Origin: the human T2T-CHM13v2.0 reference genome, Homo sapiens
Strand: one strand, 5' to 3'
DNA: 64,000 nt
Assembly: GCF_009914755.1 (NCBI RefSeq)
Contig: NC_060926.1
The position numbers and the translations under genes were made by a program. Each line of letters opens with the position of its first letter. Within the stretch, counting starts at the first letter, position 1. Under the pieces are notes generated by a model. That model saw only the letters and a program-made list of their open reading frames with translations. It searched no databases and was not told the origin of the DNA. Shown one piece after another: positions 1-64,000 of this stretch.

Positions 1-413
1 AGTACACTAGGATTTATAAACAGCTGATTTTAATAAAATCTTTTAATACTTTATGCAAAATTTAGGTTTACTAACAAAATCATGTGCCACATTCATCTCC
101 ACATTCCCACACATTTACCCACAGTTATATACTAGGTTACAGTTTTATAACATATTTAGAACCTGATTTTATAGTTCCCACCTAGGCAAAAACCTCACCT
201 ATTTAAGATTTTTACTGGAGAATGAAACATAATCTTAGAAAATTCGGCAATGCTTATTCATTCACGTGTATTTTTATCTGATTAGCCATTAGAGGAATCT
301 AGATTGTTTTTTGTGCTTCCAAATATCATAAAATTTAAAGGAAGTGCCATTTTAAGCATCTACTGTAAGTTCTCAAGTTCAAACCAATTCCTTCTCCTTG
401 CTATATTGTTACT

Positions 414-672
414 TATTTGATGATTTTGTTTTTGTTTTCAATTGAAAAGAACAACATTTTAGTAAGTTTTAACTCCTCCTCAAAGCCAGTCAAGTTTTCT
501 AAGAAGTATTTAAAGCTCACAGTCACTGTATTATTTCTATTTCGTGCTCATGCCAACATGTCCATGTGCACACTTACACGCATACACACAGAGTAAATAT
601 ATTTCTTTAGTTTTTAATATGTAAGGCTCCAAGAGAAGAGGAGACCAAGCGTAAACTTGTGGGTACTGACTA
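414..672. repeat. Source arm of a local inverted duplication (partner 2710-2959)
   Basis: 414-513 aligns ungapped to the reverse complement of 2860-2959 at 91/100 by manual alignment; the remainder aligns with indels. Confidence 0.93.
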
Positions 673-1896
673 TTCTTCACGTAGAGCCACTGCTTTCTCT
701 CTCTGCCGTGCTCATTCCTGAGCAGCACGTCAGGCCCTCTGCTGATTCCTGTAACGCGGACAGTCACACCTTCACACAGCCAGAGGATGAAGTGGACCCA
801 CATCCAGAGAGACATTTCTTAATCTGCCAGGAAGAGATCTTTATTGTCATACAATACTTTTCAATATTCTGCCGTGGGTGTGTTTCAGAGGTCTCAATGT
901 CAACCTAGACATCTTGGAATTTAGGAGAAGCTCTCTAATTTATTTCACAACACACATAAATTGTGCTCTGACCCTGAGTGACAAATTCCTGCACAGAACC
1001 TGAAAAGCTCTCTTAGACAATAGTTGGACTTTTTAGCTGGCTTTGAAAGAATTATGGAAAATAGATGTTTCATAGCCAGCAACTCTCTTGCATTATTCTC
1101 ATTGAAAGAGAGAACTTGAGGACTTATCAGAGAACTAACATTTTAAACAAAAATTATAGAGTATCCTAAATTGCTGAAACCACATCTCTAATTTAACAGC
1201 GAACATATTTAAGTGAAGATAAGCTAAAGGGTTTGGTAGTCATGGCAACATGATGTGAAAATATACCATGTCATTCAAGTCTATTAGAAAAAAATAAATT
1301 ATTATGCCAAAGGTTTTTGTTGCTACTTTAAATACTGACTGTAAAGGAGGAAAGAAAAGAAGAAGAGAAGAGAGGGGCAAGGATTATATTTAACAATTTT
1401 TTATTAGGAAAATACTGGTTTGAAAATAACATGATCTAAATTCTAAATACATTTGACTAAAAACAAAATTGATATTAAAAATAAAGAACATGGAAGAAAA
1501 ATAAAAAACAAATATGCTTCCTTACAAAAATGTGTTAAATCTGTTTCCTTCAAAAAAAGAATCTAGAAGTGGAGAATAATTTCATGTTTTTCACCATTTA
1601 AATGAATTGCTTTTAGAACACACAATTTTTGACTATTCATATGAGAAACAAAACCCCAAAAGCACAACTTTAAATAAATTTAAACAAATATACAAACTAG
1701 TCAGAGCCTTATTCAAAATCATACGATAGGCGATTAAATTGAAATTATTGCAGATAGTTTAAGGTACCGAGAGTCAAAAATAGAAATCGTCCAAATTTTA
1801 TATTCATTAAAAATCCCAGCTAATATTTTTGAGGTCTGTTCTTAACTTTTTTCTATGCTAGAAATTCATAGCTAGCTGTGAATTTTTTTCTTATAA

Positions 1897-1944
1897 AATA
1901 TAATCACACTATACATATTGTAATATAATCACACTATACATATT
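1897..1944. repeat. Short tandem duplication, period 25
   Basis: AATATAATCACACTATACATATT occurs at 1897 and at 1922. Confidence 0.85.
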
Positions 1945-1964
1945 TGTCTACAGTTTGATAGCTT

Positions 1965-2100
1965 AAAAATCTGGCTTTGATATCAGATACACTTGGATTC
2001 TAGACTCAGCTCTCAGTCCCATTTCTGAAGGTGTGTTTTGGGGCCCATCTGAGCCTCATTTCCCTTATATGAAAAAGAGGACATAATAAAAGCACCTTAG
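1965..2100 (+). mobile_element. MIR SINE fragment
   Basis: ctggctttga..tcagatacacttggattc..ctgagcctcatttcccttatatgaaaa resembles the MIR core. Confidence 0.6.
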
Positions 2101-2109
2101 CAAAGGACC

Positions 2110-3390
2110 ATTGTCAGACCAAAATATATCAAATGGAATGAAAAAGACAATCAATAGATACTAAAACAGATCTGGCATAATGTGAGAATTTTCTGCCAAA
2201 GATTTTAAAGCAGCTGTCATAAAAATGCTTCAACAAGCAATTACGAACACACTTAAAACAAATGAAAAAATAAGAGTCTTGGCAAAAAATTAAAAGTCTC
2301 ATCAAAAAATATAAAATATGAAGAAGGACTGAATGGAAATTTTAGAACTGAAAAATACAATAATGAAATTTTTAAAACTCGATAGGTGGCTTAACAATAG
2401 AATGGAGGGGACAGGAAAAATCAGTTAAAGGTGGAGCAATAAAAGTTACTCAGTCTGAACAACAGAGAGAAAATCAACTAAAAAAAATGAACAGAGTCTC
2501 AGGGACATGTGGGACTAATACAAAAAAAACTAACATCTTTATCATCAGAGTCTTAGAACTAGAGAAAAAAGGGGCCCAAACTGAAAAAGCATTCAAATAA
2601 ATAATGGCTGAAATTTTCCCAAATTTGACCCAAAACCCCACAAACCTATAGATTTATGAAACTGAGCAAAACCCCAAATAGGATAGGCCTAAAGAAATTC
2701 ATAACACTGTAGTCAGCATCCACAAGTTTATACTTGTTCACCTCTTTTCTGGGAGCCTTGTGTATTTACTATGTGTGTATGTGTGTACATGTGCACACAG
2801 ACATGTTGACATGAACCTGGAACAGAACCAACACAGTGACTTTGCACACTCCACATTACTTAAATACTTTTTAGAAAATTTGACTGGCTTTGGGGAGGAG
2901 TCAAATCTTACTAAAATATTGCTGTTTTCAATTGAAAATAAAAACAAAATCATCAAATAGAAACGCCATAGTCAAACCTCGCCCCCAAAAAGACCAAAAA
3001 AAAAAAAAAAAATCCTTGAAAGCAACAACAGGGAAATGCATTACTTATAGAGCAAAACAGTTTGAATGACAGTGGATCTCTCATCAGAAACCATGGAGGC
3101 CAGAACACATTGTGAAAGTGCTGAAAGAAGAAAATAGCTAACAATCTGGAATCCTATATCCAGCAAAAATATCCTTCAGGAATGAAGAGGAAATCAAGAC
3201 ATTCTCAGATCAAGAAAATTAAGAAAACTTGTCACCAACAGACATACCTGAAAAGAATAATTACAGGAGGTTCTCCAAATAGAATGAAAAGAATAAAAGG
3301 AGGAATAGTGGAACATCCAGCAGGAAGAAAGAACATGGCAAGCAAAGATACCACTAAATACAATAGACTTTTCTTTTCCTCTTGAGTCTT
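2110..3390 (+). mobile_element. Old L1M LINE, ORF1 region, interrupted at ~2707-2959
   Basis: ORF1-type motifs: gaaattttagaactgaaaaatacaata, ataatggctgaaattttcccaaatttga, ctcatcagaaaccatggaggccaga, cctatatccagcaaaaatatccttcaggaatgaag. Confidence 0.85.
2710..2959. repeat. Inverted copy of 414-672 inserted within L1 ORF1
   Basis: Reverse-complement match to 414-672; L1 ORF1-like sequence resumes on both sides (aaagaaattcataaca | aaacgccatagtcaaac). Confidence 0.9.
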
Positions 3391-3424
3391 CAGGCAAGGG
3401 GTGAAGGACTGATCACCTTAAAAG

Positions 3425-3830
3425 GACTTCTGGATTCCAGAAGATAGGGGGAGCCATTTTAAGGTTGGAAGCAGAGGACTGGTGTGATCTGATCTGGCCT
3501 TTAAGAGGATCTTCCTGGCTGCTGTCGGGAAACCAGAGTCAAAGCAGCGAGACAGGCATATGATCACCCAGAATGAGATGACAGGGACCCAGACCAGGAT
3601 GTCTACAGAGAAGGGGATGAGACATGGTCTATTTCTGGATATATTTTGAGGGAAGAATCAACAGGATCTGCTGTTGCATTGATTGTAGAGGAAGACGGAA
3701 AGAGAGGTTTTGTTAAGGACTGTGCCAGGATTTCTGTTTCAACAACTGGAAGCATAAGGTTGGCATTACTTGATATTGAAAAGGCTTCTGGTAGAGCAGA
3801 AATGGGAATAAGGGAATGAGCTTCGTAAGA
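3425..3830 (-). mobile_element. L2 LINE fragment
   Basis: ggagccattttaagg..tgatctgatctggcctttaagaggatc..tctggatatattttgagggaagaatcaacaggatctgctg, typical of antisense L2. Confidence 0.75.
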
Positions 3831-4289
3831 AGACATCGAGAAGTAAATTTTGATAAAATTTAAATTCCTTAATTATGTTCTTATACAGACATGCAGAAAG
3901 CCACATTTATCTGTTTGCATATTAGAGACATCCTGAAATTTGGAGATTTGGAAATAGTCCAAACCATTAACTGTGATTTGAGCTATAGATAAACAATGAT
4001 TTATTACGAGAGAAAAATGACAAAAACAATCAATTTAAAATGTTGAAAATTTATGATTTAAAAAAATCAAAATAAATATTAATACTATAAAATATGAACA
4101 TTTATAAACATTATAAAACATCAAGTAAAAGTTAACTATAAAATATAAATGCTAAGCATAACTTAACATTCCAATGAAAATAATTACTCAGTAAAAGTAA
4201 TTACAAAATAGTTCAAAAATAAATTATTTATAAGTACAAATAAATAACATTTAACAAATAATTTTTAAAAAGAAAGTGAAGTAATATTT

Positions 4290-4830
4290 ATTTTTCAAAA
4301 GTGAAATCCTTAAAAAACATAATTGTCATTGTTGAGTTTTATTTTTGGTGCAGATTTTCTATTACAAGAAAGTCTTTCTGAACATAAAAGGGCTTAGGGA
4401 AGAGGGAAAACACAGTTATAAACCAATTCCAAATATTTTCCTGTGACTCCATTTTCAAACAATTCTGTGTCTTATTTGATACCTTCGGCAATCATTTTTA
4501 ACAACTTTCTGTTATTTACAAGAGCTGAAATAGTTTTATTGAGTGAAAGCTGCAATTGTGTTTCAAAGAATGTATTACCAATCTATCGTCCCTAGTTTCA
4601 TCACTATTCAATGCAGGGTCTACTTTTTAGAAAGTCTTTGATCTGAAGTAAGAATTATTTGTTCAATAGAAGCTTTGCTTTGCCAATTTTCATTGTTCTC
4701 TTCCCTTTGGAAATTATTTGCATGCAGAAGAATGCTTTCTAAGCAGGTGCGCCTTTGTTTATATAAAATTTTCATCAGTTTTTAACTCTCTGGCTGAATT
4801 GCAACATGGAAATGAGTCTTAATTTCATAG
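4290..4830 (-). mobile_element. Decayed hAT-superfamily transposase C-terminal coding relic
   Basis: Minus-strand translation across stops and frameshifts: KQRRTCLESILLH ... IK*DTELFENGVTGKYLELVYNCVFPLP*ALLCSERLS / KICTK..LCFLR, resembling the hAT dimerisation region (P.TS..SER.FS...CTK.R..L.....LCFLR). Confidence 0.6.
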
Positions 4831-7800
4831 TTTTTAAACGGGAAATAACAATAAGAATGCAAACAAAAATATCAGTATTTTAATTATTTAAAATATACAA
4901 AATACCAGAACATTTGAATATAAATAATTGATGTTTAAATTCAATGATAAGTAATTTTCCACTCTAGTATATTTTTAAGCAATTACAGCTAAACTTTTCA
5001 AAAACTAAAATCCTTATAAGTAGGTCTAGATCACTTTCCTGTTTCATTTGTTTCCTTCTTCAGAGCTGGTCAGAACTTTCATTTCTGTATGCATATGACC
5101 TTTGCTTCAAAGTGTATTTAATTTAAACTGGCTTCAAATGGCCCATTTAGTCCTTCCCATGTGGAATGGGCCTCTTTTTCTAATCACAAATAAACATCTT
5201 AAAGTGTTTTTACCTGTTTTGCTCACAACTAACATTGAAAAGTGACATTTGATTTTAACTGTGCAATCACTTTGTTTTCATCATCAAAACATATAATTAA
5301 AGGTTTACCTGTATTTTTTCACATTTAGTAAAAATTAATACCAACAAACTAAGATCATCACAAAAAAACTTATACAAATGGTATTGTGTCACCATGAATG
5401 AAAAGTTTTGACCTCTCAAAATTCACTAAAATCTTCAGGAGGACAGTTTTTGTCTGCTTTGTTCTCTGCTGTATCACCAGCACTTGCATTTTGTTGGTGC
5501 GTAGCAGATTTGCTAAATAAATGTTGTGTAATGTGTATTTGCTGTATTTGAGAATATTCAGTTCTTCTATGGAAGACTAAAAAATGAGATGAATGTGTTA
5601 AACATAAATAATTAATTTAGTAGCTTAAAAGGCATAGATAAAATGTATAAGCTGTGTTAGATAAAGATAACAAGTAGGCAGCTTGTGAAGCACAGGCAGG
5701 ACCTATAAGATGTGCATATATAAGTAAATAAGTAACCTACGAGGCATATTACTCGTACATAAAGTAAGTAGAGCTTGTAAGTACCTAATGTGCATCACAT
5801 GCTAAATATATGTGAGGCCTATGTGGGACATGTGCTCAATATTCATGTACATATTAGTTGGCCTTCCTTGAGTGGCACACATTTTAGCAAATAAAACCCA
5901 TTGCTGCTCATTAGGCTAATTAGTAACCTCTAGCTGTGGCCAGGTGTATTTGCCTCTGTTGTAAGATGTGTATGTTGGTCTAGGCACCTTCCAACTGCCA
6001 GGTACCATTTGCTCACACCTCGTCCTTGATCCTCATGACCACACAATTAGCAGGAAGAGAGAGAGTGGATATATAACATCATATAATCCAAAATTAAGGC
6101 AGCAGACTCCTGCTCTGCTTGCACTTTTCCTACCCATCTCTTGCCTCTTTCTTCTATGTGTTTAAATTGAGTCAATGAACCAAGTGAGTCAGGCATCTTA
6201 ATTTGGTCTATGAGCCTTTCTATTCCATGGCCTTTGGGGTAATTTGCGTAATCATGTACTTAGAGTCTACCTTGCATCATATCCCATATGGCATAATTTC
6301 CATGATATTAGTATATGTGTAAATATGTATCACTTTGTAATAAAAAGAGCATGCATACTCATTTTTAAAAAATTTTAGAGCTCAGCACAATTCCCCCTTA
6401 TTTCCACTGAATTGGTTTGAGAACTAACATGCATTTATTAACTTGATGCAAGCTTTGTAAGTGCCCTGTGGTTTAAATTTTATGTCTTTCTTTGCACTTA
6501 AACAGATATTTTCACTTTAATGGGCTTGGATATATTTCTGATTAATAATAACAATAATAGAACTTTTCAAGAGTTTTAAAATAACTCCAAATCATGAAAA
6601 TCAAATGCCAAGTGTCATCTACTCAGTAACATAACTACAAATAAATGATTTTTTAAAATTATCTTAATTTTTTTAATCACTGGGGCTCTGCTATTTTAAC
6701 TCAGTGAATTCTTCATGGCCTGTGGATAATCTGGGAGAAAACTGATGAGATGGGCTCTTCTTTCAAGTTCCCCAGATATGCAATTCAGGCCAATTTCCAA
6801 CAAGTTTGATGAGCCAAGGAAATGAAGGAAGACTGCAAGAACTCAAGCTGACAGCATTATAAGTAAAATTATAGCCCTTGAGGAAGCAAGAGCAACATTA
6901 GGGTTGCTGAACTCGTGATTGAATCTTCTGGGGCTCTCAGTGGGAGCATTGAGATGTTGGTAAGCCAAATGAGAATTCACAACACAAGAGTGCCCAAGGT
7001 CCCGGTGCAATACCCTTTACAGAGTATGGGGAAATGATTACCTAATTTCAGTATTTCAAGAGGCTCTTTTTGAAGAGCCACACTTGAAATTGAATACCAA
7101 CTTGAAAAACAGTGGGAGATAGAAACAAAAAAAGAGATGTCAGCAGATGTTGCACCAGATGCCAATGAGTGTGGCAGTCTCTCAAAATAGCCTAGGAAGC
7201 AGGAACTTGATGTTAAAAGGCAGAGACCCTTGTGCTTTTCCCATTTTAAAGCCCCGTAGGAAAAGATTCAGTGAGCTTCAACAAGATTGAATAGACAAGG
7301 GAATCAATAGAACTGTAGGCTTCATCCAACCTCATGAGAGTGGCAAACACTGTCTGCTGTAAGATGCTCAATCTACAGTCTTTTGCAGAAACTGTTATTT
7401 GGGGGAAAGAAATTCTCAGAGTGATGCCTCATAAATAGGAAAAAAGAAAGAAAATGCCCCTTTTACAAACTCAATACACTAATGATAAGTTCAGATATTT
7501 CACTTTGCTAATTGACACTATGGATGTCTACACTTTCTAAATTTGACGTGCTATCTGTTCTCTTTACTGCATTTGGTACTATAGATTATCCCCTACTTGA
7601 AATGGTCTCTTCCCTGTTCTTCTATAACACTCCATGATTCTGAACCATCTCCAACCCTCTCAGATTTCTATTTCTTCTACCATATCAGTTAGCTATTGCT
7701 GTATAATAGACCACCCCATAACACAGAGGCTTAACACAATTTATTACTTCTCCCAGTTCTACTAGTTAGCTGGTCTGAGCTGGGCAGTTCTTCTTTTCCG

Positions 7801-7939
7801 TGTGCCGTTGTCTGGGGTTCCTTATGCAGCTATATTCACTGAGAGCTCAGCTGGGACTGGACCATCAAAGATGGCCTCACTCACATGTTTGGAAAAGCTA
7901 TGGTGACTGGAGCAGGTTAAGGTTGGCTAGGTTCTTTTT

Positions 7940-8078
7940 GGCACCAATCCCATTCATGAGGGCTTTACCCTCATGATCTAATTACCTCCCAGAGGCCCCC
8001 CTCCTAATACCATCACATTAGGGGTTAGGGTTTCAATGTATAAATTCTGTAGGGATATAAACACTTGGTTTATTGCAG
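7940..8078. mobile_element. MST/MLT1A-type LTR terminal fragment
   Basis: gcaccaatcccattcatgagggc..cctcatgatctaattacctcccagaggcccc..aataccatcacattaggggttagg. Confidence 0.8.
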
Positions 8079-8079
8079 G

Positions 8080-8420
8080 CATAATTCTCAGAAATTGTAT
8101 AGCCAAAGACTGAATAAGTAGGTAATGGATTATTTTGCCAGCTTTTTACTTTCTGTGGAGTTGAATGATAATTTAAGTTTCAATTAATAGATCATTTAAA
8201 ATTTTGTTGTTAGATATTTATTTTTGGCTTATACCTCAAGAGAGGTCAAATAATCAAGTGAAATTACTGTAACAAAACTTCCTCCATTTTGTTAACTTAA
8301 CTATGTAAACAAGGCTCTCAATGTTTTCTATCTAAAGAACTAAAAATCAGAGTAGAATTGATGCTGAAATTTATCTCATTCTAGCAAAGAATAATTATTC
8401 AATAATCTGTGAAATAATAA
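8080..8420 (+). mobile_element. hAT-Charlie transposase 3' fragment
   Basis: aacaaaacttcctccattt..tatgtaaacaaggctctca..agtagaattgatgctgaa..tctcattctagcaa matches the recalled Charlie C-terminal coding region. Confidence 0.65.
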
Positions 8421-8799
8421 ATTTTAAAGAAAAAGTAAGAAAAAAAAGTTGGCTAGGCCTTTTCTGTTCATCAAGGAGAAGGCACAAGCCACTAAGATAA
8501 CAAAAATGGAAGCTGCATGACTTTCCAAGGTCTAGGTATAAAGTTCTTTAGTGTTATTTCCACCACATTCTGTTGGTGAAAGCAGGTGGCCAGATTCAAG
8601 GGGCAGCCGAGATTCAAGGTCAAAGACCCTACCTCTTAATGGTGGTAATGGCAAAAAAATTTGCAGTCTCTTTATAAAGCACTTTCATCTACTCCTTTTT
8701 GTCTTTCCAATCAATATGTATTTCCATTGCTGAAGAGTTGAATCTTAACTGTCTACTTCTCTCTTTTTAAATTTCTTTGCTTAGATAACTTCATCTGAA

Positions 8800-9300
8800 A
8801 ACTCTTTTAAGTATTACCCAACACCTCCTGCAGTCTGACCATTCTGGATTGCTCTTGTTCCCATGCTCTCTCAATTGAGCTCTGCCCAAAACCTTCTCTA
8901 CCTTATCACTCCTGTCTTCTCATCTGATTCATTTCTAATCTTCTTATAGGTCTCAAATTAAGCATCAGTTCTTTTAGAATGATCATCCAAATCAGAAGTA
9001 AGTTTTACTCTATGGACTCCAATAGCATTCCATTTTCTCTCTTATTCTCAAATTCAGTTCACTCTGGGATGACAGGTTCTAATTTGTATATCAGCACTCC
9101 TGATCTAGATTATTGGATAATCTTCTACCTTTTGTTCCTATTTCCTGGCTGTTTCTTACTAATCATTCCCCAAGTGATTAATTATTGGTTATCTTTAGTC
9201 AATCATTAATCTTTGAGAAAAGAGTTTTTACCATAACACTCAGAGTAGGTAATGAACATATATTTGATGAACAAGCAAGTTAATGAATTAATAAATTTAC
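8800..9300 (+). mobile_element. L2 3' fragment
   Basis: tcttataggtctcaaattaagcatc..agtaggtaatgaacatatatttgatgaac..aatgaattaa, L2 tail-like. Confidence 0.5.
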
Positions 9301-9529
9301 AAACTCTTGCTTAAAACTCTTCAGTTGCTCTTGTTTACTAAAATGTAAATCTGTACTCCTCAGCCTTACCAGGGAAATCGCTTCATAACCTGACTTCCCT
9401 ATACGTCTAAGAATATTTCCTGCTGTTTATCAAATGCACCCTTAGCTTTCATTTTCTTTCTCAACACAATTATTTTTATTACTGCTTCTGCCTTTTAACC
9501 TTTGTGATCCCACTTGATGAATTCTTTCA

Positions 9530-9990
9530 GATACAGGTCAGAATCCAAATTAAAGTCTGAAATGACAGTGACTTAAGTTGGGAAGCTATTTCTTTCTTAA
9601 ATAATAATCAACACATAATGATTCTAGGGCTAATACTACCAGCCCATGGTGTTAGAAACTTCACATCTTCCTATTCTCAACCAGCAGCTTTCATCTCATG
9701 ACCTACGATGGCTACCGTTGCTCCCACCGTCATGTCTGCATTCCAACCAGAGGGAAAGGAGGCAGGGGAAGTGACAGTTGTATACTGTCTGTTGTGTATT
9801 TTCTTTTTTAAGAAGTTATACACATCCCTTAGATCATATTTCACTGGCTAGAATGCAAGCACATGGCCACACGTTGCAACAAGGAAAAATAGCCTTTAAC
9901 TGGCATCCATGTGCCCTACCACATTTTGAGGATTCTATTCCTAAAGAATGAAAGAATGGACATTGGAATAAAAAGTTGTCCCTGTCACAC
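9530..9990. mobile_element. MLT1J/K-type MaLR LTR
   Basis: gatggctaccgttgctcccaccgtcatgtctgcattccaacc..tttcactggctagaatg..cacatggccacac. Confidence 0.7.
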
Positions 9991-10034
9991 TTTTAAACAT
10001 ATACTTATTATATATAGATTTCAAAACCTAACTT

Positions 10035-10265
10035 ACATTCTGGAGTTGGACAGAGTAACATAAAAATACCAGTTCTGCCTTTTCTGCCTTTTATTAGTTG
10101 TGAGACCTTAGGCAAATTATTTAACATCTTAGTCTCATTGGTAAGAGGCAAAAAAAAAAAAAAAAAAAAAAAATACCTACCTGTCAAAGCTATCAAGAGG
10201 AATAAGACATGTAAAATACCTAGCACTGTATCTGACATGTAGTAGGTGCTCAATTAATGATGGTT
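10035..10265 (+). mobile_element. MIR with an internal poly(A) expansion (10151-10173)
   Basis: tagttgtgagaccttaggcaaattatttaac..tacctagcactgtatctgacatgtagtaggtgctcaat. Confidence 0.8.
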
Positions 10266-13200
10266 ACTATGGTGATTATGTTGTACTACTTTCTTCATTA
10301 AAGCTTTGCTGACTGTCTTAACCCTCAAGGAATGCCTTGTCCTTATATTCCAGTTTTACACATTTAGCAATCAGTTCCATACCATCAAACAGGTCTGCCC
10401 TAGTTTCCTATGTAGTGTTACTCTCTCTCCAATTAAGAACAGACATGATATCATCTCAGTTCTATAGACTTTTCCCACTTTGCCAACCTCACATATAATA
10501 AAATATTTGGTCAAATTATATCCGAACAGAAGTTAATGTAGGACAACCTCAAGCTGGGAATCAAAAGACAAGAACGCATCATGATGTAAATGGTAACATA
10601 AATAATAGCAGTATTGTATAGCAGGTTTCTATAGATATTGACACTTCCAAGAAGACTCGTCCATCTCTTCTATCAAGAGATGAGTCTTGGCAGCAACAGC
10701 TGTTGATTGATTTAATCTGAGTTTGGGGACTTAGTATCCCTGGGCCTCTGTTTTATAATCTACAAAAACAGGTATAGTGATTCCTAACACATTGGGTTAT
10801 TGTGAGGATTAAATCAGTGAAGGCACATAAATTACTTTGCATGCTGTCTTGAACACAGTAAGAGTTTAATAATCTTGAGCAGTTGTTCCTGTTTCTGTTG
10901 TTCATGCATTGCTCTCAAGGCAGATATTGCCTTGACTGACTGATTCAGATGTGGTAGACCTCAAAAAAGGCACAGCATTGCCCTGGATTAAATAAAATTG
11001 AACATATTATATAGAAATAACTATGTTTTGAAAATAAGTGGTTGTAACAATTATATGCCCACTTGCAAAGTTTGAATACAATCAGTGACGTTGCTCATGA
11101 TTAGAGGATTGGTTGAGATGAATAAACAAGGAGTGAATTAGCTGGGAAAAGAAGCCATGCCATGAATGCCCATGCAATTGTGAAGGACCAGTTCCTTTCA
11201 TCCTAGCATCAAAGCTCCACACCTGGGCTGTGATGGTTGTTTGCATTCCAATAAGATGGCTGCATTGGGCAATTTGTGGTCCTGTTCAACAAGGTAACCC
11301 AACTGTCTCTGGTTTCCCATTTGAGAAATATGCTCAGTCTCCTACACTGATGGATTCTTCCACACAACAATACAGCTTGCTATCACTTACAAGGAGTTTG
11401 TCAGTGAGTCCTAGTTTATGTGCCTGTCTCAGTAACAAAACCTTCATTTACAATTAAAATTAAGACTTAATTTCTGCCCTCTAGGAGCTAACAGATAGTG
11501 AGAATTAACCAGGAAATCAAGTATTATGATACCTAAGTATTCCAATGGAAGTAGGTACTGATTGTTTGAAAAGGAAAAAAAGTATCAGCCGAGAGATGCC
11601 ACACATTTTTCCCATGAGAGCATAGCTCAAGAAGCAGATAAGTGAAAGCATTGATTAGGTTGATCCTTGAAAACAAACAAACAAACAAGCGAAGTGGAAG
11701 TGAGCTAGGCGGTCATGAGGAAATCACAGTTTTACCATTTGAATTGATATTTTACCCATCAAAACATTTGCCTCAGAAACACTTAAGTTGTGCAATTTCA
11801 GTGGTGTCTTATCTCCTAAAGAAAAGCTTTTAAAAATTTAAATTATGTAGCATTGGAAATGTATTTATTTTCTGAGTATTATCATGATTGCACTTCATAA
11901 CTGTGAATTTTAAAAAGACCATGTTTATTTATGCCAGCGCTATGGTTTCTGGGCTGGTCTTAGGAAGCTTGATGGTTCTGTAGGGAGTTAACATCACTTA
12001 ACCGCATGGTTTTGCAAATTAGTAGTTCTATGGAAAGAAGGAAAGTATTTTGAAACATCTTGGTCATTGTGGATATTTTGTTTATAAGCAACTCAAGGTT
12101 GTGGTTGGAATTTTATTTATGGCTCATTAAGCCATACTTTCAGGTTCAAAAATGCTCTGAGAAATAAACTTAGTGAGGAAAAGATACAAAATTATTTTTA
12201 AAGCATTTATTTTAAGATCATCTCCTTCCTATTTTGCAATCTGTTAGTGTGTTAATGGATTTAAATGAAAAAAGATGTAAAAAATGGAGATTAGAGATTA
12301 TCTCCCTCAAAGTCCCTCACTTTACAAATGATCACGGCAATTCAAAGTTAAGGTATCTACCCAATCCAGGCAGAGAGGCAGGAACCAAGCCGGAGAGGTC
12401 ACCCAACTACCAGTCCCCTGTGCTCTTTTCCACACCATATTGTCATTTCTGATTAAGGGGCAAAGAAAATGAGATAGACTTACTGGCTTTTATTTTAGAG
12501 CTTCTGAAAGTTACATGAAGCACAAGACTTTGACAAGTTTGTTCAAGGGTAAGCTATTCCAAAAAATCTTGTTGAAATAGAAATGTTAGAGGATGATTAT
12601 GCACAATAAAATAACTAACAAACAAAACACTGCCGTTCAATAAGTCTTTGGCCTCTGGAGGTTTGACATTTGCGTTTTTGACCCTGATGGCCCATCACAT
12701 GCTCTTAGGCAGGAATTTTGAACTTTTCAGAACAGCTGAATTTTTCTCTACTTATCATTGAATACATAATAAATCTTCAGAGGATACTGTTTGTGGAATT
12801 TCCATCCCCAAAGGGAAGCCACCTTTAATGTTCAGAACAAAAATGACGAGAGAATAAAGAGATCTTAAAAGAAAACAGTTTTTCTTAGTATGAAAATAAT
12901 TTTTAACATATTTTATTCAATATCTAAAGAACCCATCAGGAGCCAAAAGGGAATTTCTAACTTTTTCGGTTACGGGAAAGATACCACAGGATTACTGTGA
13001 ATTTGCAAAGATCTGGAGGGTTTTCCCCACTCTGAGGTATCAGTAATAAGTGGTTTTTTAATGGTATTAAAATAATAATTGATTTTGTTTTTTTCTCACA
13101 GTTAATAATGACTCTTTAGCAGAGGCATATCTTTATAAAGATAGGTTTGTAAACATTTATATAACATCGCCTTAAAGAAGTTGTTGCAGGAAGGGTACAA

Positions 13201-13571
13201 TACATGTTTGGGGGAGTTTTTTGCCATTATTTCTATTTTTTTTTTTTTTTTTTTGAAGAAAACCTATTAACTAAAACCCCAATTAACCACAACATTACAT
13301 ACTCTCCTTTAGTTGAAAGGGTAAATGACATTTTTGGTGAATAGAAAATTTTTGCAAAAATTAAAGTAAATTTCTCACATGTAATATTACAAGTATGTAT
13401 TTAGTCTCCTACAATTTTTATGTCTAAATGTTTAAAAATATGAATTGAATTTCATGAAAATTACTTTTAGTTATTATAGCATCTCAGTCATCAATAAAAT
13501 GTTAGGGAACATAGAGTCCACTTACCTTACATAGGCAAGAATATGAACCAATATATTTTAGACAATATATA

Positions 13572-13861
13572 TTTTTTCAAGACAGAGTTTCATTCTTGTT
13601 GCCCAGGCTGGACTACAATGATGCGATCTCGGCTCACTACAACCTCCACCTCCCAGGTTCAAGTGATTCTCCTGCCTCAGCCTACTGAGTAGTTGGGATT
13701 AGAGGCACCCGCCACCATACCTGGCTAATTTTTGCATTTTTAGTGGAGACGGGGTTTCACCATGTTGGTCAGGCTGGTCTTGAACTCCTGACCTCAGGTG
13801 ATTAACCCACCTCGGCCTTCCAAAGTGCTGGGATTACAGGCGTGAGCCACCATGCGCAGCC
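13572..13861 (-). mobile_element. AluS (Sq/Sx-like)
   Basis: Full antisense Alu ending gtgagccaccatgcgcagcc; short TSD-like TAGACAA on both flanks. Confidence 0.95.
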
Positions 13862-13899
13862 TAGACAAATTTTTAGTTAGAGTTTAATATAGTTATTGC

Positions 13900-14110
13900 T
13901 AGCCTTGGCAACATGGTAAAACCCCATCTTTACCAAAAAATTTTAAAAATTATCCAGGCGCAATGGTACACACTTGTTGTCCTAGCTACTTGGGAGGCTG
14001 AGGCAGCAGGATCCTTTGAGCCTAAGAGGCTGCAGTGAGCTATGATTGATTCACTGCACTCGAACCTGGGTGACAGAGTAAGACCTTGTCTCAAAAAATA
14101 AATAAATAAA
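13900..14110 (+). mobile_element. 5'-truncated AluJ
   Basis: aggatcctttgagcct..gctgcagtgagctatgat; A-rich tail; TSD TATAGTTATTGC at 13888 and 14114. Confidence 0.9.
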
Positions 14111-14819
14111 ATGTATAGTTATTGCCATATGACATTTTATGAAGTAAAATATTAGTTTAGCAATCTATATGGGAAAGGTTACCTTTTCTTGATCTGTTAG
14201 AGTTTTTTGTTATTTTCCTAATTTATTACCAGTATAGAAATAATCTAGAGAATCACTCCTTTTCATTGAAAAACAAAAGGATATGGCCACCTATGAAAGA
14301 GATAAAAATTTTTGGAACATCAATTTTGGGAACTGATCTGCTTAGAAAATGTGCATTTTCTGAGATTTCAAGTCTAATTCTCAATGGACTAGTCTCTAAA
14401 GTGTATTAGTATGATAGAAATGTATGTCTTCAAAGAGAAACAGAGGGAATAAATTAATGGAACACCCCTTTGCTGCTATATCTCAAATAGTTTCAGAAAA
14501 GCATATTGGATTCTCAGTACAGTCAAAAAAAAGAAAGAGGAGTAAACTGAAAATAATGGTGCAGTGCGGGTAGGGTTGAGATTGAAGAGCCAACCACGCG
14601 TGGAACTACTATGGCGAATAGTGTGACCCACAGGCTCAATCAGATAGCAAGCCTGGGCCCAGATTGACACTCATATCTCCGGGGTTCACCTAGGGGTAGG
14701 GGAGGGGTAGAGAGTGATCAAGAAGAAGATATCTCCAAGAAAGTGTGACATTTGTAATCACATAGGATCGTGATTCAACAGATTGTACTTTCTCAGAACC
14801 AAGATCCTAACACCTGCCC

Positions 14820-14990
14820 TCGTAATAATAGTAACTTCTTGAATGTTTACCATGTACCGTGGATTGTGCCTAGCACAATATAAATTTAATATTCACGTCA
14901 ACCTTATAAGAAAAGCACTATTTGTTGTCTTTATTTTACAAAAGACAAAAAACAAATTAACAAAAAAGCTGAAACCACCTCACTCAGCAG
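14820..14990 (-). mobile_element. MIR fragment
   Basis: aataatagtaacttcttgaatgtttaccatgtacc..attgtgcctagcac..attttaca. Confidence 0.6.
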
Positions 14991-17014
14991 CTTGGCAAGA
15001 CCTCACTGGTGCAGTGAGTTCTACCAAGACTAAGAGTAGACAGAAATGCAGAAGTGTCTGGAAGCTGTAGGAGAATGGAGATAGCAAATGCTAAAACACT
15101 AATTCCTGAAGCTTTCTTATGGGGGGAGGAGGGGCGTGACCACCAGATATGGTGAGGGGGAGTGAGTTCCTGGGGAAGAGTCTTGGTGCTAGGTGTGGCG
15201 GGGTGACTAGCTGAAGATTTCCAGTGCAGCAGCCTGTGGACAGAGACCACAGGCACTGAAGCTTAGAGCGGCCAAAGTCATCAACATTTTTCTTTAAGAA
15301 AATGATCTGCATCCTATAAAGATACCTATGATGGTCGTAAAGTTTACTCTCTAAGTGCATCAGCAGAGTAATGAAGGCTGGGTTTCATAACAATAAAAAT
15401 AAGTTATGTCTTGCACCTGATTTTTTTCCCCCAAGGATTGTTAAATTGACAAAAGTTTTAAGATCTATGACTTCTTTATGCGCCTTTGTTTTTACTAAGG
15501 CAGATGTCCTTGATCAAAAATTAATTAGTTATAATATAAATCAGTGGTTCTGCATAATTGCAAATAAAATGCAGTATGGAAGGCTATCTTTTTCTTTGAC
15601 TAACATTCAGATAAGCTTTCAAATTTGGCATAACGTTTCCTGGCCAGGCATTTTTGAGGACAGATGCTATTTGGCAGCCATCAACATGCTACATCAAGCG
15701 TCTTTCAAGTCCTTTGTGAGCTCTTTGGTGCTTTACTACTGCACTGCATTTGGACCTGTTAACACCTGTGATAATTTCTCATCCATTTCAAATTATGCCC
15801 ACTAAAATTTGGCGTGTCAGCTACCGCCCTGAGTTAAGTTTGAGTTTTAAAAGAGTTGAGACTTTCTGGAATCCTTTGCAGAAAAAACATTATACATTCA
15901 TAACGTTAGGATCTGTAATTCTTTTAACTAAACCCCAGAGCAGTGGCTTATAAGTATCTCTGTGTGATGCAGTCCTCCACCAGAAGTCCTCCCTTCATGG
16001 CTTCCTGAGGAACTCTTATCCCACTCAGTATCCCAACATGCCAAAAGCCCAAAATCTTCCTTGGTCACTCAGCAGCAACTCTGTGGAAAAGCAACCAGGG
16101 AAGAAGAAAAAGGATCTCATATAGTCAAACCTAAGTCAGAGTCATTCCTATACCTGCCAAATATTGTATATTATTCCTGCATTACATTATTTCTCTGAGA
16201 AATGTTCTCGATGAAGCAATATTCTTCCATCTTCAATTTCTGGATGAGGATGATTAAAATAATGTGCATATATGTTGAAGGGCAGAGGATGGTATTGCAC
16301 AATATAGATGAAATAGTCATTGGTTTGTTTTACATTCTATGCATTTTTAATGAGCAAATTCCCATTTACAGGAATTAAATGTTCCAGATATTGATTTCAG
16401 AGGGACAATATATAATATGAAAACAAAATTCAGTAACATTATGTGATGATTACATGATGTGTAATTCAATATAGCTAGAACCCTGGAAAGTGAATAATAT
16501 AACCATTCCTATAAAATATTTCAGAAAATCAAATTTATTCCCTGAAGTACATTATAATAAAACGGAAACAGTGTTACTTGATTTATAGTCCTCTAATTCA
16601 GGCTTTTAAAGCTATTTTCATGTCAAAAATAAGGGATTCTTTCTCCCCTTGTCCCCAGTCTTGTGCATAGTTTATAATGACAAGAAAAGCTACAAAAGAA
16701 ACATTACAAAGCAGATGTGCTCCCAAGTTTGTTCCAGTTTAAACTTCAGCTTTAAGCATCTTGTGGCTATGAAATATTCATGTAAATTATGTAAGTGCAT
16801 CTAGTTTAGATCCCAGTCACTCATGGGTTTTCTCACAAAGTAAAATACCATACTTGATCCTGTCTATTTCTAGAGAGTGAATGCTCACCTGGTGGATTTG
16901 TACCAACCCCTTAGGGCATCAGGGGGACAATCAATTAGGTTCACTGGGTGTTTTACCTGACAGATACTCTCCTAAATACTTTCAAATGCCCTCTCATTTT
17001 GTTCTCACAGGACC

Positions 17015-17165
17015 TGAAGAAGTAGGTGTCATTTTCATCCACACTTTGCAGGAGGAAACAAATGAGGCTCAGTAAGGTTTTAGTAACTTACTGGTTGTCA
17101 TACATGAACAGCCAGGTTTCAAACTCAGGAATCAACAGGGCTGCCCTGACTACTGGGCTACTCTC
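17015..17165 (-). mobile_element. MIR fragment
   Basis: gaagtaggtgtcatt..actttgcaggaggaaac..gaggctcag..gccaggtttcaaactcagg. Confidence 0.7.
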
Positions 17166-17753
17166 CCTACATTAGATGCCTAGAAGGTATGCAAGTGGCT
17201 GGAGTAGGGGCACCGACTTCCATGAATGGTTAGGAGTTTGGTGTATGAGCCCCTGACCCATGCTGAAGTGACTCAGGAAAAGCCTAGTCCTGGGAAACTT
17301 ACGTTTTGTATTTTTTTTCTCTTTAACAGTTGGTACTGAAGGATTAAAATTATCTTAAGGTTAAAAACAGGAATGGTTGAGCATTGCAAAAAGCTTTTGC
17401 TGTTAGAATAGATGACATCTGCTGCCTGGCTACAAGTCATTTTAAGATGACACAAAATGATGCTATGGAGACCACAGAGCTTTTGTAAGAAAGCAGAAAC
17501 GCTTGGTCACTTTTCCGCTAAGTGACTTCCCTTTATTGGAAGCTGTACTGAATCTGGAATGCTTATAAATGGTTGCAAGGGCAGATCATTTCAGAGTAAG
17601 AGATATTTAAAAACAAAGGGCTAAGGGAAACCTCAATTGAAACTAGAGCAATACAAAATAAAATCTCCTACTGAACCCTAAAAGACTCCTACTGACTGAC
17701 CCCTCAAAAGCACCCCATATGTCTTTCTCTTCTCCTCTGAAAAGGTAACTCAG

Positions 17754-18063
<310 letters not shown>

Positions 18064-18819
18064 TCAGAATTATAAACTGGTAAGTCATGGAATTATGAAG
18101 TTTCTATCCTGCCAACTGTGACAGGCTGTCAAAATATTAGAAGTATAATGATGTAGTTTTTATTTTTAACAACTTTTTGTCATAAAAATAATGCCTGCTT
18201 ACCGAATAATATTCAAACAATATGATAGTATGTAAAGGAAAAAGTGAAAATGAGACACCACTAACACTCCCTAGAGATCATCTAACCTTCCTAATCCTTC
18301 TAAGCAGATATACACATATATTTATTTGCAAAAATAGTATCATACCATGCACACACACACATATACCCACATATTATTCTCTAGCCTACTTTAAAAAAAA
18401 AAACTAGGAATGCCTCATTTATATTAAAGATCTGGCCTCTAAAGATTTTAAAGGATTAGACTGAGCTGGAATTACTATAGACAGATGCTGTAGAGCTCCA
18501 AGTGGGTAGTTCCAGAGAGATCAGTGGTACATTAGTTAGTCTGTTTTTAAGTAAATGAACATGAAAGTTTAAGAAAAAGAGAAAATGTCATCAAATTGAT
18601 GCATTAAGATGAATTATCCCATCCACATTCATTGGAATATAAAATAGGTTATTAAAGATCACAACTGGTAATCTAATTTCCAGATACCCCAAGTCACTGA
18701 TTTATTTACTATGTCAAAGCATCATTTTTCCAAGGATAGAAGCTTTTTAAAAAGCATTGATTTTATCATCACTATGATAAAATAAAGAGGGAGAGAAAGA
18801 GAGAAAGTTTGGGATAGGT

Positions 18820-19135
18820 GTGATAAATTGAGTTACTCGCCATAAATCTTCACTCTTATTCATCATCCATCCCTCCTAGTGGGAAAAGCGTGCTATCCCA
18901 CTCTTGTCTCTTGGCTTGGCTATGTGACCTGCTTGTGTATTTGACTCTCTATGAGAACATGCCCTGAGATACACAGACATAAGCAGACCTGAGCAACCTA
19001 CAGCCTAGAGCCAAACTTCATTGTACTCAGCCTAGATGAGCTGAACCCAGTCAACGTATACTTGTTTGAGTTGTGAGCCACTGACTTGTGGGGTGATTTG
19101 TTACACAACATGATGTTGCATTAGCTGACTTATGA
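18820..19135. mobile_element. MLT1-type LTR remnant
   Basis: ggcttggctatgtgacctgctt..gagaacatgccc..tgagccactgacttgtggggtgatttgttacaca. Confidence 0.6.
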
Positions 19136-19639
19136 TAGCTATTATAGCAGACCCAAAAGAAAAACTTATCTCAGCTTTAATCCCTGAAGAACTCTTCTTT
19201 TGCATTATGCAAAGCTATTCATCATATTAGAAAAAATGGGAGAAAGGCAATACAGGCCCGGGGCAGACTTAATCAATGACAAGGCAAGGCTTGGGGAACC
19301 TTATAAGAAGAATCAAGATGCTTTTTTTTAATTCTTTATTTTTTTCTAGTAAAGTGCCTTGAAGTCCATGAAAACAAGATAATTGGCATAGCTCTGTCTT
19401 TGGTAAATGAGGCTAACCTCATAAAATAAAACTGATCAGATTGTAAAGTCAGAGTCCAGTTAAACTCTTCATGCCTTTAATTCTGTGATGCAGCTAGAGC
19501 TGTAACAATATATAATAGACCCACATACTCCTAAATCTAATTGGGACTCTAATTGCCTCAAACCTTCTTCTTTGGCTCTAGGCAGTTTTCAGAAACTGAG
19601 GACATAAAAGTCACACTCATATTCCAGCATCCAGAGTCA

Positions 19640-19826
19640 CATTCTGCAATATGGTAGCTACTAACCACATGTGGCTATTTACTTTTAAGTTACATATTCA
19701 CTTTCTCAATCACACTAGCCACATTTCAAATGCTTAATAGCCACATGTGGCTATTGGACACGATATTGGACAGCACAAGTATAAAACACTTTCATCATTG
19801 CAGAAATTTCTGTTGGATAGCATTGA
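19640..19826. mobile_element. MER3-type hAT-Charlie non-autonomous DNA transposon
   Basis: aatatggtagctactaaccacatgtggctattt..cactagccacatttcaaatgcttaatagccacatgtggcta..cattgcagaaatttctgttggatagc. Confidence 0.85.
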
Positions 19827-20619
19827 CTAGAGGCAAGAGGACCCATACATTAGTTCTAAAATCAAGAGCCTGAAGCAATCTAGGTTTGGGATTTTAAACC
19901 CTTTTTAAGGGGGTCGGGGGAGGCTGAAAAGAAGAGACAATCAGTAACTGAGCTCTCTATACGGAAGCTACTTTAACTGATATGAAAGAGCACAAGATAC
20001 AGAAAATTTAACTTCCCTCATTTTATCTACTTATTTATCATTCAACCAAGCTTAGTCTTCCAGCTAGGAAACACAGATATAAAGAAACTGTGGCAAAGAA
20101 GGCAGAGGACACTAATCTTTCTAATTGCAAATCGGCTAAGACTGTGTGGGATGATGTACCTTGATTAATTAAAATTTCCAAAGGTTATCTAAATTGTAGT
20201 TCTGTTATTGTGAGTCTGAACCTAATGTGTATACTCCAGAGTTCAATTAGGTCTGGACTCGCTAGACTCTACTTGCATAAGACACTGAGGACCTTCAAAG
20301 AAAATGTCCTATTTGGGTATTCCTTATCAGAGGAAAACCAAAAGCAGAGAGACCAAGAGCTGCCATTCCTCTTTTGTTACAGCCTAACATACACACTCCT
20401 CAATGGTGATAGTGAGATGGGAATAACAACAGACTTTTCATTATCAGAAGACACAGCTGTAGTCAGAAACAAGTGTGGGAAGCAGGAGATGAAAACTAAA
20501 AGTGCATGTAGGTGGTAAGTGCAACGCTTACTTTGAAGTACACATGGAATATCCCCAGTGGTCCCCCAGAAATGATTTTGGGATACAATGCACAAGCAGC
20601 TGAGGTTTCACATAAGTGA

Positions 20620-21190
20620 GTATTGCAGATTGTAACTTCCAAAGGTGGCTTCACAACTGTCTGCCATCTCACATGCTTTACTAAAAACTTGCCATTCCTT
20701 ACCAAGGGATAAATCTCTGTCCAATCCTCTTGAACCTGAGCAGACCAATAGAATCTGACAGAAGTGAAAGTATATTACTTCCCAAGCTAGGTAATAACAA
20801 TGTCGCATTTTGGCCTAAATCCTCTCCTTTGCTCTCTTGGAATGCTTGATTTTGCAATCATCTTGCATCATGCTGTGAGGAAGTCCAAACAGCCTGTGGA
20901 GAGAAACATGGAAAGGGAATGAGTTCCCAAGCCCACAGCCCCAGCTGAGCTTCCCAGCCCACCTCCTGGTTGACAGCTAGTGCACACCTTTCAGCCATGG
21001 TAGTGAGCCACCTTGAGAGTGGACTCTCCATGCCCCAAAGAAGCACCCAAGATGATGGTGTGTAGCACTGAGACAAACACCCCTATTGAGCTCTGCTCAA
21101 ATTATAGGTTTCCAGGCAAAATAAATGATTCATTTTGCTTAGGCCACTTAATTTTGGGGTGGTTTATTATGTAGCAATAGATAAGTATTG
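20620..21190. mobile_element. MLT1 (G/H-like) solo LTR
   Basis: cctcttgaacctgagcagaccaatagaat..catgctgtgaggaagtccaaacagcc..aaataaatgatt..ttttggggtggtttattatgtagcaatagataa. Confidence 0.8.
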
Positions 21191-21194
21191 ACAG

Positions 21195-21680
21195 ATATGC
21201 GTTTGCTGCCATAATATTCTTGGTGGTTTAAAACAACACAATTTTACTATCTTTCCATTCCGTAGGGTAGAAGTCTAACATGAGTCTCCATGAGCTAAGG
21301 TCAAGATCTTGGCAGGTTTGAGTTCTTTCCTGTATACTCTGCAGAAGAATTTATTTTTCTTATTTTTTTTTCCGGCTTCTAGAAGCAGCCCAAATTCCTT
21401 GGCCCGTGCTTTCCTTTCTCCATCTTGAAAACCAGAAATGGTGGAGTCCTTCTCTCACAAGACATTGCTTCTGCCTCTCACTTCCACTTTGAAGGCTCCT
21501 TGTGATTTCATTGGGCCCACCCAGATAATCCAGGATCATCTTCTCTTTAAGGTCAGCTGATTAGCAACCCTAATTCCAGCAGCAACCTTAAATCCCCTTT
21601 CCATGTAACCTAACACGTCCACAGATTCCAGGGATTAGCATGTGGGCCTCTTTGGAGGGCCATTATTCTGCTATCACAAC
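21195..21680. mobile_element. MLT1C-like LTR in opposite orientation, abutting the previous LTR
   Basis: ggtggtttaaaacaacaca..ttgtgatttcattgggcccacccagataatccagg..ggccattattctgctatcaca. Confidence 0.8.
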
Positions 21681-22232
21681 ACGTAAGGGCAAGAACCAAT
21701 GAAACCTGCATTATAATTATAAAATAGCAGTTACATTGGTAATGGCCTCTAGATATTAGCCAGGGCACCACATCCATTGAGACATAAATAAAATTGGTTC
21801 AAACATCATGCATAGTGTGGGTTTCAGTGTTCTTTCCAATCACTTCAGGAATTCTGGTGGAGGAGAGGATGACTTACATTGTTCCCAGTCACCTCTATTT
21901 TTACACTCCCATGCCTCCTAAATTTGTTAAGTTTATGGATTTTTTCACCATCCCACACATGGTGTCTCTGCTCTGTACTACATCTCACTTAGATACAATT
22001 TCTCTCCTTTCCTTGATTGCCACAAAATAGCAAATCAAATGTAGGAAATAATAAAGCCAACAGACAAATTTTACCTGAAGTGTGAGGAGACAGAAGGTGT
22101 GCATAAGAATAACAACTTAAAGTTACACTTTAGACATTCTGATTAGATACCAGTTCTGCTAACTCTGCTCAGCCAGCCACCCGGCATGGTTCAGTGGTTT
22201 CTTCTGGAGCAAAACACAAGAAAATGGAGTCA

Positions 22233-22530
<298 letters not shown>

Positions 22531-23521
22531 AAAATGGTATCATCCTATCACTTCATGCAGATTGAACCAGGCAGCTCCTTCTAGCTCCAGCCCCAGGCTC
22601 AGCTCTAGCTCTCCCATTGTATACACCAAGCTTATTGATGTGCCCAGTTTCTCATTTCTCCTTCCCTCACCAGTGTCTGCAAGAGGAATGGAGAGAGAGA
22701 GATTTATTTCTAGAATAATATAAATAATGCCACCACCTCCATCTCCCCCAGTAAGAAGGCAGAAAATATTACTGTCTATTTTGCTTTAAAATATTTTTTC
22801 TCCTCCACTTGGTTATAGGACCATAAAATATTTATGTAACTTTGATATTTGGGGAATTCTGTGAATTCAGGAGTCTGGAGACCTTAGGATAAATGTTTTG
22901 TTGGGTATTTTTGCTTCTGCCCATTTCATGCCCTGCTGTGACCAAGAGACCAAAAAGCAGACAAAGCAAGCAGACTGAGAGGCTGCTCATCAACAGGGCA
23001 AGTACCTGGTGATGTGTGCTTGAGAAACAAAAGGAGGTGTTTTTGCCATGGGCTGGCCTAGGCCCAGAGCAGTGTGGTGCCAAAGGGAGGAAGGATAACA
23101 AACCCAGATGGAATCCAGAGTCTGCAGCAGTGCTTTAGAGTTTCCAAGGAAAATTAAAAACTAATAACCAGATAATACCTTCTGAGCACTGTGCCCTGTG
23201 GACTTCTGCTGAATTTTGGATGAGGTGAGAAAGAGAGGGAAGGAAGGTGACTAGGGAAAGAAATAAACCTTTAATAAAATCCACAGGTGTAGCATAAACC
23301 CCTATTCTAACTGGTGCCCCAGGGCTCAAGATGTCATTGGGTTTTTGAGTATGCTAAAATTGTGTTAATATTTGTTTGGGAAGATGTACTAAGCCTTGAT
23401 AGGAAATGTGAGTGGAGCAGAGTTATGAATAATGAGAGAAATTTAGAAAGGCTACAGCCTCAAATAGCACAAAAGGCATAGTGATAGTTGTACATCAGAA
23501 TGCTACATGGAACAGCTGGGT

Positions 23522-23785
23522 TCACACATTGTGTTGTGATAAGTGATTTTCACATATCAACTTATTTAATCCTCGCCATGAGAAGTGGTAGGTATATATC
23601 TCTCATTTCCAAAGATAAGAGCCTGACTAAGAAGTCTGGCAGAACTGGGTGGAAATTCTAGCTCTACAACATGCTAAGACTCAGTTCACCCATTTATGAA
23701 ATGAGACAAATATTCCTACAACTTCTTCTTGTGAGGATTAAATAAGTAAATATGTGAAAATCACTTATCACAACACAAAGTGTGA
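23522..23785. repeat. Foldback inverted repeat of MIR-derived arms (88 bp arms, 88 nt spacer)
   Basis: 23522-23609 vs reverse complement of 23698-23785: 77/88 ungapped, outer 53 bp at 50/53. Confidence 0.95.
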
Positions 23786-24584
23786 CACATAGCACATGCT
23801 CAATAATAGCAAATATATGTTTATGTATATATTTGTGTAAGTACAGATAATATGTTTTTTCCACTCAGTGAAGTGACCCAGCACACTGGGTACCCAGAAA
23901 AAAAAATTATTCAAATAAAGGAAAGCATTCTAACTGTGGTTTATTTACCCCTAAAGAGAAGAATTTTACCCCAGGTGCAAAGGGTAGACTTAAATGTTCA
24001 AGCAAAACTATCTTCACTTGCTGTCACTTCAGAAAGACTATAAATACTCAACCAAGAAAAACTTATTTTAAATACAGAATTAAGTGTAGGAATGAAACAA
24101 TTTTTTTAAACCCTGAAGTATCTTTATTACTGTAACTTATTGTGTATGGCTTATGTACTCAAGATCCCTAGAATAGACCCAGTAGGGTGTCAATCCACAG
24201 AATTTTTAAATTAGAAGCAACCTTAGAGAACATCTAATTTAAAACTTTTCATTTTACAGACGAGGAAACCGTGGCTCTTTTGCAGTGAAAATCCTGGCTG
24301 TGCTCCAAAGCTACCCAAGGGTGGTGAAACTGCTCGGGAAGTTTCTGTTAGGAGTTTGGCCTGCCTTTCATTTAGAATTGGTTGTGCTTCTCAAAGCATT
24401 GTCTGCAGGTCCTCCTCGATGTATGAGAGACCAACCTCCTAGGGCATTAATGTCTAAAAGGAAATGCATATATCTACTGCAATCCAGATGTTACTTCACT
24501 GGAATTTCATCAAGTGAGCTCCCTGTTTCCCATTCATTTTGCAGAGCTGGGAATATTTTTGCTGAGTTTTTAAGTCTATTTAAC

Positions 24585-25280
24585 GTGATCATCCTTGGTT
24601 CCTCTTTTCCTTTTGCTCCTGGCCCCTTCAAATCAATAGGCAAGACCTGCTAAGTCTGCTTTTAAGACATACCATCCTGGTCTAAGAGGCCATCATCTCT
24701 CACCTGGGCTAAGTTAATAAATAGCCCGTAGCTGGTCTCTTTGCTTTTATCTTGTCTCCCTAATGGCAGCAATCTTTCAAGTGGATCAGATTAGTGGCCC
24801 TGTGTAAAGCCCTCCAGGGTTTTCCACTGCATTTAGAATGATATCCAAATGCCTCACTCTGCCTACAAGGCCCTATGTAAGATGATCCCTCTCTCCCCAC
24901 TCAAACTCATCTTTTACCCATCTTCCACTTGGGCCTATGCTCCAGCTACTCTTGCCTTTATCTCTTCCTTGAACATCTTAGGGCCCTAATACTGTGTTGC
25001 ATCTACTTGGAATGCTCTTCCACCAAAGCCTCTAATATCTAATCAATCCCATCTCCACTTACATGTCACCTTCTCAAGGATGCATTCCCTGATCCAATCT
25101 AAACAAGACCTCTAGTCGCACTCCATCACATCACTCCTCTGTTTTATATTTATTGTAGCATCTAATATCTTCATGCTTTATTTACTTGTTTGGTTTTCAT
25201 TGTAACCCAGCACCTGCATTAATGTCTGACAATAGCAGATATTCAATGAATGTTTTTAGAATGAACAAATGGGTGAATGA
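24585..25280 (+). mobile_element. L2 LINE 3' region
   Basis: ccatcatctctcacctggg..ctgcatttagaatgatatccaaat..cctacaaggcccta..tacttggaatgctcttc..aatgaatg tail. Confidence 0.8.
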
Positions 25281-25537
25281 ATGGCACTGCAGGTAGAAAA
25301 AGGTAGTACCTGACGGTCCTCTGAGTCACTGAAGGAACTACTGACTGACAAGAGTACAGAAGAAAGAAACTTAAAGCACTAAATGCTATTCTGACTTAAG
25401 GTCTAAAATAAAATCATTCAGTATTTTTTTTCTGAGTCTGAATCTGGTAATTTCCAAGTGGTAAGAACTTTCATCACTACCAGTTCTACATAAGTAGCCT
25501 AAGTCTTGTAAATAAAAATAATAATTTAAAAATTCCA

Positions 25538-25833
25538 ACTGGGAGTGGTGACTCATGCATGTAATCCCAGCACTGTGGGAGGCCAAGGTGGGCGAGTAGC
25601 TTGATCTCAGGAATTTGAGACCAGCCTGGGCAACATGGCAAAACTCCATCTATCCTAAAAATACAAAAAAAATTAGCTGGGTGTGGTGGCTCACACCTGT
25701 GGTCTCAGCTACTTGGGAGGCTGAGGTGGCAGGATTGCTTCAGCTGGGGAGGTGGAGGTTGCAGTAAGCTGAGATCATGCCACTACACTCTAGCCTGGGT
25801 GACAGAGCGCAACTTCGTCTCAAAAATAAAAAA
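25538..25833 (+). mobile_element. AluJ-like
   Basis: Two-arm Alu with cttgatctcaggaatttgagaccagcctgggcaacatgg and gaggtggcaggattgctt. Confidence 0.9.
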
Positions 25834-27189
25834 TTTCCACCATTTCCTTGGAAATACAATGCAAAACTTATTAGCTTTAGTGTATAGATTTTTTTTCCCC
25901 AATGTTCAGTTTATTTCTGTGTTTTTGGCTTTCATTCCTTACTTCTTTTAAGCCTTTTGGAAGCTTCTCTTTCTGAATGGTTATGTGGGTTGATTCCCAA
26001 ATTTTAATCCAAACTTTTAATAATGGAGCAGTGGGAAAAAAGACAGTGATCAAGGATATATGGTCCAGAACCTGGATTTACCTCTTCAATTTAACCTACT
26101 ACTGTATTTGTATTTTTTAAGAGAGCCTCTAAATATGCTGCAGCATGACATAGCCATGGTAGGTAGCCATACCTGCCAGATGGTTTCCAGAGTACAAACA
26201 CATGTGATTAGTGTTGGATGAAGAAATGGGAATAAAAATAATGTGGAATCCAGTGAGTCCACATACCTGCAGATAGCAACTCACACTCACAGCATCTAGC
26301 ATGCCATAGAGCACAGCCAGATGGCAGCCTGGGGGGAAGCAAAACCCAGCATTTCCTCCAGGAGCCTGATCCTCAGCTTGGCCCATGCTTGAAATGCTTT
26401 AAGTAATGATTTTTTAAAGTTTTGCGGGGTTTGTTTTTCCTTTTTAAATCTGAAGGTGCCTTGCTCACTAACCCTGTTGGATTAAATCTCTAGCAAATTG
26501 GATTACTCTGTGCTTACTTGAGAGAACTTGGACTTGAAACAAGACCCATTTTCTTTTGTTCTTCTTCCAGATCCTACTGTGGATTCTACTGCACTTGGAA
26601 TTCTTTGAGCCATTGAAATTACCTGGGGCATCTGTTAGGGCTATCTCCATTTTAAGCACTAGGAAAAAGTGTTGCTTCCTATTGGAAGTGACCCCATCTC
26701 TAATAGCAGAGATTTAGAAAAATAATGCATTCAATGTTAAATTTATTTAAATAGCTGCAATGATTAGTTTCTCTACTGTCAATAGGGGGAAAAATACCAT
26801 GTCAAGGGGTGAAATCAGTGACCATTTTGGATAATGTCCATATGGGAATATTAGATAACAATGAGTCTTTGGAGAAAGAGGCCCATGGATTTTGCAGGTG
26901 CACACATGGCAATTATTATCCCTTCTGAGCAGAATAGACAACTGAGTGCATCTCAAAATTTTAGTCACAATTCTTACTACTAATGAAACATAGATCTATT
27001 TACGAACTCTTGTGCCCATTTCCAAAATCTAGAAACAAGTAATTACACAACTTATTAGCTTACTACAAGTTCACTGATAACTCTACTGCAAGAACATGTA
27101 TAAATTCCAAGAATAAAATATAAATAAGGCATTACGAAGGTTTTCTTGGAAGGAAGATCTGTTTGAACTGAGAGATAAAACATGAATTT

Positions 27190-27326
27190 TAATTGTTTTA
27201 ATTAATTATTATCACAAAATGAAGTGAAAATTCTATAAAATGGAAATCACATGGGAAAACACACTTAATTGCACCATCCTAACAAACTTATCTGTATTGT
27301 ATATCTTTCAAACATGTTTCTACATC
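27190..27326 (-). mobile_element. Old L1ME 3' fragment, left part of the target element
   Basis: ttaattgcaccatcc..tgtatatctttcaaacatgtttcta resembles antisense L1ME 3' sequence; appears to continue after 31308. Confidence 0.55.
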
Positions 27327-27367
27327 ACTATACATTTTGTTTTTGTTTTTTTCATGTTTAAACCATC

Positions 27368-27373
27368 TTTATT
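27368..27373 (-). promoter_or_regulatory. Polyadenylation signal AATAAA of the CTAGE transcript
   Basis: Plus-strand TTTATT lies 15 nt from the poly(T) tract ending at 27352. Confidence 0.85.
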
Positions 27374-27593
27374 TACAAAATACTGTCCTGAGAACTGTAA
27401 TTCCATTAAACTTCAATTTGAGAAAAGTGTAATCACTTAAGTAACAGCAGTTACTTAAACTGAAAATGAGATCAGTCAAAGTTGCTTTTGAAGAAAGCAA
27501 AAATATTGTCAGATTTCTTGCTGTGGTTCTGGATGTTCAGTAGCAGGCTCCTTTGAAGGTGGAATCAACCCTCAAGGGAACTTGCTTCTACCT

Positions 27594-29919
27594 TCAGAAT
27601 GTGGGGTTGGGGTAAAATCCAGGTCTTGGATGAAAGTAAGGAGGTAAACCCCTCTGTGGATAGATGTTTCTCATTGCAAATGGAGCATGTGGTGGACCTG
27701 GGAAATCCCTTGATAGAAAATAACCTCGTGAAGCTCCAAACATGGTTCCTGGAGGAGGTTGGGGGAAAGGAGGTCCTCTTCTCGTGAACAGGCCCCTTGT
27801 ATCCACTGGAAACAATGGACCACTGATTGCAGCAAGAGGTGGAGGAATAAAGCCGGGGCCAGTTGCTTCATTTTCGGCAGGGAGAGATGAATCAGGCACA
27901 TTTAAATGACCAGGATCATCTTTGGCATCATTTCTAGTGGATTCCATTTCTGAAGGCATTGACCCATCCATTTTATCCAAACAAGGCATATTAAAACTTC
28001 TGAGTTCTGCTGGTCCAGACAGTCTATCAGAATTAGAATAAAATCTGTCTTCCCTTTGTGGAGGAAGAGCTGAATCAGGATATGATTGTCCTGGTGGAGG
28101 AAACATCATCCTACGGTCCTGTTCCCATGGAGATGAGAGGGACCCAGTGTCAGAAGGAGCCCTGTGAGCATCAGTTGACCTATCACAGCTTGGTTCTCCT
28201 CTTTTATTGGTAATCTGATGGTCCAGAGGATTCCCTGGGCTGCTTGGGCTTCCTCCTCCCCCTGGAAGCACAGGTGAGAGTCTGAGTGGATCCTCCAACA
28301 AAGTTTGAGGAGAGAGAAAAGCTCTCGTTTCAGATGAAGGCTGACCCAACGGTGAGGGACCATATGGCGAACGCTCTCTGCCAAATGTTGTATTTGAAAC
28401 ATCAAGTGCATTAGGATCTTTTTCTAAAAGTTCAGATTTAAACTCTGTTTCAGTTAATTTTTGTTTGTTGTGAGCATTTTCTTTCCTTAAATCATTGAGG
28501 TTTCTTTCAGCAGTCCGAGCTGCCAACCAATTATTATGTCCTTTTTTCTCGTAGGAAATAACCTGCTTTTGATAAAAATGAACAGTTCTCTCCAATTCTT
28601 CTTCAAGATCTTTGGCTAGCTTTCTATAGGTCTCCAGCTCTTCAGTGACATGGCTGATCTTTTCTTCCACTTTAGAAAGCTTCTCTTATTCCTCTATCTG
28701 GTAATTTTCTTCTATTGTCAATTTCCTGTGGAGTGTCATTTCATTTTCTTGATATAGTTCAGTCATTATTTTAAGTTTCTGTTGAAGCTTCTGATTCTCA
28801 CTTTCAAAATATATGTTTTCTGACTGCAAAGATGCTTGTTGAGTCTGAAGATTTTTAATATGCTCGGTAAGCTCTTCCTTTGTTTTGTCCACTTCAGATA
28901 ACTGAATAATAATGTGGTTTCTTTCTCCTTCTAAGGCTTTTAAAGAAACATTTAAGTTAGCAGCATGAATCAGTTTCTTCAAAGCTCCTTTGGGAGGATC
29001 ATCTAAGTAAGCACCATTTTCCGATTGACTGTTCACTTCTAATTCCAAGTTATCATCATCCGTTGTGTCTTCTTCAAGCACAGCAGCCTGATCTTTCATC
29101 ATTGGCAAGTGTCCAGTCAGGGTCTTGATGTGATTTTCTTTATCATTCAGAACTTGTTCTGCTTATACTTTGGAGTCTTCAAATGTTATTTTCTGTTTAT
29201 TAAGTTCAGTCACTTGTTCTTTCCATACTTCAGCTTCTCGCAAAAGCTGTTTCTGGCTTTCCTGAAGTTGAGAATTTTCACTCAAAGCATCTTTTATTGC
29301 TATCGCCCGTCGTTCTTCAGTCATTGGAAGAATCTTGCAGATGATTTTGGCTTCAGCTATTTGTGATTTGAGGGATTTTGACTCATCTTCTAGAGATTGT
29401 ATCCTTTTTGAAATATCTGCCATCAGTTCATCTTGTTGAGAGTGTTTAGATTTCTCTTCTTTTAACTCTATTTCTAGACAGAGGATTTCATCCTCAAGTT
29501 CAGAATTGGACCTGTTCAGCTTTTCACAGGTTGCCTCCAAACTTCGTGCTTCTGCTGCCGCCTTCTCAAAGCTGGCATCCTCTAAAGATGACTGTACTTC
29601 ATAGCCTTCATACTCTTTTGGAATAAGGCTAAATTTTTCAAGTAGTTTACATTTTTCTTCAATTAGTCCAGAAAGCATTTCACCAAGTTTTTTTCTCTCT
29701 TCCCACATAAAGCCGACTCCTAACCGATCTAAAACTTCTCCACAAAAAAAGGAGAACAACAAAAAATCCAACAACAGCTGCACATACCACCAGTTCGCAT
29801 GGAAAACCATAAGGATTCGAATCTTGTCTCATACTCTCAGGTAGTGCTGCCACAATTCTGCGTAGCTCCTCCAGGACCAGCCCCAAGTAGGGCCGAGCGG
29901 TAGCGCCGGGCTCCTCCAT
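27594..29919 (-). pseudogene. Disrupted CTAGE CDS (~774 codons when repaired)
   Basis: ATG at 29919; +1 A in the A7 run at 29694-29688 (GREKK/TW*); in-frame TAA at 29165-29163 (EDSKV*AEQVL) and at 28688-28686 (IEE*EKLSKV); stop at 27596-27594. Confidence 0.93.
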
Positions 29920-30180
29920 AGCGCCAAGCTGCTCTGGCGGTCACCGCAGTTAACACTGGCCACAACAAGCGGTGGAGAACACGCAGCCTTGGGTCTGGAA
30001 CCCGAATCCGCACGCGGCAACCAACCGGAGCGGACTACTGCGGAGCCGGCTGCGGAGGGAGCTGGGGAATGCGGGCACCCCCCACAGGCCTCACAGGCCC
30101 GTGCTGCCCCCCGCACCCTCCCTCGGCCCCCCTGTTACACTTTACATCCTGAGGCAGCGCTGGTCCGAGCCCGACCCGCC
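29880..30180 (-). promoter_or_regulatory. CpG/GC-rich 5' UTR segment of the CTAGE copy (small CpG-island-like patch)
   Basis: Many retained CpGs and C-runs (G-runs on the minus strand) in otherwise AT-rich DNA. Confidence 0.6.
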
Positions 30181-30920
30181 TTAGTTCTGGCAGTTTTCAC
30201 ATCACATATTTTGAAGCTCTATTTTTTGGTGAATACACTTTTAAAATTGCTGTCTTCTTCATGGATTAAACCTTTGATCATTATATAATCTCTCTGTTTC
30301 TGGTAATTTTCTTTGCTTTATCTGATATACGTACAGGCACTGTTGCTTTCCTTTCATTAATGTTTGTGTAATATATCTTTTTTCATCCTTTTAATTTGGC
30401 CTGCCCTGTATTGGTAAATTTCAAGTGAGTTTCTTGTACACAGCACACAAGAAACATATAAGAAAGGGTCATAGTTTTAAATACACTCTTCTATTATCTG
30501 TCTCTTGGTAGATCATTCATAATTAAACTAATTGTTGATACTTTAGTGCATAAGCCTGACATTTTTTGTTTTCTGTATCAATTCTTGTTTCTCTGCTTAT
30601 TTTTGATGACTTCCTGTGGGTCACTTGAACATTTCTTTTAGAATTCCATTTTGTTATTCATAGTGTTTATAGTGTATCTTCTTTTTTATAGTTTTTTTGG
30701 TTGCATTTTATAGCTTAGTGTATATTCCTTTATATATACATTATCACAGTCAATTGGTATCATCTTTAGTCCAGTCTGAGTGAAGTGTAGCAACCCTCTG
30801 TCATATTATGTCTCTTTACCCTCTCAAATTTGTAGTATAATTGTCTTACATACATTTAGAATAACACTAGACAATGCTGTGATTTTTGCTTGAAACATCA
30901 ATCATAATTTAGGAAATTAG
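30181..30920 (-). mobile_element. Old L1M fragment (inter-ORF and ORF2 endonuclease region) directly abutting the CTAGE 5' end
   Basis: Minus strand reads atcaaaggtttaatccatgaagaagacagcaattttaaaagtgtattcacc..agagcttcaaaatatgtgatgtgaaaactgccagaactaa, which is L1 EN-like. Confidence 0.8.
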
Positions 30921-30985
30921 AATCTGTGAAAATAAAGTGAGCATTTTAGAGCTGCCAGAAAGAAATCTGACACAACCTGTTTTGT

Positions 30986-31120
30986 CTTTCATTTTTTCTT
31001 TCTTTCCTTTATATTGATCATAGATATCATGATGCCCTATCTATTTTTTCTTTCTTTCTTTCCTTTCATTTTTCTTTCTTTCCTTTATATTATCATAGAT
31101 ATTATGATGCCCTATCTATT
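30986..31120. repeat. ~60 bp direct duplication
   Basis: ctttcattttt(t)ctttctttcctttatatt(g)atcatagatat(c/t)atgatgccctatctatt at 30986-31045 and 31063-31120. Confidence 0.9.
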
Positions 31121-31147
31121 AACTCCAATATCTGGATTATCTATGAG

Positions 31148-31293
31148 TTTTTTTTTTATACTTTTAAGTTTTAGGGTACATGTGCGCAATGTGCAGGTTT
31201 GTTACATATGTATACATGTGCCATGTTGGTGTGCGGCACCCATTAACTCGTCATTTAGCATTAGGTATATCTCCTAATGCTATCCCTCCCCCT
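31148..31293 (-). mobile_element. 5'-truncated L1PA 3' end (L1PA4-like) with short poly(A)
   Basis: tatacttttaagttttagggtacatgtg..gcaggtttgttacatatgtatacatgtgccatgttggtg..cattaactcgtcatttagcattaggtatatctcctaatgctatccctccccc. Confidence 0.95.
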
Positions 31294-31307
31294 ACTATAC
31301 ATGTTTT

Positions 31308-31880
31308 ATACAGTGATAGTCATGTTGTTATACATAGTTTTTTTTTAACTTTTCAACTTACTTATTAAAAGTACTTTCCTTTGTCGCCACACCTGTCCTC
31401 ATAATTGTCATCTTTTTTTGGTTGCAACATAATATTCTACTTAACGTAATTTAATTAGTTTATTCACTATTATTTGACATTAAGTTATGATATTAGAAAA
31501 ACATATCTTTACAGATAAGATTTATTCCTCCTCCTTTGGTTTCTTTATTTAGGATAAGTTTATAAATGTGGGATTATGAGATCTATGCTTCTGAACATTT
31601 TTACAACTGTTAATATATGATGCCAATTTATTTGGCAAAGGCAAGATAATTAATTCTTTTTCCAGCCATACATGAAGTTTCCAGATTCACCTCAATATTG
31701 TCAGCAAAGGAATGTCTATCCGTCTGTCTCTATGCAATTTAATAGGTTAAAAAATGCAATTTTCTTCATGCTTTCATTTTTACTTGTTTACTAGTGAAAT
31801 CATTTTAACATGTTAAGGAATAATTATATTTCTTCCTTTTGTATGATCTGTTACAGTTTTTTAAATGTGTTTGTCCAGTT
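31308..31880 (-). mobile_element. Old L1ME 3' fragment, right part of the target element
   Basis: ttttttggttgcaacataatattc..tttgacattaagtt..aaatgtgggattatgag..gcaatttaataggttaaaaaatg, antisense L1ME-like. Confidence 0.6.
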
Positions 31881-32324
31881 AGGGGGAGGTCTTTTCATCA
31901 GAAAACTCAGGTTGATGAAGGCAGAAATGCAGAGCATTTTGATTTGTTTGGATTATAGAGTACACAAGAGGGGAGAACAGAAAAACAAGCATGAATCAAA
32001 CTGTGACCAAATTACAGAAGGTCAGGAAAGGAAGAGCAACTTTCTCAGCAAGAATTAAGATTCTCTTCTTGCAAGAGTTGTGTTAAATGTGGATTAACGG
32101 TTATTAAACAGGATTTATCCAAATTGGTTCATAAACAAAAAAAAAAATCCCCAATTTCAAACCTCTCTTATGATTCATGAAACAATCAAATATCATCTTT
32201 GTTCTGCAGGGCAAAGACATGATATAAATATGTTAGTGTCATTCTGCATATGACGAATGTATTCTTAATAAATATTGCTTTTGAGTGTCAATATTAGTTT
32301 TTGCAATCACTAAGTTTTAAGTGT

Positions 32325-32812
32325 AGAATAGTGGAGGGGAGAAAAGCAATATTTTTCCTCACCAGTTGCTAGGTTCATGGCTGAGACTCCTATAAAAAAG
32401 ATAGTTTAACAAGATACAAGTCTATTTAATAAATTTTAAATTATTTCATACAAATGTATTTATTATGTTTTATGTGACACAAGGCCTTCAAAATTGAAGA
32501 CCCAAGAAACAGGAAAACTGTGTGTTTTTATAAAGAGTTGCGCAGAAGTGTGATGGGAGGACAAAAGGGCATGATCTAATGGTCATCAACTGGGTCAGGG
32601 GAGATTTAGCAAGGCCTGTTTGTTTAGATAGGGTAGGACACCTGTCACATGAGGGTGTTCAGGGGAGAAAGGAGGGAGAAGGTCAGAAAATGACCTTTCT
32701 AATAAGTTTTATGGCCTGCTTCAGGGGAGGACAACAGAGAACTTCCTGTTTCTGCTGTTTTCTCAAATGCCAAGGTGCCTTATTTTGGGGTAGCATATCT
32801 GGAATGCTGTTA
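32325..32812 (-). mobile_element. ERV1-class solo LTR (MER67/MER31-like)
   Basis: aatatttttcctcacc..atggctgagactcctat..tgccttattttggggtagcatatctg. Confidence 0.6.
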
Positions 32813-33501
32813 ATAGGTAGATAGGAATTCTAGCGTACAATTTAACAATATACACTTCAGTAGGAAAGATGTTTGATTCATGCAACATCATCTCAGTGAT
32901 AGATTTATTATCAATACACAAATTAATCTAAAAAATAGCATTAGTTATTATAGCAGTCAAGGTCAAGTAAAATAGTGGCATATTCAGCTTGACTACCAAA
33001 GCACACTAGCATTTCTATTTAGAGAGTTTGAAATTATCCCAAGCTTCATGACTATAATTTTCTTTGAGTTTACTCATTTTCTATGTTTTTGTGTCAGATA
33101 TGTGTTCATGTATGTGCATTGATTTTTGAGATGCTTTTAAATGATATGTAAATACCTTTTTAGTTATGAATTTTGCAAATAATATAATGCTTGACGTACA
33201 GGCAGATTCCGCGAATGTGTGCTTGATATGCTACAAGAGTAATAATAAATACTAAATGATTGTAAGTGCTCTTTTTGCACTAAAGTTTACCTAATATAAT
33301 TTAACACAAGCTTATCAAATTTATAGACAATAGAATTTCATGTCTGTGATTGCCATCTGTTATAATAGAATCCTAGTCCCAACTTTATACCTGCAGAGGA
33401 AAAGCTTGTTGGTCACTAGATACAACTGCTTTGTTTGAGAGGCTTGATTCTTTGTTTATCAGAGCAGTAGATAACAAAGGTGATAGATAAGAAAGTGCAG
33501 G

Positions 33502-33901
<400 letters not shown>

Positions 33902-34814
33902 CTAGTGTGTGGTTTCCTTTACATCATATGTTGTGATTAAAATGTTATATATATATTTTTTACATAAAGGGCTTTCTCAGTAATGCAACTCTAGAGATAA
34001 AGCAGGATTGAACATTTTGATAAAAACAGTACTTGTTTTATATCAACATTTTCTACGTAGGAATTGGCTTTTATATGGTGAAATTGATTTTTGTTTATTT
34101 AGTTTTGTGGTTTGATGCTGTCTACTAATTTAATCACTTATTTGGTCTTTGCTGGTAGAGGGGATATTATGATGACACTAGCTAAAACATCTGGGGGGAA
34201 GTTAAAACATTCCATTATCTGTCTGCTTCACCTACAGCATGGCAAACATCTGGACACTGGAAATTGTTCCCAGTTTTTGTATTCAGATGATTACAAATGG
34301 TGCCAAACTCAGTCACTGTCAATAAACACCACTTGCATTAAAGTAACACGGTCACACAACTTGCAAGATCCATGAAGAGGATCTCATTTGGGGAGTTCAA
34401 CAAAAAGAAGGTTTTTACACAGCTGCATAGTCACCAAAGAAGAATCCCAGGGACAGGACATGTGACAACCTCATTTATTCATTCGTTCATCTACTCAGTG
34501 TCATTCAATACATATATGCCAATGCTGTTGAAAGAAGACTATGGTTTTGGAAATGGTGCATTGGAGTGTGGTGTTGTTTAAATGTCCTCCAAGAGAAAAT
34601 ACCCCTGCTACACATTGATGCTCTTTGTAACCATTCTTGAAATTTTGGTTTGGTTAATTGTTTACTGAGGATATTACATGGGGCTTTCTGACTGGCATGT
34701 TTCTGCCTTTTGAACACTGAGAGTGTAATATTCTCAAGTTTCCCCTAGAGAAGAGGTACAAAAGATGCATTGGGAATCTCACATGAGCCATCCTATGAAA
34801 TCAACTTTCTCTTG

Positions 34815-34965
34815 TATGTTGTTGTTATTGTTATTGTTATTGTTCAGCATTCTTTCTTCATCTCCCTCCTTCTTTCTCTCTCCCTCTCTCCCCCATCTCT
34901 CTCTCTATATCTCCATCTTTCTCTCTCTTCTCTCTCTCTCACTCTTTCTCTTCTCTCTCTCATCT
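34815..34965. repeat. (TTG/TTA)n followed by CT-rich low-complexity tract
   Basis: gttgttgttattgttattg then tctctc runs. Confidence 0.85.
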
Positions 34966-37369
34966 CAGCCAGAAAATGCTGTGCAGGTGTTATTCGTCAT
35001 TGAAAATACACTCCGTTACAGACAATTTAGTTTATGTGCTAAAGCAAATACACAGTTACAGATAATTTATTTAATGCAACCAGGAAATGCTGGTATCTGA
35101 TCAGAGCTTCTGTTTGGACAACATGAAAGAATTTAGCAGGTTTATATGCAGTTAAAGCTGAGGAAAGGGAAACCATTTGTGAGCAATTGAAGCAGTGCAG
35201 AAAAGGGAGAGTTGGTAGATCTCACTGTATTGCCTTTGATTATTCCCTGTTGTAAAAATTCCTCTTTGTGGACAGAGGCAGAAACAGAAAATAGCCATAT
35301 AAGTTAGATTTTTTTTTCCCATCAGAAAATGCCAGATGTATCTTAAGAGAGGTATAACAGTGTTGTGTTTTCTTTCTGGATGCACTGCCTATGGGAACAA
35401 GAACACAGACACCAGCTAGAAATTGATAGAACAAGAATCAGACCTCAAAATAGAGAAAGGAGGAGAAAACTGGGGAAAGCTGTGCAAAGCGCCAGGGCAC
35501 AAAGCCAGTGTTTCAAAACAAGAAACATCCAACTCAGAAAAGAAGAAGAAATCAATGTAGAATCTTGGGGACCTGACTGTGGCTGACACATCCCAAGGAG
35601 AGCTACCTAGGGCTCTGAGCGTACCCTGGCCATCAGGCAGCAATGGCTCTGAATCTGGGGAGGGCTGGTCCTGTAGGCAAATGAAATTCCGGCCAGGTAG
35701 TAAACTAGAGGTTGAGAGCAGTCAGGGACTGGCATTTGCCACTTCAGTGGCACTATTTTCTTTTCATTTTTCTGAACTCTTGGAGGGTTCAATTATTTGT
35801 CTCTAATGATAAATATTCTGTAATGATGAATCCAGTGTTTTTCATTTATTTTTATTGTTTCTTCAAATTATCACCCTTGGCTGTAGTATTCTCTCCAAAT
35901 TGCTTTTGTTGAAGAAATTTATTCTGTGTAAAGAGGATAAAGGAGTCAACTAATTAGTCTTCTCAAATGTTAATTCTAGTACCAGTACTCGTTTACTTGG
36001 AATCTTTGTATAATGATCATAGGCTTTGAGGTAGGCTATAGTATAAATGCACTGTAATGTAAGTATAAATTCCATTTGTAGTTGAGAATTCTCTGCACAG
36101 ATACTCCGAAGATAATGAATCTATGTAATACTTTACGGACTGAATACTTTTTTCTCCTTTTGACATAACAGTGAATTACAAATTATATAAACAATTGACT
36201 GCTCTTCTCAAGCAAAGTCAAGAGGCTGCAATTACCCCAAGAGAAAGACTTTAGTGTCTTTGACCTGACATTGACCACAGTTTTCAACTTTCCAAATGTA
36301 CTGAATAAGTAGAGAATATCAGATATTCAGAAATCTTCGTTCCTTTTGATTAGCTTTTAATTAACTTTCTATGTCCTTTAATGAAGATTCAAGTTTTTTT
36401 ATAATCATACAGAGTTCATGACTCCTGCGTATCCTTAATACCACTGAAGCCAGAATTTTACATAATAATTGGTTACTTAAAATGCAATAGCATGGTAGAC
36501 AAACCATAAGCTGATGGCTTTGAATTAGCGTGGTCTTTGATAAGAGCTTTATTCCACTGCCCTGGGAATCATATGCTTTAGGAAAGATTTGTTTAGAATT
36601 GGACAAAAATCAGAAGTAGTAAAAGCTCAAATTCCTAAATCAAGTGACATGAATTTTAGTGAACCGGGGACATAAAACTGAATTGGCCCCAAAATTATTT
36701 CTTCCTTTGGCTTCTATCTCTACTCCACTGTCACCACCTCCAAGGTAACCCAGAAAAAAAGTGTAAAGGAAAAGAGAAAGTTCAATGATAGATGAGTCCA
36801 AAATTATTTTATTGAAAGGTCTAAATTCCTTACAGGTAAAAATTCTACTCTTTCCTGAAATACTATAATTTTCTGTGAAGATAGTCTCAAAGTTTTCTGT
36901 AAAATACCACTTAATATCACTTAACTAGTGTCAGCAGTCACTATTTTGGGTTGATCTTTTCTAAGGTTGTGATGAATTTCACTGTAGAACTTCATAGCAA
37001 ATATAGTTTATAGGACAAACAAAAAGAAATAAAGCACAGCAGGTGACGTGTTTAAACTACCTGAGAGAACAGACTCTACTTAAGAAACCTACTCTGTTTA
37101 TGGCTTACATTGGAATGAATGTTAGAACTGGTGATTATTGATGCAGTCTTCTCATTTAGTAGATGTAAAAACTAAAGAGGAGTGAAACTACAGGACTTAA
37201 TGAAAATTTCAAAGCAGAAGTTTTGCTTTCATTAAAATAAGCCCAACAATAGATGTATTTTAAAATGCTGTTATTTATTAACCAGAAATTTGACATATAC
37301 TTCAAAATATTAAGATTTAATTCATTTAAATATTTTATTTGAACATATTACCATTCTCAATTTATTTTC

Positions 37370-37680
37370 TTTCTTTCCTTTTTTTTTTGTTTTTTTGAGA
37401 CAAAGTCTCACTCTGTTGCCCCCAGGCTAAAGTGCAGTGGTGTGATCTCAACTCACTGCAACATCTGCCTCCTGTGTTCAAGCAATTCTCCTGTCTTAGC
37501 CCCTCGAGTAACTGGGACTACAGGTGCATGCCACCACACCCAGCTAATTTTTGTATTTTTAGTAGAGACAGGGTTTCACCATACTGGTCAGGCTGGTCTC
37601 GAACTCCTGACCTCAGGTGACCCACTCACCTCTGCCTCCCAAATTGCTGGGATTACAGGCTTAAGCCACCGTGCCTGACC
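37370..37680 (-). mobile_element. AluS (Sx/Sz-like)
   Basis: Antisense Alu; TSD CCA(T/C)T(C/G)TCAATTTATTTTC at 37351 and 37681. Confidence 0.95.
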
Positions 37681-38329
37681 CCACTGTCAATTTATTTTCA
37701 TATATTTAGTTTGAACTTCATCTCATTAGCCTAGTTTGCTGAGATTGGCCTATAGTCATAAGTCTTTTTGCTCTGAATATAAAGCTTAACAGTATTGTTT
37801 ACTGTTTCCTATAAATTACACTCTAGTGAAATATTGAGTGACAGTTTTTACATTTGATACATCTAAGTGATGAAGATTCAACCAGTTACCTAGAGATAAC
37901 ATTTCAAAATGGAATATTTGGCACCAACATCAATAGAGACATTCTCCTTGCATTTATGTTAAATTTGTCTTCAGTCAATTCAACCATGCCTGGTTGTGCA
38001 ACACTCTCTTTGATTCTTGGTTTACTCCAGAGGCTGAAATGTAAGTGAATATTGTAATGCCCATCAATATTATCTACAAGGCTTATTCCAAAGCTTAAAT
38101 CCAGTCCACAGTGGAGGGACTCAGAGTCCTACAGGGGAAACCTCACATGCCTGATGAGCCAGCCCCACATCAAAACAAGTAAATAATCTAAACACCCCAA
38201 GGGCAGCGCTAGTATTTCCCAGACAACTTAACATCTACAAACTCGGAAACCAAACGTATTTGTTCACCTTTAAGCTATTATTAAAGGACTGGTTACTTAT
38301 TCAGAAGAACTTGAATTCTTATGCCTCTA

Positions 38330-38766
38330 TAGTAGTTTTGTCAAACTTTTTGATCTCTGACCCTTTACTCTCTTAGAAATTATTGAAGACCCAAAAGAGC
38401 TTTTTACTATATGGGTTATATTTATCAACATTTACCATGTTATAATTTAAAGCTGATAATGTTAACATCTTTTATTGAATTTTAAAGAAGCAATACATTC
38501 ATTATATATTAGAAATAAATCATATCTTTTTAAGAAAAAAGAGAATTATACTTTACAAATCAGCGAGAAGATGACAGTGGCTGGCCCAAAGGAAAACAGC
38601 TGGTTTCTCATATCTGCTTTTGCAATCAATGTGCCATGATCTGTTATTTTAGTTGGAGTATAAGAAAAAAATTCAGGCTTCATGGAGATACGCAGTTGCA
38701 AAAGGACCTCCTCAAATAGTATCAGAGACCTACAGGTGTCCAGGGACCACACTTTGAGAATCACAG
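38330..38766. mobile_element. hAT-Charlie-type non-autonomous DNA transposon
   Basis: Degenerate TIRs (tagtagttttgtcaaa..tttgagaatcacag) and internal ccctttactctcttagaaattattgaagacccaaaagagcttt. Confidence 0.7.
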
Positions 38767-40479
38767 CTCCAGAAAAGACAATACCTTTTTCCATTCAGTG
38801 CTTGGAGAACATGACCACTGGAGAACCCCAGTTTTATTATTCAGAAATGACAATGAGACTCATTTGTCCAGAAGAATGTAAAAACTATTAAGTCAAACAC
38901 TTCATTGTCAGAGAGGTTCCTATAATACAAATCCTGTATGTTCCAGCAGGGGCATTTTAGCCCACAGCTCGCTCCTGTATTCTGATGTACTGCCCTTCAG
39001 CATTTTGAACTTATAAAACCCTAATGTCTGTCATCTAGAAGCCTCAAAACTTGGAGGACAACTGTCAATTCAAAGCCATATATGAAGCCCATATTTCTAC
39101 CAGTTCTTGTCCTAGAAGCACTGACTGGCTTCTATACTCTTGTCCCAGTTCTAAGACACCATGGTACTTTGCAACCAAGCCAGTGATACCTTGATATATA
39201 TTTTGTGTGTGGTCCTGGAAGTGCTTGGTTGAGTCATGATTATTTGGACTTTGGCAGTTCATTTTCCTCAGGAATAAATGTTGCATCTCTGGAAACCCTG
39301 AACTAATAATGTTAAGCCAAATACTCCAAATTTCTTATCTTTTATAATAAAATTTCTTGTCTGTTCCTAAGGTATGTAAGTTCAGTCCCTTCAGTTTTTA
39401 GAAAACAGAAGCTAAGAAGGGCTAAAATACTTTCCCAAGGGTACACGGAAAGTAGGGCAGAATTTAAGTCCACTTCTTTTTGGACCCTTAATATAAGTGT
39501 GGTTAGACTGTCTAATGGACTGAAATAAATATGGCCCTGGAAAAATATACCCGAAAACCCTCTTCCACACTCTGACCTCATCTAGTTGAAACATTCCACA
39601 GTTGACCCCATGAACCCCAAACTCCAGCATCATAGTAGTGTTCAGGGAGATGAAGACCTTCCTGACAGAACCATGTGTTAGTTCAGGATCTCTAAGAAGG
39701 AAGGGTAACCCTAAGTCAAACCAATTAAAGTGACAGTTGACTTATTTCTCTGTATAGAAGAACCAATTCAGAAGACTTCTGTGCAGATATTATGCCACTG
39801 CTGACCTATATTTTAAAATATTTATGGGATTAAAATTTTCTCTGGTGTTGGGGATCAAATATGCTTTAACAGATCTTGGGCCTTTAAGACAGAGATATGT
39901 TGGTTTCTCCATAAAATCAGTTCGATAAGTCTGAGTTGTCTCCTTTACAGGCAGGAAGAAATGGCTTCCCTTGGAGCTATCCATGGAACTTATCTAAGGG
40001 ACTCATGTTTTTAGCCTGCTTCTCCAGCTTAGGTCTGCCCTGCTTCCAAGTATTTCTAGCACACCAAGCTTCTTTGTGAGTCTTGCTATGACTAGTTTTT
40101 GAAATGGAACCTATGTTTTTCAAGCCCGGAGGCCTTACACTGCAGGTTAATATTTCCAGTCCTACCCTCTACCTATTCATCGCCTTCTTTGTGCTAGCCC
40201 CATCTTTGCCAGGAATCCGCCCACCTGCCCCTTGTCCAGGCATATTGCCCTGCCCAAGACAGAGACTGACTTAAAGAGTAACCAAGACTAACCTTAAAAG
40301 CAACCAGTAAGCATGATTTAAGGATGATTGGAAAACATTTCCTGCCCCCAAAGTATTCCTCCATTTTAGACTTGGAATGTGACAAACCTCCTATTTGGGA
40401 ATGTAGCAACAAAGAACAATGTGACTGGATTTTCACAGGGCACCAGATTAAATATTTTATATACTTTGTCTAGTTGACA

Positions 40480-40640
40480 TTCATAACATCTCTATGAGAT
40501 AAAAATCATTATCCCCAGTTTACAGTTGAGGGAATCAAGGCCCAGAGAAATTAATAACATGTCTAATTTAACACAACTGGTATGTAGCAGAGGCAGTTTC
40601 ACACTTCAGTCTAACTGGCTGTATACCCAGTGCTTTCTGC
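40480..40640 (-). mobile_element. MIR fragment
   Basis: cattatccccagtttacagttgagggaatcaaggcccagagaaattaa. Confidence 0.75.
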
Positions 40641-41319
40641 CTTGCAGAATAGAATCTGAAATAACCTCAAGCATCCTTAGATTCATTGTTGTTTACATGT
40701 AAGCAACATTTGGCATCTGGCCTTTAATATCTCTTTGCTTTAGGCACTTCATCATTTTTATGTCACATGCTCATTCACCCTTGACCAAGGCTAGGGAAGA
40801 TATATGTTCTTTGCAAACTGACTGATTGAGTACAGGTGTAAAGCTATGTCATGAAAAACCTTTGACCCCTTTCTTTGTCCCAGGTAACAGGCAATTAAAT
40901 CAGAGTAGTTTGCTTCAGGCCAGAAGATCGTTGACCAGTACAAGGCATCTTTATTTTTTTTTTAGCTTAGAGATACCATTAATGTCACAGAGCCCCGTAG
41001 CCAAAACGAAGGACAGTTTTGCAAATGATGGATTTAACCTTTGTCTTTTGGAAGCTAGATGTGATTATCTCCATCAGCTTTTGTTCACACTCTTATAGCT
41101 CATTTTCTAGTGTTTTAATCTTCAGTCGTTCTAATTTCAAAGTTCCAAGGCTCAGAGAACTAACTCACTCTGCATTAATAACTAACTTGGCCAGCCAACT
41201 AGTTAGATAATCGCTTCTTCTAAAGACCTGAATTTAATCACATATAAGATAATACGCATTGGCTCCTAGGATTAGAAAGAAAATAGACCTTTGGGGTGTC
41301 GGGCACTGTTTAGCCTACC

Positions 41320-41565
41320 GCAGTCCATCTTCTGATTCCCAAAGATTCATGTTCATTCCACGTGCAAAACCCATTCACCACATTCCAGCATACCTCAAAA
41401 TCTCAACCCATTACTGCATCAATTTAAAATTCATCCAAATCTCATCTAAATATCAGCACCTAAGAAGTCCAAGATGATTTAGAATTATCATCAAAATCAT
41501 TGAAAATAAGGTATATTTGAGAGGCTGGGTACATTCCATCCTACGGCAGAATTCCTCTCCTTGTT
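41320..41565. mobile_element. MaLR internal-region fragment
   Basis: ccacgtgcaaaacccattcaccacattcc..ctcaacccattactgcatcaat..aaatctcatctaaat. Confidence 0.55.
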
Positions 41566-41942
41566 TTTCCTCATAACAGGCTCTTTATCAAGACATCTTT
41601 CTTACATTCGGGGTTGATATTAAACTTGTGAGGCAAATCAAAGAACTTCCAAGGCCTCACAGGAATTTTTTATTTGGCTAGATTCAGTTTCGTTTTCTGC
41701 TTAATTGTATTACAAATGGATGAAAGTTAAACAGCTTGTCTTGAAAGTCAGCTAGAAGCTAGAAGCTGAATGAGAGTCCTTCATGTTGTCTGAATCAGTC
41801 ACACTAGCTTCTTCTGGTTTTGAACCTTCTGCAATCTAGTCCTGGAGATTTGGCTATTTCTAGTACCTTTAATCGCAGTGTCTGCCATGTGACAAACACA
41901 ATCTTCTGTATACACAATATTTTTCGTGTCAAAGCTGCACCA

Positions 41943-42240
<298 letters not shown>

Positions 42241-44704
42241 AAGCTGCACCAAAATGTATTTTAAGACAGATTGACAAATAAAATGACAATTAGAGGTACA
42301 AACAAGTGAAAATTAAATATATATGGCTATACCATTACAAATAACTGAGGTGAGACACAGATAAACAGAAACTTTTCTTTTATAGCTACATTTGCTCATG
42401 CAGGCAACCTTTTATGTCACGACTTTCTGATCTGCTTAGTAACTGTTGACTTGTTTGGGGGTTTGTTGTGAAATATTTCCCAGTTTCATGAATGTTAAAA
42501 AGCAAACCTTATGTATTGTAGACTTAAGATTATGTGGTATTTCCATATCATTAAATATCCTTTCATAGAGTCATTTTTAATGATTGCATATTGTTTAATT
42601 GTATACAGACAACCACTTTTTATTGAATATTTAGGTTTTTTTCAAAATTTCTCTAATTGGGGCTTGCAGTATATACCTTTGTACTGAAATGGAGTTCAGA
42701 TGTTTTAACATTTATTCCAGAAAGTATCTTACTGTGAATTAAGAAGATACCCTGGATTAATACACAAATGGAAATGCTTTTTTTATCTCAGATTCTGACA
42801 TGTTTTCTTCTTAGCCCTTATTTTAATGTATTGGTTGAATAAGTTGACTGTCTATCCCATTAAGTCATGATCACCTTACACATATACTTGTTTGTTATAT
42901 GTGTTTCAGTACACTGGAAAGAAAGACTTCAGGAAGAAGGCTCAGCCCTGGTGAACTGTGAGGGAGGGAGTGGGGATGATGGGGAAAGTCCTGGACCATG
43001 AGTGAGTATCAGGGAAAGGCAGTCTTGCTCACTCACAGGGACACCTAAAAATCATTAAGGGGTAACTTGTTGAATGAGCAGGTGAGGACAGGTGCTAACA
43101 AGAATGATGGAGGATGGTGGAAGACAAACATTGTCTGCTTCTTAATTTACCCTAGGGATTCACCTGAATGGCACACTCATTACTATGCTTCCCCTGCCAA
43201 AGGGCAAGTACAAATAGTTAACACTAGGACGATGTCAAGGAATTAGAGAAGAGCTGTGGGGAAATGGAGGAGCACATAGGTCCCTGAAACACCAGCTCAG
43301 AGATTGAGTGTTCATAATTATGGAAAGGCGATAATAGCCTAGAATTATGTATAATGTCACACCTCACCAGGGCCTGCAGTGGGAACTTCTGCTGTGAGTA
43401 AAACTTGTCAATTCTGTGTATTTCTTCCTCTCTCTATTATGTAAGATTTTTATTTAAATCTTATATAAAGTCTGGTTTCATTCTTCAACGTGTTTCCCTA
43501 CCAAATTTTAATGATACATTTCTATCAATCATCACATCCATCCATCCTTTCTAGTGCATTCCCAACAGTCTCCTGTTTCCTACCCACTGTCTGTATGCTT
43601 AGACTCAAAATAGATTCAAGCAGAACCAAAAGTCATGTGAAGAAGTGAAGTGGCCAAAATCCCTTTGATAAAAGCATGAAAAGAGCTAAGGGGCATCCTG
43701 TTGACCTGCCAAGCTGCAGGTGGTGGCCAAGCCCACCACAGGTCTTCCTCCTCCAATTAGACCCATTTCTCCTTCATAGGGGGAATTCCAGGGGGTGTGA
43801 GTTTGTGTGTGTAGTATGTGAGCCATCTTGGCTTATAGCTGACCTGCAGTGCCCAGAAGGGTGCACCACAAGCATTGTTCCAGCTCCAAAAGAAAGAAAG
43901 GAGTCCATTGTCTCTTTATGACAGCCAAAAATAGAACTGCCCTTTTAAATACTGCACAACATTGTAAATGGTCCAATCTATTTTCTGGCTTACTATATCC
44001 GCCGGGGCGCTCATCCACAATGTTGCTCTCTAGGCTTCTCTCAATCTGTTTGAGTCCTTTCCACACATACAGCAAGCTACATTTTTTTTCAAGGTTGAAT
44101 GGCATTTCATTTTTTTGTTTGTTTTAAACTAAATTTAGCATAGTGTGTCTCAATTCTTAATGGTGTCTGCAACAACTCCCAAATTAGAAAGCTCTTCAAA
44201 CTTCACTAGCAAAGTGTTGTTTTCTTGCTTTTTTCAAACCTTCTCACGGTGCTAACATAATACCTAATATTTGTCTAGTACTTTACAGTTTACAAAATAC
44301 TTTCAAACCCATTATCTCCTGAGAGGTAGTATTATTATCAGGAACTCTCTTTACCAAGGCAGAGACAGGCTCAAAGATATTAATTGGTTTGTCAAAAGCT
44401 ACACAGCTACTAACAAAGTTGAGACTGAAACTGGTTTTCTGGCTCCAGACCCCGTGTCCTTTATACCACTCAGAGCTGGCGCCCTTCTTTACTAATTCCT
44501 GTTTATGTATTTCCACACAAGCAGTTACCAATGGCAAATATTATTATTATTTAGCAGGAAACTGAATAAAATTCAATAACTTGAATAAATGTCTAGAAAG
44601 ATGCTCTGACCATAGATTTTGGTCAGAAATATTTTCTTATGTCTCTGCCAACATGAAAACAAGACACAAAATCAGTGGCAGGTACTTTTAAAGATATTTA
44701 TAAT

Positions 44705-45115
44705 TGTCATTTATTGAGTACTTACAATGTGCCATACTCCATACGAATTTCCTTCCAAATACTATCTCAGTTAATTCAAAGAATAAACCTATGAAGAAAG
44801 TACTAGTATCCTCCTCAGTTTGTAGATGAGGAAACTGAGTTGTAAGAGATCATGTAAGCCCCTCAAGCTAGTAGGTGGTGCAGTAGGGACTTGAACCCAG
44901 GAAACATGGCTCCAGCGAGCATACTCCTAACCACTAAACCATAAGGATTTAGAGTTCTGGTTCTGTAACCAGCCTTAAGGTAAAATTTCAGCTGCACACT
45001 GACTAGCTGAAATTTGGGCAAATATTTAATCTCTCTGGAGATCAATTTTTCATCTGTGAAATGATTAAATAAGTGAACAAAAATTGGCACCTAGCTAGTC
45101 GTCAGTAAATGTTAG
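44705..45115. mobile_element. Two adjacent MIRs in opposite orientation (~44705-44940 minus, ~44960-45115 plus)
   Basis: catttattgagtacttac..gtagatgaggaaactgag..gacttgaacccagg; ttgggcaaatatttaatctctctg..catctgtgaaatg. Confidence 0.75.
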
Positions 45116-47144
45116 CTTGTAGTCTACTGATGCTACACATTCTTCATTTATTTCTTTATTCCTCAACTAGGTATTGAGCCCTTCCTTGCTGTGTGTGCCA
45201 GATGATATTTCTCTGCACACTTAGTTTTAAAAGGTTTCATATTTTGTGTACCCCCAGGATCATCAGCGCCCAAGGCTAACCAGGCACTTTTCCTTCTTTC
45301 CTGTGTTTGAACACCATATGGAATCAGGATTAGTCACTTTGAGCCTTGTGTGAGTTGCTGTTGTTTCAAATGAGTTTGCAACTGCAGCATCTTTTGTTTT
45401 GTGACAGTACTACCAGTCTATCTTTTCCCAATATCTTTTTCTTCAAAATGCTGGAATTCATTTGATTATTTTCTAGGGCTATTTGAGCACACCCTCTGTG
45501 TGAATGAAGGAAACCAGGTTTTACTGCAGGCATCTCCCATTTACATGGCATAATTTAAAATTAAAGGCTTCCATTGCAAGGCAGCCTCTGTTTCCTGTTC
45601 CACCGTCTTTTCTGCTGATAGGTTGGATCATGGACTGTCCTCTCAAAGTCAGAGCAGTGGTGCTTGATGGCTCTGTACACTTAAGGAGATTTGTTTCCAG
45701 ACCCCTCTTTCCCCAACTATTAGTTGTCTTTTCCAAGATACTGTTTTTCCCATTCCTCAACCCTTAGAACTTATTCTACAGACTTTCACTTTGCTTTTGA
45801 CTTATGACGATTTGGTGAAACACTTTTGTTAAGCCAGGCTGTACTCACTTGGAAGGGCAGTTTTTTATACACAGTATTACAACCTATATAATACATTTCT
45901 ATGTGAATATGGCCAAGAAGAAGTACTCTAAGCTCAATGTCAAACCTGATGCCATTGTGATAAAACAAATACACAATGCCTTTAATTGCAACAGACGTTT
46001 TATGATCTCAATATTTCTGTAAACTCAGTCCACACAGCCAGTGTAGCCAAAATTAGAATACATTAAGAGGCATAAAATTGTAAATTGGACATGTGGATAA
46101 GCTTTATTGATATTGTAAAATATTATGGTAAGACTTTCTGTCGAGTCTCCTCATTTTTGGCACCACATTAAAAAACAGAGTTGTGAGTAGTACTGACGTA
46201 ATTAGAAGTTGAACCTGTTTGGATTCACAGTGGTCACTCCAGACAATTACATTTTTAAACCTTCAGCAGATGGCCAGAATTAAGTCCTGGTGAGCCTTTT
46301 CCACAGCACCGGAGCCAACATGCAGTGGATATGCCACTGGCACAGATTTAACTTCACCTGGAAATAAGCTAGTGGGACGGAAACTGCTGCAGAACAACCG
46401 CTTCCATTGTGAGTTCCCACTCTCTCAGCATGGAACCAAAACAATGGCTGATTGCAAGGGAAACCAATAATTGAATAAGGTTGGGGAGGGAGTAGAAAAG
46501 GGAAGTAAATGTTTCCTCTGAATTGATTATTTGTGTAAGCAAAGTAAAATGTTCTTTAATGAAAGGTATTTCTCTTATACATGTAGTAGTGGCATTCTGG
46601 TAACATAACAATAATCTATCAGGACCCTACATTGAAGATAATTAAACGGAAGGAAAAAGAAGAGCAAAGAATATTCTTTTGATGACTTAGGAAGATTATG
46701 CTTTGTTAACAGCCAGCACTTTGAGTGTTTACAGTATGTCAGGGATGGTGCAAACTCTTTAGATATGTTGCCTTGTTAATCTTCACAATATCCTATGAGA
46801 CAGATACTGTTTTTATTTCCATTTTACGCTGAAAGAAATAAGGCAAAAGGTTACACAGCTGGTAAGTGGCAGCTGGACTGTAAAGCATCTACTAAATCTA
46901 ACCATCGGGGGTTTATCTGTGACCCCTGTGAGGGCAGTTTTAGGAGCATTGTTTGTTGGGAGCGGGAGGAGAATCTGATCTTACTAGCAGGATGTCTAGA
47001 GGCAGGGACATGAGGGGAACTTATGGATACCTTAACATTCTCTGACATGGATGACACCCTGGATAACTTCTCATCGGGCTGTTTAGTTCCAGTGCACTCT
47101 TAACCATTATGATACCTACCTTGTGATGCCTTATTTGTTTAAAT

Positions 47145-47362
47145 CAAGCTTGTCCAACCCATGGCCCGCAGGCCTCATGCAGGTCAGGACAGCTTTGAAT
47201 GCGGCCCAACACAAATTCTTAATCTTTCTTAAAACATTATGAGTTTTATTGAGATTTTTTTTTTTAGCTCATCAGCTGTCTTTAGTGTATTTTATGTGTG
47301 GCCCAAGACAATTCTTCTTCTTCCAGGGTGGCCCAGGGAAGCCAAAAGATTGGACAGCCCTG
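47145..47362. mobile_element. MER30 (hAT-Charlie MITE)
   Basis: caagcttgtccaacccatggcccgc..gctttgaatgcggcccaacacaaattc..ggcccagggaagccaaaagattggacagccctg. Confidence 0.9.
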
Positions 47363-49529
47363 AATAGTTTCTCACTTTCTAAAACAAGTTTCTCAATTTC
47401 TAAAACAAATTGCCTACAATTTGATTGCCTCAACAATCCTGTAAAACACATAGCTCTATTTTACAGAGCTAGCAGCAGAGGCACAGAGAGGCTCCGAATG
47501 ACTTGCCAAGAATGGAAGGCTAGTTGCTGATGAAGTCAGTATGAGATCTCCGTAACAGTGTTCTACTATTAAACGACCCATGGAACTTAACATTCTTCAA
47601 AGCCATTTGCCTTTGGCTCAGGTTTCCACAGATGAGGCTAACAGGAATGCTTCACTGTGTCTCTGATGGTCTTAAGGAGATGTTGTGTGGCAACTGACAG
47701 GATCCATGACACACTGTCCTCCTCCAATAACATGGTGATGTTATGACCAAATTCACTTGAAAGTACCAAGCATGTTGCCATTTCCTGGTTTAATCTAACT
47801 GCGGCTCAGCTTTCAAGGCCAGGAAAGTAAGAAGCAGACAGTTTAAGTTCAAGGTCATAGAGTGAGTCAGAGAGAAGATCCCAGGCTGCTCAGTTCCAAA
47901 ACAACATGTCACTTTCCCTGTGCACAGGCAGGACATGGAATTAACGGGTTTATTGACATCCAAGAGTCATATTTACAGGTCTATAAAAAATATTGGTTGC
48001 TATAAAAATTCAGTAACATAAGTCCAGGGAATGTTCTGCAGAAGAAACTCCCTATGATACTTTCAGAGTGAATCAGTGAGGAAGTAAATGTATATTGGTC
48101 TAGTCACTATTCACCCAAGCCAGGATGTACAGGGGAAAAAAAAAAGTAGAAGTAGTCTTTGATCTCATTTCCCCCCAGTTTACAAGTTTGTTTGTTTGTG
48201 GCTGCCACTGTAACACCAAGTTAAATCAATTTCCAGGCCACTTTTGCTGTAAGGCAATAGCAACTTTTCAGTTTCTGTGGACGTGGTCTGAGTGTGTGGG
48301 AACACAGAGATTACTCAGAGAGCCAAAAATGAATGACAAGAATGAGACCCCCGTGCACCATGTGAGTCCTTGGCCATGAAATCAATGCCATGATCCATTT
48401 GCTCCTGAGGACACCAAAAGATGTGCAGGTAGTCCCAACAGCCTTGGCAGTCACTTTTTTAAAGTTCTCAAATATGGATTTCAGAGGACAGAGAATAAAT
48501 TATGAAAGTTTCTCTTGTAAAATTTCCTTCTAACAATCTGATTCCCCAAGTATCGTTCCTGGACTGCTTTTCTATTAAATTAAGTTGATAATGTAAAGGG
48601 GAGACTGAGAGACATGTTCCAAGTATGTTGACTTCTGTTCATCATATTTTCTCTGCATCTTTTATCTTCCAATTTTTCTCTTTTATATCTTTTTCCATCC
48701 ATCTTTCTTTGCTTGATTTCCAACTATTTTCAAATACCTTATTCATAAGTCCCATTTTTCTGCCCCCTCCTCATTTTAAATATGTTCAGTCTTTTATTTC
48801 TCTTCCCTTTCTGCTTATGCTGCCATCATTTTCTCACTCTCTGTTCAAGTAACTGGATTTGCACATGGTTTTATATTTTAAACAATCACTCCAACAATAT
48901 TTCAGCTGTCTCTGGGGGAAAAGGAATACAATCGTAAATATAAATCAGCTGGAGCCAAGTGAAAGCAGGCTTAAGCGAAGCATTAAATCCCCCCTTCCAA
49001 TTTCCAAAACCACACAGAGAAATAGCTTAGGTCAGCTACAGTGAATATGGCAAAAGTGAAAAATGATAGTGCAAAGAGCCCCTGGTTATATCAAATTCTG
49101 CTTTTTTGTTACTTTGGACTTGCCAATAAATTCTGGGGGCCATTCTTTTATTAATATATTTCCTAGATCTCTACTAACTCCAGCATTTGGCAGATGAAAT
49201 TTCACTAGACTGTTTAGAGACCTCCTGCTTCTACAGCAGCTAAACATCTCAATGGGCCAACCACAGGGGGAGAGCAATAAGTGTGAGAATTCCAATCTAT
49301 TTCTCCCTGTGCTTTGCTGTCTTAGCAGGAACTGCTTATGTTTGATAATGTGTAGAATAATATTTGAGAAACATCTTCACTGGCTCAAAGCTAGTTGCCT
49401 AAAAATAGGGAAACAAATATATCTCTTCTGCATATATTCCTACAGATATAGATATATATAGATATAGATTTGTATCAGTAAAGAATACAAGAGGGGTGGA
49501 GGACAGGAAGGAAATGAAATAATGCATAA

Positions 49530-50020
49530 TGATTCATTGAACCTCTACTCTGTCCCAAGTGCCCTAGATACATTATCTCATTTAATCTCACAATTATCCA
49601 GTGAAGAATATATTAAAATAAACATTTTTAAAAGATAGAAAAATAGAGGAGCAAGGTGATTGAGTAACTTGCCAATGGTCACCTAGTAAGTGGTAGAGTT
49701 ATCTATGAATGAATCCACATGATGAAGAAGGAGAAGGAAGAGGAAGAGAAGAGAAGGATGAGGAGGAGGAAGAATGTTTATCAAGCCAGACCCTATACTA
49801 ACTAGCATTTCATATAAATTATCACATTTGCAGAAATTCTCTGAAGCAAACAATATTGATACCTCTGTTTTATTGATGAAAGACCAAAGCGTAGCATAGG
49901 TACAATAATTTGTTCAAGTCACAGAGCTAGTGGGTAGAAATTTCAGGATCTGAACCACAGTGAACCACTTCAGATTCCACAGCGTCAATCCCAAATCCAT
50001 GTTTTTTCACTATATAACCA
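49530..50020 (-). mobile_element. Two MIR fragments separated by a GA-rich tract (~49720-49772)
   Basis: cattatctcatttaatctcacaa..gagtaacttgccaatggtcac; ttgttcaagtcacagagctagt. Confidence 0.65.
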
Positions 50021-50453
50021 TGTCTCTTGAGATATTCAAAATGGAAATCCAACATCAAAATTATATTTTAGTGCCACATTTAAGAAAAATGACATGTCTG
50101 TAATGATATTATAATAGAAATCCTATTTCATTCAAAAATAGCATTTCAGTGTAGCCCAAATACTGAAAGGCTATGTCAAAAGATAATTCAGCATGTCTGG
50201 GAAGTATTCATCAACTTCTTTTCATCACTATAGAACATGTAGGACTCCTTCAGAATGCCTTAGGGGTTCAAGGCAGTGGTGGATGGGGGAGAAGAGAGCA
50301 GTCTTAAAATGGCAAGCTCAGCATATCCAGTAACTCTATCCCTCATGCAGAATTAGATTGCTATTGAACTGTACTAATACATTCAAAAGGTTGCAAAAAT
50401 TCAGCTAGAATAGATTTCAGATGTTAGGACTCCCAGTAGAATTAAACCAATGA

Positions 50454-50784
50454 GGCTGGATGCAGTGGCTCACGCCTGGACTCCCAGCACTTTGGGAGGC
50501 TGAGGCGGGTAGATCACTTGAGGTCAGGAGTTTGAGACCAACCTGGCCAACATGGCGAAACCCTGTTTCTACTAAAAAAAAGAAAGAAAAATATGTATAT
50601 GTATATACACATGAAAAAGTAGCCGGGTGTGGTGGTGCATGCCTGTAATTCCAGCTACTCGGGAGGCTGAGGCATGAGAATCACTTGAACCTGGGAGGCG
50701 GAGGTTGCAGTGAGCCCAATTTGCCACTGCATTCCAGCCAGGGTGATGGAGTGAGACTCTGTCCCCCCCTTCCCCCCCAAAAAA
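50454..50784 (+). mobile_element. AluS with expanded middle linker and C-rich insert in the tail
   Basis: Full Alu; 16 bp TSD AGAATTAAACCAATGA at 50438 and 50785. Confidence 0.95.
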
Positions 50785-51269
50785 AGAATTAAACCAATGA
50801 ATTCATTCTGATAAATCCCTCTTACAGCATTAAAGCAATTAATGATGTCAGTATTTCCTTTGTTAAAAGTAGGCTTTCAAGCAATGCAGATTTTAAAATC
50901 TATTTTTTTCCAATAATTACCTTTCCATTTAATTGTTTAGATCTCCTTGTCTTTCACAAAAATAATTTTGAGGAGGTGAAAAGAGTATGGCCTTACAGGA
51001 GCTTACATTCATTGAATATTCGCCAGGCATCATGCTAAGTACTTTGCTTGCAGTTAAGTTTTGTGAAGTGGGTACTTTTTAATCTCTATTAACTGGATGA
51101 GGAAACTGGTTTAATGACATTAGTTAATTTTCCTTTATCACATAACTAAAAAGAGCTTGACTTCAAATCCAGGTGTTTCTGACTACAAAGCCTGAGCTCT
51201 TAATCAGCATTCATTGAAGTCATAGCTGATCAAATAATTATATTCAAAAGCTGTGATTTAACACATCAT

Positions 51270-51790
51270 TTCCAGCATGGAAGGGCTGTGTATTGTTTTC
51301 AGTTCTGGATCTTGCTGTCTAAAAGTAGTACAGATAAATTGAAGTGTGCTCAGAAAAGAGCAACTTAAATGGTGAAGGGCCCACAACCACTTCAGTTGAA
51401 GAGGAGTCTTAGGGGCCAGCAACATTTTGCTTGAAGAAGAGAAAAATCAATATGGTCCTGTCTTCAGACATTTGGAGAACTGCCCTGAAGGAGGTGAAAT
51501 GAGCCTGTCAATGGAGGGAACTGTAAGAGACCATCTCCAAGGTTCTTTGGCAATCTGTGATTCTCTGTTGTATTTCCTCATGAATCCAAGGAGTAGAGTC
51601 AGTGGAAGCTACATGTTAGCTGAGCATGAGAAAGAATTTTCTGCTAGAGTAAGCTGATGATGGCAGTTGTGCCTCAGACTTAACCCATCAGTGGAGTTTC
51701 TAGCATAGGCCAGAAAAACACTTGGTGGGAATTTTGGGAAGGAAATTTAAATATAGAATGATTGATTAAACTAGATGCCTTTCCCGGACC
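51270..51790 (+). mobile_element. L3/CR1 LINE relic
   Basis: gtattgttttcagttctgg..agataaattgaagtgtgctcagaaaagagcaac..atggtgaaggg..gcttgaagaagagaa..tgtcttcagacatttg. Confidence 0.65.
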
Positions 51791-53642
51791 TGAGAGCCGT
51801 AAACTGACAAATAAATGCTCCATGATGACAAACCCCAAGACTATCTGCTGAAGTTCCTCAGAGCCTGAGATTTATGTTTCTTTTGCTCTTCCAGAGAAGC
51901 CTCTCATTGAAAGGGAAGATTAGAGAAAAGAACTTACAATGACAGTAGTGCAAGCTCTCAGATCTTACACTTGAGTTCTAAAATGACAGACAAGGTTGTA
52001 AGAAAATCCATGCAAGAACTGATGAGATAACTCCTAAGAAAATGTTTCGAGAAGCACAAAACACCATTGAAATTATAGGGAATAAAAGTAATATTAGCAA
52101 GTTAGGGAGGCAACAGTCCTCATTGTTAGGGAATCTTTCTTGGTTAAATGTCATTGTGCATCTATATATGGAGTGGGCCAAGGAGTGGAAAATTCAAATT
52201 AAATGAAAGATCAAAATCATTTTTAAAGTGTAGTAAAATCAGTCAGTATTGGACAGAATGGCAGTGACAGGACCCACTCAGAAAATACCGTGAAGGTGGA
52301 ATCAGTTTCATCTTTAGTTTTTATCAAATGATATTTTTTCTAAAGACAAGCACAAACAGTTGTTAGAAGTCACCACAATGGAGTTCTTATGTTTTTTCCT
52401 CTTTCAATCTCAAATACTACTAGTATCTTCTGTGTGAAACATGAATATGGATACACAAACAAACAAAAAAATACCATAAGATCCCTGTCAGAGAGACAGG
52501 GTTACAATTCAAAACTGAAAAGAGAGATTTCAGATTTCAAGTAATGCCTCAAGATTCTTAGCCTTTTAGAATAACTAGAAGTTTCAGAGAAAAGTCAAAC
52601 TCTCCCTTCTGATGTTCATGTTCTTTGTATACTTTTGTGGGACCAACTCTTACTACATTTGAAACCAAAAAATAGTTGCACGTTGAACTTCATGTATCCT
52701 GGATATATTCCATTTTCTGACATACATTATCTTTCCAGGTTTCCCTTGACAGCACTTAGATTGAAATGTACAGCTATTAAGACAGTATTATAAACAGTCA
52801 TTCCTTTATGATTGGACATGAAATATTCTGTCTCCCTATGCTACACCTACCCTACATTTCAGTTTTATGGTGGTCAATTCCAGTACATATTCCATTCCCT
52901 CTGCCCCTCTGCTCTAGATTGGATTGATATTCTTTCAGCTGCCTTAGCTATAAGAATTGGAATTGTGTAATGAAAAATAAATTGGCTATCATTCTAAGGT
53001 GCACCCTGTTGAATGGGGAGATTTTTAAATTAAATTGTTGTTTCTAACTTTTTTCCAAACACCTGTAATTTCTGAATTTAAGACTCACATGTAGCTCTGC
53101 TCTAACTTTCAGGATAGCTTGGTGAAGTGATGAAAAGTTTAAATAATCCCTCAGATGAAAGCCCAGAAACCTATTCATAAGACGTAACAGCTTCCTTGGT
53201 CCAAGGAAAGAAAGCAGAGGGGAGGGTGGATAGAAATGGGAATTAGGAAATATTTGTTCATAGTGCCAAGGTCAAAGATTCTTCCTGAAGACTGCTGTTG
53301 GAAGGACCATGGTCCAAATGGTTTTATTTCTCATATTTAGAAAAGCATGAGAAAGTGACTTGTGCTGCCTTCAATCACATATTTTTGGGTATTTAGCATT
53401 AGCATTTTTCTTTCTTCTTTCTGATTCTAGCCTATTTTATTTTCTCCATAGTGCTTTTCTCTACCTAACGTATTATGTATTTATTGTTTATCAGCTTTCA
53501 TATCACTGGACTGTAAGTTCCCCATCATTCCAAAGATTAACCCATAGAAGTTCAATAAATATTTGTGAAATTAAGGAATGAATGAATGAATAGTGAGACA
53601 ACCTTTTAAAATATAATCCACATTTCTTTAAAAGCAGTTCTA

Positions 53643-53932
53643 GGCCAGGCACAGGGACTCACAGCTGTAATCCCAACACTTTGGGAGGCCAATGCAGAAG
53701 GATTGCTTGAGCCCAGGAGTTTGAGACCACTCTGGGCAACACAGTAAGAAGTTGTCTCTACAAAAAAACAAACAAAAAAAAAAAAATCTAGGCGTGGTGG
53801 TGCATGCCTGTAGACTCAGCTATTTGGGAGGCTGAGGTGGGATGATCACTTGAGCCCAGGAGTTCAAGGCTGCAGTGAGCCATGATTGCACTGCCATACT
53901 CCAGCCTGGGCAACAGAGTGGGACTCTGTCTC

Positions 53933-53971
<39 letters not shown>

Positions 53972-53973
53972 AT
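53643..53973 (+). mobile_element. AluJo with (TAAA)n tail
   Basis: gaaggattgcttgagcccaggagtt, caaggctgcagtgagccatgattg; about ten TAAA repeats. Confidence 0.93.
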
Positions 53974-54699
53974 AGAAAAGAAATTCTACTAGAGAAGCTT
54001 ATAAAGCAAAATGTTTGGTGCTGCTCAGATTAGGATAAATGGAACACATTTAATAGGTTCTCTGAGGGGTCTACTTTTTTACAACAGTGAAGGTAGATGG
54101 TACCTACCATCTCTAATTTCATGCCAGAAAATGAAGCATATATTTTAATTTGTAAATACAGAATTTTCAGAGTTCTTTGGCCTATTTCTCTCCAGGAATG
54201 TTGGTACATGCTGTTCCTGAACATCAGTGAAACCACCTTTAATGAGATGTCTTTGGCCCAGCTGGCATTCCTGACTTGGATCCAAAATGATATTGAAAAA
54301 AGTCTTTTGTGGACTTTATTTTAATCAAATAAATGTGGCAAATAAAACAATATTGTTATAGGATGATAATAAATAACTATATTATTTTGCAGATACTTGG
54401 CAAATGCATTATAGGAATGGCCCACATAGTAAATTATAATAAAAAGAGTATAAAATAGAAATATATTTCCTGGCCACCCCTCTAAATGGTAGTAAGAAGC
54501 AGATGAAATTCATCTTTGTGCAAATACTCTGAAAAGTAAAATATTACTAATTTAAATAAGTAATAAAAAATTTCTAGGAATAGTTCATGTACATTGTGTC
54601 ATATTTAGATTTTGTTCAATATATCATCATAAGCTCTATCCTAAGTCAAAACTTGCCTTCAGACCCCACTATACAACCAACCACACTTTAGTCTTTTGG

Positions 54700-55160
54700 C
54701 AGGCACTGTGGTAACTTCTCAATTTCTGGGCCCACTTCAGCTGGTAAATAAGCCAGTTCCTTTCCATCTCTGGGAGGAGCTCCCTCCTTCCCTGGCACTA
54801 GGTGTCATTGATTCAGGGGTAAGCACAGGACTCAAGCCAAGACAATGAGAATAGAGAACAGAAATTGGAAAAGTAGCTTCCTTGCTTTTCTGAGAATGCT
54901 TCTGGAATCACTTTTCTTTGTCTCTCTCTGTCATGGACAAGGACTTCTGTAGCCTCTGGTGTTGTTGGCAGCCAGTTTGTATCTATATAGGCCAGATGAC
55001 ACCCCAGAATGTAGGATGGTGAGGCAAAAAAAAGTGGGCATTTGATGACTTTGTTAGTCATTGAACCAAGACTCTCATGAGTCAGTATATCCACTTTATT
55101 GTAAATATCAATGTAAATTGGGTGTTTGGTTACTTATCACTGAGCACATTCTAACAAATG
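54700..55160. mobile_element. MLT1J/K/L-type LTR remnant
   Basis: gtcattgattcaggggtaagcacaggactcaagccaa..tgggtgtttggttacttatcactgagcacattctaac. Confidence 0.6.
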
Positions 55161-55273
55161 AAATTCCTTTCTTCAAAAAACATCTACTAAGTGCTAAACT
55201 TTGGTATACAAAGATAGTTAAAACATCTTCCATGCCCTCAGAGAAGTTACAGTCTGGTAGGAAAAGCCAACAA

Positions 55274-55510
55274 GAAAATACCAAGGTGGGGTGGATATAG
55301 CCAGAGTGGTCCATCACAGGTGTAGGAGATAAGGGGGTGCATTGTTTCCAAATTATTTAGAATATAATAATAATAGAGATTTGAAATTTGCATACTTTTT
55401 ATTATCACCATGCATGCCAATTCTAAACAATGCCAGTGATAAAAATACTCCTCCCTGCCAGGGTGGACCATGCCACTCCCTTCAGGTCCCCAGCCCTTGT
55501 AACCACAATG
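55274..55510. mobile_element. hAT-Tip100 MITE (MER97-like)
   Basis: ataagggggtgcattgt..ttttattatcaccatgcatgccaattctaaacaatgccagtgataaaaatactcctccc. Confidence 0.6.
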
Positions 55511-56539
55511 GTTGTTAAATAACTATCTATAAATCACACTAAACATCTTTGACCTTGAAGTTCACCTTTAGGGAGAAATAAACTCCCTAAAGTATGCTGT
55601 TCTTTGATCATACTGGGAACCAAAATCTTGACTACAATAATGGAGTTGAGCTATCTAGATTTTATAATGTTGGCAACAGAGAGTATATAATTCAGTGCTA
55701 TGTGAAGGCAACTTCATAACTTACTGAGAGTATATGAAGATACATAAGAGGATAAGGAATATAATATACCACAAGGTATTAATACTGTAAAGTGGGAGTT
55801 GATATGAACTTTCAATTTGCCCTTACTGAGAAACTGATGACACCTCTCAGTCAGGTGTGCATAACAGACTCTAATGACTCCAAATGACTCTAGAAGTTTC
55901 TACTAAAGTAATTTAATTTACTGATGCTCTTCTGTGCATCTACCTTTCCAGGTGTAATTGAGGAGTCCTTACCGGAAGGTCACTTTACTATATCAGTGTT
56001 TTTCACTCTCGGTTTTTGATGAAATACTTGCTTTAAGATTGCTTTAAGTGTAGTCTTTATCCATTGTAGTATGAGAGACAGTTGCTTCACCATTATTGTT
56101 TGCTTGGCTGTTTCCTGCCTGATGGATGCAGAGTACACTGCAGTGTAGGGACAGGTAATGTGTAGTGGGAGTTCTGAAGCTGGTGAAGTCAGTCCTCACT
56201 GGGCAAAAGAGCATATCTGGTTCCTGAGAGATGAGAAATATTTGTGTAGAAAATCTTTAAGAAAGGGAAGGCATTGAAAGCTTAGGAAACAGTTTAAGAA
56301 AAAAACACAAGAGCATAAAAAATGTGTATTCAGTAAAGACAGTAAAAAAGCAAGTCCAAAATATGGGTGTGTAGCGGCATATGGTGGGGTAAAGAAATCT
56401 GTTCTATCACAGCAGAAAGATGACTACGTAGCAGAAAGAAGTTGCATCTAGAACTTCATGCTAACCACTTAGGACCTTATTTGTTAAATAATAAGAACCC
56501 ATTTTTTTTAAGTATGAGCACAGAAATGATGTAATTCTG

Positions 56540-59870
<3,331 letters not shown>

Positions 59871-62800
59871 GTCAGATGAATTGTTGTGGTTAGAAAAGGA
59901 GAAGTAAGGGATGATTTAGAAAGTGGTAAAGTCATTTCAAAGGTAAAGGAGACAAATTAATTCCTCTATTAGATAACTTACATTAAAACTGTTATTATTA
60001 TTGTTCTGTTGGTTGTGAAATATCTATAAAATTCATGCTGTGCAACTGATTTGTTCACTTAAAAGAAATTTAAGTGCCCTTCCAAGTCTTATATGAGGAC
60101 ATTATTTTTTCTTTTTAAAAGACAAATAAAATGAGATCTTTATTAAGTTTCAAAGTTTAGTTAAGAGACTTGAAAGTTAATGCAGTAACATGCATTTGCA
60201 ATCTTACTGCATTGATTTGTTTGACATAGAATCATCTTCCAAGCCCTCTCAAGCCTTTTTTCTCACATCTGTGACAGGGCATGCATGACCTAACCAAAGA
60301 TCAGCATCATGTTGTGTGAGCATGTGATTTGTTGTTTTCTAAAAAAGTCATAAGTTCAACAAATACAGCTGAATTCTTTTGCTGTTGAACAAATTTATTT
60401 TATTGACTTGCTTCAGAAATATGTGACAATGGAGCCGCTGTCCCACTCTTCTTAGCAATGACAAATTGGTCATACACTTCAATTAATAATATCTGGTAAA
60501 TAGCTCTGAGGCACTTGTTTGTAAAAATTAGTATTCCATGTTATACACTAATTAAAAATACAGAGCTGCCATTATGAAATGTGTTTTTAAAGCTCAACAT
60601 ATTATGTGTAATAGCCCTTAAGTTTGCTATGTCTTTGCAGTCTGCCTTTCCCACAGATTGTGAATCAATCTGTTTTTTCATTTTATAGAAAAATTGGGTT
60701 AGTACATATAATTTGATCTCACAGAGGTGTTGAAAGTGCATGCATTCTATGTATCTAATAATATATTGTGATAACATTCAGATTAAAGAGATAATTCTTT
60801 TGTGCCCTATGTTGCTGCCCTTTTTCGCTCCCTTTCTGCTTTTCTTTCTTCCCCTTCCCCATATCGTACCTCCAACCCACTAAATTCCGATGATTTAAAG
60901 CATTGTGTCGACATTTTTCCCTTTTATAATGAGTTCAGCTTTTGCCACTGTCAGTGTTTGGGGCTTATATGTAAAATGACTTGATTATTCATGGTGATAA
61001 AGGGGGAGAGCATTGTGGGAAGGAGAGTCTCCGGTACTCTTAGAGCAGGCAGCCAAGATGTTGGGGTTGGAAGGCTGTCTGACCCTTGATGCCACCTTTG
61101 AAGACTTAAAATTCTACCAATCACAATTTATTCCTTTGGATTAGGGCATTGCCCCTTATCAAAATGCAAATCCCTCAGGGCCAGAAAATGCCTAAGCTGC
61201 TATCATTCATTAACATCATACAACTAATTCATGTATTGGAATCATTCCAGCAGAATTAGGCTGACAGCAATTTTTAAGAAAAATTAGACAGATACAGCTT
61301 GAAAGAGATTCAGAACTAGATGAGGTCACTAAACATCCAGAGAGCAGTAGAAGGCCATTGTAGACAGAGAAGAGGGAGAGGAAAAACAACTAGAGGTTAA
61401 AGAGGCTCAAGAGAAACTCATCTAATTCACAGTTTTGCCCAACCTTGGTCCTAAGTGTGATTTTATGTTTAAGTGAAGAAAGCAAACATCCACATGAATA
61501 CCGTGTGAGTCTAGCTAGCCCAGGGAACATAGTTTCCTGCGGAATTTCATCTGGGATCACTATATACACAATAGTCATGGAGAATGGGAAGTACCTACAG
61601 AAATTAACTTGTAGATGATCAAAAGTATGAAGGCGTCAGAATGGGCTAGAGGTTGTTTATTGCATTTGCAAAATTTCAAAACAAATGTGTAATTCTGATC
61701 ATGACTATTAAAACTGAGCAGAACTGGTCAAAAGTCTCATTTCAGGCCAATGGTTAAGTATTTATTTCACCAAATTTTAATTAGATATGTCTGCATATGC
61801 TCCCTTTTCCTCTTCTTACATTTAGTAAGCATTTCTAGTATCCATATTTGTACAAAGTTTACTGCCAGCATTCTGGGGAATACAAAGAATAAGAAATACA
61901 AAAAAGCTGTTTCCAAGTAGCTACTACAAAGCTGCAAGAAGAAAATAAAACAATAACTATAATGCAAGTTAGACTATGATACGAGCTCTCTGGAAAGCAC
62001 AGATGAAGCACAATGTGATATGTGGGGAGTGTTAAACAATGCTTGATGCCATCATTATAAATAACTTATTCAGCCATTGCTATAAAGATTGGCAGTTGGG
62101 GGTGACAGTTACTTTCATGCAGATCACCTAAGGCAAGCCATCAGTTATCCACCGAGATGAGCGATAACTTGCAAATCCTGGGATTCATCATTGATGAAAA
62201 GAATTTCTGTTCCCCATTTCACTAGAAATTTCCACAGATTCATTAAGTCTTCAAGGGAGAAAATGGAAATTAAAATATCTCTTGAAGCTTTTCCTGAGAT
62301 TATTCTTTTCAGGTCAGGATCTCTCCTTGTCATGGTAAAGTAGGGTTGGGGGTTGAGAGATCTCACAGTCCTGTAGGGACTTTTGAGCTGAGGTATCAGA
62401 AGGCACCAAGGCAAAAGGAAGGTTCAAAGTGGGCAACTATGTGGAAGTGCATGACTCGGAATGTCAGGCAAAACTTAATGGACCACAAATTAGAAGAAGC
62501 CAGAGGCAGGTATTGAAGTCAAAGTATAATGCCTAACTGAAGAATTCTGTTAGTCACATTGAACAATGAATTTTAGTGTTTGAGACTTGCTTTTAAGGAG
62601 TCTGTGGGAGAAAGGCCACAGACTGAGTGGATATTGCCAGACAAGCCAGTCTTCCTTGGACAAATCAGCATCTCTGTCCTTGTGTTCTCACACTGCTCAA
62701 TAATAAGTGATGAGAATCATTCTTCCAGTCATTCATGCCACACACATTTATTAAGCAACTACTATGTTCCAGGCTCCATGCTGAGTGTGCACAGAGATTC

Positions 62801-64000
62801 AAGTAGAAGTAGTTGGTACTCCAGAATGTAGAGTCCAAAGACACCTATAAATAAAAAACAGACAAGCCAGGCATAGCTAAGATGCATGTATTTTTGTGAG
62901 GCTGGCCAAGGGTTGGCCTTAGAACTAGCTTCAACTTTTAAATAGTCATGACTAAGCATCCCACACATGTCATATGATTAATCATGAAAGTCCTTTGCTT
63001 CACAACCTTTTCATAGACAGATATTGTGTAACAAGTTAACCTTAAGGACACATGCCTTAAAGGACTATTGAGCAAAAAAAATAACTAAGCTCTTTCCAGG
63101 TAACACTCAGGGAACTTTTGCAGTGTCATATCCGTTCTCTGGTACCTATGTGTCCGATCTTCCTGCCCATCTGTTTCTTTCACTCAAAGTCCCAGAATCC
63201 TATGCCACGGGCAGGATTTTCACCTCTCAATATAGACCCATGTACCTTACCCCATGTTCCAACTGACTTCCTGAGAAATAAATCATTGTCCTTGTATTTC
63301 ATAAGAGACAACAAACATTGATTTTGTTGTTAACATATGTGAGGCTTCGTTCATCCAATAACTATATATTTTAATCACCAATAAGTATCCTAAAATTTCA
63401 GACGCTAATGCCCTGAGGGATCAACTTTTAATCAATTATTGACTACAGTTTGAGGGGTGCCATGTCCAGATTAAATGCAGTATGATTTATCCTATGGTAA
63501 GTAAATCCTCTCCACTTGGAGTCTTGAAGTTGTTTTAAATGCCTTAAACTAAGTTTCTCCAACAGCAGTTTCAAGATTGTGACATTTAATGCTAGTTTTA
63601 TAGCAAAAAGAATTCTCTAGCAATGTGTTGAAAGGCAACATGAGTTCATTCTGAGTCTTTGATTATGTTTAATAAGCTTTGCTGTCAGACGCTGAGTCAT
63701 GATCTTTCTCTTCTGTTTTACAGTTTGTATTTACACCTATTTGCATTTGATAAAAGCAATGTAAGAGCTCTGCCCTTTGGCAGTGATGACTCCTTTATTT
63801 TAATCAGTGCAAAGAAAAAAATAAGAAAATTTGGCATGAGAGTGTGTAAAACCCCTTCCTTTGGCCATTTTAAATTTTAGTAGTTATGTATGTATTCTTG
63901 TAGAATGACTACTTTGTGACATTAACTGTCAGCACATCCATCATTTGATTTACATTAGAAATTTTGCTATCAGGTTCAATTTAGCAAATAAGGCTAAGAA

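What the first reader, a model, noticed from the sequence alone, without database searches (positions are those of the whole stretch)
27327..31307. An entire CTAGE gene copy apparently mobilised as an ~4 kb L1 3' transduction
Seen, read on the minus strand: L1PA 3' end (31293-31148) with short poly(A), then ~970 bp of non-CTAGE flank, then the complete CTAGE mRNA copy (30180 onward), AATAAA and a second poly(A) (27352-27335). The L1PA has no TSD next to its own tail and the CTAGE copy has none at its own 5' end. Instead ACTATACAT plus a T-rich extension occurs at 27327 and 31294, bracketing the whole unit. The right site reads AT|AAAA on the minus strand, like an L1 endonuclease site. The outer flanks appear to join into one continuous old L1ME. 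Established: L1 reads through its weak poly(A) signal and transduces 3' flanks; whole-gene duplication by transduction is known (SVA-driven AMAC copies) but rare. Single-exon CTAGE expansion has, to my recollection, been attributed to one retroposition followed by DNA-level duplication. Inference: an active L1PA4-like source element upstream of a CTAGE retrogene acted as a gene-copying driver and may explain dispersed CTAGE paralogues. I cannot confirm that this is unreported.
Basis: partly seen in the sequence, partly recalled or inferred. Interest (0 to 1): 0.9.

Follow-up and report, generated by a model that had tools for sequence, protein, structure and literature searches.

The report
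L1-linked retrocopy of a CTAGE retrogene
CTAGE14P is an RNA-made second-generation copy of a CTAGE retrogene that arrived together with about 1 kb of its upstream DNA and the tail end of an L1 element, most likely carried along by that L1, and it is an inactive pseudogene.

Summary
The anatomy is real. On the minus strand the unit reads: L1PA 3' end (31293-31148, A10 tail), 967 bp of spacer (31147-30181), CTAGE cDNA (30180-27353), AATAAA (27373-27368), poly(A) (27352-27339). A 9-bp exact repeat, 12/14 with its A-rich extension, brackets it at a TAT|AAAA site.

The spacer is the 5' flank of the chr7/chr6 CTAGE retrogenes at 92-93% identity. Of 13 single-exon CTAGE copies, 11 run about 235-250 bp past this poly(A) site. 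Only chr2 and a chr13 copy (C13:74.46 Mb) are polyadenylated there. No paralogue homology crosses the repeats and both flanks are unique. So this is an RNA-mediated copy, not a DNA duplication.

The chr13 copy is its sister (bootstrap 100; 12 shared derived sites). It holds a full-length L1PA plus 3.4 kb of spacer and CTAGE between perfect 16-bp duplications.

L1 3' transduction is the best reading (about 0.6). Caveats:
- CHM13 holds no donor.
- The two L1/spacer junctions differ.
- The L1ME flank claim is unconfirmed.
- The mechanism explains 2 of 13 copies.

It is a new member of a known kind, of moderate interest.

The parts
31294..31307 (-). 5' copy of the target-site duplication, AAAACATGTATAGT (exact 9-mer at 31302-31294). 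The nick site is TAT|AAAA, between 31308 and 31307.
   Evidence: sequence. (chance estimate: 19 of 19,973 random pairs share a 9-mer or longer).
31148..31293 (-). 5'-truncated L1PA 3' end, about 136 bp plus an A10 tail (31157-31148)
   Evidence: many genomic L1 3' ends at 95-97% identity; alignment with 17 other L1 3' ends.
30181..31147 (-). Spacer: the 5' flank of a chr7-type CTAGE retrogene. It contains a roughly 75-bp tandem duplication private to chr2 (31120-30986), an ancient L1 ORF2 fragment (30448-30231), and the upstream copy only of the primary retrocopy's own duplication GAAAACTGCCAGAACT (30198-30183).
   Evidence: 92-93% identity to C7:145.46, C7:144.93, C7:145.04 and C6:132.90; the private duplication; tblastx match to L1 ORF2; the downstream copy of that duplication lies after the distal poly(A) in chr7.
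27353..30180 (-). CTAGE cDNA copy (CTAGE14P). ATG at 29919-29917; AATAAA at 27373-27368; the transcript ends at the proximal poly(A) site.
   Evidence: 11 of 13 copies read on past this point; three internal stops in the long frame, and the ATG lies in another frame.
27339..27352 (-). Poly(A) tail, A7CA5C
27327..27338 (-). 3' copy of the target-site duplication, AAAATGTATAGT (exact 9-mer at 27335-27327)

Best explanation
CTAGE14P and the roughly 1.1 kb upstream of it are a single L1-mediated insertion, made from a read-through transcript.

Proposed sequence of events:
1. A primary CTAGE retrocopy of the chr7 lineage sat inside an ancient L1 ORF2 fragment.
2. In a now-missing copy of that lineage, an L1PA lay just upstream in the same orientation.
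3. Transcription from the L1 ran through the L1's own weak poly(A) signal, through 967 bp of flank and through the whole CTAGE retrogene. It was cleaved at the proximal CTAGE AATAAA.
4. L1 proteins nicked chr2 at TAT|AAAA and reverse-transcribed the RNA from its poly(A) tail. Synthesis stopped 146 bp into the L1.
5. The copy then decayed into a pseudogene.

Shown:
- One duplication encloses the L1 end, spacer and CTAGE.
- The copy was made through RNA.
- The template was a retrogene locus, not the parent gene.
- There is a sister copy on chr13 whose L1 is full length and starts at the L1 5' end.

Inferred:
- The L1 was physically upstream in the donor and drove the transcript.
- The date is roughly 15-20 Myr. 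This rests on terminal branches of 0.020-0.022 and on substitution rates I recalled.
For: - **One event.** The 9-bp exact repeat (12/14 extended) sits exactly at the L1 5' truncation point and after the second poly(A), at an endonuclease-like site. There is no repeat between the L1 tail and the cargo.
- **RNA origin.** Of the 13 single-exon copies, 11 continue past ...AATAAAGATGGTTT..ATGA into a shared 3' UTR of about 235-250 bp, and so does the parent gene. The chr2 and C13:74.46 copies have an A-rich tail there. Chr2 keeps only the upstream copy of the primary retrocopy's 16-bp duplication.
- **Not a DNA duplication.** None of the 12 paralogues aligns outside window 31163-27330. Both 500-bp flanks match only themselves.
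- **Cargo source.** The spacer and CTAGE are 93-94% identical to four chr7/chr6 loci, where the spacer continues upstream without an L1PA.
- **Sister copy.** C13:74.46 carries a 6,184-bp L1PA that starts at GGGGTGGAGCCAAGATGG, a (TAA)n tail and a 3,367-bp cargo. The composite is 9,551 bp between two perfect copies of AAAAAATATCTATTCT at a TT|AAAAAA site. It groups with chr2 at UFboot 100 / SH-aLRT 98. The two share 12 derived sites, against 3 and 2 for the alternative pairings.
- **The L1 is not older than its cargo.** The chr13 L1 has 23 private substitutions in 1,267 columns (1.8%). Its cargo has 40 in about 2,650 (1.5%) and a terminal branch of 0.020.
- **Junction sites.** In the L1-free chr7 paralogue both junctions fall at T|AAAA sites: tt|aaaaacaaaCTCATAG and ctgt|aaaatgcaacc.
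- **Normal start site.** An oligo-capping study places CTAGE6 in the class whose promoter lies in the retrocopied part (PMC2386082, passages read). Ordinary CTAGE transcripts would therefore not carry about 1 kb of upstream flank.
Against: - **No donor.** Six loci in CHM13 carry the spacer (self, three on chr7, one on chr6, one on chr13). None has an L1PA joined to it at window position 31147. All 26 candidates for the CTAGE 3' kb were scored and no further copy or truncated orphan turned up.
- **Different junctions.** Chr2 joins at 31147 and chr13 at about 30740. Transduction therefore needs either two donor L1s or one donor plus a loss of about 407 bp. The tails also differ in type: A10 in chr2, (TAA)n in chr13.
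- **The chr2 junction is imperfect.** The C of the paralogue's aaaaacaaa is absent. A donor duplication starting there leaves almost no L1 poly(A) of its own.
- **Rival readings fit the same facts.** A-run junctions and an outer duplication are equally expected from insertion into a pre-existing L1 tail or from template switching.
- **Tail-adjacent insertion may occur in this family anyway.** An older CTAGE copy on chr9 also abuts an older L1 tail.
- **Weak dating on chr2.** The 146-bp L1 piece is too short to date well.
- **No orthologous sites** from other primates could be examined.
Confidence: 0.6

Rival explanations
1. Nested insertion. A 146-bp L1PA fragment was already at the chr2 site with the ATGTATAGT duplication. 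Later a trans-mobilised transcript of a CTAGE retrogene locus, starting at least 1 kb upstream, inserted into the L1's poly(A) tail in the same orientation. Its own duplication consists only of A residues and is invisible.
For: The anatomy is identical to what is seen. Both junctions lie at A-runs of the template, as annealing to an A-tail would give. The missing C at the chr2 junction fits a join inside the A-run. An older chr9 CTAGE copy also lies directly after an older L1 tail.
Against: - It needs an unusual transcript carrying about 0.56-1 kb of upstream flank, twice.
- It needs both sister copies to land in L1PA tails.
- The chr13 L1 is not detectably older than its cargo: 1.8% against 1.5-2.0%.
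- On chr13 only 9 nt lie between the cleavage site and the outer duplication. That leaves little room for a new poly(A), an A-only duplication and the rest of the old tail.
Confidence: 0.15
2. Passenger L1. The donor did carry an L1PA at position 31147, but the L1 was not the driver. A longer host transcript containing it was retrotransposed in trans and 5'-truncated inside the L1.
For: Only 146 bp of L1 survive on chr2, so the start of the RNA is unknown.
Against: The sister chr13 composite begins exactly at the L1 5' end next to its duplication, as expected for an L1-promoted RNA. L1 proteins prefer their own RNA (established knowledge; no call tests it).
Confidence: 0.1
3. Template-switch chimera. 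Reverse transcription began on a CTAGE-locus RNA, then jumped from an A-rich stretch of that RNA onto the poly(A) end of an L1 RNA. It copied 146 nt of L1 on chr2 and all of the L1 on chr13.
For: One mechanism would explain two different junctions, both at A-runs, without any donor L1. It would also make the L1 the same age as the insertion. It might cover the chr9 copy too.
Against: Catalogued L1 chimeras have the partner RNA on the 5' side of the L1, not the L1 on the 5' side of an mRNA (PMC13174262: outline and passages read, no CTAGE in the main text). It still needs the unusual upstream-starting transcript. There is no direct evidence.
Confidence: 0.08
4. DNA-level (segmental) duplication of an L1PA-spacer-CTAGE block.
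For: The family is reported to have grown by DNA-based duplication (Zhang and Su 2014, as cited in PMC4949931). The chr7/chr6 copies and several old copies do share flanks.
Against: The unit ends in a poly(A) tail at a site where 11 of the 13 copies read on. It is bracketed by a duplication at an endonuclease-like site. No paralogue homology lies outside it, and its flanks are unique.
Confidence: 0.02

Closest known systems
L1 3' transduction (Moran 1999; Goodier 2000; Pickeral 2000, all recalled; described in PMC5470649 and PMC9311842, passages read)
   Same: A sense L1 3' end with its own A-tail is followed by non-L1 DNA that ends at a downstream poly(A) signal. One duplication encloses both, at an endonuclease-type site. 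The cargo maps to another locus.
   Different: - The cargo is long: 3.8 kb here and 3.4 kb on chr13. In a survey of polymorphic events the median was 63 bp and the maximum 997 bp, a limit set by the method (PMC9311842).
- The cargo is a complete retrogene.
- No donor L1 survives in this genome.
- The two sister offspring have different L1/cargo junctions.
SVA-mediated transduction of AMAC1 copies (Xing et al. 2006; recalled, not read here)
   Same: A whole intronless gene copy is carried to new loci as the 3' cargo of a non-LTR retrotransposon.
   Different: The carrier here is an L1, not an SVA. There are two copies and both are pseudogenes. No function is evident.
Ordinary processed pseudogene
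   Same: Intronless, with a poly(A) tail, a target-site duplication and an L1 endonuclease-like site.
   Different: It does not start at the mRNA 5' end. It carries 967 bp of the 5' flank of another retrocopy plus an L1 end. Its template was a retrogene locus, not the parent gene.
L1 chimeric insertions such as U6/L1, Alu/L1 and mRNA/L1 (PMC13174262)
   Same: Two RNAs in the same orientation inside one duplication.
   Different: In the catalogued chimeras the partner lies 5' of the L1. Here the L1 lies 5' of the partner, with the L1 tail between them.

Membership tests
L1 3' transduction offspring | A sense-oriented L1 3' end with an A-rich tail at the 5' side of the unit | tested here: met
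   31293-31148, 95-97% identical to genomic L1 3' ends, A10 tail.
L1 3' transduction offspring | Non-L1 cargo ending at a downstream poly(A) signal with a second poly(A) tail | tested here: met
   AATAAA at 27373-27368 and tail at 27352-27339, at a site where 11 of the 13 copies read on.
L1 3' transduction offspring | One target-site duplication encloses the L1 plus cargo, with none between them, at an endonuclease-type site | tested here: met
   a 9-bp exact repeat (12/14 extended) at TAT|AAAA.
L1 3' transduction offspring | The cargo maps to a distinct source locus | tested here: met
   the 5' flank and body of chr7/chr6-type CTAGE retrogenes, 93-94% identical.
L1 3' transduction offspring | A donor locus with an L1 directly upstream of the cargo at the same junction | tested here: not met
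   none of the 4 chr7/chr6 loci has an L1PA there. Chr13 has one at a different junction. No further copy exists in CHM13. A donor lost from, or absent in, this genome is not excluded.
L1 3' transduction offspring | All-or-none presence at orthologous sites (never the L1 alone) | not testable with these tools
   No primate genomes were available.
Segmental (DNA-based) duplicate | Homology with a paralogue continues through the ends of the gene into the flanks | tested here: not met
   none of the 12 paralogues does; the flanks are unique.
Ordinary processed pseudogene of MIA2/cTAGE5 | Starts at or inside the mRNA, with no foreign 5' flank | tested here: not met
   967 bp of another retrocopy's 5' flank; parent homology begins only at 30179.
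Nested insertion into an older L1 tail | The host L1 is older than the insert, and an L1-only state exists at orthologous sites | tested here: inconclusive
   the chr13 L1 is not detectably older than its cargo (1.8% against 1.5-2.0%); the 146-bp chr2 piece is too short to date. Orthologues are not testable.

The most novel reading that the evidence does not exclude
The L1 ends in front of three CTAGE copies (chr2, chr13:74.46 and the old chr9 copy) are not donors or bystanders. They would be products of a reverse-order chimera. In this reading L1 reverse transcriptase copies a cellular RNA, then jumps from an A-rich stretch onto the poly(A) end of an L1 RNA and continues into the L1. That would be a class of L1-5'/mRNA-3' chimera missing from current catalogues, and it would mimic 3' transduction.
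Probability: 0.08. Interest if true: 0.6.

Novelty: new member of a known kind. Interest (0 to 1): 0.35.

Why it matters
**Family history.** The published account of the CTAGE family is one retroposition followed by DNA-based duplications (Zhang and Su 2014). I saw it only as cited in PMC4949931; the paper itself is not held. At least 2 of the 13 single-exon copies are instead second-generation RNA copies tied to L1PA elements.

**A clear example.** The chr13 composite (full-length L1, 3.4 kb carrying a whole gene, perfect 16-bp duplications) illustrates well how an L1 can move an entire gene.

**Limits.** Both copies are pseudogenes. The mechanism is well known, and no open question is settled.

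**In print?** No paper in the searched library links CTAGE to L1 transduction. Supplements of transduction surveys and the Zhang and Su paper could not be seen, and they may list these loci.

Tried and rejected
- **Flank continuity (old L1ME).** Genome searches with each 500-bp flank returned only the flank itself. Blastn and tblastx of 3.7-3.8 kb on each side against an L1PA found nothing. The claim stays untested because no repeat library or orthologue was available.
- **Dating the chr13 L1 against its five best genomic matches.** Those five are younger elements, 97-98.7% alike. The 93 'private' sites in 3,493 columns therefore mix subfamily differences with age, and I dropped this estimate. 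I used six similarly diverged L1 3' regions instead. Nine of the 15 comparator loci were left out there because their overlap was under 1,200 bp.
- **Same L1 or different L1 on chr2 and chr13.** The two 146-bp ends differ at about 8 sites, several of them CpG transitions, and in tail type. This is compatible with either answer.
- **Splicing as the cause of the shorter chr13 spacer.** The junction has no splice-site form, so I rejected it.
- **Chr13 as the direct donor of chr2.** The nearly equal terminal branches (0.020 and 0.022) would fit. But chr13 lacks spacer 31147 to about 30740. This would need a later loss of about 407 bp beside the L1 tail, and it remains untested.
- **Target-site duplication of the chr9 copy.** I found only a low-complexity candidate, so it is unresolved.
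- **Closed or missing sources.** The Zhang and Su paper was not held.
Full report
**1. What is in the window**

Read on the minus strand, the order is as follows.
- Flank ...CTGTAT.
- AAAACATGTATAGT (31307-31294).
- An L1 3' end (31293-31148) that finishes in ten A.
- 967 bp of non-CTAGE sequence (31147-30181).
- A CTAGE cDNA from 30180, with its ATG at 29919.
- AATAAA (27373-27368).
- A tail, A7CA5C (27352-27339).
- AAAATGTATAGT (27338-27327), then unrelated flank.

The exact repeat is 9 bp, or 12 of 14 with the A-rich extension. It touches the L1 truncation point on one side and the end of the tail on the other. Among random pairs of 20/21-mers from the window, 19 of 19,973 share a word of 9 or more anywhere. 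The requirement that the word abut both boundaries makes chance far less likely still.

The upstream site reads TAT|AAAA, close to the L1 endonuclease preference. The L1 piece is 95-97% identical to many genomic L1 3' ends.

The long reading frame of the CTAGE part has three internal stops, and the ATG lies in another frame. This agrees with the RefSeq label 'pseudogene'.

**2. What the spacer is**

The window's own genome could be searched. The spacer has five close relatives:
- C7:145.46 Mb, C7:144.93 Mb, C7:145.04 Mb and C6:132.90 Mb, at 92-93% identity.
- C13:74.46 Mb, at 96% identity, covering only the proximal 540 bp or so.

All its other hits are 65-76% matches to an old repeat. Tblastx places window 30448-30231 on the 5' part of L1 ORF2, in sense orientation.

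In the chr7/chr6 loci the spacer runs on upstream with no L1PA. Just before the cDNA (30198-30183) lies GAAAACTGCCAGAACT. In the chr7 copies the same 16-mer recurs after their distal poly(A). It is therefore the target-site duplication of the primary chr7-lineage retrocopy. Chr2 carries only the upstream copy.

**3. The family in this genome**

A search with the unit plus 500 bp on each side, and one with the last kilobase of CTAGE (all 26 candidates scored), found 13 single-exon copies and the exons of the parent gene on chr14.
- Seven old copies (86-88% identical to chr2) start at the mRNA 5' end, or 60 bp inside it.
- Four chr7/chr6 copies and C13:74.46 share the spacer.

None of the 12 paralogues aligns outside window 31163-27330. 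Each 500-bp flank of the chr2 unit matches only itself.

The decisive point is the 3' end. Eleven of the 13 copies, and the parent gene, continue past ...AATAAAGATGGTTT..ATGA into a shared 3' UTR of about 235-250 bp, up to a distal signal. The chr2 and C13:74.46 copies have an A-rich tail at that point.

These two are therefore copies made from RNA cleaved at the proximal site. The RNA included the upstream flank of a retrogene locus. This rules out DNA duplication and also a direct copy of the parent mRNA.

**4. The sister copy on chr13**

C13:74.46 has a 6,184-bp L1PA, counting its tail. The L1 begins at GGGGTGGAGCCAAGATGG, has a (TAA)n tail, and is followed by the spacer from about window 30740, then CTAGE and a short tail. 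The composite measures 9,551 bp between two perfect copies of AAAAAATATCTATTCT at a TT|AAAAAA site.

In a maximum-likelihood tree, chr2 and C13:74.46 are sisters (UFboot 100, SH-aLRT 98). The stem is 0.0054 and the terminal branches are 0.022 and 0.020.

Site patterns in about 2,650 polarised columns:

| Pattern | Sites |
|---|---|
| Derived in all six spacer-bearing copies | 103 |
| Derived in the chr7/chr6 group only | 42 |
| Private to chr2 | 55 |
| Private to chr13 | 40 |
| Shared by chr2 and chr13 only | 12 |
| Shared by chr2 and the chr7/chr6 group only | 3 |
| Shared by chr13 and the chr7/chr6 group only | 2 |

Both copies thus stem from one source lineage that is distinct from every surviving chr7/chr6 copy. 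No member of that lineage other than these two exists in CHM13.

**5. Mechanism**

Three features are the textbook signs of L1 3' transduction (PMC5470649 and PMC9311842, passages read):
- an L1 end in sense orientation with its own tail;
- foreign DNA ending at the next usable poly(A) signal;
- one duplication around everything.

The chr13 sister adds the strongest sign: a full-length L1 whose first base follows the duplication. That is what an L1-promoted read-through RNA would give.

Three further observations point the same way.
- The chr13 L1 is not older than its cargo. It has 23 private substitutions in 1,267 columns (1.8%). Its cargo has 1.5%, with a terminal branch of 0.020.
- Both L1/spacer junctions fall at T|AAAA sites of the L1-free chr7 sequence.
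- The usual CTAGE6 start site is reported to lie within the retrocopied part (PMC2386082, passages read). Ordinary transcripts should therefore not carry about 1 kb of upstream flank.

**6. What weakens it**

- No donor is present in CHM13.
- The junctions differ: 31147 on chr2 and about 30740 on chr13. The tails differ too: A10 against (TAA)n. Transduction therefore needs two donor L1s, or one donor plus a loss of about 407 bp between two A-rich stretches.
- At the chr2 junction the C of the paralogue's aaaaacaaa is missing.
- Insertion of a trans-mobilised long transcript into the tail of an older L1 would give the same picture. So would a jump of the reverse transcriptase onto the poly(A) end of an L1 RNA. 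Both would also place the junctions at A-runs.
- An old CTAGE copy on chr9 also lies directly behind an older L1 tail. This shows either that tail-directed insertion happens in this family or that something more systematic is at work.

My weights are: transduction about 0.6, nested insertion 0.15, passenger L1 in a host transcript 0.1, template switch 0.08, DNA duplication 0.02 or less.

**7. Date**

The terminal branches of 0.020-0.022, combined with a recalled primate rate of about 0.1% per Myr, suggest roughly 15-20 Myr. That fits the time of middle L1PA subfamilies. I could not type the subfamily, so 'L1PA4-like' stays unverified.

**8. Comparison with print**

The family history available to me is one retroposition followed by DNA-based duplications (Zhang and Su 2014, seen only as cited in PMC4949931; the paper itself is not held).

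Five searches found no paper that links CTAGE to L1 transduction:
- CTAGE with retroposition;
- CTAGE with transduction and LINE-1;
- CTAGE14P;
- CTAGE with family terms;
- CTAGE11P.

The recent catalogue of L1 chimeras covers partners on the 5' side of the L1 and does not mention CTAGE in its main text (PMC13174262). Its supplements were not seen.

**9. Verdict**

- The reading as one L1-linked, RNA-mediated event is well supported.
- 3' transduction is the best mechanism but is not proven.
- It accounts for 2 of the 13 copies, both of them pseudogenes.
- This is a new member of a known kind, of moderate interest.

Noticed in passing
L026/L051/L052 = G000:C13:74461443-74471025 (minus strand): A 9,551-bp composite of a full-length L1PA (6,184 bp including a (TAA)n tail) plus 3,367 bp of CTAGE spacer and cDNA. 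It lies between two perfect 16-bp duplications, AAAAAATATCTATTCT, at a TT|AAAAAA site. It is probably the chr13q22 CTAGE pseudogene, but that name is recalled and not checked.
   Followed up: yes
L032/L053 = G000:C9:27618833-27626013 (minus strand): An old CTAGE copy (86.5% identical to chr2) starts at the mRNA 5' end directly after the tail of an older L1, whose 3' end is 79% identical to the L1PA piece. That L1 seems to reach an L1 5' end about 4.4 kb upstream. Only a low-complexity candidate duplication, AAAAAAAG(G)AAAA, was seen around the pair.
   Followed up: partly
window 30183-30198; L022/L024 about 250 bp past the proximal poly(A) site: The chr7-lineage primary retrocopy has its own 16-bp duplication, GAAAACTGCCAGAACT, inside an ancient L1 ORF2 fragment. 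The chr18 / chr13:51 / chr6:169 group has a different 5' flank, and chr10 has a longer 5' UTR. The family therefore seems to include more than one primary retroposition.
   Followed up: partly
window 30986-31120: A tandem duplication of about 75 bp in the spacer is private to the chr2 copy. It is absent from all four chr7/chr6 paralogues.
   Followed up: partly
window about 30720-30740 and the paralogous positions: A 21-bp tandem unit (cactaagctRtaaaatgcaac) is present twice in C7:145.46 and C6:132.90. It is partly present in C7:144.93 and C7:145.04, and present once in chr2. The chr13 L1 tail joins inside the first unit.
   Followed up: partly
window 29920-30180: The RefSeq CTAGE14P span (27351-29919) starts at the ATG. 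Homology to the cDNA and to the parent's first exon runs 261 bp further, to 30180, so the annotated pseudogene omits its 5' UTR.
   Followed up: yes
L028 and L033 (C13:49.11 and C13:57.75 Mb), L030 (C13:51.12 Mb): The two chr13 copies that start 60 bp inside the cDNA share both of their flanks with each other. They share their 3' flank with C13:51.12. This is what DNA-level duplicates of one old retrocopy would look like.
   Followed up: partly
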